Part shown: in pieces, positions 1-64,000 of the stretch | How positions within the stretch are numbered: position 1 is the first letter of the stretch | Layout of the letters: the number at the start of each line of letters is the position of its first letter | NCBI GenBank assembly: GCA_900547955.1 | Contig: URIR01000002.1 | Coordinates: 26,943-90,942, forward strand | DNA from: an uncultured Eubacteriales bacterium | Lineage (GTDB): Bacteria > Bacillota > Clostridia > Christensenellales > QALW01 | DNA length: 64,000 bases | Reading direction: 5' to 3' | Made by a program: the position numbers and the translations under genes | The notes under the pieces: generated by a model | What the model saw: the letters and a program-made list of their open reading frames with translations, nothing else | What the model was told of the DNA's origin: nothing | Database searches by the model: none

Positions 1-141
1 CCAATCCCCGTCTCTGGTTATATAAATAGGGATAATATTATATTTCCCCCTATCCAGATTTTCCATCATTTGCAAAGCAGTCACCACCGAAACGTCGTGC
101 TCTGAGGATTTCCCCCCAAAAAATACCGCGATATTCAGCAT
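1..141 (-). CDS. ddl: D-alanine--D-alanine ligase, N-terminal fragment (gene runs off the window start)
   Basis: Not in the ORF track because it is shorter than 60 aa. Manual minus-strand translation from the ATG at 139-141 gives MLNIAVFFGGKSSEHDVSVVTALQMMENLDRGKYNIIPIYITRDGDW, a typical Ddl N-terminus. An AAGGAAG RBS lies upstream, and the gene sits just downstream of the murF-like gene. Confidence 0.8.
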   Translation of the reverse strand, partial: MLNIAVFFGGKSSEHDVSVVTALQMMENLDRGKYNIIPIYITRDGDW

Positions 142-155
142 AAAATTACTTCCTT

Positions 156-1706
156 TCAAGCATAATTATCAGGCAAATCATTTTCAAACAGCACAGTATC
201 TCCCGCAGCGCCTATTCTGCCTAAAAGCTCAGCCGCCTCTTTAAGAGAAGCCGCCTCGTATATCGCCTTAGCGTCAAAGCCGCTCGCCAAGAGTCCTCTT
301 TTTATCTCCCCCGTCCTTTCAGGAAGAACTAATATAGCTATATCTGCGCTGGCAGCTATCTGAACGCCCAATTTATAATGATATTCCTCCTGTCCTGCTC
401 CCAGCTCAACAAAACCGGGCGTAACAATTATCCTTCTTCCATTCTTAAAACCAGAAAGCACCTCCAGCGCAGCCTTTGCGCCGTTAGGACTGGAATTAAA
501 GGCATCGTCTATAACAGTCATTGGGCTGGTTGAAACAATTTGCAGCCGGTGTTCAACCGGCTCTAAGGCCTGTATCCCACGCGCTATCTGTTCTATATTA
601 AGGTTCAATTTATAAGCGCAGGCGGCCGCGGAGAGTATGTTTTGAATATTATGCCTGCCTAATAATTTAGTATGACACAGGGCCTGACTGCCGTCCAGCA
701 GCAGCGTAAAGGAGCTTCCCTGCGGTCCCACCGTGATATCCTCAGCGCTGGCCAAACAGCTTTTATCAAATCCAAAATAATATTTTTCGCACCTTGCGCG
801 CTCGTACATCTGCTCTGTAAATTCATTGCCCCAAGGAAAAAACGCTGTTCCTCCGTTCTTTAAGCCCTCAATAAGCTCAAACTTACTGTCCCTAAGCCTT
901 TCCATGCTGCCAAATGTCTCCAGATGCTGCGGACCTATAGAAGTAATTATTGCGCAGTCAGGATGCACAAACCTGCAAATATCCTTTATATCTCCCTTAT
1001 GCCGGGCGCCCATTTCACATATGAAAATCTGGTCGTCCGACCGAAGCCGCTCTCTTATTACCCTTACAACTCCCATAGTTGTATTATAGCTTGAAGGAGG
1101 AGTTAGCACGCTGTATTTTTGTTTTAATATTTCCGAAAGAATAAACTTTACGCTGGTCTTGCCATAGCTTCCCGTAATCCCGACTATTTTCAAATCTGGT
1201 CTTTCCTTTAACCGTCTGGAAGCGCTGTAAATATATCCTTCCCGTATCGCCCATTCCGCAGGCTTAGATGCCAGAGCCGAAAGAAATACCAAAACAGTAT
1301 TAAAGGCAGGGAGCAAATATATAGGATAATAAAATTCCCGCCAAACGCAGAGCGCACATATTCCAAGGCATATAATTACATAAACAACCAGCATGCGTTT
1401 AATACGGGCAGTATATTTAAGCGGCTTTATCTCCGTCCGCTTTTTGAGCGCAAAGGGCAGAAGCAAAATAACGCACGCCGGCAGAACAAATATGCCCGCG
1501 TCGGGGAAAAAGCCATACGCCACGCAGGCCAGTACGCATATGACTGCCGCTGGAAGCAGGCCCTTAGCCATATGCCGCACATACTGCCTCAAAAAATAGC
1601 TTTCAAGCTGAAGCATATGTATGCCTCTGCGCGCCAGCAGCAGAGTAACGGCGCAGATAAGCAAAGAGCCGGCAAGGTAAAACCACCTATAGAATAAATC
1701 GCTCAT
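156..1706 (-). CDS. murF: Mur ligase family protein, MurF-like (UDP-MurNAc-peptide D-Ala-D-Ala adding enzyme-like) with an N-terminal multi-pass membrane region
   Basis: Carries the P-loop GITGSYGKTSVK and the MurF-like motif DDAFNSSPNGAKAALEVL. It is adjacent to ddl. The first ~150 aa are hydrophobic, with about 4-5 predicted TM helices, in place of the usual MurF N-domain. Confidence 0.6.
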   Translation of the reverse strand: MSDLFYRWFYLAGSLLICAVTLLLARRGIHMLQLESYFLRQYVRHMAKGLLPAAVICVLACVAYGFFPDAGIFVLPACVILLLPFALKKRTEIKPLKYTARIKRMLVVYVIICLGICALCVWREFYYPIYLLPAFNTVLVFLSALASKPAEWAIREGYIYSASRRLKERPDLKIVGITGSYGKTSVKFILSEILKQKYSVLTPPSSYNTTMGVVRVIRERLRSDDQIFICEMGARHKGDIKDICRFVHPDCAIITSIGPQHLETFGSMERLRDSKFELIEGLKNGGTAFFPWGNEFTEQMYERARCEKYYFGFDKSCLASAEDITVGPQGSSFTLLLDGSQALCHTKLLGRHNIQNILSAAACAYKLNLNIEQIARGIQALEPVEHRLQIVSTSPMTVIDDAFNSSPNGAKAALEVLSGFKNGRRIIVTPGFVELGAGQEEYHYKLGVQIAASADIAILVLPERTGEIKRGLLASGFDAKAIYEAASLKEAAELLGRIGAAGDTVLFENDLPDNYA

Positions 1707-1717
1707 AAATTCAATCC

Positions 1718-2467
1718 TTATTTCAAAAATGATTCAAGCACGCGTTGGGTCTGCCCCAGGCGCTCCAAAAACGCATAATGCCCTGCGCCCGAATACATAA
1801 CCAGGCCGCAGTCGGGAACGTTTTGCTTTATTATTTCCGCCATATAAGGAGGCGTTTGATCGTCCTTATCTCCCCATATCAGCAGCACAGGCGCCTTTAT
1901 ATCCCTAAGCAGATATTTAAGGTCCTCGTTTACTATTCTGGAAAATGTAGCCCGCATAACGTCTGAAAGCTTACGATAATCCTCCGAGCCCTTGTTCTTT
2001 TTAAAGCGTTCACGGCTTGCCTGAGTAAAAACGGGCAGGCGCATGATATTCTTTATCAATTTGTACCAATACACCTTCAGATAATATTTAAAGGTGCGTT
2101 TAGGCCGGATACCGGCGCTTGCGCAAAGGACTAATTTTTCAAAGCACTCGGCATAATCTCTGGACATAGCCAGAATTGTGCGCCCTCCGTTTGAATGCCC
2201 GATAAACGAAGCCCTTTTTATGCCCGCCTCATCCATAACGCATTTCACAGCGCCGGCAAAGTCATATATATCCATAGGCTCTGCGGGCTCGTCAGATTTT
2301 CCATGGCCCGGCAAATCTATAAGAGTCACCCGGCAAAAGCCCGCTAAAAATTCCGCAAGAGGCATTAAAAGAGAGCTGTCATAGCCCCAGCCATGCAGCA
2401 ATATAACGTCCTTTCCGCAGCCCAATTGTTCAAAATATATTCCGCAGCCCCTATATTCAGCCCGCAT
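1718..2467 (-). CDS. alpha/beta-fold hydrolase
   Basis: Has the HGWG oxyanion motif and a GHSNGG nucleophile elbow. The ATG at 2467 is preferred over the ORF-track start at 2512 because GGAGG lies 6 nt upstream, and this start removes most of the overlap with rimI. Confidence 0.75.
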   Translation of the reverse strand: MRAEYRGCGIYFEQLGCGKDVILLHGWGYDSSLLMPLAEFLAGFCRVTLIDLPGHGKSDEPAEPMDIYDFAGAVKCVMDEAGIKRASFIGHSNGGRTILAMSRDYAECFEKLVLCASAGIRPKRTFKYYLKVYWYKLIKNIMRLPVFTQASRERFKKNKGSEDYRKLSDVMRATFSRIVNEDLKYLLRDIKAPVLLIWGDKDDQTPPYMAEIIKQNVPDCGLVMYSGAGHYAFLERLGQTQRVLESFLK

Positions 2468-2912
2468 GCGTGACCTCCATCCACATAATAAGCGCATCCT
2501 CTCCGTTTTCATAATATTTAGGACGCGCCCCCTGCGTTACAAAGCCGTATTGCTCATACAGCCTTATAGCAGCGGCATTGCTTTTACGCACTTCCAGAGT
2601 CATACGCTCTATCCCCAGCATCCCGGCGCGCTTTATCATTCGGGCCAGGAGCGCCCTGCCCACTCCGCGGCGCCGGCAGTCCGCCCGGACGGCAATATTA
2701 GTTATATGCCCCTCGTCCAGAATCTTCCAAAAGCCCCCGTAGCCGGCGACATGCCCCTCCTGAAGCGCTATAACATAATAAGCGGCGGTATTCTCCAGCT
2801 CGCCCTCAAAGGATTTTTCGCTCCACGGAGATAAAAAAGCTTCTCTTTCAATCATGCATATTTCGGGAATATATTCGGCTTTTAAATGGTCAAAGCTTAT
2901 TTCGGCTTTCAT
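2457..2912 (-). CDS. rimI: ribosomal-protein-alanine N-acetyltransferase
   Basis: GNAT fold with the acetyl-CoA motif RRRGVGRALL. It sits in the conserved tsaE-tsaB-rimI order. Confidence 0.8.
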   Translation of the reverse strand: MKAEISFDHLKAEYIPEICMIEREAFLSPWSEKSFEGELENTAAYYVIALQEGHVAGYGGFWKILDEGHITNIAVRADCRRRGVGRALLARMIKRAGMLGIERMTLEVRKSNAAAIRLYEQYGFVTQGARPKYYENGEDALIMWMEVTHAG

Positions 2913-3585
2913 ATTCTCGCTCCGCCTGAGGCTTTCTTAGATAAAATGCGTCCAATTCAAAGCAGCTTATCAATTCCCCGCGTTCAGCCGCTTCAAAGGC
3001 CAGCTGCGCCGCGGAAGCCGCGCGCTGATACGCCGTTTCAGGATTGGCCAGCCTTATATCCTTCATAAGTCTGCTTAGAGACTCCATATGCATTAACGCG
3101 CCGTCCCCGGTAAATATAACCGTTCGGCCCATCCTCGCTTTATTCAATTCGCATGCCAGCTCTTCTACAGGCAGCGCACACGGCATAATAATCGGAGAGT
3201 TATCCGCATATGCGGCCGCATACACCTGGCCCCGCCGCGCGTCCAGCAAAGAGCATACTACGCTTTGCGGAGAAAATACGCTTCGAGCCGCCGTCTCCAG
3301 CGTATTAACAGCCGCACACGGCTTATTCTCAGCCTGCGCAAGCCCTTTTATTGTACTTACCGCTATACGCACCCCTGTAAACGAACCCGGCCCGGTACAG
3401 CAGGCAAACACGTCTATGCCTGACGGCTCAAGCGAACAATTAAAAAGAGCCTGTTCTATTATGGGCATAAGCATTTCTGAATGCACAAGTCCGTTATTAA
3501 TGCAAATATCGCTTATAATCCTGCCGTCTTTCCATACCGCCGCCGAACAATAGCCGCTGGAGGTATCCGCCGCCAATATAATCAT
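2890..3585 (-). CDS. tsaB: tRNA t6A37 threonylcarbamoyl-transfer complex dimerization subunit TsaB
   Basis: N-terminus MIILAADTSSGYCSAAV (ASKHA/YeaZ type), 231 aa, located between tsaE and rimI. Confidence 0.85.
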   Translation of the reverse strand: MIILAADTSSGYCSAAVWKDGRIISDICINNGLVHSEMLMPIIEQALFNCSLEPSGIDVFACCTGPGSFTGVRIAVSTIKGLAQAENKPCAAVNTLETAARSVFSPQSVVCSLLDARRGQVYAAAYADNSPIIMPCALPVEELACELNKARMGRTVIFTGDGALMHMESLSRLMKDIRLANPETAYQRAASAAQLAFEAAERGELISCFELDAFYLRKPQAEREYESRNKL

Positions 3586-3603
3586 ATCCTCACGCCGTTT
3601 ATA

Positions 3604-4035
3604 TTATACGGCTCCTCCTTTTATTGAGCTTATATCTATCAAACGCGCCCCGTCCTCTTTTTCTATGCGCACCCTTAAAGCGTCCTTAGGCAGCTCCTCC
3701 GGGCCGAGCCGCTCGCACCACTCCACCGCGCATACGCATTCTGAATCGTAAAAATATTCGTCAAAGCCCAAGGAATATATCTCTTCTCCACGAATACGAT
3801 AAAGGTCGAAATGATACAGGGGCAGCCTTCCGCCCAAATATTCATGCATCAGCGCAAAAGTAGGGCTGCTTACGTCCGCGTCTGAACCCAGCCCCTTAGC
3901 CAGTCCGCGCACAAAAGCCGTTTTTCCAGCGCCTAAGTCTCCGTAAAGCGCGATAAAAGCTCCTTTTTTCAATTCCCGTCCCAGCTTTTCGCCGGCAGAA
4001 ACGGTATCCGCCTCTGTTAACGCCCTGAAAAACAT
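3604..4035 (-). CDS. tsaE: tRNA t6A37 threonylcarbamoyl-transfer complex ATPase TsaE
   Basis: Walker A motif GDLGAGKT and the conserved HFDLYR motif. The ATG at 4035 has a GAGG RBS 7 nt upstream. The ORF-track start at 4050 is a GTG lying inside that RBS. Confidence 0.85.
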   Translation of the reverse strand: MFFRALTEADTVSAGEKLGRELKKGAFIALYGDLGAGKTAFVRGLAKGLGSDADVSSPTFALMHEYLGGRLPLYHFDLYRIRGEEIYSLGFDEYFYDSECVCAVEWCERLGPEELPKDALRVRIEKEDGARLIDISSIKGGAV

Positions 4036-4194
4036 AAAATTACCTCGCACGCATTATTTTATATTTTACTACACTTTAGCCCTTAGCGCAAGCCGACTGT
4101 AGAGTATTGCAGAATAATTATTTTAGCCGGCGCCGCAGGCGCACCATGCTTTTACATAAAACAAGCAAAAAGCTTCACCGCCGTATGAAAAACA

Positions 4195-4227
4195 GCGCAA
4201 AAAAGAGCGCGCTTTTAAGCGCGCTCT
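4195..4227 (-). terminator. rho-independent terminator downstream of the esterase gene
   Basis: An 11-bp GC-rich hairpin (AGAGCGCGCTT / AAGCGCGCTCT) is followed on the minus strand by TTTTTTG. Confidence 0.7.
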
Positions 4228-4251
4228 AATAAATTACACCGTGCAGGGCTT

Positions 4252-6339
4252 TTAACCCAGCTCTACATAACTGGAGCAGGTAACGTATTTACCGCCGTTG
4301 ATATTCGTGGTTATTTCAACGTAATAGCTGTACGCCTCCTCCGGAACACTACCCGTTATAGTATTTCCTGAAATTGTACAGGGAACGGTTTTCCAGGTCT
4401 GGTCCATGGTAGTCGTACTGTTGCCCGGCTTCTGGCTATAAGTCATTTTTTCAGTAATATAATATATTTTAGCAGTAACACCCGACGCGCCGGAGGGCGT
4501 ATTTATCTCTATGGAAACGTCCCGCCCGGCCGGCTCGTTTTTAAGCTGAGTAAGCCCGCCGCCGCCTTTTACAATCCAGTCCGCATAATAATAGCTTATA
4601 GCCTGCACCCAGCCGCTGCTATGGCTGTGATTCATATTATTTATCATAGCCAGCACAGTTTTATCCGTATGCTTTGTATCCAAATAGGATTTACTGTTGG
4701 AATTTATAGAGAAACAGTTATCGCTGTTCCAGCCCATCCAAAGCACGGGGAAATCTATATTATTAAATCTCTCCTGAGCGGACCAAACCGCCATGCTGGC
4801 CTCAGTATTAAAATTGGGGCCCATAAAGGAAAGCGCCTCTTCCAGATAACCGCTGCCGTAAATGGGAATCGCAAAAGCGTAACGGCTGTCATAGCCGATA
4901 GCCAAAGAGGTTATAACTCCGCCCCAGGAAATTCCCGTCACGCCTATTTTTGAGGAATCCACCTTTTCGTCCGCACGCAGAATATTGTGCGCCAAAATAG
5001 TCTGAGCTACTGCATGATACATCCACTGCCGCTCAGCCTGGCTGCCCGCATCCTTCATCCCGCTGTTATTTGGAGCGTTTGTATAACCCTCCTCGTCAAA
5101 ATCTCCTGAAAGTCCATAGGTCCAGTAATTCGCCGGATCTGCTTCCCTGCCGGCAAGGCCCTTGCCCGCCTCTGACGGGAAATAGCCGGTATTATCCATA
5201 GCTATTGCAACATAGCCTCTGTCCGTCCATCGCTTTACCCATTCGGCATAGGCATGGCCCCCGCCTCCATGCAAAAGCACTATAGCCGGCGCTTTATTGG
5301 AGCTGCTCGCGCCCTCCGGATAGCCTATATACGCAAAGACCTTAGTTTTCTGGCCCCCTATTTCCACCCCGTCATAGGTAAGCGCTTTTATGTTAGACCA
5401 AGCATTAGCGCCCGAAGCGCTGCTTTTGGGGTCGTATTCAGGCATATAGGTTACGTTGGGAACAATTTCAAGCATAGCCGAAAGGCCTTCCTCCACCTCT
5501 TTTTTCACTTCTTCAAGCGTGAGCACCTCAGGACCGTTATATTCTCTTTGAACCCCGCTGGCCGAATCAGTAAGACATATATCATCCAAAACATAATATT
5601 CCATTCCTGAAGGAGCGGCTGGACGCATATCAAAATTAAAGCTTTCAGCCTTTGAAATATCATCTATAACCGGATTAGACCAATAGGGCAGCATTTCCTC
5701 CGCTACAGGAAAAGCCACCCATCCAGAAAAGCCTGAGGGAAGCTGAACATGGTCCTGCGCTCCCGTGCCGGCCGAATCGTCTGTCGCCGTTTTTAAAACC
5801 TCTCCGTCGCAGCGGGTAACTATAGCTTTTCCGGCGTTCATTGAGCCTTGTTTTCCATCGCCCGTAAGTATCATGCCAATGCTAAGAGCACCCTCGCCCT
5901 GATTGGATACCCATATGCGAACGTATGCGTATTCATTTGCCTGAGCAAATTCTTCAGGCATAGCGGCAGAGAAATTCTGGCACCAGCAGCCTCCGTTATA
6001 ATCCAGAAGCACCTGAAAGCCCTTGCCCGTATCAGTATTTTTATCCGATATGGCCGTCTCTGAAAGGGGTATATTAAAATTGCTCAGGTCCTGCTGAGCA
6101 AATACATCCGCCTCAGCATTTTCAAAATCAAACAGCATAAGGTCGTCCTCCGATGGTAAAATTGGGCCGGCCGTCTCGGTAGCCTGCGCTTCAGCTGTAG
6201 AAGACGCGGAACTATTTCCCGAAGCGGAAGCGCTGGCCGAGGGCTTAGAAGCGTCCTTGGCGCAGCCCGCGGCAATGGCCATAAGCATGCAAACGCATAA
6301 AATGACCACAAGAACCTTTTTCATTGCACACTCCTCCAA
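4252..6339 (-). CDS. secreted lipoprotein, alpha/beta-hydrolase (carbohydrate-esterase-like) with an N-terminal CBM-like beta-sandwich region
   Basis: The signal peptide has a lipobox (LMAIAAGC) followed by a Ser/Ala-rich linker. The C-terminal half has LLHGGGGHAYAEW and a GISWGG nucleophile elbow. The exact esterase family cannot be assigned by eye. Confidence 0.6.
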   Translation of the reverse strand: MEECAMKKVLVVILCVCMLMAIAAGCAKDASKPSASASASGNSSASSTAEAQATETAGPILPSEDDLMLFDFENAEADVFAQQDLSNFNIPLSETAISDKNTDTGKGFQVLLDYNGGCWCQNFSAAMPEEFAQANEYAYVRIWVSNQGEGALSIGMILTGDGKQGSMNAGKAIVTRCDGEVLKTATDDSAGTGAQDHVQLPSGFSGWVAFPVAEEMLPYWSNPVIDDISKAESFNFDMRPAAPSGMEYYVLDDICLTDSASGVQREYNGPEVLTLEEVKKEVEEGLSAMLEIVPNVTYMPEYDPKSSASGANAWSNIKALTYDGVEIGGQKTKVFAYIGYPEGASSSNKAPAIVLLHGGGGHAYAEWVKRWTDRGYVAIAMDNTGYFPSEAGKGLAGREADPANYWTYGLSGDFDEEGYTNAPNNSGMKDAGSQAERQWMYHAVAQTILAHNILRADEKVDSSKIGVTGISWGGVITSLAIGYDSRYAFAIPIYGSGYLEEALSFMGPNFNTEASMAVWSAQERFNNIDFPVLWMGWNSDNCFSINSNSKSYLDTKHTDKTVLAMINNMNHSHSSGWVQAISYYYADWIVKGGGGLTQLKNEPAGRDVSIEINTPSGASGVTAKIYYITEKMTYSQKPGNSTTTMDQTWKTVPCTISGNTITGSVPEEAYSYYVEITTNINGGKYVTCSSYVELG

Positions 6340-6634
6340 ATCATAATAATATATTTATTAAATCACACACTAGCTTCAAAAAGAATAGACATAACTAACA
6401 ATTTATAGCACGCAATTAACTATAAACTATAACTATAAATTAATATTCCGCATTTAAAAAAGCAGCCTGCCGGAGGCGGCATATAAGCGTTATTAATACA
6501 TAGGGCGGTAATTATTCTGCACTTACGAATTTTGCATAACAAAAAATAAATTTTTATCATTTTCCATCTCGACAAGCGCATAATAAAAATGCTATTATAT
6601 AATAAAAGAATTTATAAGAAACGGAGGCGCTGAT

Positions 6635-7258
6635 ATGAATAAAATTATAACCATTGCGCGGCAATTCGGCAGCGGAGGAAGGCTTATAGGCCGGGAGCTG
6701 GCTCAAAAGCTGAATATACCCTTTTTAGACAACGAGCTGATTACCCTGGCGGCAAAGGAAAGCGGCATGAGTCCCGAAGTGCTCAAAGGAGCGGACGAAA
6801 GAGTAACCAACAGTCTGCTTTACGGTCTGGCTATGGGCTATTTCCCGCCCGGCTACGGCTTCAGCACTCCCGAGCCCGGCGGACTGACTATTACCGACAA
6901 TCTATTTATGATACAGGCGGGTATAATAGCTAAAAAAGCTAAAGAAGGTCCGTGCGTAATAGTGGGAAGGTGCGCCGATTATGTCCTAAAAGAGGACAGC
7001 AACCGCGTTAGCATATTTATTTACGCCGATTTAAATGCAAGAGCAAAACGAGCTGTAGATATTTATGGTCTTAAACCGGATAAAATAGAGGATGAAATAA
7101 GAAAGCGGGATAAAAAAAGAGGCAACTATTACAACTACTACACAAACAGAAGATGGGATGACTTTCATAATTATCATTTGCTGCTGGACAGCTCTAAACT
7201 CGGAATAGAACAATCAGCCGACTTGATAATAAAGTACCTTGAGCTTTTGGAACAATAA
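6635..7258 (+). CDS. cytidylate kinase-like family protein (P-loop NTPase)
   Basis: N-terminus IITIARQFGSGGRLIGRELAQKLNIPFLD, typical of the AAA/cytidylate-kinase-like family. A GGAGG RBS is present. Confidence 0.7.
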   Translation: MNKIITIARQFGSGGRLIGRELAQKLNIPFLDNELITLAAKESGMSPEVLKGADERVTNSLLYGLAMGYFPPGYGFSTPEPGGLTITDNLFMIQAGIIAKKAKEGPCVIVGRCADYVLKEDSNRVSIFIYADLNARAKRAVDIYGLKPDKIEDEIRKRDKKRGNYYNYYTNRRWDDFHNYHLLLDSSKLGIEQSADLIIKYLELLEQ

Positions 7259-7464
7259 CTTAGACAATGCAATATAGCGCAATGCGTTTTTGCCCAATGC
7301 CTGACGCATCCAGCTTGCCGCGCGGACTATAAAATACGCCCTCAATATATTTGCCCGCCTTTTACGGCCGTCAAGGGGCATTTTGAGCAAAAATCTACGA
7401 ACGCAGCGCACACTTTCAAAGCTCCGGCTGGCAGCAACGAAATAAGCAAACCTCCTAAATAAAC

Positions 7465-7503
7465 GCAGGCGCGCCCAATTAAAAAGGGCGCGCCCGCTTT
7501 TAC
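7465..7503. terminator. bidirectional intrinsic terminator between convergent genes
   Basis: A 12-bp GC hairpin (GCAGGCGCGCCC ... GGGCGCGCCCGC) is flanked by A-rich and T-rich tracts. It lies immediately downstream of upp on the minus strand. Confidence 0.65.
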
Positions 7504-7509
7504 TCAATA

Positions 7510-8621
<1,112 letters not shown>

Positions 8622-8795
8622 ATTCAAGCGCCTCCTAAACAATATTTTATTTAGTATAGCAAATAACGAAGGTTTTTGCAATATTAATTTTGCCCGATTT
8701 ATTTAGGCAAAGAAAGCCGGCCAAGTTAATGATTTGTTCACATATATATGATATAATTTATTAGAGATATATACAAGAAAGGGGAACACGGAAAT

Positions 8796-10172
8796 ATGAA
8801 TCAAAAAACATCGGCCGACTACTCCACCATAACCCCTAAAATCAGAGAGCTTGCCCAGATAAGTATGGACAACAGCAATATAGATAAGGAGCTGTACGTC
8901 AAGCATCATGTTTACCGCGGGCTCCGCGACTTGGATGGAAACGGAGTACTCACGGGACTTACCGAAATATCGGATATTGTTTCAAGCAAAATACAGGATG
9001 GGCAAAAGGTCTCCTGCGAGGGGGAATTATATTACCGCGGCATAAGCATTCAGGATATAGTGAAGGGGTTTATTGCCGAAAAGAGATACGGTTTTGAAGA
9101 GGTTACTTATCTTCTGCTGTTCGGCAATCTTCCTACGCGCGACCAGCTCCAGGAATTCAGCGAGCTGCTCGCATATTACCGCACCCTGCCGACAGGCTTT
9201 GTCCGTGATATTATAATGAAGGCGCCCAGCAAGGATATGATGAATACCCTGGCGCGCTGCGTACTTACAATGTATTCCTACGACGCCAACGCGGACGATA
9301 TAAGCATCCCCAACGTGCTTAGGCAGTGCCTTCAGCTTATAGCGCTTTTCCCGCTTTTTTCAGTTTACGGATATCAAGCATACAGCCACTATCACGACGG
9401 AAAAAGCCTGTTCATTCATCCGCCTGTACCCGAATTGTCTACGGCGGAGAATATTCTCTATACCTTAAGAGCAGACAGCTCGTATACTGAGCTGGAAGCC
9501 AAAATTTTGGATGTAGCGCTGGTACTGCATGCTGAACACGGCGGAGGCAACAACTCCACCTTCACCACCCACGTCGTATCCTCCTCAGGCACCGATACAT
9601 ATTCCACCATAGCCGCCTCCCTGGGCTCCCTCAAAGGCCCTAAGCATGGAGGCGCCAATATAAAGGTAGTACAAATGATAGAAGATATGAAAGCCTCCGT
9701 ATCCGACTGGGAAGATGAAGAGGAAATAAAAGCCTACCTCAAGGCATTATTAAATAAGCAGGCGTTTGACCGCAGCGGCCTGATATACGGCATGGGCCAC
9801 GCCGTTTACTCTCTTTCCGACCCAAGAGCAGATATTTTTAAAAGCTTTGTTAAAAGCCTATCTGAAGAAAAGGGCCTGTCCAAAGAATTTGCCCTCTATT
9901 CGCTGGTAGAGCGTTTAGCGCCCGAAGTAATATCCAAGGAGCGCAAAATCTACAAAGGAGTCAGCGCCAATATCGATTTTTACAGCGGCTTTGTTTACAG
10001 CATGCTTAATCTTCCTCTGGAGCTGTATACGCCTATATTTGCAGTTTCACGCATTGCCGGATGGAGTGCGCACCGCATTGAAGAGCTGGTGAACGCCGGA
10101 AAAATTATACGCCCCTCTTATATGAACGTTATGCCAAGGCGAGACTATATCCGTTTGGACGAAAGAAAATAA
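8796..10172 (+). CDS. citrate synthase (Si-type citrate/2-methylcitrate synthase family)
   Basis: 458 aa with LHAEHGGGNNSTF, GPKHGGAN and GMGHAVY motifs, plus DFYSG. Confidence 0.9.
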   Translation: MNQKTSADYSTITPKIRELAQISMDNSNIDKELYVKHHVYRGLRDLDGNGVLTGLTEISDIVSSKIQDGQKVSCEGELYYRGISIQDIVKGFIAEKRYGFEEVTYLLLFGNLPTRDQLQEFSELLAYYRTLPTGFVRDIIMKAPSKDMMNTLARCVLTMYSYDANADDISIPNVLRQCLQLIALFPLFSVYGYQAYSHYHDGKSLFIHPPVPELSTAENILYTLRADSSYTELEAKILDVALVLHAEHGGGNNSTFTTHVVSSSGTDTYSTIAASLGSLKGPKHGGANIKVVQMIEDMKASVSDWEDEEEIKAYLKALLNKQAFDRSGLIYGMGHAVYSLSDPRADIFKSFVKSLSEEKGLSKEFALYSLVERLAPEVISKERKIYKGVSANIDFYSGFVYSMLNLPLELYTPIFAVSRIAGWSAHRIEELVNAGKIIRPSYMNVMPRRDYIRLDERK

Positions 10173-10190
10173 TAGTTTTAATTACGCCTC

Positions 10191-10372
10191 GGCAGGCGCT
10201 CAGACGCATTCAAGGCGGGGCGGCGCGAAGCCCGGCTTCGCCGGGCCAAGCCTGGGATATGCATATGGGAAAGCAAGCTTTCCCATATGCATATCCCAGG
10301 CTGAATTTTTGCTTCCATTATGGAAGCAAAAATTTCGCGCCGCCCCGCCTTGAATGCGTCTGAGCGCCTGCC
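10191..10372. repeat. GC-rich nested-palindrome element, copy A (39-bp perfect outer stem enclosing three hairpins)
   Basis: 10191-10229 is the exact reverse complement of 10334-10372. The interior holds three hairpins:
- GCCCGGC-TTC-GCCGGGC (10230-10246).
- A 25-bp perfect hairpin (10250-10301).
- AATTTTTGCTTCCA / TGGAAGCAAAAATT (10304-10334). Confidence 0.9.
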
Positions 10373-10503
10373 TGCCATTTGCTATAAAGCATCCGGCAGC
10401 TCCAAAATATATAAAAACAATTATCCCGTTACCTTTTCTTTTGGTCATACTTTGCCCCCTCAAATTATATATTTAAGTAAAAGACCAATAAGAGGGTGAT
10501 TGT

Positions 10504-10755
10504 TTGAACTGCAGCGTCGAGGAACGCGCCATATTACTTGGCAACTACATAGCCGAAAACAACGCGACCGTTCGTACTGCCGCAAATCAGTTTTCAGTTA
10601 GCAAAAGCACCGTACATAAAGACGTAACCTACAGACTCAGCAGAATTAATCCGCAGCTTTATGAGAGAGTAAAGCTGGTACTGGATACCAACAAAGCAGA
10701 AAGGCATCTCCGCGGCGGCCAGGCTACTCGAAAAAAATACAGAAATCAAAGCTAA
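10504..10755 (+). CDS. spoIIID: sporulation transcriptional regulator SpoIIID
   Basis: 83 aa with ...ERAILLGNYIAENNATVRTAANQFSVSKSTVHKDV...KAERHLRGG, the SpoIIID HTH signature. It uses a TTG start with a GAGGGTG RBS. Confidence 0.9.
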   Translation: MNCSVEERAILLGNYIAENNATVRTAANQFSVSKSTVHKDVTYRLSRINPQLYERVKLVLDTNKAERHLRGGQATRKKYRNQS

Positions 10756-10793
10756 CAGACCATGCGCACCGCTCTTAAGAGCATAAAATAAAC

Positions 10794-10828
10794 ACGGCTC
10801 AGGCTATAAGCCTGAGCCGTAAAATTTA
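10794..10828. terminator. bidirectional terminator between spoIIID and rnpB
   Basis: An 11-bp hairpin (ACGGCTCAGGC-TATAA-GCCTGAGCCGT) has T-rich tracts on both strands. Confidence 0.7.
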
Positions 10829-10835
10829 TATAAAA

Positions 10836-11166
10836 TTGAGACGGGCCTGTAAGCCGAGTTCTGTCGTGAATGACCATCTATCTATTCCCGCCGTTGCCGA
10901 ACGGGCTTAAGCGATTACCTGGAAGCCGGCGGACAACCGTTAATGCTTCGCTATCAATCTTGCTCCGGATGGGGTTTACAGGGCCTGCAAGTCGCCAAGC
11001 AGCCGGTGAGCTCTTACCTCGCCTTTCCACCCTTACCTGCAAAGGCAGGCGGTATATCTCTGTTGCACTCTCCTTGGAGTCGCCTCCACCGGATGTTATC
11101 CGGCATCCTGTCCTGCGGAGCTCGGACTTTCCTCGTATTTTCACCGCGGTCATTCGGCCCGCTCAA
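10836..11166 (-). ncRNA. rnpB: RNase P RNA (bacterial type)
   Basis: On the minus strand it contains CGAGGAAAGTCCGAGCTCCGCAGG (the P4 5' strand) near 11120-11142. It also contains TAGATGGTCATTCACGACAGAACTCGGCTTACAGG (the P4 3' strand / conserved 3' region) near 10848-10880. The termini TTGAGCGGGCC and GGCCCGTCTCAA can form P1. The ends are approximate. Confidence 0.9.
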
Positions 11167-11168
11167 TC

Positions 11169-11876
11169 TTATTCAACGTAAAGCAGCCTGGCGCAGTTTT
11201 CGCATTCCACAATTTCCTTGCCGCTGGAAACCTGCTTGGCCAGAGCGCTGGGAAGCTCCATATTGCATCCCGAACACTTAGTGCCCTCCAGTTTTGCCGT
11301 GGGCACTATCCTATGCTGCCGCAGATTTTTATATTTAGCCAGCAATTCGGGAGAAACATCCTTTTCCGCTTCATCCCTTTTCCTGCGCGCCTCCTCAATA
11401 TCCGGCATAGCCTGCTTAAGTCTTTTTTCATAGGCCTCCTTGCATTGAGCAAATTCATCGCGCGCCTTTGCCGCGCGCTCAGTCATTTCCTTCAGCTTTT
11501 TTTCAGTCTGTTCCGCTGAAAGCAATATCCTTTTAACGCTCTCGGTAAGGCCCGCCGCCTTTTCAGAAAGCTTTTTAAGGCGCTTGCTCTCCTCGGCATA
11601 TTGTTCAAGCTGTTCAAAGCCTCCCTGCACTCTGGCTCCGCATTGCTGTATTTCACTCACCAGCTCGTCGCTCTGCTTCTGCAAAAGCAGCATATCCTGC
11701 TTGAGCTTCTGAAGCATTATTCCTAATTTTTTACGGCTGTCGTTAGCACTTTCAAATATCTGCTTAAGCTGATTCGCCTTTTTACGCTCTTCGCAGTTTT
11801 TTACCTCTCTCTCCACTCTGTCCGCGTCGAGATCCAACGCCTGATAATCAAGCAGCTTTTTAAAATTCTGGGTCAT
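11169..11876 (-). CDS. coiled-coil protein with C-terminal C4 zinc ribbon (COG1579/DUF164-like)
   Basis: A long heptad-rich region ends in CSGCNMELP...CENC. It has the usual partnership with the upstream Nif3-family gene. The ATG at 11876 is preceded by GGGAGG. Confidence 0.7.
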   Translation of the reverse strand: MTQNFKKLLDYQALDLDADRVEREVKNCEERKKANQLKQIFESANDSRKKLGIMLQKLKQDMLLLQKQSDELVSEIQQCGARVQGGFEQLEQYAEESKRLKKLSEKAAGLTESVKRILLSAEQTEKKLKEMTERAAKARDEFAQCKEAYEKRLKQAMPDIEEARRKRDEAEKDVSPELLAKYKNLRQHRIVPTAKLEGTKCSGCNMELPSALAKQVSSGKEIVECENCARLLYVE

Positions 11877-11893
11877 AATATATACGCCTCCCG

Positions 11894-12700
11894 TTAATAG
11901 CTCTCTGAACAATAAGGGTCTATAAACCCGGCGTCCAAAACAGTTATTTTATATTGTAACTCATTTAGCTCATTTTGTAAATGGCTAATAATGCGCGGAA
12001 TTATTGGCTGCTCGGTATGGTAATGCCCTGCCTCTATACAGGAAACGCCCGCCGCCTTTAATTTCAGCATATCATGATATTTAAGCTCCCCCGTAAAAAA
12101 CGTATCCGCGCCCGACGCAATAACTTCATCCGTCATTCCCGAGCCAGAACCGCTGCAAACCGCTATTTTAGCCGCGCTGTCCTTTTGGCCGCGCGAATAG
12201 CGCACAAAGGAGGAATGAAGCGTTTTACCTATCCGGCCGGCCAGGCTCTTAAGCCCTTCGGGAGCTATGTTTCCAATACGGCAGCAGTAAACGGTCCTGC
12301 CATTAAGCATGCTTTGAGGATAAAAGCCCTCTACATCATGAAGTCCTATAAGCTCGCACAAGCAGTCGTTCACTCCCCCTGCGCAGGCGTCCAGAGGGGT
12401 ATGCGAGCTATAGAGAGCTATTCCCTCCCGCAGCAGCTTTAAAAGCAATTTCCCCTCATAGCTTTGAGAGGTTACCTCAGAAAGAGGGCGAAATATAAGC
12501 GGATGATGGGTAATAATAAGCCCTGCTCCCTGCCGCGCGGCCATATCTATAACCTGTCCGCTAAGCTCCAGAGCGCAAAGCACCTTATCCGTCTCCGCTT
12601 CCATGCTCCCCGCCTGAAAGCCCGAATTATCAAAATCTGCCTGAGTACAGCTTGGAGCCAGCTTCTCCATTATATCCACTATTTTCCTTATTTTAACCAT
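11894..12700 (-). CDS. Nif3-like dinuclear metal center protein (GTP cyclohydrolase 1 type 2 homolog)
   Basis: Has NSGFQ, the ITHHPLIF motif and a C-terminal GHYHTE. It sits in the conserved sigA-trmK-nif3 order. Confidence 0.85.
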   Translation of the reverse strand: MVKIRKIVDIMEKLAPSCTQADFDNSGFQAGSMEAETDKVLCALELSGQVIDMAARQGAGLIITHHPLIFRPLSEVTSQSYEGKLLLKLLREGIALYSSHTPLDACAGGVNDCLCELIGLHDVEGFYPQSMLNGRTVYCCRIGNIAPEGLKSLAGRIGKTLHSSFVRYSRGQKDSAAKIAVCSGSGSGMTDEVIASGADTFFTGELKYHDMLKLKAAGVSCIEAGHYHTEQPIIPRIISHLQNELNELQYKITVLDAGFIDPYCSESY

Positions 12701-13392
12701 TTCAAGCCCTCCCTATAAAACTCCGCTTGTTTTTTCAGCTCGGTTCCCTCGTTCAGGCGCCCGCCCTTTTGCATCTGCTTAAGCGCTCTTTGACATACCT
12801 CCAGCCTATATTCCAAAAAACCTTTCATCTCGCAGTCCTGCCTAACCAGCGGCGCCCGCGGCACATATAAAAACATTCCCTTTTCAGGGCTGCGTTTAAG
12901 CCCGTCCCACCGGCATTTTATTATCTCGTAAAACCTGGTGCGGCCGTTATGCTCCCGAGCGATTCCCTCATCTAATATTTCAAAGCCCATATCCGGCAGC
13001 GCCCCTCTTAACCTATACGCCTCGCTCATGGGCTGAAGAATATACACGCTTTCGAGCACATCGCCATTGTTCAGCATTCCAGCTATAGTTACGCCGCTCA
13101 GCCCGGCTATAACCACAGATTGAGCCTCGCCTTTACGCAGAACCTTTAAACCGTCTCCCTGCCGGAACTGCATTTTATTCTCTATATTCAGCCTGCGCGC
13201 TAAACTTCTGGCCTTATCCAAAGATTTTTCGCTTATATCCGCAGCTATTACGCTTTGAGCTATTCCGCTCTGAATTAAATACGCTCCCAGCCGTCCATGG
13301 TCGCAGCCTATATCCGCCGCGCATTGGCTCTTATCCAGCATGCCTGTTATTTTTTTCTGTCTCTCGGTAAGCCTGAGCAAAATATCCTCCAT
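12688..13392 (-). CDS. trmK: tRNA (adenine(22)-N(1))-methyltransferase
   Basis: ADIGCDHGRLGAYL is a SAM-binding motif typical of TrmK. The gene lies immediately downstream of sigA. Confidence 0.8.
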   Translation of the reverse strand: MEDILLRLTERQKKITGMLDKSQCAADIGCDHGRLGAYLIQSGIAQSVIAADISEKSLDKARSLARRLNIENKMQFRQGDGLKVLRKGEAQSVVIAGLSGVTIAGMLNNGDVLESVYILQPMSEAYRLRGALPDMGFEILDEGIAREHNGRTRFYEIIKCRWDGLKRSPEKGMFLYVPRAPLVRQDCEMKGFLEYRLEVCQRALKQMQKGGRLNEGTELKKQAEFYREGLKWLK

Positions 13393-13428
13393 AAAAAAAC
13401 GCGGCCTATTTATAAAGCCGCGCGTTTA

Positions 13429-14562
13429 TCATTCAAGAAAATCCCTCAGCTTGCGGCTGCGGCTCGGATGCCGCAGTTTGCGCAGAGCCTTGGCCTCAAT
13501 CTGTCTTATACGCTCGCGGGTAACGTTAAATTCCTTACCCACCTCCTCCAGAGTCCGCTGATGGCCGTCGTCAATGCCAAAACGCAGGCGCAGCACCTTT
13601 TCCTCGCGCGGGGTAAGGGTATTGAGCACATCCATAAGCTGCTCTTTTAAAAGGGTCGCCGTGGCCGCCTCAGCCGGCGCGGGAACGTCATCATCCGGAA
13701 TAAAATCTCCCAGATGGCTGTCCTCCTCCTCGCCTATCGGAGTTTCCAGCGAAACGGGATCCTGCGCTATTTTCATTATCTCCCGCACCTTTTCAGGAGA
13801 AACTCCCATTTCAGCAGCAATCTCGTCAGGCTGCGGGTCTCTGCCTAATTCCTGAAGCAGCTGGCGTTTTACTCGTGAAAGCTTATTAATGGTTTCAACC
13901 ATATGCACCGGAATGCGTATAGTGCGCGCCTGGTCGGCAATAGCCCTGGTTATCGCCTGTCTAATCCACCAAGTCGCATAGGTGGAAAATTTATAGCCCT
14001 TTGTATAATCAAATTTTTCCACAGCCTTAATAAGGCCCAGATTGCCCTCCTGAATAAGGTCCAAAAACAGCATGCCCCGTCCTACGTATCTTTTAGCTAT
14101 GCTCACCACAAGCCTTAAATTAGCCTCTGCTAATTTTTCCCGAGCCGATTCATCCCCGTTAGCTATACGTGTCGCTATCTCTACCTCCTGGTCGGCCGTA
14201 AGCAAGGAAATCTTGCCCATTTCCTTCAGGTACATGCGCACAGGGTCGTCTATGCTGACTGAATCAGGGAGATTGGGTATAACCTCCGGCTGTGTTTCCA
14301 AAACCTCTATTATGTTATCCAATTCTGATATATCGTCGCTCGTTACTTTAATGCCCAGCTTTTCCAGCTCGTCATAAATACGCTCGGATATCTCCAAATC
14401 ATATTCTACGCCCTCAAATAAATCTATTACCTCCGAATAAGTGAGCGCATTTTTAAGCGCGCCCTGGCGCACTTTATTATATACGTCTGCAATGCGCTTA
14501 TTAACCTCTTCAGACAGGCCGTTATCCTTGAGCTTGTCCATTATATCCGTGCTTTCATTCAT
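13429..14562 (-). CDS. rpoD: primary RNA polymerase sigma factor (sigma-70/SigA)
   Basis: Region 2 ([39 protein letters not shown]), region 3 and region 4 ([20 protein letters not shown]) are all present. It lies downstream of dnaG. Confidence 0.95.
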
Positions 14563-14579
14563 TCAAACCCCTCCAAAAT

Positions 14580-16382
14580 TCAATCAGTCCTCAACGCGGA
14601 AATTTTTTTATCCAAATCTCCTATATCCTTAAGCAGCTTCTTAAATTCCTCATCCTCCATATAAAGAGAGGAGGACGTATACTGCGCAAGCTGCTCCTGA
14701 AGCCTCTGTCTTTCACGCTCCAGCCTGTTTCTTTTCAGCCGTCCTAACGCGTCATTCAAATATTGAGCTGGCTGTATAAAATCGGTATTATCAATATATA
14801 TAGCCGATATTATCTCGCTTTTTGCCGCATCCGCCGCATAGTAAAGGGAAATTTCCTTAATCCCTATCGGCTCCGAGCGTTCCCTTCTCTCCTTGAGAAG
14901 CCTGAATAATTCCTTATGCTCAGGCACGCTTAATAATTCCTCAAGGCCGCTTTGAGAAGCGCTGTCAATAAAAGAAGGATATTGCGTCAGCAGTCTCAGA
15001 AGCGCGCGCTCTGCCTGAAGCTGAACATCGGCCGTCTGACGTCTGGCGGCATTATCGCTAAAGCTGGGCCGCGCGTTTATAGCGCCTGCAAGATTCAGCG
15101 CAGCTTCGCTCTGCCGCCCGCCTATATTCTTATAAAGCGCCTCCAGGCTGAAGCCTGTTTGCTGGCTTATGCGCTTTAAATACATTTCAGTTTCTATGCT
15201 GTCAAAAGCATACTGCGCCACTATTTTGCTTCCTTCAAAGGCCGCCTTAGCCCTGGCTTCATCGCTGCTTAAATCGGCCAGCGCTTCATCTAGAAGATAG
15301 TCTATTCCCCATTTGGCCGAATTCATACTATCCGCATAAGCCTGCGGGCCTAATTCGCGCATATATTCATCAGGATCCCTGCCGCCCTCCAGCGCAATCA
15401 CTCTAACCCGCAGCTTTTCTGCACGCGCCAGCTCTATAGCTCTATGAGTAGCGCTGACGCCCGCCTTATCGCCGTCGTAGGAAACATATATTTCAGGCGC
15501 GTATCTGCTGACCAATTTTATCTGATCCCTGGTCAGCGCCGTGCCCAGAGAAGCCACCGCATAATCGTATCCATTGGCGTTAAGCGATATAACGTCCATA
15601 TAGCCCTCGGATATAATGGCTTTTTTAGCTCTGCTCTTTTTGAGCAGGTTAAGCGAATAAAGATTCTTTCTCTTGTTAAAAACCGGCGTGTCCCCAGTAT
15701 TAAGATATTTAGGCTCAGTTTTATCCATTACCCGTCCGCCGAAGGCTATAACCTCGCCGTAAGTGTTAATTATCGGGAACATGACCCGGTTGCGGAAAAA
15801 ATCCCGCGGGCCCGAATCAGCCATAACGCATAAGCCGCTCTCTATCAATTCGGAGGAAGCAAATTCCTTACCTGAAAGATATTTAAAAAGCTCGCTGCGC
15901 GCATTGGGAGCATAGCCCAGGCCAAAGCGTTTTATTATTCTGTCCTCCAGCCCTCTGCCCCGAAGATAATTGAGCGCCTCCGCCCCTTCGGGAAGATACA
16001 GCAATTCATGATAAAAGCGCGCCGCCTGCCTGTTGGCCTCCAAAAGCCTGGTCTTCTTTTCCCTGCTTATTCCCCGGCCCTCCGTCTGCTCAGGCAACGG
16101 CATATTAACTCGGTTAGCCAGGAATTTAACCGCCTCCACAAAATCCAGGCCTTCTATTTTCATTATGAATGTATATACGTTCCCGCTTGCCTGGCAGCCA
16201 AAGCAATGAAAAAGCTGCTTGTCCGCGTCCACATGGAAGGAAGGGGTCTTTTCCCTGTGAAAAGGGCAAAGCCCGACATAGCTGCGCCCCGAATTTTTCA
16301 GAGTAACATAATCCGAAATAACATCCACTATATCCGCCTTATCCGAAAGGCTCTCAAGAAAATCCTGCGAAAAAAAGGGCAT
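14580..16382 (-). CDS. dnaG: DNA primase
   Basis: Has a zinc ribbon (CPFHREKTPSFHV...FHCFGC) and a TOPRIM region (EGYMDVISL). 600 aa. Confidence 0.95.
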   Translation of the reverse strand: MPFFSQDFLESLSDKADIVDVISDYVTLKNSGRSYVGLCPFHREKTPSFHVDADKQLFHCFGCQASGNVYTFIMKIEGLDFVEAVKFLANRVNMPLPEQTEGRGISREKKTRLLEANRQAARFYHELLYLPEGAEALNYLRGRGLEDRIIKRFGLGYAPNARSELFKYLSGKEFASSELIESGLCVMADSGPRDFFRNRVMFPIINTYGEVIAFGGRVMDKTEPKYLNTGDTPVFNKRKNLYSLNLLKKSRAKKAIISEGYMDVISLNANGYDYAVASLGTALTRDQIKLVSRYAPEIYVSYDGDKAGVSATHRAIELARAEKLRVRVIALEGGRDPDEYMRELGPQAYADSMNSAKWGIDYLLDEALADLSSDEARAKAAFEGSKIVAQYAFDSIETEMYLKRISQQTGFSLEALYKNIGGRQSEAALNLAGAINARPSFSDNAARRQTADVQLQAERALLRLLTQYPSFIDSASQSGLEELLSVPEHKELFRLLKERRERSEPIGIKEISLYYAADAAKSEIISAIYIDNTDFIQPAQYLNDALGRLKRNRLERERQRLQEQLAQYTSSSLYMEDEEFKKLLKDIGDLDKKISALRTD

Positions 16383-16470
16383 CCGTTTATATTCTCACTC
16401 ACTCGTAAAAAAATTCACTTAGCTAACATTCGACAAACGCACGGTTTTTCCTGCAAAAAAATTCACAGCT

Positions 16471-17442
16471 TCAGTATTTGTTCCATGCGTCGGGCATAAA
16501 TATACGCTTAAATTCGTTTATTGCGTAAACGTCCGTCATGCCGGCTATATAATCGCCCACAGCCTGTTCCCCTTCTTCCTGAGTATAGTGAGGTATTTCC
16601 TCGGTATGTTCTATATAATACTCAAACAGCATTCTTACTATCCGCTCGGCCTTTTTTTCCTCTTTTTTAGCCTCGCTTTGGCTGTTGTATATATTATCAA
16701 ACATAAACTGTCTTAATTCATCCATTACCGTCTGTATTTCAGCCGGCATTTTTATCTCCCCGCCGCCGCTGCCCGCAATCACGGCGCGCACCAGAGTATC
16801 TATGCGTTTGCCGTGAGTATTGCCCAGCACGTCCGAAATATGCTTTGGTATATCCTCATCCGAAAGAATGCCCGCTCTTATTGCGTCGTCTATATCGTGG
16901 TTAATATAGGCTATCCGGTCGGCGTAGCGTACAATTCTACCCTCCAGCGTATCAGCAGAGCGGCCGCCAGTATGACAGAGTATGCCGTCCCTCACCTCAT
17001 ATGTAAGATTAAGCCCCTCTAATACGTCTACCACCCGAAGGCTCTGCTTATTATGCTCAAAGCCGGCGCTCATAAGCGAATTAAGAGTGCGCTCACCCGC
17101 GTGGCCAAAGGGAGTATGTCCTAAATCATGGCCCAGAGAAATGGCTTCCACCAAATCCTCATTAAGCCTCAGGGCCCTGGCTATTGTGCGCGCTACCTGG
17201 CTTACCTCCAGCGTATGAGTAAGCCGTGTGCGGTAATGGTCTCCCGTAGGAGAAAGGAATACCTGCGTTTTATGCTTAAGCCGCCTAAAGGTCTTGCTGT
17301 GCAGTATCCTGTCTCTATCCCTCTGAAACTCCGTCCGCAAATCGCATTTTTCCATGGGCATTAGCCGGCCCTTAGTAAGAGCGCTCTTGGCCGCATACGG
17401 GCTCAAAAACTCCATTTCGGCCTTTTCCAAATCCGCACGCAT
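16471..17442 (-). CDS. dGTP triphosphohydrolase-like HD-domain protein
   Basis: FQRDRDRILHS, RTRLTHTLEV and GHDLGHTPFGH are HD motifs. The ATG at 17442 has a GGAGGA RBS, and the upstream 40 codons of the ORF are unlikely to be coding. Confidence 0.85.
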   Translation of the reverse strand: MRADLEKAEMEFLSPYAAKSALTKGRLMPMEKCDLRTEFQRDRDRILHSKTFRRLKHKTQVFLSPTGDHYRTRLTHTLEVSQVARTIARALRLNEDLVEAISLGHDLGHTPFGHAGERTLNSLMSAGFEHNKQSLRVVDVLEGLNLTYEVRDGILCHTGGRSADTLEGRIVRYADRIAYINHDIDDAIRAGILSDEDIPKHISDVLGNTHGKRIDTLVRAVIAGSGGGEIKMPAEIQTVMDELRQFMFDNIYNSQSEAKKEEKKAERIVRMLFEYYIEHTEEIPHYTQEEGEQAVGDYIAGMTDVYAINEFKRIFMPDAWNKY

Positions 17443-17829
17443 CCTAATATTCCTCCTTTTTTCCCTATGGCTCTTAATCCTCTCTTTACATTTTATTTGC
17501 CCGGCCCTGCATAAATCCGTGAGGAAAAACGCGATAAAACCGGTATATATTTCCAGCAGCAATAAGCTAAAACCAAGAATCCGCCTCTCTGCCGCGGGCT
17601 GCGCCCTGAATGCTACGCCTGTTCAAGACTAATATTATAATTAAACGTCCGGCTTAAAATTCCTTTATTTTTAGATATGCAATATAATTTGCAACATACT
17701 GATTCATACACCCATATGGCGCTTAAACGACTTTTATTGAATCTTAAAAAAGCGACGAAGGCTGAAATACAAATTCAGCTTATAGAAACAGCATTATCCG
17801 ACGCTTCAGCGCGGCGCTGCCCTCAATTT

Positions 17830-18822
17830 TTAAGGCAATCGCTTTAAAAGCACGGTTATTTCGCTTCTGTTATGAAACAGCTGACGCGCGCCTACAAGCT
17901 CATAGCATTTTAAAAGCACCTTTTCCGCGTCATTAATCTGCTTAAGAGGATTATTCCCCGTAAGCTTAAGAGTTATAAGCGCAAACCCGCCCTCAAGCAG
18001 CATAGGAGCGCAGAGATTGGTTAAAGCCGCAGATTCCGCCGCGTCCATGCGCATATCGTTAAGCAGCAAATCAAAGCTCTGTTCCGAGCGCTTTACAAAA
18101 TTCTGAGCGGTATCCTGAATGTGCTTTAGCCCCGGCCGGCCCTTAAGCCGCTTATCCAATTCCGCAGGATCTACAGCCGTAACCTCCGCGCCGCGCTCCA
18201 GCGCTATCCGGCTCCAGCCGCCCGGTGCGGCTCCCAAATCCAGCACACGGCTTTGAGGCAATATCTGCACATTCATGCACTTTATAGCCTCCTCCAGCTT
18301 AAATTCAGCCCGCGAAATCTGCTCCTCTCCTTTATGAAAGCGTATTCTTCCTCCCGCCCAGTCGCTTAAATTTTCCTCCGGACTGGATATACCCAAATAC
18401 GCCCGCTCCTTTACAACTATGCTTATTATCCTTTTGGGCGCCCTAACGTCTAAAATACGGCCGGCCGCCGTATACCTGTCTGATAATTCCCGGTTTATAT
18501 CATAGACTTTTAAACTCTGCTTGCCCAGAATCCTGGTCTGCACCGCAAAGCTTAAATCGGGCGGAACATTAAAATTATATAAAGCGGAGCTTATAATCTC
18601 GGCCGGCAAAGGCTCGGCTTCAATCTGCACCGGACAGATATGCCTTATAAAAACAGACTTCTTTAACTTCCTAGATAAGTCCTCAAAAGGCAGGCTGCAT
18701 TCACATAAACAGGTTTCTTCATCCAGCCTTTCTGCAACCCGAGTCAAAGGGTCAATCCGCTTAAGCTCATCTGCGGCATATCTGAAAAAATCCTGTTGAC
18801 AAGAAAAGATTACCCGATTCAT
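17830..18822 (-). CDS. FtsJ/RlmM-like SAM-dependent RNA methyltransferase
   Basis: The C-terminal half has LDLGAAPGGWS, the FtsJ-type SAM motif. The N-terminal half is THUMP-like in size. The substrate cannot be assigned by eye. Confidence 0.6.
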   Translation of the reverse strand: MNRVIFSCQQDFFRYAADELKRIDPLTRVAERLDEETCLCECSLPFEDLSRKLKKSVFIRHICPVQIEAEPLPAEIISSALYNFNVPPDLSFAVQTRILGKQSLKVYDINRELSDRYTAAGRILDVRAPKRIISIVVKERAYLGISSPEENLSDWAGGRIRFHKGEEQISRAEFKLEEAIKCMNVQILPQSRVLDLGAAPGGWSRIALERGAEVTAVDPAELDKRLKGRPGLKHIQDTAQNFVKRSEQSFDLLLNDMRMDAAESAALTNLCAPMLLEGGFALITLKLTGNNPLKQINDAEKVLLKCYELVGARQLFHNRSEITVLLKRLP

Positions 18823-19085
18823 CTCGCACTCCGTAAAATTTTTTATTATTGTACTGCGATTTATACACGCTTGTCAAATTATCTCAGCCAACCAAACCAG
18901 TATTACTTCATATCAGGCCCATACAATGATAAATTTCATTTAAAAATTGACAGTAAATACCAGCCCATTTTTATACCAATTAGTGTCTGAATAAAAATAG
19001 TTCTTATATAAAAAACTAATATCGAATAAAGACAGATTATATAAAAATATAACCTGAAATCTTTAAATTATAACTGGAGGTAAAT

Positions 19086-19679
19086 ATGAAAAAATTTTTG
19101 ACAGCAATAACCGCAATAGCGGCTCTGGCCCTGGCTACAAGCTCTGTTTCGCTTGCATATGACAATTCCGACGCCGATTGGGGCGTAAAGGTGCAGATTC
19201 AGTCGGATGGCAGCGTAAACGTCAGCTATGACGCTGAAAAAGTTAAGGCCACGAAAGAAGGCTGGAACGCCATAAACGCGCACATAGCCATATACGATAC
19301 TGACCCTGGCTTTACCGCCCAAAGCAAAATGGCTGATTTTGAAGGCGGAGATCAGTTGCATTACCCCTATACTGACGCCGTAGCAGGCAACGGCAACGCC
19401 GGCAGAGTAGGAGAAAGCAACACCTATAATATTAAAAAAGGCGCTCTGAACACGCAAACGGCAACCTATCCCTTTGAAGAGGGCAAAACCTATTATGTAT
19501 ATGTTTGCACCAGCGACGGCAACGATTGGTACTGGAACTATAAGCCCACTACCTTCACCTATTCTTTAAGCAGCGAGCAGCCGCCGGCTGATACGGGCGA
19601 CTTTTCCCTCATAGCCTACGCTTTTGCTACTGCGGCAGGCTGCGGAGCTTTAGCTCTAAGAAAAAAGAAAGATTTTTAA
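19086..19679 (+). CDS. secreted, C-terminally anchored surface protein (single repeat domain; paralog of 32556-34465)
   Basis: Signal peptide MKKFLTAITAIAALALATSSVSLA. The domain ends GKTYYVYVC...WYWNYKPTTFTY. The C-terminus is DTGDFSLIAYAFATAAGCGALALRKKKDF, a polar motif followed by an Ala/Gly-rich helix and a basic tail. Confidence 0.7.
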   Translation: MKKFLTAITAIAALALATSSVSLAYDNSDADWGVKVQIQSDGSVNVSYDAEKVKATKEGWNAINAHIAIYDTDPGFTAQSKMADFEGGDQLHYPYTDAVAGNGNAGRVGESNTYNIKKGALNTQTATYPFEEGKTYYVYVCTSDGNDWYWNYKPTTFTYSLSSEQPPADTGDFSLIAYAFATAAGCGALALRKKKDF

Positions 19680-19954
19680 ATAAAAGGATTTATTTTTATT
19701 CTGGCTGAGCATATGCTCGGCAACATAACCAATATTCGCTTTTATAATGGCAGGACTAAAAAGCTAATGCCATATGAGGAAGAAATTTAAAAACAAAATT
19801 GAATAACCTCAAAGTAAATCGGCGGTAAAGAGTAATACTTACCGCCGTTTCATGTATAATGATGATGAAAAAGCTGCAAATTCGTGTTAGAATATAAAAT
19901 ATCCCATAAAAAATCCTATCCAATTTGATTTTGAGACACTAAATTAACGTAATC

Positions 19955-21595
19955 ATGATTGCATCTATTTTGAAAGGAGGGAACCCTTTGGATCAGAACA
20001 AAATCCTCCCTTATGTTGAACCGATATTTTGTTTTTGCCGCAAAAGACTGAGCAACCCCTACGATGCAGAGGATCTGGCCAGCGAAATACTTTGTCATGT
20101 TCTCATAGGCATGGAAAAATACGACATCCAATCTCTTAACGCTTGGGTCTGGCGGATCGCACATAACCGCTATGCAAGGTTTGCAGAGCACCAAAATAAG
20201 ATGAGGATGGTTTTATCGGAGGAGCACACCCATTTGGACCCGATATGCGATGACTATTCAGATATTGACGAAGAAAATACAGAATGCAGTTTTGAAGCGG
20301 TTTTTCGGTATTTGCATACGCTTTCCGCAATGTATAGGGACATTTTAGTCGATTATTATATTGGTGAAATGTCCGTCAAAGCACTTGCCCAAAAATATAA
20401 GCTCCCGGAAACGACCATAAAATGGCGACTGAACACAGGGCGTCAAAAAATCAGAGAAAGGATAGTGACAAATCAAATGGAGAATATTTATAAAAGAATC
20501 AACTGGAACACCACCTGCTGCAACGGCTGCATGGATTCCAATAGATACTTGAGCACGCAGCTTTCCCGCGCTATTTGCAAGTCTGCATACGAAGAACCGC
20601 AAACCATAGAGGAAATTAGTGTTCGCACGGGAATCCCCGCCATGTACATTGAGGATGAAATCCCACGACTGGAATACGGGGACGCCTTGTGTAAAATCGG
20701 AAAAAAGTATGCCGCAAACTTTATTATCTTTCGGCTGCAAGATCGAAAAACGATAGAGGGCGTTTCAGAGTATATGGTAAAAAAGATTGCAAACCGATTT
20801 GAGCAATTGCTGCAGAGCGCAGCCGATACCGTAAATCATTTTAACTTTTATGGAAATGACTTTGGCATGGAACGCTTAGGTCATTTTATCATCCCGTATG
20901 TTTTAAGAAAAAAAATCGGCACGCTGAAAAGAGATCGTATGCACATGGAAAACGGCGCGTATCCAGTCCGAAAAGACGGCGGATACGGTTGGTTTATCGT
21001 AGAAGAAACCGCAGATGAGAGCGAACTGCCCGCTGAATACAATGTGGGTTGTAATGTGGCTGGCAGCGATTATGAAAGCAAAGGCAAACGGTTGGGTCAC
21101 ATATATTATTATTGGATTGCCAAATACTTTGATAATGAAATTTATCATAATGGGGGAATAAGATGGCTGTGTGCAAATGACCTCCTCCAAAAGAATCATG
21201 ATGGTATTATAAGCAAAGATTCGTTGTCTGATGAAGATGCAGTAAGGCTGATCCAAAAGGGTCTTATTGTGAAAGAGGGAAATAAGTATCGACTGAATTT
21301 TGCCTGTTTCACGAAAAAACAATTTGATGCATTTATCTCTCAGTTTTGCATAAATGACGAAGAGCTTGAAAATTTGGTTTTGGAATGGATTGCTTCGGTT
21401 CGGAAAAGCTTCTCAAAATTTGTACCTCAACGGCTGGAACCGCAAATCAACCAATGGGTTTCCATATACCTGTTTCAAATTGTCGGATATGTAGCGGACG
21501 AATTGATTCTCAAAGGCGTTTTGAAAAAGCCATCCCCGAATCGACCTTTTACAGATGGAGTTTTTTATGTCGCAGGCAAATATATTAACCCATGA
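19955..21595 (+). CDS. sigma-70 family (ECF-like) RNA polymerase sigma factor with a ~370-aa C-terminal extension
   Basis: Region 2-like sequence DLASEILCHVL...LNAWVWRIAHNRYARF. Region 4-like sequence YRDILVDYYIGEMSVKALAQKYKLPETTIKWRLNTGRQKIRE. The rest has no obvious TM segment. An alternative start is the in-frame TTG at 19988, 6 nt after AAAGGAGGG. Confidence 0.75.
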   Translation: MIASILKGGNPLDQNKILPYVEPIFCFCRKRLSNPYDAEDLASEILCHVLIGMEKYDIQSLNAWVWRIAHNRYARFAEHQNKMRMVLSEEHTHLDPICDDYSDIDEENTECSFEAVFRYLHTLSAMYRDILVDYYIGEMSVKALAQKYKLPETTIKWRLNTGRQKIRERIVTNQMENIYKRINWNTTCCNGCMDSNRYLSTQLSRAICKSAYEEPQTIEEISVRTGIPAMYIEDEIPRLEYGDALCKIGKKYAANFIIFRLQDRKTIEGVSEYMVKKIANRFEQLLQSAADTVNHFNFYGNDFGMERLGHFIIPYVLRKKIGTLKRDRMHMENGAYPVRKDGGYGWFIVEETADESELPAEYNVGCNVAGSDYESKGKRLGHIYYYWIAKYFDNEIYHNGGIRWLCANDLLQKNHDGIISKDSLSDEDAVRLIQKGLIVKEGNKYRLNFACFTKKQFDAFISQFCINDEELENLVLEWIASVRKSFSKFVPQRLEPQINQWVSIYLFQIVGYVADELILKGVLKKPSPNRPFTDGVFYVAGKYINP

Positions 21596-21749
21596 TGTAA
21601 ATAACTCTGTCAAAATGGCAAGTACTTGGCGGTTAACATAAGTAAAATGCAAAGTAAAAATACAAACTGAAAAACATCAGTACAGCATAATATGTCGTAT
21701 AGCTTAGGATGTATGGAAAAAGCACAAACCTCTTCTGAAAGCAATAAAA

Positions 21750-21787
21750 ATGGTGCAGCACTACTTTTGATGCTGCGCCATTTTTTA
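21750..21787 (+). terminator. rho-independent terminator of the sigma-factor gene
   Basis: The hairpin ATGGTGCAGCA ... TGCTGCGCCAT contains one G-U pair and is followed by TTTTTT. Confidence 0.7.
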
Positions 21788-21903
21788 TAAAATACCTGCC
21801 TTGGCGTTCCAAAACGGTTTTGCTCCTTAAAGCTGCTTATAGTGTCTTGTGCGGTTTGAATGAAAATGCAGTTTTATCCAAGCAGATTATGTTTAAACAA
21901 ATA

Positions 21904-22190
21904 GTACCCTCAGTTTACAGGGAAGACGGTCAGAAGGCATAGAATCTGTCTCCTGCCGCGTTGCTTTCGCTCCTTCGCTCCAAGTACGCCCGGTACATTT
22001 TTCGTTCAGGCGCGCTTTACCCGGCGCAATTTTATGCCTTCTGGCTCTGCGGCCTCAAAGAGAGAGAATTTCTTAATTTTCAAGGCAGACCAAGAAAGCG
22101 TTGCTTATGAATATGCTGATAGAGTATAACGCAGGAAATGAAGAAATTATAACGTTTTGAGGCGTGTAGTTCCTTCAAAACTGAGGGTAC
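21904..22190. mobile_element. MITE-like non-coding element with 13-bp terminal inverted repeats (family F, full-length copy)
   Basis: The left end GTACCCTCAGTTT (21904) and the right end AAACTGAGGGTAC (22178-22190) are exact reverse complements. The element is 287 bp with no ORF. Its left ~70 nt recur at 35763 and its right ~30 nt recur at 60903-60933. Confidence 0.75.
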
Positions 22191-22686
22191 GGCAGACAAA
22201 ATCAAAAAAATTAAATTTTTTTATTTCAGCATCTTGAAATCATGTCTAAAATATATTATTATATTAACGGCGTCTCCCACCCGGCAGCGGCAGGCGCAGC
22301 ATGTTCAAAATTTAATTGCCGGGAAACGGAGGCAATATGACTGAAAATACTCCGCCCAATCATATTTAATACCCTAAATTGATAAGGGGATACACGCCTC
22401 CAGCGGTCTGATTTCGGCATTTTCTGCGTCATCGTCAATGGGTGTGCGTTCAGTACGCCTCATTCTGCTTCCTTGAAAATGCCGAAATCAAACCTGCCGG
22501 AGGTCGAAGAGTCAGGCAGCGGCCGTTTGTGTAGCCTGCAAAGCGCTCGAACGACGTGTACCGGACGCACACGGAGCGAAAAGCAACACAGCAGGACACT
22601 CAAACAGCCCTGTCCTGACCGTATATGCCCTTGTCAATTTAGGGGAGGCATGTTCTCTTAAAATAAAATATGAAAGGGGCTTTATT

Positions 22687-24753
22687 ATGCAATATAAAGC
22701 GGAAAACATACGGAATATAGCGTTCATGGGACACGGCGGAGACGGAAAAACCACCCTTACCGAATCCATCCTCTTTGGGACGGGCGCCGCGGACCGCTTT
22801 GGAAAAATTGAGGATGGCAACACTATAAGCGATTACGATCCCGAAGAAATTAAAAGACATATTTCTATCAGCGCTTCTTTAGCGCCCGTACAGTACAAGG
22901 ATTTTAAAATCAACATAATAGACTGTCCCGGATACTTTGATTTTCTTGGCGAAACAATCGGCGCTCTTAACGCGGCAGACGGAGCGGTAATAGTTATGAG
23001 CGCGGTTTCCGGCCTTAATGTCGGAGCTGAAAAGGCCATGGATATGACCAAAAAGAAAAAGCTGCCCAGGCTTATTTTTATTAACCAAATGGATAGGGAA
23101 AATGCAAATTATTTGAAGGTGCTTACACAGCTGGAGGATAAATACGGTACAAGCATCGCTCCCATACAATATCCCATAATGCAGAATGGAGTTATGACCG
23201 GCTATGTAGACGTTGCCTCCAATGTATCATATAAATTTAACGGAAACAAGCTGGAAAAAATCGATACGCCCTCCGATATGGCAGACCAGCTTGCAGACGC
23301 GCGCGGCAGACTTATTGAAGCGGCTGCGGAAAACGACGAAGAACTATTGGAAAAATATTTTTCCGACCAAGAGCTTACGACTGACGAAATAATTAAAGGA
23401 CTGCTTGAAGGCGTGCACAGCGGCAGCACAGTACCCGTCTGCGGAGGCAGCGCTTTAGAAAGCAAATGCACTAATTTTCTATTGGATAATATCATATCTC
23501 TTTTCCCCTCCTGCGCAGGAAAAAAATACCCCTGTAAAAAGGACGGTGCAGACGAGGAAATAGCCTGCGACCCTGACGGCAGCTTTTCCGCACAGGTTTT
23601 TAAAACCATTACCGACCCATTCGTCGGGAAGCTGTCTCTATTTAAGGTTATTTCAGGCGTTATAAAATCCGACACCCCGCTTTACAATTCAAATGTTGAA
23701 AAGCCCGAAAAGGCGGGAACAATATACACAATGAGAGGAAAAAAGCAAATTCCTGAAGAAGAGCTTTACGCCGGAGATATAGGCGCCGTGGCCAAGCTTC
23801 AATACACCCTTACATATCATACGCTGTGTACGGAGGCTGATAAAATTATATTTCCCATACCCGATATTCCCCATCCTTCTATAACAATGAGCGTCTTTCC
23901 CAAAAAGCAGGGCGATGAGGATAAGGTTTTTAACGGTCTCCGCCGTTTAGAAGAAGAGGACGTGACATTTAAGCTTTCCAAAAACGAGGAAACTAACGAA
24001 ATGCAGATAAGCGGTTTGGGAGAAATGCACCTCGATATAATCTGCAAAAAGCTTAAAAACAAGTTCAATGCAGAAATAGTGCTAAAAGAACCTAAAATTC
24101 CTTATCGTGAAGCCATAAAAAAAGCTGTTAAAGCTGAAGGCAAGCATAAAAAGCAGTCTGGCGGGCACGGACAATACGGACATTGCTGGATAGAATTTGA
24201 ACCTATTGCCGATGGAGGCGCAAATTTTGAGTTTGTAGATAAAGTAGTGGGAGGAGTAGTGCCCAGGGCTTATATTCCCGCCGTAGAAAAAGGGCTTCTG
24301 GAATGCGTAAAAAAAGGCGTTCTGGCCGGATATCCAGTAGTAAATTTACGCTGCACGCTTTACGACGGCTCCTACCACGACGTAGATTCTTCAGAAATGG
24401 CCTTTAAAATTGCAGCATCACTAGCATATAAAAAAGGACTCAAAGAAGCTAACCCTGTTTTACTGGAACCCATATATCACGTTGAGGTAATAGTGCCTGA
24501 TGAATATATGGGCGATATAATAGGAGATTTAAACAAACGCCGCGGCAGAATACTGGGTATGAGCCCAGTTGAGGCCGGACAGAAAGTAGTAGCCGAGGCG
24601 CCATATGCCGAAATGCTGAAATACTCTACAGACCTGCGTTCTATGACTCAGGCAAGAGGAACGTTTGATATGCGCTTTGAGCGCTACGAGGAGGCGCCGC
24701 CAAATATAGCGGCTAAGGTTATACAGGCGGCTGAAGCCCAGTCTGAAGAATAA
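22687..24753 (+). CDS. elongation factor G family GTPase (EF-G2-type paralog)
   Basis: 688 aa with five EF-G domains. G1 is GHGGDGKTTLTES rather than AHIDAGKTT. It has DCPGYFDFLGE and NQMD motifs, resembling the EF-G-2 subfamily rather than canonical FusA. Confidence 0.85.
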   Translation: MQYKAENIRNIAFMGHGGDGKTTLTESILFGTGAADRFGKIEDGNTISDYDPEEIKRHISISASLAPVQYKDFKINIIDCPGYFDFLGETIGALNAADGAVIVMSAVSGLNVGAEKAMDMTKKKKLPRLIFINQMDRENANYLKVLTQLEDKYGTSIAPIQYPIMQNGVMTGYVDVASNVSYKFNGNKLEKIDTPSDMADQLADARGRLIEAAAENDEELLEKYFSDQELTTDEIIKGLLEGVHSGSTVPVCGGSALESKCTNFLLDNIISLFPSCAGKKYPCKKDGADEEIACDPDGSFSAQVFKTITDPFVGKLSLFKVISGVIKSDTPLYNSNVEKPEKAGTIYTMRGKKQIPEEELYAGDIGAVAKLQYTLTYHTLCTEADKIIFPIPDIPHPSITMSVFPKKQGDEDKVFNGLRRLEEEDVTFKLSKNEETNEMQISGLGEMHLDIICKKLKNKFNAEIVLKEPKIPYREAIKKAVKAEGKHKKQSGGHGQYGHCWIEFEPIADGGANFEFVDKVVGGVVPRAYIPAVEKGLLECVKKGVLAGYPVVNLRCTLYDGSYHDVDSSEMAFKIAASLAYKKGLKEANPVLLEPIYHVEVIVPDEYMGDIIGDLNKRRGRILGMSPVEAGQKVVAEAPYAEMLKYSTDLRSMTQARGTFDMRFERYEEAPPNIAAKVIQAAEAQSEE

Positions 24754-24783
24754 TAATCAGTTTTACCGGCCGCTTTTAACAGC

Positions 24784-24836
24784 AAAACCGCGGATATAAA
24801 AATTCTGAGAATTTTTATATCCGCGGTTTTATTTTG
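24784..24836 (+). terminator. rho-independent terminator of the EF-G2 gene
   Basis: A 22-bp perfect hairpin (AAAACCGCGGATATAAAAATTC-TGA-GAATTTTTATATCCGCGGTTTT) is followed by ATTTTG. Confidence 0.8.
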
Positions 24837-24847
24837 CCTTTGATAAA

Positions 24848-24969
24848 AAAACAGCCCCGGGACAATACGCCGGCGTTTGCGGCCTGAAAGGCCGCAGGCC
24901 GGGCTTCGCCCGGCCCAGGCAGGCGCTTTGCGCCTGCCAAACGCCGGCGTATTGTCCCGGGGCTGTTTT
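24848..24969. repeat. GC-rich nested-palindrome element, copy B (31-bp perfect outer stem, three short GC hairpins)
   Basis: 24848-24878 is the exact reverse complement of 24939-24969. The interior hairpins are GCGGCC-TGAAA-GGCCGC, GGCCGGGC-TTC-GCCCGGCC and GGCAGGCGC-TTT-GCGCCTGCC. Confidence 0.9.
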
Positions 24970-24985
24970 ATTTAAAAAGCTTTAA

Positions 24986-26281
24986 TCATCCTGTTTCAGG
25001 TACGACATAATCCTTATGAACATAACCCCCGCCATCCTCAAAGGTGTCGCTTTCCGAATACATAACCTTATACCAATCTCCCTCTTCTCCTATAACAGTA
25101 AGCACAATTCCATTATATACGGCAACTACTACATCCGCCTCTGTAGAAGGCTCCTTTCTTATATTCAGCCTTCCGGTATTACTGCTGAGGCTTACCCTGA
25201 CTTTTTCAGGCAAGCTGCTTTGAGTAGGAGCAGTAGTATTAGGAGCGGTAGCCGACGGGGTCTGAGGCGAGGCCGTGGGCGTCTCCGCGCCTGATTGATT
25301 AGGATCGGGCCATACCAGCTTAGCATGAATTATCGTGCGGTTATCAGTAGCCGAATCATGACAGGTAGAGAGCGTCAATATCCTGTCGTTAGCAGTAAAG
25401 GTCGTGGGATTTGTATATTTCCCCAATGACTGAACCGTATTGCACCAATTAAGGAAAGAATCATCTGAAACAAAGCCGACCGTCCTGTATTCCTCAGCAT
25501 CCTTATCCACGATATATGCAGCAAAAATCTCATAACGGTATGAGCCGTAAAGAGTATCCAAATATATACGGTTATTCATCTTGATAAAGTCGGGATTATT
25601 GCCTACATAGTTTTTCAAATTACCGAACATCGTTTCATCTTTCATATTATGCCCGTGTATAACAATATTGCGGCCTATTGGGTTAATAGAGCTTTTATCG
25701 CTCATAAAAATAGCCCCGGCCTTTCTGGGCTTGCCTTCATAATCGTGAGTTTCGTAATAGCTGCCCTCACTTGTCTGACAAACGGGATAGCTTATTTTTA
25801 AACCTGGCACATAAATAAACGCTACTACGTCCGGATTAACTTCCTCATGAAGCTGCCATATGGTCTCCACCTGATTTACATAGCCATATTCCTTATCACT
25901 TTCAGTCGGCGGAATAATAGTGCCCGGCTTTTCATCCTCAACCGCATCCAGAGGCGGAATATAGTCGGTAGGAAAATCATTCCACTCCTGCACAGTTTGG
26001 TCAGGCGCAAGAGTCGCGTTGGGGTCCGCCGCAGTAAAGGTTCTCCCCTCATTGACGGCGTCATATACTCCGGCAGCAGTACTATCGTCTATCTTTTTAA
26101 TAGCCACCGTATAGCCGCAGAAGCAAATGCCTACTACTAAAACCACCGTTACCGCATTATAAATAAACAGGCTGCTTTTTCTCTTTCTGCTTTTACTCTT
26201 GGAAGCCGCCGGCGAGCCGGCATTTCTGCTCTCACCCTGCTTTTTCCGAGAATTCCTATTTGAAGGCATTAAATTAATCAC
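24986..26281 (-). CDS. srtB: class B sortase with N-terminal membrane anchor and C-terminal SH3b domain
   Basis: Carries IHGHNMKDETMFGNL and the catalytic LTLSTC motif typical of SrtB. It has an N-terminal TM helix. A Pro/Thr/Ala linker precedes an SH3b-like tail (RLNIRKEPSTEADVV...GDWYKVMY). Confidence 0.8.
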   Translation of the reverse strand: MINLMPSNRNSRKKQGESRNAGSPAASKSKSRKRKSSLFIYNAVTVVLVVGICFCGYTVAIKKIDDSTAAGVYDAVNEGRTFTAADPNATLAPDQTVQEWNDFPTDYIPPLDAVEDEKPGTIIPPTESDKEYGYVNQVETIWQLHEEVNPDVVAFIYVPGLKISYPVCQTSEGSYYETHDYEGKPRKAGAIFMSDKSSINPIGRNIVIHGHNMKDETMFGNLKNYVGNNPDFIKMNNRIYLDTLYGSYRYEIFAAYIVDKDAEEYRTVGFVSDDSFLNWCNTVQSLGKYTNPTTFTANDRILTLSTCHDSATDNRTIIHAKLVWPDPNQSGAETPTASPQTPSATAPNTTAPTQSSLPEKVRVSLSSNTGRLNIRKEPSTEADVVVAVYNGIVLTVIGEEGDWYKVMYSESDTFEDGGGYVHKDYVVPETG

Positions 26282-26376
26282 ATCCTTAAATTAATACTAT
26301 ATATATTATACATTATTTTCGTCAAAAAATAAATATCATTTAATTACAATTATATTACGCACACGGCAATTTTCTG

Positions 26377-26946
26377 TTAATTGTTCTCATCATCAATCGA
26401 TTGAGTCGCATTTGCTTCCTCTTTCTGTTTCTTATTTCTATAATAATTATATACGCTTTGTCCTACAAACCAGCCTACTGCCAAACATAATATAGTAACT
26501 ATTACCCAGGTTTTACTAAGCCATTTACCCAAAAAGGTCATAACAGGCAAACCGGTAACTACTCTGCCTACAACTCTGTCATAGGTAACAGGAGTGCTGT
26601 CGGCAAAAAGATTGGCATCTCCTTTAGTAGTCATTTCGCCCGTTTCGGCATCTATCGCCTTAATCCTATGCGTATTAATTTTGCCATAAATATGAGGATC
26701 TGTAGAATAAAACGCAATCACATCGCCTACCGCTAATTCATCCTTATCCACAGTTTCTATTAAAATATACTCGTCCGTCATGTATGTAGGCTCCATGCTG
26801 CCTGATATAAGCTTAAGCATCCCATAGCCAAAAACTTTCGGAACCTTATTGTTAGCCTTTGCCGCCAGTACGAAAACTATGAGCATAATCAGGATAATTA
26901 TGATAACCCAGCTTATTATATTTAAAACCTTTTTAAATGTACTCAT
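26377..26946 (-). CDS. signal peptidase I, SipW/archaeal-type (S26B)
   Basis: An N-terminal TM helix is followed by the catalytic SGSMEPT motif. A second C-terminal TM helix is typical of SipW-like enzymes. Confidence 0.8.
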   Translation of the reverse strand: MSTFKKVLNIISWVIIIILIMLIVFVLAAKANNKVPKVFGYGMLKLISGSMEPTYMTDEYILIETVDKDELAVGDVIAFYSTDPHIYGKINTHRIKAIDAETGEMTTKGDANLFADSTPVTYDRVVGRVVTGLPVMTFLGKWLSKTWVIVTILCLAVGWFVGQSVYNYYRNKKQKEEANATQSIDDENN

Positions 26947-27203
26947 ATTCCGGCATTCCTTTAACAGATATTTATAAATGAATAAATTCCTTTATATTAT
27001 TTAATTATAACACCTATAAAAGGCATAAGTCAATTAACAAGTTTGCCGTCATGACCTGGTCTGCGCCCCTCAAAGCGCGCTTAGACGACATACACAGACG
27101 CACATGGAGCAAAAGCTACGCGCATCAGGCGGCATAGCAGTACGGTCGGGCCGTGCAGCTTCTTGTAAACTGATGATAATGTTGGATAAAAAATTTAAAC
27201 AAA

Positions 27204-27400
27204 GGGGCGCCCCGCCCTCAAAGTGGGGCGCACTTATTTTTATTATAAAACAAGCTTTAATAATTATCCATATGTTAATCGTAATCTGCAAATATTAGTA
27301 TGCGCCCCTGCCGCCCGGCGCGAACCAGCTCCAAAAGCGCCTTGCCAGACTGCCCGTCCGCGCCCGTGCGGCAATATAAATCCCGCCCGCGCCCCGGCGC
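27204..27400. repeat. degenerate third copy of the repeat that forms the arms of the 45.6-47.2 kb cassette; includes a terminator-like hairpin
   Basis: It shares colinear blocks with 45744-45920, in the same order: GGGGCGCCCCGCCC (an exact 14-mer), AAGCTTTAA, TGCGCCC, ATATAAAYCCCGCC and CCCGCGCCCC. The hairpin at 27207-27231 is flanked by T/A runs and probably terminates the xseA-xseB-ispA transcript. Confidence 0.5.
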
Positions 27401-27425
27401 CGCAGCGTTCAGCAAAAGCAAAACT

Positions 27426-28307
27426 TTAATTTTTACGCGACAAAATAAAATCCGCAAGCTGAAGAAGAAAATCCGCACGCTCATATGCAGCCAACGCCTC
27501 CTTGGCCCGCAATATATGCTCCTCGGCCGCCTTACGCGCCTCCTCCACTCCGTATAACGCAACATATGTGGCCTTTTTCTCCTGAGCATCCTTGCCCAGG
27601 CTTTTCCCCATTTCAGCCTGACTTCCCGTAACATCCAATATATCGTCGGTTATCTGAAAAGCCATACCTATATTCGCGCCATAGATTTTCATGCCATCCA
27701 GCGCATTCTCAGAAGCGCCCGCTGCCGCGCCGCCTGCAAGCAAAGCGCCGGTTATCATATCCGCCGTTTTGTGCTCATGTATATATCTGAGCATATGTGA
27801 AGATATTTCCTTGCCTTCATTAGAAACATCCTCCCATTGCCCTCCAACCATTCCTTTTATTCCAGCTGCGCGGGCTATATGCCGGCACGCGCGCAGCCCG
27901 TTATTATCCAAAGCGGCTTCCAGCATAATTTCAAACGCATAGCTTAAAAGCGCATCTCCGGCTAAAATAGCCTTAGCCTCTCCAAACACTATATGACTGG
28001 TCGGCCTCCCGCGTCTTAAGCTATCATTATCCAAAGCCGGCAAATCGTCGTGTATAAGCGAATAGGTATGTATCATTTCTATTGCGCAGGCGTAAGGCAT
28101 GGCCTTAATAACATCCCCTCCCATAATCTCGCATGCATTTAGCGCAAGAGCGGGCCGCAGACGCTTGCCGCCTGCCTGGACGCTATAGCTCATTGCCCTA
28201 AGCAGCTCCTCGGGTACAAGGGGATTAAAGGCCAGATAACCCTCCAGCGCCTTTTTAGTCAGCTCACCATATCTGGCTAACTGAGCCTTAAAGCAATTCA
28301 CTCTCAT
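27426..28307 (-). CDS. ispA: polyprenyl (farnesyl/geranylgeranyl) diphosphate synthase
   Basis: Both aspartate-rich motifs are present (LIHDDLPALDNDSLRRG and FQITDDILD). It lies downstream of xseB. The start is ambiguous among 28325, 28307 and a GTG at 28301. Confidence 0.85.
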   Translation of the reverse strand: MRVNCFKAQLARYGELTKKALEGYLAFNPLVPEELLRAMSYSVQAGGKRLRPALALNACEIMGGDVIKAMPYACAIEMIHTYSLIHDDLPALDNDSLRRGRPTSHIVFGEAKAILAGDALLSYAFEIMLEAALDNNGLRACRHIARAAGIKGMVGGQWEDVSNEGKEISSHMLRYIHEHKTADMITGALLAGGAAAGASENALDGMKIYGANIGMAFQITDDILDVTGSQAEMGKSLGKDAQEKKATYVALYGVEEARKAAEEHILRAKEALAAYERADFLLQLADFILSRKN

Positions 28308-28530
28308 TTTCCTCCTCTTCTTCAAACGGAACAGCCTTTAAAACTCCATCCTCTTTTTTCAGCATTTCCAGCTTGCCCTGGCATTGGCTCAAATATTTTT
28401 CGCATTCTATTATTAATTTGGATGCGCTTTCCGAAGCCTTTATAGAGTCCTCAAGAGATACGTTATCCTGCTCCAACCCGGAAATAAGCCTTTCCAGTTC
28501 AGCGATAGCCTGCTCAAAATTAAATTTCAT
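28288..28530 (-). CDS. xseB: exodeoxyribonuclease VII small subunit
   Basis: 80 aa, starting MKFNFEQAIAELERLISGLEQDNVSLEDSI. It lies downstream of xseA. Confidence 0.9.
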   Translation of the reverse strand: MKFNFEQAIAELERLISGLEQDNVSLEDSIKASESASKLIIECEKYLSQCQGKLEMLKKEDGVLKAVPFEEEEENESELL

Positions 28531-28609
28531 AAATTTTATCGCCTTTCCCCGTCATAATTATCCATTTATACGACCTTATTTTATCCCTGCAGCTTAATAG
28601 CAGGTACTT

Positions 28610-29812
28610 CTATGACTCCGGCTCTGATTTTATTACCCGTGCCTTAAGCACGCCTTCCGCCAGCCTTATATCCAGTTCCGCCCCGTCCTCCGTCTGTTCT
28701 GGCGCTTTAATAAGCCGCTGGCCCTCAAATACAAGCGCATAGCCCCTTGAAAGCACGTTAAAAGGATTTACCGCATCCGCCCTCCCCCGCAGTCCGTCAA
28801 GGCGCAGCCGGCTACTAGCCAAAATTGCTTCCAAACTCTTAAAAAGCCGACGGCTATACGCCGCAATTTCCGCCTGCCGGGACAACACCAGTTTTTGAGG
28901 ATTAAGCAGCTCGATATTACGTTCTACTAAACGAAGCCTCTGAACCGCATTAGCCAGCCTGTTCTCAGACGCGCTCAGCGCCCGCCTCCGACATTCATTC
29001 AGCTTTCTCTCCAGTTCGTCCCTCTCCCGGACGGCCAGTTCCGCCGCAGCGCTGGGAGTAGGCGCACGCATATCGGCCGCCAGGTCGGTTAAAGTATAAT
29101 CTGTTTCATGCCCTACCGCTGAAATAACCGGCACCGGACAAGCCCTGACCGCACGCACTACCCTTTCATCATTAAAGGCCCATAAATCCTCCACGGAGCC
29201 TCCGCCGCGCCCCACTATAATGACGTCCACATCCTGGTCGGATATATATTTCAGGCCGCGCACAATGCTTTCAGGCGCGTCCTCGCCCTGCACCAGCACA
29301 GGCGCAAGCAGAATGCTTATATTATTGAAACGCCGGCGGGAAACAGTTATAATATCCTTTATAACCGCTCCAGTCGGAGAAGTGACTACCCCTATACGGC
29401 TTGCAAAATAAGGCAAAGGACGCTTCAATTTCTCATCGAACAGCCCCTGGGCGTCCAATTTACTTTTTAACTCCTCCAATTTAAGAAGTATATCTCCGCG
29501 GCCCGCTTTTTTAACTCCATATATATATAGCTGGAACTTGCCGTCTCTTTCATAAATGCCCGCGTCGGCCACAACCTCCACGAGCATTCCGTCATAAAGC
29601 TCAAAATCCAAAGCATAGTTATACTGCCTGAAATAAGAACAGCTCACCGCCGATTTCTGGTCCTTAAGCGTAAAATATATATGGCCTGAGCTGTGCTTCT
29701 TATAACCGGCGATTTCTCCGACGACCGAAATCCCGCTCAGCACAGGATCCTCTTTCAGCAGGCTGTTAGTATAATTGTTCAATTCCCAAACGCTTATGCT
29801 TCTATGATACAT
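28610..29812 (-). CDS. xseA: exodeoxyribonuclease VII large subunit
   Basis: It has an N-terminal OB fold (SVWELNNYTNSLLKEDPVL...GEIAGYKKHSSGHIYFTLKD), the catalytic core (VGRGGGSVEDLWAFN, ISAVGHETD) and a C-terminal coiled coil. The ATG at 29812 was chosen. Confidence 0.9.
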   Translation of the reverse strand: MYHRSISVWELNNYTNSLLKEDPVLSGISVVGEIAGYKKHSSGHIYFTLKDQKSAVSCSYFRQYNYALDFELYDGMLVEVVADAGIYERDGKFQLYIYGVKKAGRGDILLKLEELKSKLDAQGLFDEKLKRPLPYFASRIGVVTSPTGAVIKDIITVSRRRFNNISILLAPVLVQGEDAPESIVRGLKYISDQDVDVIIVGRGGGSVEDLWAFNDERVVRAVRACPVPVISAVGHETDYTLTDLAADMRAPTPSAAAELAVRERDELERKLNECRRRALSASENRLANAVQRLRLVERNIELLNPQKLVLSRQAEIAAYSRRLFKSLEAILASSRLRLDGLRGRADAVNPFNVLSRGYALVFEGQRLIKAPEQTEDGAELDIRLAEGVLKARVIKSEPES

Positions 29813-29813
29813 T

Positions 29814-30773
29814 TTATTCGCCCTTTGCAAGATACATATATCTGGCTCTCGCCAGCAGCGCCGTGCCTACGGCATTATCCGAGCTAAGCCGGGGCTGCGT
29901 AAAATATACCTTTATGCCGTCGTATTTTTCGCCCAAAATACTTTGAAGATGCGAACGCAGATATTTGCTTGAGGCTACGCCGCCCGTAATAAGCACATCA
30001 AATACCCCTGTTTTTAAAGCGGCGTTATAAATCAAAGTAGAAAGCGCCTCGCATACTGCGTACATAACCCCTTCGGCTACAGTAGTTTTATCAACTCCAT
30101 TATTCAGAGCCCGAAGCGCCGCAGTTTCAGTACCTGAAAAGCTGCATTTTTCAGTATCCGCATAAGAGGGGATGCGTATTCGCCTGCCCTCCTGAGATAT
30201 AGCCAATTCATCTATATATTTGCCCGCAGGAAAAGAAAAGCCCATTTTAACGCCCAGCCTATCAAGAAGCTGACCGGCGCTTATATCCCCTGTACCCGAA
30301 ATAATCGTGCATTCAGGCTGATTTTTTATTATTTCACAATTTAATACCTCGGTAGTTCCGCCTGAAAGATGAACTGCAATAAATTTATTATGCTTCAGAG
30401 CGCAACCGCTTAGAGCAGCCATAACATGCCCTCTTTGATGGTCGGACATATAAAGCTCTATGCCTAAGGCCTGAGCTACCATTTCGGCCATGCGCACGCC
30501 CGCGTAAAACACAGGCATATACGAGCCCTGACAGGCCCTGGGAGTAGCGCTTACGCACATGCATTGCGGATTTTCCCCAATATCCTTAAGTAAATTGCCG
30601 TAAAGCATGGGCAACGCATTAACATGCTGATAAAAGCCCTCGCTCTGCCTTAAGCCTCTCTGGCCATCAGGCACATTAAGCAATTTCCGCTGGTCAGAAA
30701 GCAGATTCCCGTTTTCATCCACAGCCGCTATAGACGTAGTATAACAGCTTGTATCAATACCTAAAAAAATCAT
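29814..30773 (-). CDS. Kae1/TsaD-like (peptidase M22, ASKHA-fold) family protein, divergent
   Basis: MIFLGIDTSCYTTSIAAV, HQRGHVMAA and TGGVASS resemble TsaD motifs, but the protein is shorter and divergent. It is translationally coupled to nusB by an ATGA overlap. Confidence 0.55.
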   Translation of the reverse strand: MIFLGIDTSCYTTSIAAVDENGNLLSDQRKLLNVPDGQRGLRQSEGFYQHVNALPMLYGNLLKDIGENPQCMCVSATPRACQGSYMPVFYAGVRMAEMVAQALGIELYMSDHQRGHVMAALSGCALKHNKFIAVHLSGGTTEVLNCEIIKNQPECTIISGTGDISAGQLLDRLGVKMGFSFPAGKYIDELAISQEGRRIRIPSYADTEKCSFSGTETAALRALNNGVDKTTVAEGVMYAVCEALSTLIYNAALKTGVFDVLITGGVASSKYLRSHLQSILGEKYDGIKVYFTQPRLSSDNAVGTALLARARYMYLAKGE

Positions 30774-31168
30774 AACTCCTTAAAACAGGCGTTCAGAATA
30801 CCATTAATATAGGACGGCGATTTATCATTGCAATATTTCTTAGCCAGTTCCACAGCCTGGTCTATAGAAGTCTTGGGCGGAACGTCGTCAATAAACAGCA
30901 TTTCGCAGACCGCCAAGCGCAGTATGGCCATATCAGTACGCGGCAAACGTTCAGGCGTCCAATCAATCAGCTTATCAGATATGGTTTTATCAATACGCGC
31001 CCTATTCGACTTAAAGCAGTCCAGCACGCCGTTTATATAAAGCAAATCCGCATCGCCGAACTGCTCCGCGTCAAACAGCGCAGCATACCCCTCGGGCGGA
31101 GTCTGATTATCAAAGGACAGCTCAAACAACAGCTTGAACGCAATTTCCCTGGCTTCTATACGCCCCAT
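30770..31168 (-). CDS. nusB: transcription antitermination factor NusB
   Basis: 132 aa with MGRIEAREIAFKLLFE... and ...LRLAVCEMLF...IDQAVELAK. Confidence 0.9.
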   Translation of the reverse strand: MGRIEAREIAFKLLFELSFDNQTPPEGYAALFDAEQFGDADLLYINGVLDCFKSNRARIDKTISDKLIDWTPERLPRTDMAILRLAVCEMLFIDDVPPKTSIDQAVELAKKYCNDKSPSYINGILNACFKEL

Positions 31169-31348
31169 TTTACAGCTCCTTTAAAAAATAATAAGCAGCT
31201 TTTTACTACTCTTTAAAAGCCACAACAAACATATTAACACAATTCCTTAAATTTCACAATTAATTTATACTGAGATGCAGGCAGTAAAAACAATATTTTA
31301 AGAAATTACGATTAAAAACAAGCAGCGCGTATGCCTGGAAGAATATTT

Positions 31349-31531
31349 TTATTATCCCGCGCATAAAGGAGCCAGGGGGGCGGCGCGGAATTTTTGCGCC
31401 CTTTCAGGGCGCAAAAATAGAGCGCAGCCAATATGCCGCGAAAGCTTGCTTTCTCGGTATATTGGCTGCGCTGGGCCAGGCTTCGCCTGGCTCCGCGCCG
31501 CCCCCTGGCTCCTTTATGCGCGGGATAATAA
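31349..31531. repeat. GC-rich nested-palindrome element, copy C (~41-bp outer stem with one bulge, three hairpins)
   Basis: 31349-31389 pairs with 31492-31531, with 6 G opposite 5 C. The interior hairpins are:
- ATTTTTGCGCCCT-TTC-AGGGCGCAAAAAT.
- A ~23-bp hairpin (31421-31472, 2 mismatches).
- GCCAGGC-TTC-GCCTGGC.
The module order is the mirror image of copy A. Confidence 0.9.
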
Positions 31532-31644
31532 AGAGCCGCTTCGTGGTAAAAAAAACGGCCGTCCCAAAAGAGGACATACGGATAGCAGACATGGACATAA
31601 CGCGCGGACGGTCATGCCTCTTTTTTCACCCCTATAAAAAGTAT

Positions 31645-32175
31645 TTAAAGCACGCATTCCAGCTGGCAGTCAAACGGCTCTTTTTCAACATGTGATTGAT
31701 TATACTCAGTTGCTTCTATACATCCCATACTTCTATAAAACTCTTGACTTTCTACCGCCGAATGAGCGGAAATATATAATTTTTTTGCTGAATGCGCTTT
31801 CGCCCAAACCTTTGCCGCATTGAAAAGCACTTTGCCTATTCCGCATTTTCTCATATCCTCTGAAACATAAATATTGGTTAAATCAAGATACTGATGCGCG
31901 CTGCCAAACAGATTGCTTTCCACAGAAACAAAACCTTTAAGTTGGTCATTATAAAAGGCGGCATAAACAAAGCCACCCGAGCGAACCGTTTTCTGTAAAT
32001 TTAAAACCAATTCTTTATAGTCAGCTTCCGTCCATTCGTCAATAAATGGAGCGTCCTCTACTGTCTACTGTCCGTTATGTTTACGCCAACACTTTGCGAC
32101 TACCTGATGACGTATAAAATTAAGAAAGAGTTGTCTGCAAATCTCATTTTCCAATAAATTTCTATATGTCAGCAT
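31645..32175 (-). pseudogene. GNAT family N-acetyltransferase interrupted by an in-frame TAG
   Basis: Manual translation from the ATG at 32175 (RBS GGAGAGG) gives MLTYRNLLENEICRQLFLNFIRHQVVAKCWRKHNGQ-TAG-TVEDAPFIDEWTEADYKELVLNLQ... It continues in the same frame into the 121-aa ORF 31645-32010. The stop codon is at 32065-32067. Confidence 0.7.
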
Positions 32176-32555
32176 TTTCCTCTCCATGTTAAATCCTCAT
32201 TATCGTTCTATTGAAACCGCTAAAATTATAGCATACAAAGAAAAGCGCATCAAGCTGGCCCTATCCCTCAGTATAATTATACTAAGGGCTAGTTTGCTCA
32301 CTAACCGCTTGCGAGCGGTGGTACTGCTACTGCCTGACGACGGCCGCATGCTCTCCGAGAAGAACGCGTCGGCAGGCCGTTTACAGATGATATTACTAAA
32401 GCTGGAGGCTGTCAATAGATTGGCTGCGCCTTGCCTGCGGCGCCCTTGACAGCTTCCAGCTTCATTACTTTGCGGAAACCAAGAGGTGCTTAATCCCTCT
32501 CTCTTTCGGAATGTATTCTTTTTCAGGAATACTTTCCTGGCAAATAGTTTACCGC

Positions 32556-34211
32556 TTATTTATTCTTCTTTCTTCTTGCCGCAATTACACCCGAGCCCGC
32601 AGCCGCGGCCAGCGCAAAGGCTAAAGTAGCAAAATCGCCGTTATTATCGCCCGGCTTATCTGTATTCCAGGCATAGCCGTAAGCGTCCTTAAAGGCGTCG
32701 GCATATTCATCTGTTTTTTCGCCTAAACCCGATATATCAACGCCTTTTTCTTCAGCCTCAGCCAAAAGCGCATAAAGCTCGGTTATAGCATCCTTCCATG
32801 CCTCTTCATTTTTCTTATCCATATCCGCGCCGAATAAATCAGCTAAAGCGGCGTCCATCGCCTCTATTAAAGCGGCCACCGCATTATACTCGGCCAGCGC
32901 CGCGGCATAAGCTTCCCCGTAATTCTCTCCCAGCTCAGGATTAGCAGTAAGCAGCGCGCTTATTGAATCCAAAACTGCTTTAGCGTCATTATAATTAGAC
33001 GCGTTAATGCTTTCAGGCAGCCGAGCTAAAAGCGCCTCCAGTTCCTCCGCAGTACCGTCCGGTTCTTCAACAGGATTTTCTCCCGCCTTATACAAAAGCG
33101 CGCCCAATCCGTTTAAGGAAATAACCGCCGTCTTATCCGTTCTGCTCTGGAAAAATACGCCGGGCTCCCAATAAAGCGTATACTCATCGTTAGAATGGTC
33201 AAAGTTGCCCTTAAGCTCTTCGGAATTGCTGTTACCTATGCGGGTAACGGGAATGCAGAGATAACCATCAAAGCCGGCGGGTATAACAACCTGATAACGG
33301 CTCATGGAATAAATAACCTCCGCTCTCTGCGCCTGGCCGTCTCTGCTGACTAAATATATTCCGTCGCATCCCTCGGCCTCGCCCGTGAGATAGAAGTTGC
33401 CGTCCGTACCGCCGCCGTTCCAGCGATATCCCTGGAAGCCCAGACTGGATTCGCCTGCATAGTTGGTTATATCAAATACCAGGCTGGACGCGGCCCTTTT
33501 AACATTAAGGTCAAAGCTATCTCTATAATCCCCTTTATTTCCATTATAAGCGTCAAATTTAACCTCAGTATACTGACTTTCGCCAGCCGAAGCGGCAATT
33601 ATAGGCTTATTTAAATCGCTTAGCATAATCATCTGGTCGGCGTCAAAAATTGTTCCGTCAGCATGTCCGTCTTCAAATGTAAATGTAAAGCCCGGCACGT
33701 CATGCCATTCTTTAGTGGTACCGTTGTAGTAGCTCATATAAACATAATAGGTAGTACCTACTGTAAAGGTAAAATGGCTGTCCAAAACCTGAACACCGTC
33801 CACCAAGCCGTTGTCGTCTGTCATGGAGCTGGGACCAATTCTCCAAAGGGAGGAAGGAACTACATTATTTAGGCGCTTTATCGTGCCATCCTTATTACCG
33901 TTATCCTTAGGCTCAGTATATATGCCCATTTCTGCCCAGCTCGCTCCTTCAAAAGGCGTAAAATAAATATTGGCTGTCATATTTGTCGTATCGCAGTCAA
34001 CATATATTTCTCTTTCAGGCTGAGTATACTCGCCGGGATAAGTAAACTCAAAGCATTTGGAAATTTCCCATGCACTACCATTTACAGGGGTTGCGAGATA
34101 TGTGTAATACTTTTGACCGGGAACAAATTCAAAATAATCCACCAAATCGACCTTGTCTAAGTTGCCCACGGTACGGGAAGAGCTGTTCACATCGCTTCCT
34201 CCGCGCTTCAC
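32556..34211 (-). CDS. surface protein, main part (repeat domains + CBM-like domain + helical region + C-terminal anchor); probably the 3' part of a frameshifted gene
   Basis: It has no signal peptide of its own. It begins in the middle of a repeat domain (...VDYFEFVPGQKYYTYL...CFEFTY). Its C-terminus NGDFATLAFALAAAAGSGVIAARRKKNK is homologous to that of 19086-19679. Confidence 0.65.
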   Translation of the reverse strand: MKRGGSDVNSSSRTVGNLDKVDLVDYFEFVPGQKYYTYLATPVNGSAWEISKCFEFTYPGEYTQPEREIYVDCDTTNMTANIYFTPFEGASWAEMGIYTEPKDNGNKDGTIKRLNNVVPSSLWRIGPSSMTDDNGLVDGVQVLDSHFTFTVGTTYYVYMSYYNGTTKEWHDVPGFTFTFEDGHADGTIFDADQMIMLSDLNKPIIAASAGESQYTEVKFDAYNGNKGDYRDSFDLNVKRAASSLVFDITNYAGESSLGFQGYRWNGGGTDGNFYLTGEAEGCDGIYLVSRDGQAQRAEVIYSMSRYQVVIPAGFDGYLCIPVTRIGNSNSEELKGNFDHSNDEYTLYWEPGVFFQSRTDKTAVISLNGLGALLYKAGENPVEEPDGTAEELEALLARLPESINASNYNDAKAVLDSISALLTANPELGENYGEAYAAALAEYNAVAALIEAMDAALADLFGADMDKKNEEAWKDAITELYALLAEAEEKGVDISGLGEKTDEYADAFKDAYGYAWNTDKPGDNNGDFATLAFALAAAAGSGVIAARRKKNK

Positions 34212-34465
34212 CCGGCCATCATTGAGGCTGTCTCCATAGGTATTCCATATATCCCAAAACCCTCTTTATCAGGTTTTTCGGTTAATAAGAACATTTCCAC
34301 CCATTGAGTGCCGGACGGCGGAGTATAATTAAACGTAGCCGTGCCCGCCTCTTGGTCAAAACTGACGCTTATCTGCCAGTCAAAGCCGTCCGCTGCCGCA
34401 GCCGGGATAACCGCCAATCCCAGAAGCATGCAAACGGATAAAAGAATTCCAAGAAACTTTTTCAT
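34208..34465 (-). CDS. signal peptide plus first half of a repeat domain; probable 5' part of the frameshifted surface-protein gene
   Basis: MKKFLGILLSVCMLLGLAVIPAAAA is followed by DWQISVSF...WVEMFLLTEKPDKEG. That sequence matches the N-terminal half of the repeat seen intact in the next ORF (WAEMGIYTEPKDNG). Its stop overlaps the next ORF (GTGA). Confidence 0.6.
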   Translation of the reverse strand: MKKFLGILLSVCMLLGLAVIPAAAADGFDWQISVSFDQEAGTATFNYTPPSGTQWVEMFLLTEKPDKEGFGIYGIPMETASMMAG

Positions 34466-34721
34466 TTATGTAGACTCCTTTCATTTTGTTAATAATATTT
34501 TATCGTTTTTTGACGAAATAGTAAATGCTCAAACTTATCTTTTTCGCGCATTAAAGTAGCACTATTCTAACTTTTGGCAGTAAAACTATGTTAAATTTAA
34601 CCTTTGATAAATAATGAAATTACAGTATAATACGCCGTAGATTTCTGCTTAAAACATTCTTTTGCCGCAGATGAAGCTGATACGCTTGTAAAAAGCGTTT
34701 ACGCTAATTGCGCCTCCTATT

Positions 34722-34755
34722 AAAAATAAAAAAAGAGAAGCGTTGCCGCTTCTCT
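34722..34755 (-). terminator. rho-independent terminator of the SASP gene
   Basis: The hairpin AGAGAAGCG-TTGC-CGCTTCTCT is followed on the minus strand by a long T run. Confidence 0.8.
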
Positions 34756-34801
34756 TTGCGAAAATACTCTTTAAAAATATTTTCGTAAACACCTCTTAAT
34801 A

Positions 34802-34996
34802 TTACTTAGAGGTTCTCTCATAGGATTCGATCATGCGCTTAACCATCTCGCCGCCGATAGAACCAGCCTCGCGGGAAGTTAAATCGCCGTTATAGCCCTG
34901 CTTGAGATTAACTCCCACCTGCTTGGCAACCTCGTTCTTAAGGTTGTTCATAGCCTGCTTCGCTTCGGGTACAACCAGCTTATTGCTTCTAGCCAT
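34802..34996 (-). CDS. alpha/beta-type small acid-soluble spore protein
   Basis: 64 aa: SNKLVVPEAKQAMNNLKNEVAKQVGVNL...GDLTSREAGSIGGEMVKRMIE, the canonical SASP signature. Confidence 0.95.
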   Translation of the reverse strand: MARSNKLVVPEAKQAMNNLKNEVAKQVGVNLKQGYNGDLTSREAGSIGGEMVKRMIESYERTSK

Positions 34997-35047
34997 TTCT
35001 TTTTCACCTCCTGGTCATTATTTAATGAATATCGGTATAAATATAAC

Positions 35048-35242
35048 TTACTTGTTGCCGCGCTGATACGACTCGATCATCCTGCGAACCATCTCGCCGC
35101 CTACGCTGCCGTTCTGCTTAGCAGTCAGATCGCCGTTATAGCCCTGCTTCAGGTTTACTCCCATGGAGCTGGCCACTTCATATTTGAAGTTGTCCATAGC
35201 CTGCTTCGCCTCGGGAACCACAAGTTTATTGCTTGACGCCAT
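35048..35242 (-). CDS. alpha/beta-type small acid-soluble spore protein
   Basis: 64 aa and a paralog of the previous gene: SNKLVVPEAKQAMDNFKYEVASSMGVNL...GGEMVRRMIE. Confidence 0.95.
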   Translation of the reverse strand: MASSNKLVVPEAKQAMDNFKYEVASSMGVNLKQGYNGDLTAKQNGSVGGEMVRRMIESYQRGNK

Positions 35243-35406
35243 TTAAAATTCACCTCCTTAAGAAGTTTCTGATATTATTTTGCTATATTAATTTAGAAAT
35301 ATTACAGGTAATTTATAGAAAATTCATTTTTCTTAAATAATGCAAGAAATCAAATTTACACGCATACAATAAATAATATAAAAAACAGCCGAACGGAGGC
35401 GCAACC

Positions 35407-35664
35407 ATGAGTGAAAGGTATACCGATTTAAGACAGAAGGAAGTAGTAAATCTATGCGACGGCAAGCGATTAGGCTGCATATGCGACGTTATAGTAGATG
35501 TGTCCTGCGGAAAAATAGAGGCTATAGTAGTGCCGGGACAGTGCGGGATATCATCTATTTTTAAAGGCGGCAAGGATATTATAGTCCCCTGGAACAAAAT
35601 CTGCAAATTCGGAGAGGACGTAATACTGGTGGACGTCAGCGGCTTAGGGCTGCGCAAGGGCTGA
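35407..35664 (+). CDS. YlmC/YmxH family sporulation protein (PRC-barrel)
   Basis: 85 aa with DLRQKEVVNLCDGKRLGCICDVIVDVSCGKIEAIVVPG, typical of YlmC/YmxH. Confidence 0.85.
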   Translation: MSERYTDLRQKEVVNLCDGKRLGCICDVIVDVSCGKIEAIVVPGQCGISSIFKGGKDIIVPWNKICKFGEDVILVDVSGLGLRKG

Positions 35665-35762
35665 CGTCTATTTTAAAATAAGCAATTGCTATTACTGCCT
35701 GATTTTTACAAAACTTCAGCTTTTTACATATCGATTTATATCCGTAGTTTGCTGTAATACTA

Positions 35763-35900
35763 CTACCCTCAGTTTACAAAGAAGACGGCCAAAAAGCATA
35801 AATCTGCGTCCTGCCGCGTCGCTTTCGCCCCAAGCGCGCCCGGGTTTATTAAATATGCCCATCAACAGAGGATTGCAACGCAGGATTACAGCGTTTCCGA
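35763..35900. repeat. truncated copy of the MITE-like family F (left end only)
   Basis: CTACCCTCAGTTTACAAAGAAGACGGCCAAAAAGCATAAATCTGCGTCCTGCCGCGTCGCTTTCGCC aligns with 21904-21975 at roughly 80% identity by eye. No right terminal repeat was found. Confidence 0.65.
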
Positions 35901-36115
35901 AGCGTTCGGACAAGTTAAATTTTAAGGCATACGATAAAAAAGGCCCGCGCCGGCGCCGACGCTATATAATAAGCAAAAGTTCTTACCGTTACCTAGAAGA
36001 ATAAATGTTCTTCTAGGTAAGGCCGACACAATATATTCAGAATAAACGCCATACATATTATCGACAAATAATTTTTGAAAAACAATTGAATGTACCCGGC
36101 GTCAAAAAATTTACG

Positions 36116-36144
36116 TTGAAATTAAACGCGCCATGATGTATAAT
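36116..36144 (+). promoter_or_regulatory. sigma-A-type promoter for the flavin reductase/rubredoxin gene
   Basis: TTGAAA (36116-36121), a 17-nt spacer ending in TG, then TATAAT (36139-36144). Confidence 0.6.
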
Positions 36145-36223
36145 TTAAACTGTCTAAATACTGGAGTATTCCTCAGTTTTAACATACAACAGAACGGAGA
36201 AAAAATTTACGGAGGTTTTAAGA

Positions 36224-36838
36224 ATGAACAAAAGTATTCTTTACAAGCTGTCTTATGGATTATACGCTATAGGCGCGCAGGACGGAGCGTGCATAGCCAA
36301 TACTGTATTTCAGATTACCAGTACGCCCGCCGTTATTGCCCTGAGCATGAATAAAAACAACGCGACTCACGACCTTATCCAAAAATCCGGACGTTTTTCA
36401 GTATCTATTTTAAACGAGGACGTCCCGTCCGAGATTATCAGCACGCTTGGCTTTGCCTCGTCCAGAGATACCGATAAATTTACCGGGCTGCCCTGGAAGA
36501 AAATAAACGGACTGCCCGTATTGGAAAAAGGCAGCTCTGGTTATCTGTTATGCGAAGTGATATCCTCATCTGATTTAGGCACGCATACCGTATTCTTCGC
36601 AGCCGTTCAGGAAGCCGAAGCTGTTCAAGAGGGCCGCGTTATGACTTATGAATACTATCATAATGTAATAAAGGGTAAGGCTCCCAAAAACGCGCCTACC
36701 TATCAGGAACCCGAAATGGCGCAGGAGACCGGATATGTATGCACAGTTTGCGGATATTTTCATAAGGGCGAACTGCCTGAAGGCTTTAGATGCCCCGTCT
36801 GCGGCATGCCAGCGGACAAATTCAAAAAAGTGCCGTAA
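36224..36838 (+). CDS. flavin reductase-like domain fused to a C-terminal rubredoxin domain
   Basis: The N-terminal part resembles an FMN-binding split barrel (LSYGLYAIGAQDG...GRFSVSIL). The C-terminal part, YVCTVCGYFHKGELPEGFRCPVCGMPADKF, has the rubredoxin CxxC...CxxC pattern. Confidence 0.8.
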   Translation: MNKSILYKLSYGLYAIGAQDGACIANTVFQITSTPAVIALSMNKNNATHDLIQKSGRFSVSILNEDVPSEIISTLGFASSRDTDKFTGLPWKKINGLPVLEKGSSGYLLCEVISSSDLGTHTVFFAAVQEAEAVQEGRVMTYEYYHNVIKGKAPKNAPTYQEPEMAQETGYVCTVCGYFHKGELPEGFRCPVCGMPADKFKKVP

Positions 36839-36856
36839 TATGCTGATTAAATAGGA

Positions 36857-36989
36857 TTTCAGCGCAGAAAAAGCCCCAGGGGGGCGGCGTTGGGCAGGCT
36901 TATTAAGCCTGCCTGGGCCGGGCCTAAGGCCCGGCCCGCGGCCGAAGGCCGCGCAACGCCGCCCCCCTGGGGCTTTTTCTGCGCTGAAA
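36857..36989. repeat. GC-rich nested-palindrome element, copy D (36-bp perfect outer stem, three short GC hairpins)
   Basis: 36857-36892 is the exact reverse complement of 36954-36989. The interior hairpins are GGCAGGCTT-ATT-AAGCCTGCC, GGGCCGGGCC-TAA-GGCCCGGCCC and GCGGCC-GAA-GGCCGC. These are the same three modules as copy B, in reversed order. Confidence 0.9.
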
Positions 36990-37084
36990 CCTGCGTCCGT
37001 TAAAAACGCCCAGCCAGCGCTGCATTTTAAAATCTGCGCAATATATTGCCAATAACGGGCAAACTCTTAAACTAACGTTTCCCC

Positions 37085-37396
37085 TTATTCCTCGTTGTCC
37101 TCAGCGTCGTCGCAACAGCACTCATCATCGTCACAGCAGCAGTCATCGTCGCAGAAGCACTCGTCCTCATATTCGTCGCCGTAAATAGCCGCTTCGGCCT
37201 CAGCCAAATCTCCGTCCAGTTCATCCACATAAGCTCCCAGCTCGTCAATGGATTCCTGATGGTCCTCAAGGTCAAAGGCTATAAGCTCCAGCGCATTAAC
37301 TATTTCTGAAATAAGCTTTCCCTCGGTAGTATTGGTGTCAAAATTGGCTCCCTCGATAAGTCCCTTAAGATAAGCAACCTTCTCATTAATAATCAT
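37085..37396 (-). CDS. small acidic protein with helical N-terminal domain and Cys/Asp-rich tail
   Basis: 103 aa. It starts MIINEKVAYLKGLIEG... and ends YGDEYEDECFCDDDCCCDDDECCCDDAEDNEE. It lies directly downstream of efp. The family name is not confidently recalled. Confidence 0.6.
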   Translation of the reverse strand: MIINEKVAYLKGLIEGANFDTNTTEGKLISEIVNALELIAFDLEDHQESIDELGAYVDELDGDLAEAEAAIYGDEYEDECFCDDDCCCDDDECCCDDAEDNEE

Positions 37397-37425
37397 GTTA
37401 ATTTTTCTCCTTTATATATTAATAT

Positions 37426-37983
37426 TTACACGCGCTCCATGTATTCTCCGGTACGGGTATCCACACGGATGGTATCCCCAACGTTTACAAACAGAGGCAC
37501 AGGGCATACATAGCCCGTTTCCAGCGTAGCCTGCTTAGTTATATTAGTAGCGGTATCTCCGCGCACTCCCGGCTCCGCATCCACAACCTTCAGCTCCACA
37601 AAATTCTCCGGCTCAACAGAAAAAGCCGTGCCCTTATAAAATTTTATATTAACATTATCATTCTCTTTCATAAAAGGCAGCGCGCTCTCCACCTCCGACT
37701 TATTAAGGGGAAGCTGGTCGTAAGTTTCGTTGTCCATAAAATAGTATATCCCGCCGTCCTCGTATAAATACTGCATTTCCTTGCGCTCTATATGCGCAAG
37801 CGGATATTTATCCGAAGGATTAAACGTGCGCTCCAGCACCGCGCCTGTCATTACGTTTTTAAGCTTGGTGCGCACAAACGCGGCTCCCTTGCCCGGCTTA
37901 ACATGAAGAAAATCCACAATAACAAATACGCTTCCGTCTATCTCCACCGTAACGCCTTTCCTAAAATCACCCGCTGTAATCAT
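37426..37983 (-). CDS. efp: elongation factor P
   Basis: 185 aa with [43 protein letters not shown], including the KPGKG loop. Confidence 0.95.
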
Positions 37984-37997
37984 CTCTTACCTCCGTA

Positions 37998-39062
37998 TTA
38001 TAAAATTATTAAATTATTATCCGACCGCGTAATATCCTCATATCCGCTTTCGGTTATAAAACACATGTTTTCTATGCGCACGCCGCCAATATTGGGAATA
38101 TATATGCCCGGCTCAATGGTAACCACATTCCCGGGAAGAAGCATGCCGTCCCGTTTGTAGGAAAGTACCGGAAGCTCATGAATCTCAATTCCTACGCCAT
38201 GGCCCAGCCCATGCCCGAAATATTCGCCGTATCCCTGCTGTCTGATATAGTCGCGTGCAATAGCGTCAATTTCCCTTACGCCCGCGCCCGGCCTTAAAAA
38301 TTCCTTAGCCCTCTTATGCGCGTCCAATACGATATTATATATTTTCCGCAATTCATTCGGCGGCTCGCCAACCGCCACCGTCCTGGTCATATCCGAACAG
38401 TAGCCGTCCTTTTTCGCGCCGAAATCCAATGTAAGCATATCCCCGCGTTTTAGCTTATACTCTCCGGGCTGAGCGTGAGGCTTTGCCCCGTTTATTCCCG
38501 CGGCGGCTATAGTCTCAAAGGCAAAACCGTCAGCGCCGCTTTTACGCATTAAATATTCTAATTCCGAAGCTATATCCGCTTCGCTCAAGCCGGGCTTTAT
38601 ATACTCTAGCAGCTTATTAAAAGCCGAATCGGTAATATGTTGGGCACGCTTTATCGCGTCCAGCTCATTTTTGTCCTTAACCGCCCTCTGCTCCCTAAGC
38701 ATTTCTCCCACGGGCAGAAACTGCCCCTGCGCATCCCTGGACAATTCCATATAAGCCGCCAGGCTTAAGGACAAATCCTGCACGCCCACGCGCTTAAGGC
38801 GCATATTCTTTATAATCGTGCCCGCCTCTTGCTCTAAAGAATAATTAACCTCTCTTATTTCAAACTGCTCCTGGGCGCGCTGAGCCGCCAGAATATAACG
38901 GCTGTCCGTTAAAAGAATGTCGTCGGCCTGAGAAATAAGCAGCAGGCAATTAGAGCTTAAAAGGCCCGAAAGATAAAATACGTCCGCCCGGTCGGTAACA
39001 ACCAGCCCGTCCAACTCTAAAGCAGCCATATTCTCTTTCAGTTTATTAAGCCTGTCCAGCAT
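37998..39062 (-). CDS. M24 family Xaa-Pro aminopeptidase
   Basis: Metal ligand motifs are present (DFGAKKDGYCSDMTRT, GHGLGHGVGIEIHE, VTIEPGIY). The ATG at 39062 has a GGAGG RBS. It sits in the conserved pepP-efp order. Confidence 0.85.
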   Translation of the reverse strand: MLDRLNKLKENMAALELDGLVVTDRADVFYLSGLLSSNCLLLISQADDILLTDSRYILAAQRAQEQFEIREVNYSLEQEAGTIIKNMRLKRVGVQDLSLSLAAYMELSRDAQGQFLPVGEMLREQRAVKDKNELDAIKRAQHITDSAFNKLLEYIKPGLSEADIASELEYLMRKSGADGFAFETIAAAGINGAKPHAQPGEYKLKRGDMLTLDFGAKKDGYCSDMTRTVAVGEPPNELRKIYNIVLDAHKRAKEFLRPGAGVREIDAIARDYIRQQGYGEYFGHGLGHGVGIEIHELPVLSYKRDGMLLPGNVVTIEPGIYIPNIGGVRIENMCFITESGYEDITRSDNNLIIL

Positions 39063-39122
39063 ATTGCCTCCAATATTCATATCCCGCAATATAATAACAT
39101 AAATATCCGCATTTGTGTAGCA

Positions 39123-39986
39123 TTATTTACCGTCCGCTGAAATAAGCCCATGATAAATTCTTTTCATATCAAGCGCATCCTCAGCCATAGTGCCCTTGGA
39201 TTCACAGATAATCACAGGCTGGGCCTGTTTTTCATACAGCGCCTCGGCTAAAAATATAAAATCGGGACCCCATTGAACATCCGCAAAGGTATGATGCATT
39301 TTTTCCCCAGCTTTGGTATATTCAATACGACTGAAATGGATATGCATATTTCTCATGCGTTCCCCGCCCAGTTCATTTTCTATTTTATCCAATATCTCCT
39401 TAAATTGCTCGCGCGAATTAATTTCACCTATGCTGCGGGCATAAATATGCCCAAAATCAAAGCAGGGCAGAATCCGCTCGTCCACACGGCAAAGAGCAAG
39501 CACCTCGTCAACCGTGCCAAGCTGCCCGCTCTTGCCCATTGTTTCAGGGCAGATTATCATATCCGAATAGCCCCGCTCGTCCATACCGGCTACTACCTCT
39601 TTTAACTGCTCCGTTGCCGTTGCCAGCGCCAGAGCCGGCTCCATCTTCATATACGCGCCCGGATGAAAAACCACTCTTTTGCCCCCCATCAGCCTTGCCA
39701 CATTAAGAGAAGCGTATATGTATTCATTAGCCGCGTCCCGCTTGTCCTTATGAAAATTGGCTAAATTTATATAATACGGCGCGTGCACGCTTACCTCTAT
39801 GCCGTTCGCACGAGCCTGCTCCCCTATTTCCGCAGCGGTTTCGTCGGATATACGAACGCCCTTGCCGCAGGAATATTCATATGCGTTTAGCCCCATGTCC
39901 TTAACCCATTTCATGGCCTCGGCCGTGCGCTTGCCGCCCTGCTCATAAAATGAATCGCTGTTGCCCGAAGGCCCGAATTTAATCAT
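39123..39986 (-). CDS. TIM-barrel protein of the xylose isomerase-like / AP endonuclease family 2 fold
   Basis: 287 aa with MIKFGPSGNSDSF..., HAPYYINL and VFHPG motifs reminiscent of endonuclease IV-like proteins. Function is not assignable by eye. Confidence 0.55.
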   Translation of the reverse strand: MIKFGPSGNSDSFYEQGGKRTAEAMKWVKDMGLNAYEYSCGKGVRISDETAAEIGEQARANGIEVSVHAPYYINLANFHKDKRDAANEYIYASLNVARLMGGKRVVFHPGAYMKMEPALALATATEQLKEVVAGMDERGYSDMIICPETMGKSGQLGTVDEVLALCRVDERILPCFDFGHIYARSIGEINSREQFKEILDKIENELGGERMRNMHIHFSRIEYTKAGEKMHHTFADVQWGPDFIFLAEALYEKQAQPVIICESKGTMAEDALDMKRIYHGLISADGK

Positions 39987-40494
39987 ATATATCCTCCATA
40001 TATTTCATGCTTTTATTTATCCGCCTGCGCGGACGGCGCTCGCGCAGCCTGTTAAACTTGGTAAAAATATATTCCCTGCTGGAAATGGGCGTCAAAAGCA
40101 CCGAAATTGCCCCCAGCCTCGCCGCCGAAAGCACATCGGTATAAAGCTGGTCGCCTATAATCGCAGCTTTTTCCGGCTTTATCCCCTCTTCAGACAATAT
40201 CTTTCTCAATTTATCCCCGTTTGGTTTGTGCGCTCCCGCAATATATTTAATACCCAGAGCGTCCGCCGTATCCGCCACCCTATCCGAACTGCCGTTAGAT
40301 AATATATATATATCAAACGCTTTTTTAGCTTGATTAAGCCAGTTAATGGTCTGGGCTGAGAAATCCTTAGTGCGCCAGGGAGCGAGCGTGTTATCCAAAT
40401 CCAATAACATGACTTCTATTCCACGTTGGGCAAGCACTTTCAAATTCACTCCCGAAATAGACTTTGCTAAATAATCAGGCCGTAATTCTTTCAT
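39979..40494 (-). CDS. YqeG-family HAD-IIIA phosphatase
   Basis: Has LLDLDNTL (the DxDxT motif) and IGDQLYTDV. The ATG at 40494 has a GGGAGGG RBS and overlaps the folC stop (ATGA). Confidence 0.75.
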   Translation of the reverse strand: MKELRPDYLAKSISGVNLKVLAQRGIEVMLLDLDNTLAPWRTKDFSAQTINWLNQAKKAFDIYILSNGSSDRVADTADALGIKYIAGAHKPNGDKLRKILSEEGIKPEKAAIIGDQLYTDVLSAARLGAISVLLTPISSREYIFTKFNRLRERRPRRRINKSMKYMEDIYD

Positions 40495-41738
40495 TTTCCC
40501 TCCCTGCTTAAAAGCGCCAGGGCCTCGCCCACAAGATACAGCGAGCCGCATACTAAAATCAGCGCGTCATTATCCAGCCGCATAGCCAATTCCAGGCCTT
40601 TCCGCAGCTCGGACGCCTCATATGCCTTTAACCCCTGTTTTTCAAAAGTATTTTTCAATTCACTAGCGGCTAAAGCCCGCGGATATTCCGGCATGCCTAC
40701 GGCTACAGCCATTTCAGCCAGCGGCGCAAGACGCGCGCATACTCCTAAATAATCCTTATCCTTCATAACGGCGCAAACCAATACTATTCTGCGCCCGTCC
40801 GCGCAGCTCTTTAAAAAATCCGAAAGCGCTCCCGCGCCGTCCGGATTATGCGCGCCGTCCAGAAGTATATCCCGGCCTCTATATTTTCTTAAATCCAGCC
40901 TGCCCGGCCAGAGCGCCGACGAAATGTCCCGCAAATCCGACTTAAAACTGCTGTATTGATTAAGATACTCTAAACAGCTTACCGCGCATGCTCCGTTATA
41001 TATCTGATATTCTCCCAGCAAATTCAGCTCATAGCCTGCGCCTTTATAGACAAAGCGCGTGCCGCTTAGAGTGCAGGATGCTCTAGATATATCCTCAGGC
41101 CTTATCCGGGTAAAGGGCGAGTTAAGCTCCAGCGCCTTATTCCTGATAATCCCTGCCGGCGAATCTGGGCATACTCCTAATACTACAGGCACGCCCGGTT
41201 TTATTATCCCTGCTTTCTCCTGAGCAATCTTCTCCAGCGTATCTCCTAGTATTGCGGTATGATCCAGGCTGACCCCCGTTACAGCGCAAACCAGCGGATT
41301 GCATAATACAGTTGGATCGGTGCCACCGCCCATACCGGCCTCTATTACGGCTATATCAACATCAGCGCATACGAACATATCAAACATCATAGCCGTAATA
41401 AAGCCGAAATGCGTAAGTTTTTCCCCTTCTTGAGCCTCATATACCCGCCTGGCAGAAAGCTCCAGCGCCTGGTCGGACGCCTCCTGGCCGTCTATTCTTA
41501 TTCGCTCGTTAAAGCGAACAAGGTAGGGCGAAGTATACAATCCCGTCCTATAACCGGCGCGTCTTAGAGCGCATTCTATCATTGCACAGACTGAGCCTTT
41601 GCCATTGGTTCCGGTAACATGTACGCATTTTACCCTGTCCTGCGGATTGCCCATACGTAAAAGCACCTGTCTAAGCTCCTGAACACAGCCGCGGCCCGTA
41701 AAAGCCGGCAGGCGCGGAATGTAATCCAGATAGCTCAA
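40491..41738 (-). CDS. folC: bifunctional folylpolyglutamate synthase / dihydrofolate synthase
   Basis: Mur-ligase fold with VTGTNGKGS, a TSPYL motif and DGAHNPDG. It lies downstream of valS, as in many Firmicutes. Confidence 0.9.
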
Positions 41739-44377
41739 ATTAATTCACCTGCCGCCTTAATACGCTGTTCCACCTTTTCAAGCATATCTCTGTATTTTTC
41801 CGCCTTAGCGCGTTCAGAGTCAACTACCTGAGCGGGCGCTTTATTTACAAAGCCGGGGTTATTTAACTTACCCTCCGCTCGCTTTATTTCATTAAGCAGA
41901 TTTTCCTTTTCCTTCTGAAGCCTGCTCAGCTCCTTTTCTGCATCTATAAGCTCGCCCATAGGAATAAAGCATTCAGCCTTAGCCCCTACTACGGCCGCCA
42001 TTTTTTCGTCCGCCGCCGGACGCTCTGAAATTATTTCCGCCTTAGACGCCCCCGCCAGCTTTTCAAAATATATAAGAGCCTGCTGCATAAAATCCGAATC
42101 CCTGCCCGGCAGAATATAAACGGCCGTGCGTTTGCCGGCTGGAACGTCCATTTCTGCGCGCAGATTGCGGATATTGCGGATAAGCTCTATAACCCCCTCA
42201 AATTGCTCCTCCTGCGTCCTGAAATCCATTTCCTCACGAACTGTCGGCCACGCCGAGCGCATTATAGTCTCTTCGGCGTTAGGCAGATGCAGATATATTT
42301 CCTCAGTTATAAAGGGCATAAACGGATGCAGAAGCTTCATAGCTCCCGAAAGCACATGGCACAGTACTGCCAGCGCCGTGAGCTTGGCCTCCTCCTTATC
42401 GCCGTACAGCCTGGGCTTAGTTAATTCTATATACCAGTCGCAGTATTCGCTCCATATAAAATCATAAAGCTTCTGAGCAGAAAGCCCCAATTCATATTTC
42501 TCCATATTGGCGGTTATTTCCCCCGTCAGCTTATTAAACCTGGCCAATATCCATTTATCCGCTATATCCAGTTCCAGTCCCTCTATCCCCGGAATCTCAC
42601 GATTGTTAATATTCATCATGACAAAGCGGGCGGCATTCCATATCTTATTGGCAAAATTCCTATAAGCCTCTGCTTTTTCCCAATAGAAGCGCATATCGTT
42701 TCCGGGCGAATTGCCCATAGCTAATGAAAAACGCAGCGCGTCCGCGCCGTATTTATCTATAACCTCCAGCGGGTCGATGCCGTTGCCCAGCGATTTGCTC
42801 ATTTTACGGCCCTGGTCGTCCCGGACTATTCCGTGAATAAGCACGTCCTTAAAAGGTACCCGGCCCATTTCGTTAATGCTGGAAAAAATCATGCGGGCTA
42901 CCCAGAAGAAAATTATATCGTAGCCGGTTACCAATACGTTTGTGGGGAAAAAGTATTCCAATTCAGGCGTTTTATCCGGCCAGCCCAGCGTAGAAAACGG
43001 CCAGAGCGCGGAAGAAAACCAGGTATCCAATACGTCCTCATCCTGCTTAAAGCGAGTACCGCCGCACTTTTTGCAGGTGTGCGGCGCATGCTTGGCCACA
43101 GCCATATGCCCGCAGTCCTCGCAGTAATAGGCAGGTATACGGTGTCCCCACCAGAGCTGACGCGAAATACACCAGTCCTTTATATTTTCCATCCAATTAA
43201 AATATGTCTTTTCAAAGCGCTCTGGAATAAATTTAACCTCTCCCTCCTTAACCGCCTTTATAGCGGGATGCGCCAAAGGCTTCATATTTACGAACCACTG
43301 CATGGAAAGCATTGGCTCAACTACCGTCTTGCAGCGGTAGCAATGTCCCACGTTATGAACATAATCCTCAATCTTAACCAGCTCGCCGCCCTCTTTAAGG
43401 CGCTCAACCAGCTTTTTACGGCATTCAAAGCGATCCAGGCCCTGATATTCCCCGGCATTCTCATTCATGACGCCCGCTTCATCCATGACCTTGATAATCT
43501 CCAATCTATGTCTGCGGCCCACCTCGAAATCGTTTGGGTCATGCGCAGGGGTAATCTTAACCACGCCCGTGCCAAATTCCTTTTCCACATACTCGTCCGC
43601 AATTATCGGAATTTCACGGCCCAAAACAGGCAGTATGGCCACTCCTCCCACAAGCTTAGAATACCGTTCGTCCTCGGGATTGACCGCTAAGGCGGTATCT
43701 CCCAGCATGGTTTCGGGACGGGTAGTCGCTACAATCAAACTGGCGTCCGAATCTTTAACCTGATAGCGTATATGCCAGAGATGAGAGGGCTGCTCCAGAT
43801 AATCCACCTCGGCGTCCGAAAGCGCGGTCTTGCATTGAGGGCACCAGTTTATTATGCGGTCTCCCCTATAAATAAGCCCTTTGTTATAAAGCTGCAAAAA
43901 CACCTCGGTAACAGCCTTAGAGCATCCTTCGTCCATGGTAAAGCGTTCCCTCTGCCAATCCAAAGAGGAGCCTAATTTCTTTAACTGCTCAACTATCCGG
44001 CCTCCGTATTTCTCCTTCCAGGCCCAGGCCCGTTTTAAAAATTCCTCCCGGCCGATATCATATTTAGATAGCCCTTCTTCCTTAAGCGCTTCTACAATCT
44101 TTACTTCAGTTGCGATACTGGCATGGTCGGTTCCGGGCATCCAAAGGGTTTCATAGCCCTGCATACGCTTAAAGCGGATTATAGCGTCCTGCATCATATT
44201 ATCCAGCGCATGGCCCATATGAAGCTGGCCGGTTATATTGGGCGGGGGTATAACTATGGTAAAAGGCTCTTTATCCGGATTGACCTCGGCATGAAAATAT
44301 CCCTTTTCCTCCCATTTTTTATACAGCCTGTCTTCCACCTCTTTAGGATTATATTGCTTATCCAGCATGTTTTCCAT
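41735..44377 (-). CDS. valS: valine--tRNA ligase
   Basis: [12 protein letters not shown] (HIGH), KMSKS and a C-terminal coiled coil are present. The ATG at 44377 ([11 protein letters not shown]...) follows GGAGG. The upstream 34 codons of the ORF lie inside the T-box leader. Confidence 0.95.
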
Positions 44378-44390
44378 TTTTCCTAACCTC

Positions 44391-44625
44391 CTAATAAAAA
44401 TAAAACCGTCCTTTACAAAAAGGACGGCTGAACCGCGGTACCACCTTAATTCCGCACGCATAAAGCGCGCGGCGCTCATTACGCTTTAACGGGCGCACCC
44501 GTGCAGAGCTACTTTAAAACACTTTCACCCTGCGCGCTCCAAAGCGACCTTCAGCTTGTTTCCCCGCGCCCTTTCACCGCTACGAGCGCTCTCTTAAGGC
44601 AGAAACACAGCCTACTCCTCTTTTT
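44391..44625 (-). promoter_or_regulatory. T-box riboswitch leader of valS with terminator/antiterminator
   Basis: On the minus strand it has the T-box sequence GGTGGTACCGCG (44433-44444). This is followed by the terminator hairpin AGCCGTCC...GGACGGTT plus a T run (44391-44428). Upstream stem I elements include AGAGAG and GGTGAAAG. A GUC (Val) triplet lies in GAAGGUCGC (near 44538-44546) as a candidate specifier. Confidence 0.85.
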
Positions 44626-44638
44626 CACAGCGATATAT

Positions 44639-45217
44639 TCAATTACTCCGCTTACTGCGCGGACGGATTATATTTAGTATACCGTATTGTACCATAGCCA
44701 GCACACTTAGCGCAACTGAAAAATATACAAAAATATCAAGGGCCAGGCTCATGCCGGGCGACGAAAACCACAATTTTCGGAAAAAGCAAAGCGCAATAGC
44801 TACGCTCATTATAAATGAAGCTATTTTCCCAAAATTATTGGAATATACAACCCGCTTTAACCTTTTAAGCACATACCACCCGCCGATAATCATTATTAAT
44901 TCCTTTACAGCCATTATAATGGCCGCGGCAAGAGGCAGAAATCCTATAACCGTAAGGCATACAAGCGCCGAAACCTGCAAAAGCTTATCGGCTAAAGGGT
45001 CGAAAAGCTTGCCGAAATTGGTTATTGCGTTCAGCCTGCGCGCCAGATAACCGTCCAATAAATCAGACATCGCAGCAAAAATGAATACGGCAAAGGCGAT
45101 ACGCTTGTCCTCATAGACAAAGAAGCAAAATATAAATACGGGAATAAGCAGAAGCCTTATAACCGTAATAATATTAGGTAACATTTTAAGCATTTTTATA
45201 CGACCGGCTTTTCTCAA
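44639..45217 (-). CDS. pgsA: CDP-diacylglycerol--glycerol-3-phosphate 3-phosphatidyltransferase
   Basis: Has the CDP-alcohol phosphatidyltransferase motif DLLDGYLARRLNAITNFGKLFDPLADK and multiple TM helices. The start is uncertain (TTG at 45217, ATG at 45193 or 45184). Confidence 0.85.
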   Translation of the reverse strand: MRKAGRIKMLKMLPNIITVIRLLLIPVFIFCFFVYEDKRIAFAVFIFAAMSDLLDGYLARRLNAITNFGKLFDPLADKLLQVSALVCLTVIGFLPLAAAIIMAVKELIMIIGGWYVLKRLKRVVYSNNFGKIASFIMSVAIALCFFRKLWFSSPGMSLALDIFVYFSVALSVLAMVQYGILNIIRPRSKRSN

Positions 45218-45645
45218 ATTAGTATGCGCTCCCTAAGCATAGCGGCGTATACCCATAATCCCTGTTTTTTGCAGGAATGATACTATATTATACTCCAAAT
45301 TGCCTGAATTAACAAGCCTAAGTTAGACAAAATCACAGCTTATATCTCATTTAGGCAATCTAAATTAATAAAAATAAGTAAATTTGAGCTTCCGGACTTA
45401 GAAAACTTAAAAGGGACAAAGCGTACAAAACCAAGCAGATGCATTAACTGCTGTACATCCGCATGCGCAACAATTGAAATACCAAAATAATACCAGGAGT
45501 TTTGGTATCAAAATACAGGATATTAAAACTTGGCAAACTGCTTTCGGGCCGTTCAGTATTTTCCCAGACGCGCTCACGATATAAGCGGCTTTTGAGTTTG
45601 AGCAGGGAAAGGGCGGTGGGGGTTAAGCTGGGGGGAGATAGGTGT

Positions 45646-45922
45646 AAGTTAATCTTTTCACATCAAAATAGCGGAATCCCGTCTATTATCTCGCACACAG
45701 CTATATATGCAAATGGATAAGCTTTTTATATTGCATAAAGCCATGGGGCGCCCCGCCCTTTTAATGTGGGCGCATCCCGCTGGAAGCATTTCTACAGGTG
45801 CTGTCGCATTCCATGCGAAATTTTTCTTTAAAGCTTTAACCCTGCGCCCGCCCCTCGCCCTTTGGGCGATGGGCCATATAAACCCGCCGCCTTAACGGCG
45901 GCCTGCCCGCGCCCCTAGCAAT
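45646..45922. repeat. left arm of a ~280-bp inverted repeat flanking the XRE/Zn-ribbon cassette
   Basis: By hand alignment it is the reverse complement of 46881-47159. The first ~125 nt differ at one position. Overall identity is about 90-93%, with two divergent hairpin blocks. Confidence 0.9.
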
Positions 45923-45946
45923 ATACCAAGCTTTTTCTCTAAAAAT

Positions 45947-46198
45947 CTACTTATCATAGCTTATAGGATACAAAACATCGCCAACTTGAGCGTCAATTAC
46001 TCTATTACGACATCTTTCGCAAATTCTTTGATTATTCAAAGTTATTAAATTAGCTATACTGCCACAAAAAACACAGCTAGGATAAATCTTTGCAACAAAA
46101 ATCTTATTCTTGGTTATCGTCAGCTCTATATTATTTGTTAAAGCTACTTTAATATCTTTTATTTCAGATTCATAAAGTTTTCCCACAGTCTTTTTCAT
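45947..46198 (-). CDS. small zinc-ribbon protein (83 aa), function unknown
   Basis: Four cysteines in a CVFCG...(22 aa)...CERC arrangement. An AGAGG RBS lies 7 nt before the ATG. The gene is AT-rich and transcribed divergently from the XRE genes. Confidence 0.55.
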   Translation of the reverse strand: MKKTVGKLYESEIKDIKVALTNNIELTITKNKIFVAKIYPSCVFCGSIANLITLNNQRICERCRNRVIDAQVGDVLYPISYDK

Positions 46199-46300
46199 AA
46201 AGTACCTCTAAAATTTTTCATTTGCACCTGTATAGGAGCAATTATAACAGAAATTAATGATAACATCAAGAAAAAATTGTACTGAAATAGGAGCAAAACT

Positions 46301-46558
46301 ATGAACAAAGCATTTAACCGAGCCGTTGGCCAAAACATCAAGCGGCTTAGAGAGAAAAACAACTGGAAGCAATCTGATTTAGAAGCAAAATTAGGCTTAT
46401 GTAAAAGCCCTATAACAAGAAGCACCATTGCCAAAATCGAAGCCGGTCAGCGAAATATTTATCTTAATGAACTCAAATTATTTAAAGATGTCTTCAAAGT
46501 AAACTATGAAGCTTTTTTTGAAAATACACCAGAAAACGACTTATCTGCACTTATATAG
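46301..46558 (+). CDS. XRE-family helix-turn-helix protein (85 aa)
   Basis: GQNIKRLREKNNWKQSDLEAKLGL...STIAKIEAGQRNIYLNEL is an HTH_3/Cro-CI type motif. The RBS is TAGGAG. Confidence 0.8.
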   Translation: MNKAFNRAVGQNIKRLREKNNWKQSDLEAKLGLCKSPITRSTIAKIEAGQRNIYLNELKLFKDVFKVNYEAFFENTPENDLSALI

Positions 46559-46620
46559 GTGCATTTTAAGTATATTCTAATGTTACGATAATGAAAATAA
46601 ATACTAATAGGAGTAACATA

Positions 46621-46845
46621 ATGAATAAAGAGTTTGAAAAAAGCGTTGGAAATAAAATAAGAAATATTAGAGCAAGAAAAGGAGTAACACAGGATGAATT
46701 AGCTTCAATGCTTCAAATAAAAAACTGCGATATTACACGAAGCGCATTAGCAAAAATTGAAGTTGGTCAACGGCACATATATATAGATGAGTTAAAAGCG
46801 ATTAAAGAGGCATTAAAGGTCAACTATGAGGACTTGCTTAACTAG
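46621..46845 (+). CDS. XRE-family helix-turn-helix protein (74 aa), tandem paralog of the previous gene
   Basis: MNKEFEKSVGNKIRNIRARKGVTQDELASMLQI...SALAKIEVGQRHIYIDEL. The ATG at 46621 was chosen because it reproduces the RBS and N-terminus (TAGGAG...ATGAAYAAAG) of the first paralog. Confidence 0.8.
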   Translation: MNKEFEKSVGNKIRNIRARKGVTQDELASMLQIKNCDITRSALAKIEVGQRHIYIDELKAIKEALKVNYEDLLN

Positions 46846-46880
46846 TATTTACACCTTCTAACGCCGGGAAGATTGCTGGG

Positions 46881-47159
46881 GGCGCGGGCAGGCCGCCGTT
46901 AAGGCGGCGGGTTTATATGGCTCCCTGGCCCATAGGGGCAGGGAGCGGGCGCAGGGTTAAAGCTTTAAAGAAAAATTTCGCATGGAATGCAGCGGCGCCT
47001 GTAGAAATGCCGTCGGCGGGGTGCGCCCACATTAAAAGGGCGGGGCGCCCCATGGCTTTATTCAATATAAAAAGCTTATCCATTTGCATATATAGCTGTG
47101 TGCGAGATAATAGACGGGATTCCGCTATTTTGATGTGAAAAGATTAACTTCCCCCCTCC
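46881..47159. repeat. right arm of the ~280-bp inverted repeat flanking the XRE/Zn-ribbon cassette
   Basis: Reverse complement of 45646-45922 (see the left arm). Confidence 0.9.
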
Positions 47160-47164
47160 CCGCT

Positions 47165-47220
47165 TTCCTCCCCGCTTTCCTCCCCGCTTTTCTCCCCGCT
47201 TTTCCCGTTTCCACAACAAT
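47165..47220. repeat. 12-bp tandem repeat CTCCCCGCTTTY, about 4.6 copies
   Basis: Read directly: units at 47165, 47177, 47189 and 47201, plus a partial fifth. It lies immediately outside the right inverted-repeat arm. Confidence 0.9.
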
Positions 47221-47354
47221 TTTGCTTTTTTCCGATATAACTACGCAATATTAATTAAAACATCATATATTTATATATAGTTTTATTTTTCACCATTTTT
47301 CTTATATATCTATTTATATCATAATTTACAGCAAATTTCAATTTTAAACGATGA

Positions 47355-47392
47355 AAATAAAAAGAGAGAGAAAACAACATTTTTCTCCCTCT
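47355..47392 (-). terminator. rho-independent terminator of the 2-oxoacid:ferredoxin oxidoreductase operon
   Basis: On the minus strand, the hairpin AGAGGGAGAAAA-ATGTTG-TTTTCTCTCTCT has one mismatch and is followed by TTTTATTTT. Confidence 0.65.
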
Positions 47393-47470
47393 TTTATTTG
47401 TTTCAATTTTATCCCTCATTTTTTACTCGCATATAATATATAGAGTACCAAATGAAGAGCAATCTTAGAA

Positions 47471-48007
47471 TCAGCCCTTTACCGTCTTTTCTCCCGCTTC
47501 AATAGCCTTTTTGTTCAGCTCGATAAGATGCTGCTTCTTTTTGAACACATATTCAAGGCTGGCTTCCACATGCTCGGGCTGCACGGCCTTGGTCGCCGCT
47601 AAAAACGCCCCCAGCATTATATTGCCCGCTACCTTTGAATTGCCCAATTCATTTGCAAGGTCATTGCAGGGAATATAATAAACTGTAACGTCAGTACGCT
47701 CCACTTTAATGTCTATAAGCGAACTGTTTACCAGCACCAGCCCGCCCGGCACTACGTTGCCCACGAATTTCTCCAGAGAAGGCCTGTTCATGGCCATAAG
47801 GCAGGTTGCGTCGGTAACAATAGGGGCCACAACCGGCTCGTCCGAAATAATAACCGAGCAGTTAGCCGCGCCTCCGCGCATTTCCGGCCCATAGCTGGGC
47901 AGCCAGGAGACCTCCTTGCCTTCGTTTAAGCCGGCGCGCACCAGAAGCTGTCCCATGGAAAGCACGCCCTGTCCGCCGAAGCCGGCGATAATTATTTCAT
48001 GAGTCAT
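47471..48007 (-). CDS. 2-oxoacid:ferredoxin oxidoreductase, gamma subunit
   Basis: 178 aa with IIIAGFGGQGVLSMGQLL, typical of the gamma subunit. It is the last gene of a delta-alpha-beta-gamma operon. Confidence 0.85.
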   Translation of the reverse strand: MTHEIIIAGFGGQGVLSMGQLLVRAGLNEGKEVSWLPSYGPEMRGGAANCSVIISDEPVVAPIVTDATCLMAMNRPSLEKFVGNVVPGGLVLVNSSLIDIKVERTDVTVYYIPCNDLANELGNSKVAGNIMLGAFLAATKAVQPEHVEASLEYVFKKKQHLIELNKKAIEAGEKTVKG

Positions 48008-48753
48008 TATTTCTGCGCCCCCTCGTCCTTATAAACTCCCAGCGGGTAATAGGGTATCATATTCTCGTCCAGCCATTTTAAAGCCTCTATAGGCGTAAGC
48101 CCCCAGTTGGTAGGACAGGTGGAAAGCACCTCTACCAGGCAGAAGCCCTTACCCTCAAGCTGATATTCAAACGCTTTCTTAATGGCCTTTTTGGCGGCGA
48201 TAACATTTTTGACGTTATTAACCGAAACGCGTTCTATATAATAAGAACCTTTAAGCGTAGCCAGCATTTCGCTTACCCTTACCGGATAACCGCAATGATT
48301 GGTATCCCTGCCGTAAGGAGAAGTGGTAGTCACCTGCCCAGGCAGCGTGGTAGGCGCCATCTGACCGCCCGTCATGCCGTAAATAGCGTTGTTTACAAAT
48401 ATAGTGGTAAATTTTTCACCCCTGGTTGCAGCATGCACTATTTCAGCAGTACCTATGGAAGCCAAATCGCCGTCTCCCTGATAGGTAAAGACCACGTTCT
48501 CAGGACGCGCGCGCTTAATACCCGTAGCAACCGCCGGAGCGCGTCCGTGAGCCGCCTCGTGCATATCGCAGTTAAAGTAATTATAGGCAAACACAGCGCA
48601 GCCTACCGGCGCAACGCCTATCGCCTTCTGGCCCACTCCCAGCTCCTCCAGGGATTCGGCAACCAGCCTGTGAATTATGCCGTGCGTACACCCAGGACAG
48701 TAATGGAAGGGCACGTCTGTAAGCATTGAAGTCTTTTTGAAAACCACAGCCAT
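48007..48753 (-). CDS. 2-oxoacid:ferredoxin oxidoreductase, beta (TPP-binding) subunit
   Basis: Has a CPGCTHG motif and the TPP motif GDGDLASIG...[11 protein letters not shown]. Confidence 0.9.
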
Positions 48754-49805
48754 TATTTCACACCTCCCAGCGCTTTTTCTGCCGCAGCATAAATTTCCTT
48801 CCAGCTAGGAATCATCCCGCCCGTGCGTCCAAAGAATTCAACGGGCGCCTTTCCGTTGACCGCCAGACGAACGTCCTCTACCATCTGCCCGCAGCTCATT
48901 TCCACGGTCAGGAAGGCCTTGGCCCTATCCGCAGCTTTATTAATAGCCTCGGCAGGGAAGGGCCATAACGTTATGGGCCTTATTAATCCGGCCTTTATGC
49001 CTGCCTTGCGCAGCTCCTTAACGCTCTTCTTAGCTATGCGGGCGGTAGTGCCGTAGGCCGCTATAACTATTTCTGCGTCCTCTAAAAAATACTCTTCCCA
49101 GCGCGTTTCATTCTGCGCAATAGTCTTATATTTCTCCTGCAGCCTGAAATTAACCTTTTCCATAATGTCCGGCTCGATATAAAGGCTGTTTATAATACGG
49201 CGCTCGCCTTTGCCGCAGCCTGTCGTAGCCCAGGGCTTTTCGGGAAGCTCGGCAATCTCATCGGGCATTTCTACCGGCTCCATCATCTGGCCTATCATCC
49301 CGTCGCCCAAAATAACAACCGGCGTGCGGTATTTATCCGCCGTATCAAAAGCCGAATATGTAAGGTCAACAGCCTCCTGAACCGAATCAGGCGCAAACAC
49401 TATAAGCCTGTAATCGCCGTGGCCGCCGCCCTTGGTCATCTGGAAATAGTCGCTCTGCGCAGGCTGAATGCTGCCCAGGCCCGGGCCGCCGCGCACCATA
49501 TTGACAATAACTGCCGGAAGCTCTGCGCAGGCCATATAGGAAATACCCTCCTGCTTAAGGCTTATTCCCGGACTGGAAGAACTGGTCATAACCCTTGCTC
49601 CGGCGCCAGACGCACCGTAAACCATATTAATAGCCGCTACCTCGCTCTCCGCCTGCAAAAAGCAGCCCCCGATTTCAGGCATACGCTTGGACATGTATTC
49701 GGGTATCTGGTTCTGCGGAGTAATGGGATAACCGAAGAAAAACCGGCATCCCGCCTTTATGGCAGCTTCAGCTATCGCTTCGTTGCCCTTCATCAAATGC
49801 TTCAT
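48753..49805 (-). CDS. 2-oxoacid:ferredoxin oxidoreductase, alpha subunit
   Basis: 350 aa with [31 protein letters not shown], typical of KorA/VorB/PorA-type subunits. Substrate specificity is not assignable by eye. Confidence 0.85.
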
Positions 49806-49814
49806 TATACCACC

Positions 49815-50018
49815 CTACCTTTCTACGGTTATAACGCAGTCGGGACACATGCGCGCGCATGAAGCGCATCCAATACATTTATCCTGTTCCTTGACCTCGG
49901 CGTAATTATAGCCCTTGGAATTAATTCCCTTTGAAAGCGCGATAATACGCTTGGGGCAAGACTCCACGCACAAAAGACAGCCCTTGCAGGCCTCTTTATT
50001 AAATGTTACCTTAGCCAA
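49815..50018 (-). CDS. 2-oxoacid:ferredoxin oxidoreductase, delta subunit (2x[4Fe-4S] ferredoxin)
   Basis: 67 aa with two CxxCxxCxxxCP motifs (CKGCLLCVESCP and CIGCASCARMCP). Confidence 0.9.
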   Translation of the reverse strand: MAKVTFNKEACKGCLLCVESCPKRIIALSKGINSKGYNYAEVKEQDKCIGCASCARMCPDCVITVER

Positions 50019-50114
50019 AATTCATCGCCCCTTTGCTTAATATATTTCATTTTATTATATATAATGCGCGCCCATTCGTCAATCTTTTTTATATGGCAAT
50101 TATAGATATAGACG

Positions 50115-50801
50115 CTAAATTCTGTCATCTGCCGTTTCATCCAGCCAATCGGGCCGCATAAATATCTCTATGGGATACTGAGCTTCATTTATGCCATGTA
50201 ATTGCTCTAAAATTGTTTTTTCGCCCGCCACATATTTAACCGGCACTCCTGTTCTTTCAGATAATTTATCAATGATTTCCTTGCCGAAATATATATCCTC
50301 TACTGTCGTCTGCCTGGCCATATTAGTGTTGTTTATAAAATAATCAATATTAATGCGGCCTTTATTCCTTATATTATTATACATCTCCATAAGCTCGTCC
50401 ACCCCCCTGGAAAAGGGCCTCCGCGCATTTATCACCATATATACGCAGACGCTGTCCTTCTTTAAATACGGATAATATCTGCCCAGCGCCGTAGCTCCGG
50501 TATCATCCCCCCCTACGTCTATAACCACCCTCTCGCCCTTATCCGCAAATATGGTTTGCACTTCAGCCGGCAGCGCGGGCACATCCACCGTTGTTCCCGC
50601 AAAGGTAGGCGCTATAAGGCGTATATTGTGCTCTTTGAGCATCTTTTCATGCTCGCTGGAACGAAAATACGGATTAACTATATCAAGATCCACCAGCGCC
50701 GTCCGGGCGCCCTGAGAGCGCAGCTTTAAAGCGGTATTCAAAGCTATTTCAGTTTTGCCGCTGCCGTAATTTCCGCAGAAAATAATGATCCTATCCTTCA
50801 T
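50115..50801 (-). CDS. P-loop ATP-binding protein (MinD/ParA/CobQ-like fold), function unknown
   Basis: Has a Walker A motif (GNYGSGKTE) near the N-terminus and a VDLD motif. 228 aa. Confidence 0.55.
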   Translation of the reverse strand: MKDRIIIFCGNYGSGKTEIALNTALKLRSQGARTALVDLDIVNPYFRSSEHEKMLKEHNIRLIAPTFAGTTVDVPALPAEVQTIFADKGERVVIDVGGDDTGATALGRYYPYLKKDSVCVYMVINARRPFSRGVDELMEMYNNIRNKGRINIDYFINNTNMARQTTVEDIYFGKEIIDKLSERTGVPVKYVAGEKTILEQLHGINEAQYPIEIFMRPDWLDETADDRI

Positions 50802-50973
50802 TTATATCTCTCCTTTTTATCTATTATACCAAATAAAGCACGCTTGGTAAAAAATTTTTAATTCTTAATTTTAATTTAAGACTTTATTATAATCGCCAAA
50901 TATGATATAATACTTCTGCAGTAATTATATTTTTTATGTTGGGTGTTTTGCGCTCTAAGCAGGGAGGCGTTTG

Positions 50974-51852
50974 ATGAAAGAATTCTTCATCAATCTCTAC
51001 AACGACCTAGCCGCTGTCTTTACGGCAAGAATTGGTTTGCTTGATATTCTGGATATAATTATCGTTACGGTAATTATATACTTAATCCTACGAATAACTA
51101 AAGAGACCCGGGCCAGACAGGTGCTTAAGGGATTGGGCATAGTAATAATCATAGCTGTTATAACCTCATGGCTGCGCCTTTCGGTTATAAGCTGGCTGCT
51201 CTCCATGCTGCTGCAATGGGGAGTTTTAATAGCAGTTATATTGTTCCAGCCTGAGCTGCGCCGAATACTTGAACAGCTTGGACGGGGCACCTTTTTTGAC
51301 CCCAAGGCTGAAAAACACAAAGAGGACAACGCTTTATGCATAGACGAAATGATACGCGCAATTCAAAGCCTCTCAAAACGCAAGGTAGGCGCTTTGATTG
51401 TCATATCTCAAAATTCCGACCTCACCGACGTTATAAGAACGGGCACTACCGTTGACGCCGTTATTTCAGCTATGCTTCTGGAAAACATATTCGAGCCCAA
51501 TACTCCCCTGCACGACGGCGCAATGATTGTAAAGGAAAACCGCGTAGTAGCCGCCGGATGTTTTTTACCTCTTTCGGATAATATTCTTATAGACCGCAAA
51601 TTAGGAACCCGGCATCGCGCGGCCCTGGGCATGAGCGAGCGCTCGGACGCCATAATAATAGTGGTTTCTGAGGAAACGGGCGTTATAAGCTATGCAAAAG
51701 AAGGCAATCTGCATAGATATCTGGATTCCCGCGCGCTCCGCGAGCTGCTTGAACAAATATACTCTCAGCCTCAAAAGCCCGGCAGCAGGCTTAAAGACAA
51801 TATCATGCGGCATATAAGACAAGCAAAGGCGGGTGAAAAAAATGAGCGATAA
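50974..51852 (+). CDS. cdaA: diadenylate cyclase CdaA
   Basis: Three N-terminal TM helices precede a DAC domain with HDGAMIV and GTRHRAALG motifs. The ATG at 50974 lies 7 nt after GGAGG. Confidence 0.9.
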   Translation: MKEFFINLYNDLAAVFTARIGLLDILDIIIVTVIIYLILRITKETRARQVLKGLGIVIIIAVITSWLRLSVISWLLSMLLQWGVLIAVILFQPELRRILEQLGRGTFFDPKAEKHKEDNALCIDEMIRAIQSLSKRKVGALIVISQNSDLTDVIRTGTTVDAVISAMLLENIFEPNTPLHDGAMIVKENRVVAAGCFLPLSDNILIDRKLGTRHRAALGMSERSDAIIIVVSEETGVISYAKEGNLHRYLDSRALRELLEQIYSQPQKPGSRLKDNIMRHIRQAKAGEKNER

Positions 51853-53248
51853 AGAGGAATTGGGGGCCCAGAAGGAGCAAAATCAGGTTCAGGAAACAAA
51901 AGAGCTTCAGGAACAGTCTAAGGAAAACAAAGAGATAAAGGACTTAAAATCAGTTAAGGAAAATAAGGAGGGCGCGCAGGTAAAAAAGAAGGAACGCCGT
52001 AAGCTTACCAGCCTTATAACCAATAATTTCTGGCTTAAGGTTATTTCCCTTGTATTTGCCATTCTTATATGGAGCTATGTCATAAATGAGACCAATCCCT
52101 CCCGTTCGGCAGTATTTTCTGATTTAGGCCTTAGCGTAAACTATGAATATTCCCTCAGGAATTCCGGACTGGTGCTCCAAAACGATATAAGCCGGCTGCC
52201 CAAAATAAGAGTATCCATGGATATCCCATATAAGGAATACCGTAATGTAAAAGCCTCTAATATAACTGTATATATAGATTTAAGCAAAATTACCTCAACC
52301 GGCACATACGAGCTGCCGGTTTATGCCTCATGCTCAAATTCAGAAGCTGTAATTACCTCCGTCAGTCCTTCAACGGTAAGCGTAGTGGTAGATAATTTGG
52401 CTACTGCGGAAATTCCCATAATACCCTCCTACTCCAATACGCTGCCCGATAATCTTTACATGCAGTCTGAAGCCGTTATTTCTCCCGGCGTGCTAAATAT
52501 CTCCGGGCCGGAGAATTACGTTTCCAAAATAGCCGCCGCCAAAGTAGACATAGACCTTTCAGTTATGACCGACGGCTATACTGCCAGCCTGCCTTATACA
52601 TTTATTGATTCTCAGGGCGAAACCATAAGCTCGGCCAGCATTGAAGTTGCCGATAACCGAACAAGCGTAATGGTAGATATGGGCATAGCGTCCAAAAAAA
52701 CCGTGCCTATAGAATACGCCTCTCACCTGCTTAATACCGATAAGCTTGCGGAAGGATATGAATTTGAAAGCGCCGAAATCCGTCAAGGCACCGTTGAAAT
52801 TATAGGAAAAGCCGAAGTCTTGGCAAATATAGACGCGCTTCATATAGAGGATATAGATATGTCGGGCATGGACGGCACGATAAAGCAAATCAACGCCAAT
52901 CTTGTAATACCCGACGGCGTAACCATATTAAACCCGTCTCCCACCATATTGGATATAACCATAGGCGAACAGGAAATAAGCCGGCAGTTTACTCTTGAAA
53001 TACAGTACCGCAATCTCCCAAGCGGTTTTAACTATACGGCCAGCGCCTCTCAGGCGCAGGTAGTGTTCAGCGGGAATTACTTTAATATTAATTCCATTAC
53101 CGCCTCTGACGTTCAGATAATAGTAGATTTATCCGGGCTCTCGGCAGGAACGCACACTTTGCAGACCGACACATGGCTGGTTACCGATATACGCGGCATA
53201 AGCATTGAAAGCATCACTCCTAGCGCTCTTACCGTTATTATCTATTAG
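51833..53248 (+). CDS. cdaR: CdaA regulatory protein CdaR (YbbR-domain repeats)
   Basis: It overlaps the cdaA 3' end. A Lys/Glu-rich N-terminus and a single TM helix are followed by four YbbR-like repeats. The start is GTG at 51833 or ATG at 51842. Confidence 0.8.
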   Translation: MKKMSDKEELGAQKEQNQVQETKELQEQSKENKEIKDLKSVKENKEGAQVKKKERRKLTSLITNNFWLKVISLVFAILIWSYVINETNPSRSAVFSDLGLSVNYEYSLRNSGLVLQNDISRLPKIRVSMDIPYKEYRNVKASNITVYIDLSKITSTGTYELPVYASCSNSEAVITSVSPSTVSVVVDNLATAEIPIIPSYSNTLPDNLYMQSEAVISPGVLNISGPENYVSKIAAAKVDIDLSVMTDGYTASLPYTFIDSQGETISSASIEVADNRTSVMVDMGIASKKTVPIEYASHLLNTDKLAEGYEFESAEIRQGTVEIIGKAEVLANIDALHIEDIDMSGMDGTIKQINANLVIPDGVTILNPSPTILDITIGEQEISRQFTLEIQYRNLPSGFNYTASASQAQVVFSGNYFNINSITASDVQIIVDLSGLSAGTHTLQTDTWLVTDIRGISIESITPSALTVIIY

Positions 53249-53293
53249 CGCGCCTTTCATCAGCCGTATTCCCGGCTTATTGGGAATCGTTTT

Positions 53294-53349
53294 CTACCCT
53301 GCCGTTCCGTGCTACCCTGTCGTTCCGCGCGTTATTTTGCCGTTCCGCG
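53294..53349. repeat. three direct repeats with core TGYCGTTCCGYG spaced 18-20 bp
   Basis: CTACCCTGCCGTTCCGTG, CTACCCTGTCGTTCCGCG and CGTTATTTTGCCGTTCCGCG were read directly. A weaker fourth copy (GCCGTATTCCCGG) lies near 53273. Confidence 0.75.
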
Positions 53350-53458
53350 CTATAGGCGCAAAGCGCCTGCTAATATTTTTAAAAGGATAATTGATTCCCG
53401 GCCATAAAAGCCGTCGTAAATTTGCGCAAAGCCTATTGGCTGTTCCCACCAAAAATGC

Positions 53459-53504
53459 AAAAAGCAGCCTGCCGTCCATTAATCTGCGGCAGGCTGCTTT
53501 TTTT
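53459..53504. terminator. bidirectional intrinsic terminator between cdaR and the convergent surface-protein gene
   Basis: A run of A, then the 11-bp hairpin GCAGCCTGCCG ... CGGCAGGCTGC, then a run of T. Confidence 0.8.
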
Positions 53505-53512
53505 CTATTCAT

Positions 53513-54469
53513 TTATTCCTTAGGATACTTTCGCTTCCTGACGACTATAACCGTCACGACGGCCGCCGCTATTACAACCGCAGCAGCGCCCGCGGCAATA
53601 TATATTCCCGCATTATTCGGGTTTTGTCCAATATCGTTTGTTCCAGCCGAGCCGGCGGCAGTCTCCGAAGCGGTCAAGCCTCCGCTCTCCCCTGTCGCGG
53701 CCGGAGAGCTTTCCGCTTCCTGCTCCCAGCCGTTGCTCAGGCTTATGCTGTCAAATAGATATGAGTTACCGTCTGTCCCATATTCGCCTCTTACGTCAAT
53801 CTGCATTGCTGCAACCTTATCAAACGAGCTAACGGCTCCAACGCCCCATTCGGTCTGAGAAATCAGCTCCTCCGCCGACTCAGGCAGCTCCCAGTAAACA
53901 TATCCTCTGAATTCGCTTGGAATATATATGCTTGCGTCCGGATTATTGTCCGGGTCGCAAAGGCTGGGGCCAGTTTGAAATTCATCCACATAGCCGTCCT
54001 CCTCCCAAACGCCGTAAACACCGCTAACAGGAAGATAGCCCGCTCTGCGTATTACCGGGTCAGGGTCTAAATTTTCTGCCAATACTATTGTAACGCGCAA
54101 ATCCCCCTGAGTTTTATTATCTACCCACAGCCTGAAATATTTATAGCTCTCCAATCCGGGAGCCAATTCGCCGCTAATCCAGTCCTGCTCTATGCAATAG
54201 GTCTGAGTGCCTCCGCTTTCTCCAAATACAACCAGCAGTCCATTTCCGCTCTGGGCCCCCTGCTCGCTGTAGGTCATGGAATCGGGAGGCATTATGCCCC
54301 AGCTAGACAAATCCTCCGGTTTAAAAAGCTCCCCGGCCGGTACGCCCGCATCCTCAAAATTCTCTAATATCAGCTCCTGGCCGTCCGCAAAGGAAAAACA
54401 GGGCAGCAGCATAGTTACAGCCAGCAACACCGCAAAAACCATCCTTTTCATAGCTATCCTCCCCAGCAA
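53513..54469 (-). CDS. secreted protein with CBM-like beta-sandwich domain and C-terminal TM anchor
   Basis: Has a signal peptide (MKRMVFAVLLAVTMLLPCFSFA). Its domain resembles the N-terminal region of 4252-6339 (YFRLWVDNKTQGDL... and IPSEFRGYVYWELP). The C-terminus has a hydrophobic helix followed by RKRKYPKE. Confidence 0.65.
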   Translation of the reverse strand: MLGRIAMKRMVFAVLLAVTMLLPCFSFADGQELILENFEDAGVPAGELFKPEDLSSWGIMPPDSMTYSEQGAQSGNGLLVVFGESGGTQTYCIEQDWISGELAPGLESYKYFRLWVDNKTQGDLRVTIVLAENLDPDPVIRRAGYLPVSGVYGVWEEDGYVDEFQTGPSLCDPDNNPDASIYIPSEFRGYVYWELPESAEELISQTEWGVGAVSSFDKVAAMQIDVRGEYGTDGNSYLFDSISLSNGWEQEAESSPAATGESGGLTASETAAGSAGTNDIGQNPNNAGIYIAAGAAAVVIAAAVVTVIVVRKRKYPKE

Positions 54470-54907
54470 AATTTTAATCTGCGCAGCCGCGGCGTCTGCA
54501 TTATAAAAACCTCCGCACTATAAATATGCGCCGGCTTTAACGCCGTTTCACTTATGATTAATCGCATATTGCCCGCCGCATACCGCCGCTGTATTATTAA
54601 TTTAATCATGGTCCGCGTTTTTTACAAGATACAATCCTAACCAAAACATTCACATTATTAACCCCTTTCAGCCCTATTTTTATCTCTGAACCCTGCCCTA
54701 AGGAGCAGTTCAAGGCAAAAGGCGCATGCCCTTTAAAAGGCCGGCGCACGCCGGACAAGGCTTAATCACCTCCATTTAAGCACTATTTTATCCGCATTCT
54801 ATACAATACTAACCGCAGCGGCGGTATGCAAAAGGCCCTGCGTTTTCCCCTTTAACCGGTTAAACCGCATATCCGGCCGCCCAGGCTCTTAAAAAAGCAC
54901 ATTCAAA

Positions 54908-54936
54908 TTGACACGAAAATAATAAAAATATATAAT
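54908..54936 (+). promoter_or_regulatory. sigma-A-type promoter upstream of alaS
   Basis: TTGACA (54908-54913), a 17-nt spacer, then TATAAT (54931-54936). Confidence 0.65.
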
Positions 54937-55084
54937 ATAACAACACACGGCAATAACAGCGTCTCAGCCGCTAAAAAGGCTCAGGCGCGTTTTAAACGGC
55001 ATAAAGCGGAGCCGGCGGTCAAACTTGAAATTATATTGCGGCGAATACTGTTCTGTTCAGCCGCAGAAAGAAGGAGTATTAATT

Positions 55085-56875
55085 ATGACTTTGGACGAGC
55101 TTAGAGAAAAATGGTTCAGCTTTTGGAAGGAACGCGGCCACGCGATTATACAGAGCGCGTCCCTTATACCTGAAAACGACCCTACCGTGCTTTTCACCAC
55201 GGCGGGAATGCATCCCCTAGTCCCGTATCTGCTCGGCCAGGGGCATCCTGCCGGCTCCCGGCTGTGCGACGTACAAAAGTGCGTGCGCACAGGGGATATA
55301 GACGACGTAGGCGATTCCAGCCATCTTACTTTCTTTGAGATGCTTGGCAACTGGTCGCTGGGAGACTATTTTAAAAAAGAGGCTATTCATTGGTCTTGGG
55401 AATTTTTAACGGGCAAGGATTATCTGGGCATTGACCCCGAAAGGCTGGCGTTTTCAGTATTTGCCGGAGACGAGGACTGCCCCAGAGACGAAGAATCAGC
55501 CCGCTATTGGGAGGAATGCGGCGTACCCAAGGAGCGTATTTTTTATCTGCCAAAGGAGAACAACTGGTGGCCGGCCGCCGGAATTCCCGGCCCCTGCGGA
55601 CCAGATACCGAAATGTTTATAGATACCGGCAAGCCTGCCTGCGGCCCTAACTGCTCGCCCGCCTGCGACTGCGGCAAATACCTTGAAATATGGAACAACG
55701 TTTTTATGCAGTATAACCGCTCTGCCGACGGCGCTTTAACTCCTCTAGAGCGCAAAAACGTAGATACCGGCATGGGGCTGGAGCGCACCATATGCGTGCT
55801 GACCGGCAAAAAATCCGTTTATGAAACCGAAGCCTTCAGCGATATTCTGGATAAAATAGCCGCGCTTTCGGGCAAAGCCTACGGCCAGAGCGAAGAAATA
55901 ACCCGCGCCTTCAGAATTATAGCCGACCATATCCGCTGCTCGGTATTTATTCTAGGCGACCAGCGGGGCGTTACCCCCAGCAACGTAGACCAGGGCTATG
56001 TGCTGCGCCGTCTAATACGCCGCAGCGTGCGCTACGGCAAAACCCTGGAGCTGCCCGTCGGCTCATACAGCAAAATTGCCGAGGTGATTATAGAAAAATA
56101 TGCGCATCAATATCCTGAGCTGAATAAGAACCGCGAAAGAATAATGCGGGAGCTGAATCTGGAAGAGGAGCGCTTTGCCCGCACCCTCAACCAGGGCCTT
56201 AAGGAATATACCAAGGCTGCCGCGGCGCTTAAGCCGGGCGACTGCATAGACGGCCTTACCGCTTTTCATCTCTACGACACCTTTGGCTTCCCCATAGAAA
56301 TGACGGTAGAATTGGCTCGGGAAAACAATATAAACGTAGATACCGCCGGCTTTGAAGAAGCCTTTAAGGAGCATCAGGCCAAGAGCCACGCAGGAGCGCA
56401 GCAGCGCTTCAAGGGCGGGCTGGCCGACCAGAGCGAGCAAACCGCCCGTCTGCATACGGCCACTCATCTGCTGCATTCGGCTCTCCGAAGGGTGCTGGGC
56501 AGTCAGGTAGCTCAAAAGGGCAGCAATATAACCCCTGAGCGGCTTAGATTTGATTTCTCCTTTGAGCGTAAAATGACCCCCGAAGAAATAAAGCAGGTGG
56601 AAGAGCTGGTTAACGAGGCTATAAAAGCCGACGCGCCCATAATCTGCGAGGAAATGCCTCTGGAGCAGGCAAAACAGAGCGGCGCTATAGGACTCTTTGA
56701 AAGCAAATACGGCGAAAACGTAAAGGTATATACCATGGGAGACTTTTCCAAGGAAATATGCGGAGGCCCGCACGCGCACAGTACGGGCGAATTAGTAAGC
56801 TTCAAAATTAAAAAGGAGGAAAGCTCGTCCGCAGGCGTGCGCCGTATAAAAGCAGTTATAGGGGCGCAGCAATGA
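55085..56875 (+). CDS. alaS: alanine--tRNA ligase, short form (catalytic + editing domains, no C-Ala domain)
   Basis: MTLDELREKWFSFWKERGHAII..., FTTAGMHP, and the editing-domain motifs HTATHLLH and CGGPH. The ATG at 55085 follows AAGGAG. The product is 596 aa, versus ~870 aa for typical bacterial AlaRS. Confidence 0.85.
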   Translation: MTLDELREKWFSFWKERGHAIIQSASLIPENDPTVLFTTAGMHPLVPYLLGQGHPAGSRLCDVQKCVRTGDIDDVGDSSHLTFFEMLGNWSLGDYFKKEAIHWSWEFLTGKDYLGIDPERLAFSVFAGDEDCPRDEESARYWEECGVPKERIFYLPKENNWWPAAGIPGPCGPDTEMFIDTGKPACGPNCSPACDCGKYLEIWNNVFMQYNRSADGALTPLERKNVDTGMGLERTICVLTGKKSVYETEAFSDILDKIAALSGKAYGQSEEITRAFRIIADHIRCSVFILGDQRGVTPSNVDQGYVLRRLIRRSVRYGKTLELPVGSYSKIAEVIIEKYAHQYPELNKNRERIMRELNLEEERFARTLNQGLKEYTKAAAALKPGDCIDGLTAFHLYDTFGFPIEMTVELARENNINVDTAGFEEAFKEHQAKSHAGAQQRFKGGLADQSEQTARLHTATHLLHSALRRVLGSQVAQKGSNITPERLRFDFSFERKMTPEEIKQVEELVNEAIKADAPIICEEMPLEQAKQSGAIGLFESKYGENVKVYTMGDFSKEICGGPHAHSTGELVSFKIKKEESSSAGVRRIKAVIGAQQ

Positions 56876-58440
56876 AACAGATAGAGGTTTTGGACACCAC
56901 TCTGCGGGACGGCGCGCAGGGCGCAGGCATATCCTTTTCCCTACAGGATAAGCTGAATATCGTAAGCTCCCTGGATAAATTGGGCATACCCATAATAGAA
57001 GCGGGCAATCCCGCCTCTAATGAAAGCGAGCGGGAATTTTTCCGTAGGCTTAAGGATATGCCCATAAACGCCTCCATTTCCGCCTTTGGAAGCACGAGGC
57101 ATAAAAATTCCTCCGCCGACTCCGACGAAGGACTAATAAAGCTGCTGTCCGCCCAAACCCCATACGTCTCCATCTTCGGCAAGGCCAACGCCGAGGACGT
57201 GCACAGCGTTCTGGGCACGTCGCTGGAAGAAAATCTGCGTATGATTTATGAATCGGTACGGCTGCTGCTAGGCGAAGGCCGAAGGGTGATATTTGACGCG
57301 GAGCATTTCTTCGACGGCTATCTTCAGGACGGTGAATACGCCCTAGCCGCCATAACCGCCGCTCACGAAGCGGGAGCTGAAACAATTTGCCTATGCGATA
57401 CCAACGGAGGCCGTCTGCCCAGCGAAATATATGAAATCATAAGCAGGCTTAAAAGCATGGGATTTAGATTAGGCATGCACGCTCACGACGATATCGGCTG
57501 CGGAGTGGCTAATACTATTTCAGCAATACAGGCGGGAGCTTTCCATGTTCAGGGCACTCTGCTCGGCATGGGGGAACGCTGCGGAAACGCCAATCTCTCC
57601 GCCATAATCCCCACTATAATGCTAAAGCTGAACATGGATTGCATTCCCTCTCAAAAGTTATCCCTGCTTACCAAGCAGGCGCGTACCGTTGCGGAAATAG
57701 CCAACGTAATACTGCCGGCCAATCTGCCCTATATAGGCAAAATGGCTTTCGCGCATAAAGCAGGAATGCATATAGACGCCTTAAATAAGCGCCCTGGCGC
57801 GTTTGAGCATATAAAGCCCGAAATTGTAGGCAACAAACGCAGAATATTATTAAGCGAATTATCCGGCCGTTCAGCCGTGCTTAAAAAATTAAGCGTGATT
57901 GCGCCCGAATTAACCAAGGACGCCGAAATAACCGGCGCGCTTACCGACAGACTTAAGGAGCTTGAGGCGGAAGGATATCAATTTGAAGGAGCAGACGCTT
58001 CCTTTGAACTGCTTGTACAGCGAGAGCTGGGGAACTTAAACGAATATTTTACCCTAGAAAAATTCAAGGTAATAGAAGAGCAGGTTACAGGCAAATCCCG
58101 TACTGCCTCCAGCGCAATGCTGAAATTATCCGTGGGCAATCAATCAGAGCTGACTGCCGCCGAAGGCAACGGTCCAGTAGACGCGCTGGACGAGGCGCTG
58201 AGAAAAGCCCTGGAGCGGTTTTACCCCGCTATTGTGGACATGCATCTGGTAGACTATAAAGTGCGCGTGCTGGATTCAAAAAGCGCTACCGGCGCACGGG
58301 TCAGAGTCCTTATAGAAAGCTCGGACGGCAAAAATTACTGGGTAACCGTAGGCGTTTCCTCAGATATAATTGAGGCCAGCGCTATAGCGCTTGTAGAATC
58401 AATGGTCTATAAGCTGTATAAGGATGAAAAATATTCCTAA
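56872..58440 (+). CDS. cimA: (R)-citramalate synthase (LeuA/CimA family)
   Basis: VLDTTLRDGAQGAGISFS and HAHDDIGCGVANT motifs. The length of 522 aa and the C-terminal regulatory domain fit CimA better than LeuA. Its start overlaps the alaS stop (ATGA). Confidence 0.75.
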   Translation: MKQIEVLDTTLRDGAQGAGISFSLQDKLNIVSSLDKLGIPIIEAGNPASNESEREFFRRLKDMPINASISAFGSTRHKNSSADSDEGLIKLLSAQTPYVSIFGKANAEDVHSVLGTSLEENLRMIYESVRLLLGEGRRVIFDAEHFFDGYLQDGEYALAAITAAHEAGAETICLCDTNGGRLPSEIYEIISRLKSMGFRLGMHAHDDIGCGVANTISAIQAGAFHVQGTLLGMGERCGNANLSAIIPTIMLKLNMDCIPSQKLSLLTKQARTVAEIANVILPANLPYIGKMAFAHKAGMHIDALNKRPGAFEHIKPEIVGNKRRILLSELSGRSAVLKKLSVIAPELTKDAEITGALTDRLKELEAEGYQFEGADASFELLVQRELGNLNEYFTLEKFKVIEEQVTGKSRTASSAMLKLSVGNQSELTAAEGNGPVDALDEALRKALERFYPAIVDMHLVDYKVRVLDSKSATGARVRVLIESSDGKNYWVTVGVSSDIIEASAIALVESMVYKLYKDEKYS

Positions 58441-58479
58441 AACGCGCCGCCGGCGCTATAATAGCTAAGCAAATTTACT

Positions 58480-58516
58480 AATGGGACGCCTTATACGGGC
58501 GTCCCATTCAATTTTC
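58480..58516 (+). terminator. rho-independent terminator after cimA
   Basis: The hairpin AATGGGACGCC-TTATACG-GGCGTCCCATT is followed by CAATTTT. Confidence 0.65.
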
Positions 58517-58977
58517 CCTCGTCAGGTTTAATATGCATATATGCGCATATATTTTAAAGCTATTGACAGGCATGTTTGGCGCTTGTTTTATTATATAAAG
58601 CCCCGCCTGGCGCCGCCCGGCGTAATAATACTAAGCCAGAATACAAATTTAATTTTATATATTAAAGCGCAGTTCGGTATCGCTCAGGCAATTTTGACAC
58701 ATAATAGCATTAGTGCTAAGGAGACAATGCGAACCTCCGGCGTTAATTTGCTTTCCCGCTGCTTCGCTTTGGGTTAACGCACGGCAGAGGACAGGCCATG
58801 CAAAAGCTTTAAAAGGAGCCAGGATAAATCCCGGCGTCAAATCCTTAAGGCCTGTTTTCCAGACGGCCGAATAAGGCGCGCGCCTCCTCCCCTTGAGCAT
58901 AATGCAAAACCGGCAAATTACCCGCGTCCGCAGTACGTTACCCCCTGAGCACTAATGATGATACCGGTGGTGAAAAA

Positions 58978-59259
58978 ATGGCTAAAAGATATGTGAGAGC
59001 CAAGCATATAAAGAACAAAACTGCGCGCAGCATAGCGGCATATACGGTAGACGACTATATGAACTACCTTACTGACACCAAAAAAATAATAAAAAACAAT
59101 CTCATAGCCGGACTGGCGCGAGGCCTGGGCATGGCCGTAGGCTTTTCAATACTGGGCGCCGTTGTAATATATCTCTTAACCGTGCTTGCCGGAAGCGGCG
59201 TGCCTATAATTGACAAGCTTATTTCGTATATTATGGATATAGTTGAGAGAAACAAATAG
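58978..59259 (+). CDS. small membrane protein (DUF5665-like)
   Basis: 93 aa with NNLIAGLARGLGMAVGFSILGAVVIYLL, one or two TM helices. It lies upstream of lspA. The family assignment is from memory and is tentative. Confidence 0.55.
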   Translation: MAKRYVRAKHIKNKTARSIAAYTVDDYMNYLTDTKKIIKNNLIAGLARGLGMAVGFSILGAVVIYLLTVLAGSGVPIIDKLISYIMDIVERNK

Positions 59260-59320
59260 CTTGCCATAATCCTTGCGAATGCCTTATAATAGCTGTAAGC
59301 AAAAATAGCGAGGTTTTAAG

Positions 59321-59842
59321 ATGCCGTTAGTAATAATAATAGCCGTATTGGGAACGGTTTTAGATCAAATTTCAAAAATTCTGATAGCTCAGAATATAAC
59401 ATTAAACCAATCGGTAACCATAATAGACAACGTGCTGTTTTTTACATATACTCATAATACCGGAGTGGCGTTCGGACTGTTTGAAGGGGCCTTCTGGCTT
59501 TTTATTCCCATTACGCTGCTGATTTCGGCCGCATTAATTTGGTGGCTCATAAAAAACAAGCCGGTCCATCTTCTTATGCGCGTCGCTTCGGGCCTTATAT
59601 TAGCCGGCGGAACAGGCAATTTAATAGACCGCATTTTCCTGGGCTACGTAAGAGATTTCATACATGTCAATATTAACTTCGCTATTTTCAATATCGCAGA
59701 CAGCATGGTGGTAGTAGGCGCCATATTGCTTGGAATATATATACTTTTTATACATGATAAATATATTAAGCTTAAAAGGGAATCCGCTTCCCAGAAAAGC
59801 TCTGAGGAAAAGACAGATGACGCCCAGCAGCTCCAGCCTTGA
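59321..59842 (+). CDS. lspA: lipoprotein signal peptidase (signal peptidase II)
   Basis: Has NTGVAFGLF and GGTGNLIDR...VRDFI...FNIADS motifs and four TM helices. Confidence 0.9.
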   Translation: MPLVIIIAVLGTVLDQISKILIAQNITLNQSVTIIDNVLFFTYTHNTGVAFGLFEGAFWLFIPITLLISAALIWWLIKNKPVHLLMRVASGLILAGGTGNLIDRIFLGYVRDFIHVNINFAIFNIADSMVVVGAILLGIYILFIHDKYIKLKRESASQKSSEEKTDDAQQLQP

Positions 59843-60743
59843 ATTTACAGCGCTGCCCGAGGATGCGCAAAAGCGCCTGGACGTGCTTGTAGCCGAAAAA
59901 TCCGGCCTTACGCGAAGCGCCTCGGCCTCACTTATAGACAGCGGAAACGTCTTGGTAAACGGACGGCAAAAGCCCAAAAAATATAAGCCTGCTCCCGGAG
60001 AAATTATCACAGCCTCTCTGCCCCAGCCCAAAGACGGCAATATAATCCCGCAGAATATAGCTCTGGATATAATTTATCAGGACGCAAGCATAGCGGTAAT
60101 AAATAAACCCAGAGGCATGGTAGTCCACCCGGCAGGCGGTCATTGGGACAACACGCTGGCCAACGCGCTTATGTACTGCTTTGACAGTCTATCCAGCGCA
60201 AACGGAAATATGCGTCCCGGCATTGTGCACAGGCTGGATAAGGATACTTCCGGCTTATTAATTGTCGCCAAAACCGACGCCGCCCATCATAATCTGAGCG
60301 AACAATTCAAAAACCGTACCTGCGTAAAGCTATACCGCGCCCTTGCATGGGGCCGCTTTAAGCAAACCCAGGGCACCATCAACGCCAATTTGGCCCGTTC
60401 AGCAAAAAATCGCAAGCGCATCGCCGTCACCCCTCAGGGCAGAACTGCCGTCACCACTTACGAGGTACTCGAGCAATTCAAAAATTGCGCGTATATTCAA
60501 TGCGGACTTTTAACAGGCCGCACCCATCAAATAAGAGTACACATGGCCCATATTGGCCATCCGCTTCTAGGCGACCCCATTTATGGCACCAGCCTGGATA
60601 AAAGCGGATTTAACGGCCAGGCGCTGCATTCATATTATCTCGAGATAACTCATCCCGACACCTCAAAGCGCATGAGCTTTACCGCCCCTCTGCCCCAGGA
60701 TATGTCCTCCTTGCTGGAAAAGCTGAGAGCGCAGGCCAAATAA
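59817..60743 (+). CDS. rluD: RluA-family 23S rRNA pseudouridine synthase (RluD-like)
   Basis: An S4 domain (RLDVLVAEKSGLTRSA) is followed by the catalytic HRLDKDTSGLL and GRTHQIRVH motifs. The ATG at 59817 overlaps the lspA 3' end. Confidence 0.9.
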   Translation: MTPSSSSLEFTALPEDAQKRLDVLVAEKSGLTRSASASLIDSGNVLVNGRQKPKKYKPAPGEIITASLPQPKDGNIIPQNIALDIIYQDASIAVINKPRGMVVHPAGGHWDNTLANALMYCFDSLSSANGNMRPGIVHRLDKDTSGLLIVAKTDAAHHNLSEQFKNRTCVKLYRALAWGRFKQTQGTINANLARSAKNRKRIAVTPQGRTAVTTYEVLEQFKNCAYIQCGLLTGRTHQIRVHMAHIGHPLLGDPIYGTSLDKSGFNGQALHSYYLEITHPDTSKRMSFTAPLPQDMSSLLEKLRAQAK

Positions 60744-60789
60744 ATAAAATTCTAAACAAAATAACTGCTGCATGCAGCATAATAAAAGG

Positions 60790-60933
60790 CGTCCCTTAAG
60801 GAAGACACTTCGTACGGAGGATGTCAGCGCGGTGCTTTAAGAAACAAGGCAGGGGCGGCTGATTGCCGCCCCTGCTAAAATTTGCTTATTTCACCGCTCT
60901 ATTGGCGTGCAGCTTCCTTACAAACTGAGGGTA
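60790..60933. repeat. short copy of the MITE-like family F (right end intact, left end degenerate) carrying a terminator-like hairpin
   Basis: The right end GGCGTGCAGCTTCCTTACAAACTGAGGGTA matches 22162-22189. The left end GTCCCTTAAGGAAGAC looks like GTACCCTCAGTTTACAGGGAAGAC with an internal deletion. It contains an internal hairpin, GCAGGGGCGGC / GCCGCCCCTGC. Confidence 0.6.
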
Positions 60934-60961
60934 AATCTAGTCTGAAAAAAGTCTTTCTACC

Positions 60962-61007
60962 TTGACAAATAATTTAGAATAATTATAATATATCTATAAT
61001 AATTCTA
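60962..61007 (+). promoter_or_regulatory. promoter with overlapping Fur/PerR-box-like inverted repeat (probable autoregulation)
   Basis: TTGACA (60962-60967), a 16-nt spacer, then TATAAT (60984-60989). TAGAATAATTATA (60975-60987) and TATAATAATTCTA (60995-61007) form a 13-bp inverted repeat with one mismatch. Confidence 0.6.
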
Positions 61008-61023
61008 ATAAGAAGGCTCTTAA

Positions 61024-61401
61024 ATGACTAAATACGAATTTCAAATATATAATCTCGTAAATGAATCCCGCAATCATATGACGGCCGAGCAGGTTTTCGA
61101 CCAGCTGAAGGAAAGTTCTCCTTCAGTTTCGCTGGCGACGGTCTATAACAATTTAAATAAGCTTTGCTCAGCAGAGCTTATCCGCAGAATATCCTTGGAG
61201 GGCCAGCCGGACAGATACGACCGCACGGCCAGACACGACCATCTTATATGCAAGGAATGCGGCAGGCTTTCAGACGTACAGTTTAAGGATTTAACCTCTC
61301 CGCTGCAAAAAGAGCTGGGAGATGATTTTCTTTCGTACGATTTAAAGATATATTACATCTGCCCTGAATGCAAGGAATTGGCTGCCCGCCGAAGCAATTA
61401 A
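61024..61401 (+). CDS. Fur family transcriptional regulator (Fur/PerR/Zur type)
   Basis: 125 aa with a winged helix (SLATVYNNLNKL) and two CxxC pairs (CKECG and CPECK). The metal or peroxide specificity cannot be told by eye. Confidence 0.8.
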   Translation: MTKYEFQIYNLVNESRNHMTAEQVFDQLKESSPSVSLATVYNNLNKLCSAELIRRISLEGQPDRYDRTARHDHLICKECGRLSDVQFKDLTSPLQKELGDDFLSYDLKIYYICPECKELAARRSN

Positions 61402-61805
61402 AAGCTGGGCGAAAACAGAGTATGGGGCATATTAGCCTAAAGCAAAATACAGCGCTTTGCTTGTAATTTTAAAGCTATTATCCAAAAGAAGCCTTCATAA
61501 GTACGCTCATCCATTCTTAATGCAATTTTACCGAGCGGGCGATTATCCATTTATTTGCCCAACACTCATAATAAACGCCTCCGTTTTATCCACTTGCTCA
61601 TTAATCTGCCTTTTTAATTATTTATCCGTATCCAAAATCTACGGCATAAAGAAATGAACACCAACCGGCTATCAGTAAAAAAGCTTTATTTGCACATTTG
61701 CGCAAATCTACCTTTACGCATTACGTTCTTATACGCTAATAATACTAATAACGGCGCAGTCAACCCAACCGCGCCGTTATTTTACATATTTCCGCCCTGC
61801 GAGAA

Positions 61806-63278
61806 TCAGCCCTGCGGATTAATAGCGTTATAAACCGTACTATTGACCATATCCACAATAGAATCAAGGTACTGCGCCGGAGTCTCTTCGCCCCTTGCAA
61901 AATCCCACGCGTGCCCGTAAAGAATGGATTCCAGCATAGCCTGATCCTCGCTTGCCGTCCTGAGCTTAATATAAAGCATATGACTCTGTACCTTGGAAAC
62001 AGCCGGCAGCTTTTTGCATATTTCCAGAGACTGGCCGTCTCTAAGATAAGTGGACAATTCCGCCTCTAAAAGCGCTTCATTTTCGCTGCTGCTCCGGCCA
62101 TATGCCGGACGGAAATATTCTCCCAGCACCTGTGCGCAGCCCTCCGGATTGCTCACTCCGTTAAAAATGCATAACGGCACAAAGGAATCCGAGTCAGACA
62201 TATAATTCTCCGCCTTAGGCCCTTTAGGGGGCATAAGCACTCCGTAATCCGACTGCATGCGCTGATAAATAGTACTGGTGCGCGCAAGGCCCGTTAAAAG
62301 AAACGCTATGCGTCCGGATGAAAACGTAGTAATTTCAGCGGTACCAGATATATCCACAGCGCCGTCCTCCAGCGAAAGGCGCACAAAGAAATCCCAGGCT
62401 TCTATAGCGTTTGAAGAATTGCCCACATATCTGTCTATAAGCTGGCCGTCATATTCCTGCTTTTCAAAATAAGCCGCGTCGTTGGAGGTTATCAGCGCCG
62501 CCATTATGCCTACGTTATCTCCCAAAGCCGTACCGAATATATTCTCCTCCGGGAAGGTGCATGCTACGACCGCCTCCCTGAAAGCATCCCATGTCCATTC
62601 GCCGCTATTGCTCATTTCGTATAATTCCTCCGGCTCCATGCCGCCCCGGCGCACTAAATCAAAATTGAACAGCGTCACCTTATTATTAGCGACTAATTCC
62701 CAGCCTAAAGGAGATGGAACACAAAAATAAAGCTTGCCGCCCAGAGTGCATATTTCCTGCGCCGCCTGATCCCAGTATTCCGAATCGCTGAAATCCGCAT
62801 ACTGAGCATAATCATCCAAAGGAAGCAATATACGTCCTGCGCTGCCTCCATATGTATATGCGAGCAGAGTTACATATGAGCCTCCCGCATTAAAGATATC
62901 CGTCATGGGAGTCCCGGCCTGGGCTGAAGCAAAGGGCACGGTGTACCAGTCGTCACCGCCGGCAGAAAGCACATAGCGTACAGTTACGCCGTATTTCTCC
63001 TCAAACTCCGCTTTATTCTTAATGGCCATTTCCTTGCGCACCCCGTCTATATTTTTAAACGGGTCGCTCTCATCCTCTGTGTTCCAAACATAATAACGGT
63101 AAATTTCCCCCTCCTTAATAGCGTTATTGGGATTATTTCCGCTTTGGCCCGCCTCTGCAGAGCCGGTTGGCGCAGGAGTGGCGCTCGCAGAAGGCTCTCC
63201 GCCTCCGCCGCAGCCTGCAAGCGCCAAAACCGCCGTTATGCCTGCCAAAGCAAGCAGTCTTCTTAAATACTTTTTCAT
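61806..63278 (-). CDS. ABC transporter extracellular solute-binding lipoprotein (carbohydrate type)
   Basis: The lipobox LALAGCGGGG is followed by a low-complexity linker. At 490 aa, its size and composition are typical of family-1 sugar-binding proteins. It is adjacent to a glycoside-hydrolase-like gene. Confidence 0.65.
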   Translation of the reverse strand: MKKYLRRLLALAGITAVLALAGCGGGGEPSASATPAPTGSAEAGQSGNNPNNAIKEGEIYRYYVWNTEDESDPFKNIDGVRKEMAIKNKAEFEEKYGVTVRYVLSAGGDDWYTVPFASAQAGTPMTDIFNAGGSYVTLLAYTYGGSAGRILLPLDDYAQYADFSDSEYWDQAAQEICTLGGKLYFCVPSPLGWELVANNKVTLFNFDLVRRGGMEPEELYEMSNSGEWTWDAFREAVVACTFPEENIFGTALGDNVGIMAALITSNDAAYFEKQEYDGQLIDRYVGNSSNAIEAWDFFVRLSLEDGAVDISGTAEITTFSSGRIAFLLTGLARTSTIYQRMQSDYGVLMPPKGPKAENYMSDSDSFVPLCIFNGVSNPEGCAQVLGEYFRPAYGRSSSENEALLEAELSTYLRDGQSLEICKKLPAVSKVQSHMLYIKLRTASEDQAMLESILYGHAWDFARGEETPAQYLDSIVDMVNSTVYNAINPQG

Positions 63279-63295
63279 TTTTTAACTCCTTTCCT

Positions 63296-64000
63296 TTAAA
63301 ACAGCTTAATATCCTTATACATCATACGTATGCTGTCCCAGCGCCAGTCATATTCATCTGAAAACTTCCGGCCTCTCTGAGTAGCATAAAATATGCATAC
63401 CCGTCCGTTTTTATGGTCCAAAAATACCTGAGGTATCTGATTGGCTCCATACCCCTCGTCCGGCCTGAACCAGCCGGTAACCTCCCAATTCAGCCCGTCA
63501 GTCGAACGGTATTCTACAATCTGCCGCTTATTCCAGCTCCCGCTTAATTCAGGGTAATCAGGAAGGGTTGTATCGTCAATGCCATACCAATATAAAAACG
63601 GGTCTCCATAGGCATAATAGATACCGCCTATCTTAACTACATCAAAATCCACCGCCTTAATAAGAGGCCGGTCGCCGCAGTATAATTCCCGCCATTCCGA
63701 ACTATCCATAAATTCGCCTGCATTTTCGGCATAGCCTATTAAATTTCCGTGGTAATCGTACCACATTTTCCAGACGCCGTCCTCAAACATAAGGCTGGGC
63801 CGCTGATGCCCGCCATACCACGAATTTCTATTCTCAGCCTCAGCATATCCCTTTTCCCCCTCCCATACTAAAAGAGGCTTTTCAGAGCGCTCCCAATTAA
63901 TGCCGTCGGTTGAAACCGCGCCCATTATGCATGAGGCGTTGCCGTCGGTATCCCCCTCGTAATGGCTGGGTATCATGTCCTCGTCGCAGCCCATGGCCGA
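63296..64000 (-). CDS. beta-propeller glycoside-hydrolase-like protein, C-terminal part (ORF open to the window end)
   Basis: Repeated S-T-D-G-x-N-W-E motifs (STDGINWE, STDGLNWE) and Trp/Tyr-rich blades are present. The reading frame continues upstream of the listed Met to position 64000. The family was not assigned. Confidence 0.45.
   Translation of the reverse strand, partial: SAMGCDEDMIPSHYEGDTDGNASCIMGAVSTDGINWERSEKPLLVWEGEKGYAEAENRNSWYGGHQRPSLMFEDGVWKMWYDYHGNLIGYAENAGEFMDSSEWRELYCGDRPLIKAVDFDVVKIGGIYYAYGDPFLYWYGIDDTTLPDYPELSGSWNKRQIVEYRSTDGLNWEVTGWFRPDEGYGANQIPQVFLDHKNGRVCIFYATQRGRKFSDEYDWRWDSIRMMYKDIKLF

Follow-up and report, generated by a model that had tools for sequence, protein, structure and literature searches.

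What kind of element is the 182-base nested palindrome that lies between the citrate synthase gene and spoIIID (element A, positions 10191-10372 of the window, by which we mean the whole 64,000-nucleotide stretch of DNA analysed here), and by what process is its symmetry kept? The outer arms of element A (10191-10229 and 10334-10372, 39 nt each) are 100% complementary, as had been stated in a preliminary description made from the letters alone, and they are separated by 104 nt, inside which three perfect hairpins follow each other with linkers of 1-2 nt (Table 1). The minimum-energy fold is exactly a four-way junction, both for DNA (-113 kcal/mol, z = -22.1, with 0 of 200 dinucleotide shuffles as good) and for RNA (-172 kcal/mol, z = -21.8), which recovers the junction-capable shape described earlier. 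The hairpins of 7, 25 and 14 bp listed there are the same helices, with the difference that the second reads as 26 bp with an AA loop in place of 25 bp with a 4-nt loop and the third as 15 bp with a T loop in place of 14 bp with a 3-nt loop. The first base of the element is the 19th after the citrate synthase stop codon (the reading frame ends at 10172 with the stop, leaving 18 nt in between), in agreement with the distance of 19 nt given before.

Nested palindromes of the window

A sliding-window fold of the whole window revealed exactly four giant structures of this kind, which we call A, B, C and D. All six occurrences of GGGGCGGCG in the window belong to outer-stem arms of A, C and D, whose inner ends they occupy, and the G-rich outer-stem segment that had been assigned to these three elements is indeed confined to their six arms; in all four elements, the inner end of the closing stem contains the motif GGCGGCG. 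A and C had been regarded as one element in opposite orientations, and this view stands, as the same three module types appear in mirrored order and a covariance model (R1) built from 13 type I copies matches A with 124 bits and C, on the opposite strand, with 115 bits. Orientation was defined by the order of the interior modules, because the outer stems are palindromic and hence without orientation.

Table 1. Positions of the nested palindromes, their modules and neighbouring features in the window
Feature	Position	Strand	Remarks
Citrate synthase gene	8796..10172	+	Pfam PF00285; upstream of element A
Element A, left outer arm	10191..10229		39 nt; 100% complementary to 10334-10372; distal 26 nt locus-specific, inner part carries the conserved family core
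Element A, closing-stem core GGGGCGGCGCG	10217..10227		Terminal inverted repeat of the superfamily; partner CGCGCCGCCCC at 10336-10346
Element A, module 1, short GC hairpin GCCCGGC-TTC-GCCGGGC	10230..10246	+	7 bp, loop TTC
Element A, module 2, long perfect hairpin	10249..10302	+	26 bp, loop AA; AATTTTT follows on the + strand, terminator-like
Element A, module 3, AT-start hairpin AATTTTTGCTTCCAT-T-ATGGAAGCAAAAATT	10304..10334	+	15 bp, loop T; family consensus ATTTTGGCGCC...GGCGCCAAAAT
Element A, right outer arm	10334..10372		Complementary to the left arm; single-arm C-to-T strain variants at two sites
spoIIID gene	10504..10755	+	Pfam PF12116; downstream of element A
Simple perfect hairpin	24784..24830	+	23 bp, then ATTTTG; directly before element B
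Element B, type II	24838..24979	+	Between the convergent EF-G and sortase genes; outer arms with A-run and T-run, like a bidirectional terminator
Element C, type I paralog of A	31348..31532	-	Matched by the covariance model on the - strand; module order on the + strand opposite to A; interior inverted in two strains
Element D, type II	36857..36989	-	Modules in mirror order of B; begins 19 nt past the flavin reductase/rubredoxin gene

We conclude that element A most likely belongs, as a copy of type I, to a superfamily of nested-palindromic repeats that are interspersed and mosaic and are specific to one lineage of uncultured, Christensenellaceae-like Clostridia from the gut. The members of this superfamily are recognised by three hairpin modules inside a conserved closing stem GGGGCGGCG...CGCCGCCCC, and the palindrome is lengthened by outer arms that are specific to the locus. 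In type I (A and C) the closing stem reads ...GGGGCGGCGCG, module 1 is a short GC hairpin, module 2 a long hairpin with the apex (G)GAAAGC-nn-GCTTTC(C) and module 3 a hairpin beginning with ATTTT(T/G)GC. In type II (B and D) the closing stem reads ...G(G/C)CGGCGTT(T)G and surrounds three short hairpins, CGGCC..GGCCG, GGCCGGGC..GCCCGGCC and GGCAGGC..GCCTGCC; in element B itself a closing stem ...GCCGGCGTTTG is found around CGGCC-TGAAA-GGCCG, GGCCGGGC-TTC-GCCCGGCC and GGCAGGCGC-TTT-GCGCCTGCC. The existence of the two subfamilies, as well as the palindromy at the DNA level, the flips between strains and the terminator positions described below, is beyond what the preliminary description could see.

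The simple hairpin next to element B is probably the terminator of the EF-G gene and illustrates the habit of this lineage of forming long perfect hairpins. A scan of the window for tRNA and tmRNA genes gave none, and the variable stem of the A-type long hairpin, tested as a possible guide sequence, had no second match in the window. For the sortase and one further protein of the window the look-ups gave no record.

Census, lineage and conservation of the copies

In the window species, the sister species and related gut metagenome contigs we collected at least 69 distinct, non-redundant copies that have the conserved core as their boundary; about 14 are of type I and 52 of type II, and the remainder carry other hairpin modules. 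A metagenome scan with the pattern of the type II right end yielded 86 loci, of which about 50 are true elements, on contigs with 44-50% GC and at many different loci, and scanning these loci for the paired core added further type I copies and copies with variant modules. Elements of a related family, whose core is of the same kind, are found on contigs with 51-60% GC. The window has 4 elements in its 64 kb, and in the sister species the density is 5-6 per 21 kb. The flanking proteins are present unchanged in many human-gut metagenome assemblies and in the MAG GCA_902473715.1, and the EF-P cluster at 90% identity has "Christensenellaceae bacterium" as its source name. Apart from A and C, model R1 matches about 20 type I copies in the loci of the lineage, new ones included, and at E <= 0.1 it found nothing in 1.3 Mb from 79 other Clostridia loci, from which the paired core motif is absent as well. 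The superfamily is restricted to this lineage. The 43 hits of the type II right end to viral contigs turned out to be noise, all of them without a partner arm and most of them in high-GC coding sequence.

The earlier impression that the element resembles no named repeat family was borne out by these searches. No element was matched by Rfam at the gathering score, which only RNase P and a T-box pass in the window, and at E <= 5 the single match on A is a spurious miRNA-precursor model lying on the long hairpin. Comparison of A and B with plasmids and phages by blastn gave no match, and the GTAG or CGTC tag that defines REP sequences, or its complement, occurs in the core of only 2-12 of the 69 elements and never at a fixed position. 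In the literature we found nothing relevant on palindromic repeats of nested or cloverleaf shape from Clostridia or Christensenellaceae, and the repeat family is apparently undescribed.

Further copies and a conserved architecture in relatives had been named as a check, and both were found, the family being present at many loci in related genomes and the architecture of A at the orthologous site of the sister species. The citrate synthase of this species is 94% and its XseA 78% identical to that of the window, and elements of the same type occupy orthologous positions: past citrate synthase a type I element with the module order of A, in which the stems are strongly diverged but perfectly paired (module 1 has the stem of A with the loop AAA), upstream of nusB a type I element that is the ortholog of C, and after the flavin reductase gene a type II element. 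Beside the C ortholog stands an extra type II copy that the window does not have, and the spacers of the sister species are packed with additional copies and many perfect hairpins of 17-32 bp. In the nusB region only the promoter-proximal 100 nt can be aligned between the window and the sister species for an empty-site comparison. In 14 kb of a more distant relative (XseA 64% identical) there is no perfect inverted repeat of at least 13 bp.

The comparison of the copies revealed that different parts of the elements are conserved to very different degrees. The terminal repeat GGGGCGGCG(C/TTTG)...CGCCGCCCC is invariant in the copy alignments, a conserved terminal inverted repeat as in MITEs, and the columns of the closing-stem core (10217-10227 in A) are invariant in the alignment of 13 type I copies. 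The distal outer arms are specific to the locus, and those of element A cannot be aligned with the arms of its ortholog in the sister species. Closing stem, short GC hairpin and AT hairpin of type I are conserved with compensated changes; 19 of the 33 consensus pairs have changed on both sides, and a change on one side alone is rare. The apex of the long hairpin, GGGAAAGC-AA-GCTTTCCC in A (10267-10284), is conserved between the copies and the stem is hypervariable, positions about 7-21 from the apex being essentially random from copy to copy, yet perfectly paired in 10 of 13. Type II copies are nearly invariant in the left closing arm and in hairpin one, though both lie outside the search pattern; the middle hairpin is variable and all pair changes are two-sided. 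Element D is 85% identical between the window and the sister species, while the coding sequence next to it reaches 79% and the non-coding flank 58%, which indicates that the core is constrained in its sequence and not by pairing alone. As far as can be judged from sequence, the conserved core, hairpin apex and AT hairpin imply recognition by some factor in a sequence-specific manner, which neither a role as terminator nor template switching would explain.

Strain differences and symmetry at the DNA level

Strains of the window species differ in the orientation of parts of the elements. Among seven strains, the loop of the long hairpin of element A is AA in some and TT in others, flipping in this element being limited to these 2 nt, and a few single-arm C-to-T changes occur. 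Similarly, the loop of a hairpin in the sister species is t or a depending on the strain. In element C, which was compared in nine strains, the whole interior is reverse-complemented in two of them (L097 and L098), with 101 of 102 positions equal to the reverse complement of the interior in the window, and the mismatch positions of the long hairpin are swapped in accordance with the inversion. The interior of C thus lies between inverted repeats and exists in either orientation, as in invertons. These inversions were inferred from assembled contigs, which in L097 and L098 are long (98 and 101 kb) and come from different assemblers. L098 differs from the non-inverted strain L100 by 38 SNPs in 20 kb and from the likewise inverted L097 by 125 SNPs; as an inverted strain is nearer to a non-inverted one than to the other inverted one, the flips appear to be recent and recurrent. 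In L100, two linked substitutions render one arm of the long hairpin of C identical to the other, i.e. an arm-to-arm conversion. In another strain comparison one copy lacks its middle hairpin. Many contigs end within element B and one scaffold has an N gap there; an apparent inversion of B in strain L089 was discounted, since it is seen at the end of a contig, where the assembly may be wrong, and since three complete strains have B as in the window.

Two outcomes have been described for template switching from one arm of an inverted repeat to the other (PMC8604942), namely homogenisation of the arms and inversion of the spacer. As the changes between strains match both, we infer that template switching during replication keeps the symmetry and causes the flips, and that inversion of the whole interior, flips of the loops and conversion of the arms are its signatures. 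By our estimate, a neutral inversion rate of about 1e-7 to 1e-8 per generation would be sufficient for the flips observed.

The composition of the stems and loops is in line with symmetry at the level of DNA. Over the 69 elements 3413 Watson-Crick pairs and 18 G·U pairs (0.5%) are predicted, with essentially the same counts for the opposite strand, as against a G·U share of 8% for RNase P and 20% for the T-box of the same window. The hairpin loops have mostly 3 nt, and complementary loops are about equally frequent in the common orientation (GAA 9 and TTC 6, AAA 6 and TTT 5, TTC 4 and GAA 4), which indicates that the hairpins flip independently of one another and do not need a strand-specific loop. 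The orientation of type I elements relative to the upstream gene is mixed, roughly five one way and three the other. We assume that the elements behave as DNA palindromes and not as strand-specific RNAs.

Possible roles, rival explanations and known systems

Nearly all elements (67 of 69) are intergenic, the neighbouring genes being convergent in 26, tandem in 25 and divergent in 3 pairs, and in tandem pairs the element is mostly closer to the upstream stop codon. The flanking genes are ordinary, with one copy directly after rplL, and the genes in and around the window and between paired elements, as annotated by Pfam, are all housekeeping genes. In B, D and many metagenome copies the GC-rich closing stem is preceded by an A-run and followed by a T-run, B and D being terminator-like in both directions. 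About half of the copies have such terminator-like outer arms, and in 35 of 67 the distance from the right core to a T-tract is at most 25 nt. In element A no T-run follows the outer stem, and AATTTTT follows the inner long hairpin on the citrate synthase strand; no other terminator candidate was found ahead of spoIIID. Position and sequence together suggest that the elements serve as orientation-tolerant, i.e. bidirectional, terminators or as structures that protect the 3' end of the RNA. Chance growth at individual terminators is ruled out as their origin, because the same core is found at dozens of loci.

We consider it slightly more probable than its negation that the elements are a lineage-specific mosaic repeat similar to REP/BIME or MITE elements, which also serves as a bidirectional terminator and is made symmetrical at the level of DNA. 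According to this explanation, switching of the DNA polymerase from one arm to the other during replication would homogenise the arms, invert the spacers and thereby keep the symmetry perfect. The elements would be tolerated, and probably used, as orientation-independent terminators or for RNA protection at the 3' end, and element A would insulate the sporulation gene spoIIID from citrate synthase transcription. They may have spread in the past by copying of whole palindromic units and would now be largely fixed.

The conserved terminal inverted repeats and the many dispersed copies could also mean that we are dealing with non-autonomous transposons that are currently active, either MITEs, with a DDE transposase acting on the GGGGCGGCG terminal repeats, or REPIN-like elements, with a Y1/HUH enzyme of the RAYT type acting on hairpin DNA. 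Close paralogs a few kb apart have outer arms and neighbouring hairpins in common, which indicates that whole palindromic arrays can be duplicated, and the additional type II copy beside the C ortholog points in the same direction. However, there is no target-site duplication beyond chance, as flanking direct repeats have 0-2 nt in elements and controls alike, and the insertion polymorphism between strains that had been suggested as a check was looked for and not seen: among up to nine strains per locus there were no empty sites, the element being present in every orthologous comparison. Moreover, the copies are diverged and not near-identical, neither GTAG nor CGTC marks them, and about 1 Mb of loci contained only pairs of small elements and no longer one with the same ends and an open reading frame. 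In the roughly 110 kb of neighbourhood annotated with Pfam, the proposed search for TnpA or RAYT genes gave no Y1/HUH gene and no other transposase or recombinase. The family seems to be old and for the most part fixed, and current transposition is in our opinion unlikely. We are a little more doubtful still about a dedicated structure-specific enzyme (a Y1/HUH nuclease or a junction-processing recombinase) that would recognise closing stem, three-hairpin junction, apex and AT hairpin and both copy and flip the elements; if it exists, the elements would constitute a new self-symmetrising, invertible "mobile terminator" system by which Christensenellaceae-like bacteria of the gut tune read-through at the boundaries of many operons. 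The conservation of the core beyond what pairing needs, together with a function that is apparently independent of orientation, would also fit sites for a host protein acting on DNA, for example a nucleoid protein binding junctions or hairpins, or gyrase as at BIME-2, with the terminator-like location being incidental. This appears improbable to us, as there is no candidate protein, cruciform extrusion in vivo is an assumption, and outer arms with A- and T-tracts as well as the strong bias to 3' ends fit a transcriptional role better.

That the elements are strand-specific structured RNAs (an sRNA, a cis-regulatory element of the 3' UTR or a ribozyme-like four-way junction), with palindromy of the DNA as a by-product, could be argued from the very stable predicted RNA fold, from the compensatory changes that keep every helix and from the location right after genes, by which the elements are probably transcribed. 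We regard this as very improbable, because G·U pairs are virtually absent and equally counted on both strands, both complements of a loop are equally common, the whole interior can be inverted without loss, the orientation shows no bias relative to genes and Rfam offers no credible match even at E <= 5. The explanation to which we give the least credence is that of programmed invertons, in which a site-specific recombinase would flip the interior and thereby switch an orientation-dependent terminator that controls read-through into the downstream gene. Both orientations of the C interior do exist in very closely related strains, the long hairpin of type I stands directly before a U-run in one orientation only, and the many assemblies that break inside B would fit mixed orientations within a sample. 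On the other side, the invertible segments have only 58-104 bp and consist entirely of hairpins without promoter-like cargo, loops of 1-3 nt flip too, which is beyond any invertase, there is no recombinase gene nearby, and the orientation of type I relative to the upstream gene is not conserved.

If the favoured explanation of a symmetrised repeat with terminator function is right, the elements would shape operon boundaries, for instance by stopping transcription of citrate synthase before it runs into spoIIID. With these elements, a major uncultured lineage of the human gut gains a well-defined family of interspersed repeats with two or more subfamilies. The family may also serve as a natural example of template switching, with arms homogenised and spacers inverted at all levels of the nested palindrome, which would explain how long perfect palindromes persist. 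For practical work it is of importance that the elements break short-read assemblies, as seen from the contigs of many samples that end inside B, and that they will register as "invertons" in screens for phase variation.

Among the known systems, bidirectional intrinsic terminators have the arrangement of A-run, GC stem and T-run between convergent genes in common with the outer arms of B and D, but ordinary terminators consist of one short hairpin and do not form a conserved multi-copy sequence family. In cwpV of Clostridioides difficile the orientation of a short invertible segment of roughly 200 bp decides whether a terminator forms, and the dedicated recombinase RecV is responsible for the switch; no recombinase family is represented among the neighbouring genes here. 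The terminal repeats of the parvovirus AAV also have a long stem that closes small internal palindromes, whose order occurs in both orientations and which flip by hairpin transfer during rolling-hairpin replication. This resemblance is one of behaviour only, as the AAV repeats form the termini of a linear single-stranded DNA genome and the elements here lie inside a chromosome, without homology and without a Rep protein. An integron attC site was rejected, because the stems are perfect, in contrast to the imperfect attC stems with extrahelical bases, the flanking genes are housekeeping genes and there is no integrase. Template-switch or quasi-palindrome mutagenesis has the same two outcomes (PMC8604942) that distinguish the strains here; it is, however, a mutational process and not an element family, and in the present case all nesting levels of a conserved, multi-copy element would be subject to it and the element is apparently maintained by it.

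The closest likeness in kind is found among the bacterial repeat families. Correia/NEMIS, ERIC and the pneumococcal BOX elements with their A-B-C modules are small, modular, intergenic MITEs with terminal inverted repeats and stable predicted folds, and some elements of these types act as terminators. They differ from the elements described here in that for the latter we found no target-site duplication, insertion polymorphism or cognate IS and no similarity to phages, plasmids or Rfam families, and in that the arms are perfectly complementary with locus-specific distal parts. REP, BIME and REPIN sequences are likewise GC-rich extragenic palindromes at the 3' ends of genes, which form mosaics or arrays, exist in many copies (more than 100 per genome; PMC2817692), belong to lineage-specific families and are likely to act in termination or mRNA stabilisation. 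They carry a conserved GTAG or CGTC tetranucleotide at one end, and a survey describes such elements in other phyla without mentioning Firmicutes (PMC3733652), whereas here the tag is absent from any fixed position and no RAYT gene accompanies the elements in the annotated neighbourhood. The REP or BIME unit is an imperfect palindrome of 20-40 bp that forms a stem-loop or a doublet, in contrast to the perfect hairpins of 17-54 nt that are set here inside a palindrome of 120-190 nt with a conserved closing stem and long locus-specific arms. This four-way junction with its conserved closing stem is an architecture unlike that of REP, BIME, ERIC, BOX and Correia elements.

Assembly breaks and a possibly variable segment in the window

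Short-read assemblies often stop within element B, the nested palindrome between the convergent EF-G and sortase genes, or show an N gap there (contig ends or N gap at compared loci L087, L089-L091, L237, L240 and L242). These breaks would be expected if a sample held the element in mixed orientations, or if so GC-rich a palindrome was poorly covered by the sequencing.

A long inverted repeat, in which blocks of 88, 40, 46 and 43 bp are near-perfect, encloses about 960 bp coding for small HTH/XRE-type proteins. The gene content of this segment differs in one strain (L101); the segment could be invertible or otherwise variable. A tandem repeat with about four copies of the 12-nt unit CCTCCCCGCTTT directly adjoins the inverted repeat. 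TACCCTCAGTTTACA is a second short intergenic repeat of the window, with five sites at no more than two mismatches versus 0.02 expected, and words resembling it form inverted pairs in the related contigs L148 and L206. It may be a regulator-binding site. For the G·U content of the elements, the RNase P RNA and the T-box leader served as in-window controls.

Positions of the features in the window and in compared loci (L-numbers)
Feature	Position	Remark
Element B	24838-24979	
Long inverted repeat arms	45646-45915 and 46879-47150	about 270 bp
Tandem repeat	47155-47202	
TACCCTCAGTTTACA sites	21905, 22175, 27164, 35764, 60919	
RNase P RNA (class A)	10833-11165 (-)	
T-box leader	44417-44637 (-)	
Direct repeat	34802-35258	spacing 246 nt; matches a tandem pair of genes for small acid-soluble spore proteins (SASP)
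Extra sister-species hairpins/palindromes	L007 3235-3420; L093 8455-8488, 16797-16892, 19860-19953	
GGGGGGGCGGCGG...CCGCCGCCCCCCC family	L166, L167, L175, L187, L199, L202, L229, L149, L197, L216, L230	
Unrelated nested palindromes	L084 15379-15590 and 17815-18051; L079 2508-2628; L034, L042, L054 at about 4574-5289	

Palindromes in the closest relatives

In the sister species, the same spacers hold extra hairpins or palindromes, all perfect, 17-32 bp long and unrelated in sequence; among them are two loop-less palindromes of 44 and 64 bp. Long perfect palindromes in general are tolerated, or generated, by this lineage. The closest relative of the Christensenellaceae-like window is a MAG labelled "Selenomonadales bacterium", and because of this proximity its label or binning is probably wrong. 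The citrate synthase-spoIIID region is identical between two of its contigs, L007 (QALW01000022) and L008 (QALW01000050).

Palindrome families beyond the genus

A related three-hairpin family with the ends GGGGGGGCGGCGG...CCGCCGCCCCCCC is present in gut contigs of 51-60% GC, and therefore the range of the superfamily is wider than the genus of the window. Long nested palindromes also occur at other loci of Clostridia, where they belong to families unrelated to this one, including MITE-like copies in L084 and L079 that have CTTTTCC-GATATC ends in common and a conserved 120-nt structure common to three MAGs.

Follow-up and report, generated by a model that had tools for sequence, protein, structure and literature searches.

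A nested palindrome beside EF-G2 in uncultured gut Clostridia: a probable member of an undescribed, clade-restricted family of flip/flop intergenic DNA repeats

Background

The inverted terminal repeats (ITRs) of parvoviruses (e.g. AAV) have a long outer stem around small internal palindromes and occur in two inverted configurations (flip and flop). Those of AAV are T-shaped with two inner palindromes, lie at the ends of a linear single-stranded DNA genome, and are flipped by hairpin-primed replication and Rep nicking. The REP sequences of Proteobacteria are single imperfect hairpins of 20–40 bp with an unpaired GTAG or CGTC tag, of which the GTAG type is tied to RAYT transposases (PMC3733652). 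Among the BOX, RUP and SPRITE repeats of pneumococci, SPRITE is terminator-like; these repeats transpose slowly and are judged to be mostly parasitic, yet able to affect co-transcribed genes (PMC3049150). Template switching between the arms of an inverted repeat homogenises the arms, inverts the spacer and expands the repeat, and it also turns loops around and makes compensatory changes in a single step; most descriptions of it concern short inverted repeats, in yeast, E. coli and RNA genes (PMC8604942, PMC13100816, PMC8794818).

Here we describe a nested palindrome, copy B, in a 64,000-nt stretch of DNA (the window) from an uncultured Eubacteriales bacterium. The window also encodes a class A RNase P RNA, a T-box and spoIIID, and human-gut metagenome contigs carry proteins identical to those encoded in it.

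Results

Anatomy, predicted fold and neighbours of copy B

Copy B occupies 122 nt (24848–24969) and consists of three GC hairpins inside a perfect outer stem (Table 1). The initial annotation of the window had described such a nested palindrome with a 31-bp outer stem, and this was borne out by the exact complementarity of the arms and by the folding energy. The minimum free energy of copy B as RNA was −113.4 kcal/mol, against −55.6 ± 4.0 for 200 shuffled sequences (z = −14.6), none of which was as good, and the predicted fold was a four-way junction; the same structure was predicted with DNA parameters (−75.4 kcal/mol, z = −16.5). A G24879/C24938 pair lengthens the stem to 32 bp, and an imperfect palindrome around the element reaches 24838–24979 (42-nt arms, 90% complementary). 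The inner ~12 nt of the left arm (CGCCGGCGTTTG) are the conserved closing repeat of the family described below, and the remainder of the arm is locus-specific. Locus B of L002, which comes from a different sample and encodes the identical EF-G2 protein, had GGTAA as the loop of mini-hairpin 1. Among the copies of the family, compensated variants were found for mini-hairpin 2 (GGGC/GCCC, GAGC/GCTC, GAAC/GTTC and GCGC/GCGC) and mini-hairpin 3 (e.g. GGCGGGC/GCCCGCC and GACGGGC/GCCCGTC).

Table 1. Positions in the window of copy B, its parts, the adjacent EF-G2 terminator and the three further copies
Feature	Position	Strand	Basis or remark
EF-G2 terminator: plain perfect hairpin, 23-bp stem, 1-nt loop, then T-tract; separate from copy B	24784..24830	+	inverted-repeat scan and sequence
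Copy B left arm, perfect outer stem (31 bp)	24848..24878		exact reverse complement of 24939–24969
Mini-hairpin 1, GCGGCC-TGAAA-GGCCGC	24879..24895		sequence and fold
Mini-hairpin 2, GGCCGGGC-TTC-GCCCGGCC	24897..24915		sequence and fold
Mini-hairpin 3, GGCAGGCGC-TTT-GCGCCTGCC	24918..24938		sequence and fold
Invertible inner block, 60 nt	24879..24938		exact reverse complement between the same arms in contig L003 (truncated)
Copy B right arm, outer stem	24939..24969		exact reverse complement of left arm
T-run TTTTATTT 3′ of copy B stem	24966..24976	+	sequence; putative terminator role
Copy A, long (A/C) subtype	10191..10372		orthologous copies in two other species
Copy C, long subtype, 102-nt inner block	31348..31532		both orientations among 11 fully assembled contigs
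Copy D, short (B/D) subtype, inner block in state opposite to B	36857..36989		covariance model 85.7 bits, − strand

The neighbours of copy B are EF-G2, sortase-SH3 and polyprenyl synthase genes. The element starts 94 nt after the stop codon of EF-G2 and lies 16 nt beyond that of the convergent sortase-SH3 gene; its annotated position between convergent genes, just after a strong EF-G2 terminator, was thus correct. No promoter-like site was found within 24848–24969, nor any recombinase gene within ~3 kb of copy B or adjoining copies A, C or D. Besides the T-run listed in Table 1, a mirror A-run (24844–24851) gives a run of seven Ts (TTTTTTT) on the minus strand, downstream of the sortase gene, where copy B is the sole hairpin. 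By its sequence and position, copy B is most likely the terminator of the sortase-SH3 transcript and a backup to that of EF-G2. A role as a bidirectional terminator, which had also been suggested for it, is plausible for copy B itself in view of the T-runs on both strands.

Four copies and two subtypes in the window

An inverted-repeat scan of the window yielded four nested palindromes (A–D), each a long near-perfect outer stem with three inner hairpins (z-scores −15 to −21), and no further copies were detected in it by a covariance-model scan with the filter off. B was colinear with the reverse complement of D, and A aligned with the reverse complement of C. B and D represent a short subtype, A and C a long subtype with a central hairpin of 25–26 bp; a G-rich closing repeat (GGGGCGGCG...) is common to both, the long subtype having GGGGCGGCGCGRA. 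Copy A comprises the closing repeat GGGGCGGCGCGAA, a short GC hairpin, a 26-bp central hairpin and an AT-started hairpin. Like B, copy D lies between convergent genes, and both have A/T-runs on the two sides. Copy A is located between citrate synthase and spoIIID, and copy C between a GNAT acetyltransferase gene and nusB; these two copies, upstream of spoIIID and nusB, are without T-runs.

The initial annotation had taken B and D as homologous, with the stems conserved or co-varying and the loops variable. Both points were confirmed: the three modules of D stand in reverse order, so that its reverse complement is colinear with B, and its loops read TTC, TTA and AAT on the reverse complement. 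The shared architecture was found elsewhere as well, in the other window copies and in the family census.

Census and host range of the family

One genome from each of 185,579 species was scanned with an exact pattern that ran from the closing repeat through hairpin 1 into the start of hairpin 2. The pattern matched 59 loci, ~42 of which were in just two genomes: ~23 in Candidatus Neochristensenella gallicola, a chicken-gut MAG (Clostridia incertae sedis), and ~19 in a MAG from the human gut that carries the label ‘Selenomonadales bacterium CIM:MAG 469’. The other matches, one per genome, came from GC-rich genomes and lacked an enclosing stem, which is consistent with chance. A covariance model trained on 37 copies matched ~70 places in 347 kb of family-bearing lineages, including frequent tandem pairs and weak matches to the long subtype, and ~30 of these had been missed by the exact pattern; an independent nested-palindrome finder detected 53 elements in 314 kb. 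The family numbers tens to hundreds of copies, beside unrelated housekeeping genes. Members were present in sister lineages with ~91% identical EF-G2, and none was found in samples of 5–22 kb at EF-G2 identity tiers of 86%, 71%, 68% and 59% (the last being Christensenella sp.), which held only ordinary short terminators.

In Rfam, no family was matched by the elements at the gathering score (whole window) or at a permissive E-value (locus); only RNase P and the T-box reached threshold in the window. The best match on copy B was mir-1253 (38.7 bits, gathering score 103), and matches to miRNA hairpins were at chance level and on both strands. No family matches were found in a plasmid collection (blastn) or in viral contigs (pattern), and no matching described family in the literature on Christensenellaceae repeats, Clostridia MITEs, hairpin invertons or nested palindromes.

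A conserved core inside locus-specific stems

The conserved unit is a core of ~85 nt, comprising GGGG.CGGCGTTTG, three mini-hairpins and CAAACGCCG.CCCC. In the alignment of 37 copies, the closing repeat GGCGTT(T)G / CAAACGCC and its motif GGCGTTTG were invariant, and the G-rich run before it was usually conserved. The three mini-hairpins were conserved in the alignment, and their sequences are conserved across species too. Past the closing repeat, the outer stem was different at every locus (11–45 bp, median 27, with 0–2 mismatches), and in 14 of 52 copies the palindrome resumed past a bulge. Whole units are nested and measure 85–185 nt.

Orthologous elements of CIM:MAG 469 and N. gallicola flank an RsmE/MiaB-like gene pair. 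Their cores were ~93% identical and in the same orientation, and their outer stems were unrelated, indicating that the core is the conserved unit and the outer stem local sequence. An apparent ‘arm swap’ of outer stems between L062 and L079 was dismissed as a chance GC-rich 7-mer; inversion cannot exchange the arms of a palindrome.

A larger census with a covariation test had been proposed together with the initial annotation, and its outcome was strongly positive. Of 1,404 cells in the 37-copy alignment, 98% were paired, and double-sided changes were seen in 206 cells, compared with 51 ± 6 in shuffled alignments (0 of 500 shuffles reached 206) and at most 62 when the partners were slid by 1–3 columns. 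The covariation score was 0.389 against 0.084. Hairpins 2 and 3 were largely outside the constraint of the search pattern, yet they contained many fully compensated variants.

Inversion of the inner block

As the clearest case of inversion, locus C was read through by 11 independent contigs of 60–100 kb, four of which (the window included) had the inner block in one orientation and seven in the reverse complement. After inversion, the blocks matched at 101–102 of 102 positions. Two asymmetric mismatches in the central hairpin travelled with the block, indicating that the whole block was inverted. Both a flanking SNP (Fisher p = 0.024) and an inner SNP were associated with the orientation, which is thus a heritable state rather than assembler noise. 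An assembly artefact was also rejected because the contigs were long, several assemblers had been used with k larger than the arm length, and both flanks were spanned.

At locus B, the flipped state was seen in a single truncated contig from another sample (L003), in which the flank on the EF-G2 side and the left arm were followed, up to the contig end, by the inner block in reverse complement (43/43). A metagenome scan with the locus-specific arm of copy B added one more contig, in the window orientation and truncated inside the element, which gave no further support for the flip. Six of eight locus B assemblies broke or gapped within the element, as would be expected if samples contained both orientations or if the hairpin was poorly sequenced.

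Inversion was also seen at smaller scale. Strains of one species had AA or TT in the central loop, AAA or TTT in the hairpin-1 loops, and TTTT or AAAA in the loop of a plain hairpin, i.e. small loops between stems of 7–26 bp flip as well. A series of arm changes included L015, changed in one arm, and L010, with the matching change in both.

The opposite module order of B and D, pointed out in the initial annotation, is real in the sequence; it is not a fixed trait, since both orientations occur at one locus in different samples. The order is a switchable flip/flop state and not a property of a copy, and B and D are simply in different states.

Strand symmetry of stems and loops

Among 2,761 predicted pairs in 55 elements, 99.6% were Watson-Crick and 0.36% G.U; in the 37-copy alignment, G.U pairs were about as rare as A.C mismatches. 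Loops of 3 nt, the steric minimum, made up 76%, and complementary loops were both common (TTC 28 and GAA 18, TTT 14 and AAA 11, GCA 13 and TGC 7). The orientation of the core relative to a single upstream transcript was random (11:14, p = 0.69).

Plain perfect hairpins with stems of at least 10 bp were also abundant in family-bearing genomes (85 in 285 kb). Nineteen of them had stems of at least 20 bp (the longest 43 bp) and 12 had no spacer, a feature that gives no advantage to an RNA hairpin. In the window, six plain hairpins had stems of at least 12 bp, against ~0.2 expected. Plain hairpins and locus-specific outer stems had GC contents of 0.65 and 0.60, and T-tracts in 42% and 40%, respectively (p = 0.86).

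The strand-symmetric features of these sequences point to a DNA-level process (template switching or arm-to-arm recombination) and not to RNA selection. Covariation cannot be used here as evidence of a selected RNA, because G.U pairs are rare, the core is randomly oriented, and the same pattern arises from DNA-level homogenisation of arms.

Turnover, dispersal and genomic placement

Orthologous spacers were compared for the presence or absence of elements, as had been proposed, and proved to be highly dynamic, with different types, different outer stems or no element. Downstream of EF-G2, each of three sister lineages had a short-type element, with differing outer stems, closing sequences, positions and plain hairpins. 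Upstream of EF-G2, the sister lineages had a short-type element with an 11-bp stem, a long-type element or none. After citrate synthase, a long-type copy was present in all three species (3/3). In the window no further element came after it, and in the other species either a plain 29-bp hairpin or a short-type element did; the stem of this short-type element was homologous to the plain 29-bp hairpin over its outer 21 bp. The citrate synthase spacer is the nearest approach to an empty-site/filled-site pair; no exact pair was found among the orthologous spacers compared. A candidate presence/absence polymorphism in L092 (108-nt against 211-nt spacer) was a scaffold N run and not a true empty site.

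The third-hairpin position of a long-type frame in L069 was taken up by an entire short-type element, and two copies of this ~190-nt composite form a direct repeat with a gene between them. Direct repeats of at least 4 nt were not found flanking any of 52 copies, and the counts at k = 2 and k = 3 were at or below chance; the flanks of the elements are inverted, not direct, repeats. GTAG and CGTC tags at the termini were each found in one of 55 elements. A tblastn search of 506 kb with an IS200 TnpA query gave nothing significant, and no parent IS with the same ends or mobilising enzyme was seen in ~0.5 Mb. The sole recombinase-like ORF (L032, 5970–6599) lies in a degraded AT-rich island and retains just the C-terminal part of a large serine recombinase. 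Genes bracketed by pairs of elements were housekeeping genes. The core is clearly dispersed; judging from these sequences, it may have been inserted into hairpin apices, or palindromes may have grown outward from it.

The elements are intergenic, and apparent overlaps with ORFs were spurious frames through GC-rich palindromes. Of the spacers occupied, 18 were tandem, 11 convergent and two divergent. Convergent spacers were enriched (11/31 vs 29/203; OR 3.3, p = 0.008), and depletion from divergent spacers was not significant (p = 0.54). T-tracts were found at 25–33% of stem ends, compared with 11% of random positions. No T-tract was present on either side of 31 of 52 copies (60%), so bidirectional termination is not a property of the family.

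Discussion

Copy B is, in our judgement, rather likely to belong to a family of nested-palindrome DNA repeats that are intergenic, present in high copy number and confined to one clade, and to behave as a DNA palindrome. The family is previously undescribed and is best described as an intergenic palindromic repeat of the REP/BIME/MITE/BOX kind. Its hallmarks would be a core of three hairpins on top of a perfect stem that differs from locus to locus, flip/flop at several levels, and stems kept perfect at the DNA level, a combination for which the evidence is reasonably good. The core may sit in, or seed, the long perfect hairpins that are unusually abundant in family-bearing genomes. Replication template switching or arm recombination would then invert the inner block and copy changes from arm to arm, keeping every stem Watson-Crick and producing apparent covariation without RNA selection. 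From its distribution, the core appears to have spread by a transposase-like or recombinational route that leaves no target-site duplication. Copies would accumulate at gene 3′ ends, where they may be tolerated, and any that are transcribed would fold into a highly stable 3′ structure. The core is more conserved across species than its surroundings, which is not explained by neutral palindrome dynamics alone; this extra conservation could reflect purifying selection, e.g. on a protein-binding site or a functional RNA shape.

The same data could be read in other ways. Dedicated bidirectional intrinsic terminators or insulators, their stems kept paired by selection for termination, would be expected between convergent genes with A/T-runs on both sides, as B and D are, and would fit the convergent enrichment across the family (OR 3.3, p = 0.008), the excess of T-tracts (25–33% vs 11%) and the role in resisting antitermination that has been described for very long-stem terminators (PMC10325885). 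This is nevertheless unlikely: T-tracts are missing from both sides of 31 of 52 copies, A and C have no T-runs, EF-G2 has its own strong terminator directly upstream of B, and termination needs neither three conserved inner hairpins and a closing repeat nor perfect stems of 30–45 bp; the near absence of G.U pairs and the zero-spacer palindromes would be left unexplained. Very unlikely is a structured non-coding or cis-regulatory RNA with a four-way junction, in which covariation would record selection on RNA folding. Such an RNA matches no Rfam family at the gathering score, with only chance-level miRNA-hairpin matches, and would have to work with its inner block in both orientations at one locus, randomly oriented to transcription (11:14), with G.U pairs (0.36%) no commoner than A.C, 76% of loops at 3 nt, loops that vary and flip to their complement, an outer stem of anything from 11 to 45 bp, and tens to hundreds of copies beside unrelated housekeeping genes. 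In its favour are the very strong covariation (98% pairing in 37 copies), the extremely stable fold and the conservation of three inner hairpin sequences across species.

In two further readings, an enzyme moves or flips the DNA. A classical non-autonomous transposon (a MITE or an IS200/IS605-derived palindrome-associated element, mobilised by a transposase in trans, with the palindromes as its ends) fails the definition of a MITE, since no target-site duplication of at least 4 nt was found in 52 copies, although this absence would suit single-strand transposition of the HUH/Y1 type. It has in its favour a conserved terminal inverted repeat of ~11–15 nt with a conserved interior, a dispersed, clade-restricted, high-copy distribution, differences in presence, absence and type at orthologous spacers, and the nested and duplicated composite. 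With no IS200-type transposase in 506 kb, no parent IS with the same ends seen, the long perfect locus-specific palindrome around each copy unexplained, and orthologous copies persisting across species, which implies low current mobility, we regard it as improbable. An inverton or phase-variation switch, in which a site-specific recombinase acting on the closing repeats flips the block and alters expression of a neighbour, is scarcely credible, even though conserved inverted repeats do surround an invertible segment that occurs in both orientations in natural populations. The segment is only 58–102 bp, all hairpins and without a promoter-like site, and site-specific invertases need far longer DNA than this between their sites for synapsis. 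No recombinase gene lies within ~3 kb of B or next to A, C or D, the neighbouring genes are housekeeping genes, and no site-specific system would explain why small loops with stems of 7–26 bp flip too.

A more speculative possibility, to which we give only a small chance, is that the core is small mobile DNA of a new kind, which integrates at hairpin apices or makes inverted instead of direct target duplications. The intermediate would be a folded single strand or a cruciform, no target-site duplication would be left, no recognised transposase would take part, and flip/flop would be a by-product, as in parvoviral terminal repeats. In a related version, the clade would have lost its palindrome surveillance (e.g. 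SbcCD-type cleavage), letting template switching drive runaway palindrome growth throughout the genome.

A DNA palindrome with a flipping inner block gave covariation of riboswitch strength here, a natural counter-example for RNA discovery; where the pairing is strictly Watson-Crick and symmetric between strands, RNA-level selection should not be deduced from covariation alone. The family is an undescribed abundant repeat of an uncultured gut Clostridia clade related to Ca. Neochristensenella, and its unusual anatomy (apical core, locus-specific perfect stem, nesting, no target-site duplication) may hint at a way of spreading not described before. Because spacers and loops invert at several nested levels, the family is a natural system for measuring template switching or intra-palindrome recombination in bacteria. 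The elements also matter in practice: they break or gap short-read assemblies (six of eight at locus B), many MAG contigs stop within one, and they create spurious ORFs.

Comparison with known systems

The present family resembles MITEs in its terminal inverted repeats and differs from them in having no target-site duplication. The GC-rich hairpin followed by a U-tract, which characterises intrinsic terminators, is found in copy B but not in 31 of 52 family copies. Like invertons (PhaseFinder-type invertible promoters), also known from gut metagenomes, the elements have inverted repeats around a segment found in both orientations (PMC10028968, PMC11892184); unlike them, the 58–102-bp segment has no promoter or coding sequence and no adjacent invertase, and is present in tens to hundreds of copies. 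The likeness to AAV ITRs is an analogy only, the present elements being chromosomal, with three inner hairpins, and absent from viral collections.

Template-switch (quasipalindrome) mutagenesis shows the same homogenisation of arms, one-step compensation, spacer and loop inversion and repeat extension (PMC8604942, PMC13100816, PMC8794818), but it is a mutational mechanism, not an element family, and without dispersed nested levels of flipping. The pneumococcal BOX, RUP and SPRITE repeats are likewise small interspersed repeats of a Firmicute, made of modular hairpins, confined to one species group and inserted into one another; a locus-specific perfect outer stem or flip/flop inversion is not reported for them (PMC3049150). 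None of them is related in sequence to the present family, and BOX is a linear A-B(n)-C array of modules without a four-way junction.

Unlike REPs, the present unit is a three-hairpin core of ~85 nt in a long perfect locus-specific stem, its host belongs to the Clostridia, it lacks the GTAG and CGTC tags (1/55 each) and, in the 506 kb searched, no RAYT was seen with it. For REPs, roles in stabilising transcript 3′ ends and in termination have been proposed (PMC3733652). The present family shares with REPs, BIMEs and REPINs their character as high-copy, GC-rich intergenic palindromes that are lineage-restricted and often clustered in mosaics (PMC3733652), and, like REPs and BIMEs, it is found mostly 3′ of genes, between convergent or co-directional ORFs.

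Nested palindromes and a bracketed island

As listed in the table, a complete element of the short-type (B/D subtype) occupied the place of the third hairpin within a long-type (A/C subtype) frame in L069. Two copies of this composite (~190 nt) formed a direct repeat, one on each side of a gene for a secreted- or membrane-protein-like product. The island in L032 was probably a degraded mobile element: alongside small RHH-like ORFs it carried what is left of a large serine recombinase, a C-terminal piece with Zn_ribbon_recom as its sole domain.

Features of the window and of compared contigs or loci (L-numbers)
Feature	Position	Strand	Details
Nested composite	L069 2990-3180, 4430-4630		complete short-type element as third hairpin of long-type frame
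AT-rich island	L032 5323-7139		between two near-identical short-type copies
Plain perfect hairpin after EF-G2	window 24784-24830		23-bp stem, 1-nt loop
Other plain perfect hairpins	window 10794-10820, 35989-36020, 53459-53502		stems 12-16 bp
Breaks or N-gaps inside element	locus B in L001, L003-L006, L102; genome-scan loci L030, L046, L047, L064, L066, L079		
ORFs through palindromes	window 10178-10378, 10200-10463	-	
ORFs through palindromes	L026 962-1399; L020 1197-1445		
RNase P RNA, bacterial class A	window 10833-11165	-	261.6 bits
T-box leader	window 44417-44637	-	133.3 bits
Conserved short sequence	window 22330-22370; orthologues in L089/L093		contains ATGACTGAAAA(T/C)ACTCCGCCC
MITE-like element	window 22372-22644		~273 nt; 17-nt terminal inverted repeats (CCCTAAATTGAYAAGGG) at both ends

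The plain perfect hairpins of the window, which lack the three-hairpin core, had unusually long stems, and those of related genomes had stems of up to 43 bp (zero spacer in 12), suggesting palindrome generation or tolerance across the clade.

Effects on assembly and gene calling

Short-read contigs and MAG scaffolds frequently ended, or carried N-gaps, within nested palindromes, a family that fragments assemblies of the clade. The ORFs crossing palindromes (66–145 aa) were annotated as genes in public assemblies; none of those in the window, L026 and L020 had a Pfam match, and they are almost certainly spurious. The RNase P RNA and T-box leader of the window were both unremarkable annotations.

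EF-G2 leader region

The conserved sequence 5′ of EF-G2 was common to all three lineages (the window species and its sisters L089 and L093) and could be a leader peptide or regulatory leader. Compared with the sister lineages, the MITE-like element was an insertion in the leader region, fixed in every window-species contig. Its repeat ends also occurred in four loci (L041, L056, L061 and L069) of Candidatus Neochristensenella gallicola, a chicken-gut MAG carrying nested palindromes. The element represents a second MITE-like family of the clade, unrelated to the nested palindromes.

Follow-up and report, generated by a model that had tools for sequence, protein, structure and literature searches.

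The AT-rich three-gene cassette between korC and pgsA in the window (the whole 64-kb stretch of DNA analysed here) is bracketed by two long inverted arms, each of which carries a previously undescribed, highly conserved GC-rich structured DNA or RNA element of ~172 nt. The best explanation, and one that we somewhat favour, is that the locus, rather than being a transposon, is passed on vertically in the chromosome of a Neochristensenella-like gut Clostridium and has arms that serve as 3' modules. Most likely, each arm would act as a 3'-end terminator/insulator module, with inversion and cargo exchange arising as by-products of homologous recombination.

Results

Layout of the locus

The preliminary description, made from the sequence alone, had reported near-identical inverted repeats around a small core, and these were recovered by repeat search, blastn and pairwise alignment. 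The arms (45641-45934 and 46860-47155) are ~93% complementary and have the three genes between them. The repeat search returned 45641-45860/46936-47155 (220 nt, 93%) and a second stretch, 45844-45934/46860-46950 (91 nt, 78%); blastn aligned arm to arm over 279 nt (93.5%, E 1e-118); and the pairwise alignment left a single mismatch in the outer ~125 nt, as had been claimed. The contrast between an AT-rich core and GC-rich arms was likewise seen (GC 0.27-0.36 vs 0.48-0.54), and the core holds exactly the three small ORFs that had been listed. The features of the locus, together with a third copy of the structured unit, are given below.

27204-27395, + strand: third, single copy of the unit (nhmmer E 7.6e-19), without outer module and without hairpin C
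45604-45640, unstranded: left-end tract, G-rich on the + strand and C-rich/G-poor on the outward strand
45641-45744, + strand: outer module of the left arm, including CACATCAAAATAG (repeat search and alignment)
45713-45685, - strand: outward promoter-like site in the left outer module, TTTGCA-17-GATAAT
45745-45915, + strand: left ~172-nt unit (nhmmer E 7e-46, alignments, pair counts)
45884-45901, - strand: hairpin C, then GUUUAUAU, ~45 nt past the Zn-ribbon stop codon; resembles an intrinsic terminator on the outward strand
45947-46198, - strand: Zn-ribbon protein, 83 aa, CxxC...CxxC (dN/dS 0.09-0.24)
46223-46269, unstranded: divergent control region, with an imperfect operator and the Zn-ribbon promoter-like site
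46223-46240, unstranded: imperfect operator TGCACCTGTATAGGAGCA
46269-46241, - strand: Zn-ribbon promoter-like site TTGATG-17-TATAAT
46301-46558, + strand: XRE-family HTH protein of 85 aa, XRE85 (PF01381 E 1.4e-9; dN/dS 0.07-0.22)
46546-46563, unstranded: perfect palindrome TGCACTTATATAGGTGCA, presumed XRE operator, also terminator-like
46621-46845, + strand: XRE-family HTH protein of 74 aa, XRE74 (dN/dS 0.04-0.11)
46879-47051, - strand: right ~172-nt unit, with hairpin alleles A2 and B2 (nhmmer, alignment, pair counts)
46893-46910, + strand: hairpin C of the right unit, terminator-like
47052-47155, - strand: outer module of the right arm (repeat search and alignment)
47083-47111, + strand: outward promoter-like site in the right outer module
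47155-47202, + strand: 12-mer array, CCTCCCCGCTTT x4.0, C-rich and G-poor on the outward strand

The 12-mer iterons noted earlier beyond the right arm are thus present in 4.0 copies, and their copy number depends on the strain (2 to at least 6). The degenerate inverted version beyond the left arm corresponds, in an end-to-end alignment, to the G-rich tract. On the outward strand, the 60 nt at 45581-45640, which exceed that tract, contain 28 C and 5 G, and the outward flanks of three species have 24-32 C vs 5-10 G per 60 nt. The outer module of the left arm is partially conserved in the two sister species described below (L019 and L020). ORFs of 58-62 aa within the arms were ruled out as proteins, as the variable centre carries non-triplet indels and is not conserved.

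The cassette genes and their control sites

The preliminary description had taken the three ORFs for genes and the two XRE ORFs for tandem paralogs. Both views agree with our results: purifying selection acts on all three (dN/dS 0.04-0.24 at dS 0.5-2.2), and the XRE proteins are 45% identical to each other. The 83-aa protein shares its CxxC...CxxC ribbon with small AbrB/MazE (SpoVT_AbrB, PF04014) plus Zn-ribbon proteins and with Gin/CsfB (PF10764). When it was compared with a family of ~85-aa AbrB/MazE plus Zn-ribbon proteins, hhalign gave a probability of 99.6% over residues 13-83, and distant relatives of the protein carry PF04014. It differs from AbrB/MazE in that the motif of the first, N-terminal beta-strand (GRIxLP) is absent and no toxin partner accompanies it. 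These comparisons indicate that it is a C-terminally complete member of this uncharacterised family. A role as a Gin/CsfB anti-sigma-G factor was not supported, the Gin match (22.2 bits) lying below the Pfam cut-off of 27. The AlphaFold model (pLDDT 44) was too poor for use.

None of the three products matched a toxin family in Pfam, NCBIfam, PADLOC or PHROGs. The toxin-antitoxin-like and defence-like versions of the switch offered earlier therefore gain no support: there is no toxin or defence match, only three small DNA-binding proteins, and for a type II toxin-antitoxin module the sequence offers no apparent toxin partner. The best PADLOC match of XRE74 was a restriction-modification controller (Control_protein model, E 8.8e-10), a role that was not supported either, as restriction-modification genes are absent nearby and the neighbours are korC and pgsA. 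A site identical to TGCACTTATATAGGTGCA lies upstream of a 66%-identical homologue at an unrelated locus (L122), and a near-identical one lies upstream of the alternative cargo gene of L014.

A conserved structured unit in each arm

The left unit begins with GGGGCGC-CCCGCCC ... GTGGGCGC and, after a variable centre, continues with GCGCCC, hairpin B (allele B1), CATATAAA, hairpin C and CTGCCC-GCGCCCC, so that its ends form 7-bp terminal inverted repeats (GGGGCGC...GCGCCCC). In each unit the variable, AT-rich centre sits among invariant GC motifs; 93 of 177 columns are invariant across 8 copies, the variable parts of which are 39-58% alike in most pairings. Hairpin B was found in 16 sequence versions, all of them paired, with covariation in 4 of its 11 pairs and a score that none of 500 shuffles reached. 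Helices P1 and P2 and hairpin C never vary in the alignment, and, because P1 and P2 are invariant, covariation does not speak for their pairing. Folding and pair counts confirmed hairpin-forming palindromic units in the arms, with folding z-scores of -4.0 and -3.8.

Three copies of the unit were found in the 64 kb by nhmmer, all intergenic, and 19 metagenome matches fall at two or three distinct loci per lineage. The third copy had been described as a degenerate one. Its existence is clear, yet it is not a decayed arm but a conserved single-copy member of the family: it lies 31 nt 3' of the stop codon of a polyprenyl synthase gene (the ispA locus), with a signal-peptidase-like gene downstream, and it is fixed in 22/22 contigs of this species read. 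Related bacteria from metagenomes carry arm-type single copies at unrelated loci (downstream of ftsZ in L101/L104; also in L103/L108). Hairpin C is missing from the single copies, which may face either way with respect to the genes beside them (flipped relative to ispA in L110, of opposite strand sense in L107 and L109), and no conserved promoter or terminator was found around them. A gene-specific, riboswitch-like cis-regulator was ruled out on the basis of this variable orientation and the unrelated neighbours (pgsA and genes for polyprenyl synthase, FtsZ, FMN reductase and a PP-loop protein).

Neither at the gathering threshold nor with the cut-off relaxed to E<=5-10 did Rfam 15 covariance models match the arms or single copies; elsewhere in the window they matched only RNase P and a T-box. 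Two invariant 22-mers had 0 exact matches among viral contigs, the whole unit had no blastn match among plasmids and phages, an exact 20-mer from the outer module had 0 matches in the genome contig collection, and a literature search for the invariant strings returned nothing relevant.

These data bear on the notion that the ~172-nt units are independent genes or sites, either a new structured small RNA or a single-stranded DNA fold recognised by a protein or HUH enzyme, with the flanking of the cassette being secondary. The units could, in variants of this notion, act on the cassette genes as convergent antisense regulators or serve as recombination sites for the capture of regulator genes. 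Structured RNAs typically combine features of the kind seen here, namely invariant motifs, a covarying hairpin whose length varies, a further hairpin that may be missing and a centre free of constraint; orthologous single-copy loci are conserved over large divergence, orientation is not tied to the neighbouring genes, and homology between the cargo alleles described below stops at the GCGCCCC terminus of the unit. We nevertheless regard the notion as unlikely, since a conserved promoter or terminator is missing around single copies, G-U wobbles are seen on either strand (on one in L020X and L113, on the opposite one in L119 and L120) so that neither they nor the folding energies assign a strand, and both an Rfam match and an associated enzyme gene are absent. 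A wider proposal also appears to us unlikely: that the unit is a new functional class of structured nucleic acid confined to Neochristensenella-like Clostridia (small RNA or protein-recognised single-stranded DNA), the inverted pair being a docking site where regulator genes are captured, flipped and exchanged.

Known families of intergenic repeats, such as REP/BIME/REPIN, ERIC, pneumococcal BOX/RUP and the Neisseria Correia elements, number tens to hundreds of copies in a genome, and their sequences drift. The unit resembles REP- and BOX-type repeats in being intergenic, independent of orientation, able to form stable hairpins and possibly placed at gene 3' ends; its outer module, core unit and variable short tandem units also recall the modular boxA-(boxB)n-boxC arrangement. 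In contrast to these repeats, there are about three copies in 64 kb, orthologous sites are kept across species, and ~90 positions are invariant.

Synteny and inheritance

The cassette had been placed between an oxidoreductase operon and pgsA, and korC and pgsA indeed flank it. The order korC / arm / cassette / arm / pgsA is also found in two further species, L019 (Ca. Neochristensenella gallicola; pgsA 90% aa identity) and L020 (pgsA 82% aa identity), in both of which gene order and arms are kept. Core and flanks are similar in DNA identity (84% and 76-80% in the L019 and L020 comparison). The empty site that was to be sought in relatives was not seen, the korC-pgsA site being occupied in L019 and L020, and the flanks ...GATAGGTG and CCCCTCCCC... 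have no direct repeat in common that would represent a target-site duplication. In all read contigs encoding them, the Zn-ribbon, XRE85 and HTH_26 proteins (the last being an alternative cargo, see below) occur only at the pgsA locus, which is also the location of every close Zn-ribbon relative seen (L019, L020, L112). The comparison points to a locus that is old and inherited, not a recent mobile insertion.

MITE-pair composites are exemplified by MITE-flanked integrons in Acinetobacter and by TIME-derived composites. Like these, the present locus has cargo enclosed by two inverted short non-coding repeats, and this cargo is strain dependent; unlike them, it shows no target duplication, empty site or second location, and it is vertically inherited in three species. 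The non-autonomous mobile cargo element considered in the preliminary description was therefore upheld only in part: the arms are indeed members of a repeat family that has single copies at other places, and the cargo does differ (L014, L016, L112, L133, L134), but the cassette is syntenic and diverges with its flanks. An active form of this idea, in which two inverted MITE-like repeats mobilise what lies between them by means of a transposase encoded elsewhere, is improbable in our view. The 7-bp terminal inverted repeats, the single copies at unrelated loci in other organisms, the reversed ispA-locus copy of L110 and the strain-to-strain cargo differences would be in keeping with it. They are outweighed by: the occupied, syntenic site in three species at dS ~0.5-2; the absence of a target-site duplication; the failure to find cassette copies elsewhere among the read contigs; the low number of copies, both in the 64 kb and per lineage; the lack of any match on viral contigs, phages or plasmids; and the fixation of the ispA copy.

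Recombination between the arms

The variable parts of the two arms are 87% alike in the window, 56% in L019 and 40% in L020. As those of the sister species are only 40-56% alike, gene conversion would have homogenised the arms in the window lineage, and the near-perfect inverted repeat appears specific to it. Consistent with this, the X arm of the window is closer to the Z arm of L019 (80%) than to the L019 X arm, which is its orthologue by position (57%). Two strain groups carry the hairpin-B alleles in reciprocally swapped places, and each arrangement was seen in megahit contigs (k=141) reaching across both arms; L014 and L016 have one and the same allele on the two arms. The reciprocal swap fits two inversions with different crossover points; it could also have come from gene conversion plus recombination between strains. 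Taken together, these mosaics suggest that recombination takes place between the two arms.

In L014, L016, L133 and L134, the same arms enclose another cargo, the single regulator gene HTH_26; L112 is a hybrid. Idiomorph-like allelic cassettes between conserved flanks are known from agr and from competence pherotype loci. The present case is alike in that unrelated alternative regulators (the three-gene set vs the single HTH_26) occupy one site in one species, with a similar palindromic operator in both; it differs in that the flanks are inverted copies of each other and there is no signalling peptide or receptor.

Invertons, invertible segments flanked by inverted repeats, are known from gut bacteria through catalogues such as those made with PhaseFinder; classical ones have repeats of 10-40 bp and a serine or tyrosine invertase nearby. 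Here, a short regulatory segment is also bracketed by inverted repeats, but the arms are ~280 bp long, the repeat identity would be a recent by-product of gene conversion, one orientation is dominant, and the window genes checked did not include an invertase. The earlier statement that the window has no recombinase or transposase agrees with a Pfam annotation of ~0-22, 24-29 and 41-64 kb and with a scan at 29.8-40.5 kb that covered ORFs of 130 aa or longer. One 551-aa ORF had no Pfam match, and a look-up for it returned no record.

It was also proposed that the segment is invertible. One of ~45 metagenome contigs, L010, shows the cassette inverted, its pgsA flank joined to the XRE74 end; as L010 stops within the other arm, it may be a mis-join. 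Together with the hairpin-B swap, this contig lends the proposal some weak support, against which stand the ~44 other contigs and two sister species in a single orientation. A stronger version holds that inversion is a programmed switch, in which flipping the cassette changes the promoter that faces pgsA-valS-folC vs the kor operon and sets two heritable expression states. Divergent promoters flanked by long inverted repeats, the opposite orientation of L010, the exchange of arm modules between strains and the fact that HTH_26 faces pgsA in L014 but korC in L112 would agree with such a switch. The pneumococcal spnIII (hsdS) system, which has no dedicated recombinase and rearranges without a known site-specific one, provides a precedent (PMC6620402). 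We consider the switch quite unlikely, however. Besides the predominance of one orientation and the lack of a recombinase among the window genes checked, the sister-species arms are too diverged for efficient inversion (longest near-perfect stretch ~50-60 nt) and still keep the architecture, and terminator-like arms would block promoter read-out.

Discussion

The position of the cargo genes is part of the evidence for the reading of the arms as 3' modules. A distance of 13-45 nt separates the cargo stop codon from the arm's inner end in all cases, and the relative strand is always the same. Each arm has, on its outward strand, a terminator-like hairpin that follows the cassette stop codons after 40-50 nt, and both arms read CCGCCGTTAAGGCGGCGG and then GTTTATATGG, a consensus match to an intrinsic terminator. 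With small DNA-binding proteins, a presumed common palindromic operator and these hairpins, a regulatory cassette insulated by hairpin-forming arms fits best among the three readings put forward in the preliminary description.

We propose the following model. The cassette would encode small transcription factors that regulate their own genes, namely an AbrB/MazE-like Zn-ribbon protein and the two XRE paralogues, in divergent transcription units that each run outward and directly into a conserved, GC-clamped ~172-nt element. A transcript leaving the cassette would meet hairpin C with its U-tract, then a very stable multi-helix fold, then the C-rich/G-poor tract, an order suggestive of a terminator/insulator that may keep cassette transcription out of pgsA-valS and the kor operon. 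The inverted repeat would exist because both sides use the same 3' module. In the ancestor, the two copies had presumably already diverged outside the conserved motifs, and gene conversion in the window lineage may then have brought them to 89-93% alike. Once so alike, the ~280-bp arms would become ordinary substrates for homologous recombination, with the probable consequences of: mosaic arms; a cassette that flips now and then; and, in some strains, replacement of the cargo by the small regulator gene HTH_26.

Some observations count against this model. A plain terminator/insulator needs no invariant helix sequences; from GC motifs that never vary, one would expect a further partner of a sequence-specific kind, either a protein or an RNA tertiary fold. 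Moreover, the single copies do not have hairpin C and vary in orientation relative to their neighbours.

The low copy number, the ~90 invariant positions and the covarying hairpin, with no match in the RNA family library, the phage and plasmid collections or the literature searched, make the unit a candidate new RNA or DNA motif in abundant, barely studied gut Clostridia. The locus may also be a natural example of how two diverged functional copies turn into a long near-perfect inverted repeat through gene conversion, a repeat that, once formed, would permit inversion and allele replacement of a transcription-factor cassette beside essential genes (pgsA, valS). As both cargo alleles, and perhaps the two orientations as well, are present in public metagenomes, these ideas can be tested directly.

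The inverted repeats around the distant XRE74 homologue of L122 are not the arm element; they are two similar palindromic terminators. The XRE74 family itself is large in Clostridia, with 2753 relatives at E<=1e-8.

The inverted repeat and its gene cassette

A repeat search of the window paired 45641-45860 with 46936-47155 (220 nt, 93% complementary), and the pair continued through 45844-45934/46860-46950 (91 nt, 78%). By blastn, the left arm had a 279-nt match in the window (93.5%, E 1e-118), and no other match came near it. Alignment of the two arms (45641-45934 on the pgsA side and 46860-47155 on the korC side) revealed a single mismatch across the outermost ~125 nt, with differences concentrated in two short hairpins. 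GC content was 0.48-0.54 in the arms versus 0.27-0.36 in the core (925-958 bp). The features of the locus are:

44417-44637, minus strand: T-box leader, directly after pgsA and before valS (above the Rfam gathering threshold)
45947-46198, minus strand: ORF in the core, 83-aa CxxC...CxxC (Zn-ribbon) protein
46301-46558, plus strand: ORF in the core, XRE HTH protein (XRE85, 85 aa)
46621-46845, plus strand: ORF in the core, XRE HTH protein (XRE74, 74 aa)
47155-47202: tandem repeat CCTCCCCGCTTT x4, outside the right arm

One flank carries the gene for the gamma subunit of 2-oxoacid:ferredoxin oxidoreductase (called korC), and the other carries pgsA, the T-box leader and valS. XRE85 and XRE74 are 45% identical. 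The long inverted repeat, AT-rich core and three small genes of the preliminary description were thus borne out by repeat search, blastn, alignment, composition and ORFs, and its 12-bp iterons correspond to the CCTCCCCGCTTT array. This array behaves as a hypervariable tandem repeat, with 2 to at least 6 units depending on the strain (the window and loci L001-L017; L numbers denote the other loci or contigs compared), and a scaffold gap lies inside it in L003. Its unit is similar to the CCCCGCCCTTT motif of the structured element in the arms. Between korC and the right arm, a 54-aa ORF (47255-47419, minus strand; 4804-4968 in L001) is called as a gene in only some assemblies. At 47360-47395 it overlaps a strong hairpin that is terminator-like in both directions.

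Inheritance of the locus and its proteins

The order korC / arm / XRE74 XRE85 Zn / arm / pgsA, including gene orientation, is identical in the window, in Candidatus Neochristensenella gallicola (L019) and in a MAG labelled Selenomonadales (L020, pgsA 82%), and in the latter two core and flanks have similar DNA identity. The dN/dS values of the three genes were 0.04-0.24 at dS 0.5-2.2, and the ORFs are therefore real genes under purifying selection. Among the relatives compared no empty korC-pgsA site was found, the outer arm ends show no target duplication, and viral contigs, phages and plasmids gave no match. The cassette was not found elsewhere: all contigs read with the window's Zn-ribbon or XRE85 protein, or with the HTH_26 protein described below, represent the pgsA locus. 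The cassette is not a recent insertion, and the suggestion of a mobile cargo element, with this syntenic site in both sister species, is unsupported.

XRE74 is a member of a very large protein family of Clostridia. In PADLOC it is most similar to a restriction-modification (R-M) controller protein, and no R-M genes are present near it. For the Zn-ribbon protein, only three clusters are close. An exhaustive profile search retrieved ~85-aa relatives in which an AbrB/MazE domain precedes the same ribbon (99.6% over residues 13-83 in profile-profile alignment); in the window protein, the first strand of this domain is missing. Searches with the cassette proteins turned up no toxin, enzyme or defence family, and the toxin-antitoxin-like or defence-like possibility raised earlier gained no support.

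A conserved structured unit within the arms

Across species, each arm consists of three parts: a tract that is C-rich and G-poor on the outward strand, a ~100-nt outer module, and a ~172-nt unit. The unit begins with GGGGCGC-CCCGCCC-T(TT)TNAAN-GTGGGCGC; ~70 nt of AT-rich, unconstrained sequence are followed by GCGCCC, a GC-rich hairpin B and (C)AATATAA; and an optional hairpin C (CCGCCGCCTTAACGGCGGCC) precedes the terminal CC(C/T)GCCC-GCGCCCC. A degenerate pattern of the 5' motif retrieved 19 metagenome loci, two of which were chance matches in high-GC coding DNA. The others included pgsA-locus arms of relatives, single copies, orthologous to 27204-27395 of the window, that lie 3' of the polyprenyl synthase gene, and single copies in unrelated contexts of other organisms (L101/L104, after ftsA-ftsZ; L103/L108; L107/L109/L111). 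The window holds exactly three copies, and GGGGCGCCCC occurs nowhere else in it.

Among eight copies, 93 of 177 columns are invariant, and for most pairs of copies the similarity of the variable parts is 39-58%. Hairpin B occurs as at least 16 different sequences, all with 9-19 paired positions; of its 11 pairs in the arm-type alignment, 4 carry compensatory changes at both positions, and the observed covariation was reached by none of 500 shuffles. The long-range complements GGGGCGC/GCGCCCC and GGGCGC/GCGCCC never vary, so that their pairing is neither supported nor refuted; some sequence-specific constraint must act on these invariant GC motifs. As the conserved helices are all pure G:C, both strands fold alike; G-U wobbles point to either strand, and orientation relative to neighbouring genes is variable. 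Neither Rfam 15 nor the literature yielded a match. This structured unit, without match to any known family, is the most interesting outcome of the analysis.

In a related species, the polyprenyl-synthase-locus copy (L110, 742-898) is opposite in orientation to window 27204-27395, and a canonical terminator lies between the synthase gene and the element. In two contigs of a related species (L099, 6399-8045; L117, 4712-6358), a 548-aa DUF6056 gene is inserted between a signal-peptidase-like gene and the ispA-locus element. The near-identical contigs L104 (775-893) and L101 (11620-11790) differ by a clean deletion within the element, between direct repeats CCCGCGCCC; the lost segment runs from the 3' half of hairpin B to the element's 3' end.

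Recombination between the arms

Between the two units, similarity in the variable part is 87% in the window, 56% in L019 and 40% in L020, and the window's korC-side unit is 80% like the L019 pgsA-side unit versus 57% like its positional orthologue. The ancestor therefore had two diverged inverted copies; the long near-perfect repeat is secondary, one copy having been largely overwritten by the other in the window's lineage.

Strains of the window's species form two groups by hairpin-B alleles. Group 1 (the window, L003, L006, L011, L012 and L015) has B2 next to XRE74 and B1 next to the Zn gene, and group 2 (L001, L004, L005, L008-L010, L013 and L017) has the B alleles the other way round; the core and the hairpin-A alleles have not moved. 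The swap is not an assembly effect, as each group is represented by k=141 assemblies that extend across both arms. Exactly this swap would follow from two inversions whose crossovers flank hairpin B; alternatively, it could reflect gene conversion plus between-strain recombination, and converted arms do exist (L014, B2/B2; L016, B1/B1). In L010, the pgsA flank is joined to the XRE74 end, inverted relative to every other contig; however, L010 terminates inside the second arm, and ~44 other contigs have the standard orientation. Inversion of the cassette, one of the readings proposed in the preliminary description, is plausible but unproven, and rare at most.

Alternative cargo and a probable shared operator

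In L014, L016, L133 and L134, with flanking genes identical to the window's, the same arms enclose an AT-rich segment of 611 bp, whose only gene encodes a 77-aa HTH_26 protein. Inspection of L014 and L016 showed that homology ends at the unit's terminal GCGCCCC. L112, from an L019-like species, carries a related HTH_26 gene in reversed orientation, a truncated Zn gene and a stray arm fragment, the last suggesting that the HTH_26 gene came along with its own arm; this inverted piece of the outer module lies at 1473-1544 of the hybrid cassette. In all arrangements, 13-45 nt separate the stop codon from the inner arm end.

The XRE genes have a palindrome, TGCACTTATATAGGTGCA, at 46546-46563, and a copy that differs from it at one position lies in the divergent promoter region (46223). 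An identical palindrome accompanies an XRE74 homologue of 66% identity in another organism, where the locus is unrelated to this one (L122, 3908-3925), and TGCACTTATATGAGTGCA precedes the HTH_26 gene (L014, ~7430). As TGCAC-N8-GTGCA is common to the XRE genes, the unrelated HTH_26 cargo and the L122 homologue, the alternative cargoes probably bind the same predicted operator, which is probably family-wide.

A possible role of the arms

Conservation, covariation, gene conversion, allele exchange and the position relative to stop codons are shown for the arms. Hairpin C followed by GUUUAUAU was flagged as terminator-like on exactly the outward strands of both arms, the arm fold was more stable than all 200 shuffles, and the outward tract contained 24-32 C versus 5-10 G per 60 nt in three species, a composition like that of a Rho-loading site. 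Outward from the cassette, an arm would thus present hairpin C and GUUUAUAU, then a stable fold, and then the C-rich tract. These three features lead us to read the arms as putative 3'-end terminator/insulator modules, which would isolate the cassette from both pgsA-valS and the convergent kor operon; homology between the arms would account for inversion and cargo replacement. The terminator/insulator reading does not explain why GC motifs are invariant or why single copies occur in both orientations, and the unit may have a sequence-specific partner or be an independent RNA or DNA site. Of the three readings in the preliminary description, an insulated regulatory cassette fits best, given these arm features and three regulator-type genes.

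The organism and other window features

The nearest named genome is Ca. N. gallicola (Clostridia incertae sedis; pgsA 90% identical), and the window's species is common in human-gut metagenome assemblies. In agreement with the preliminary description, no recombinase or transposase family was present among the genes annotated in those parts of the window that were covered (at ~29.8-41 kb, ORFs of at least 130 aa); one 551-aa ORF (32556-34211, minus strand) has no Pfam match, and its exact product, unlike those of its neighbours, is absent from the assembly collection. A class A RNase P RNA lies at 10833-11165 (minus strand; above the Rfam gathering threshold). A SpoIIID homologue and several sigma-factor genes at ~8-12 kb (via L145) suggest that the organism is spore-forming, which may be relevant to the weak resemblance of the Zn-ribbon protein to Gin (anti-sigma-G).
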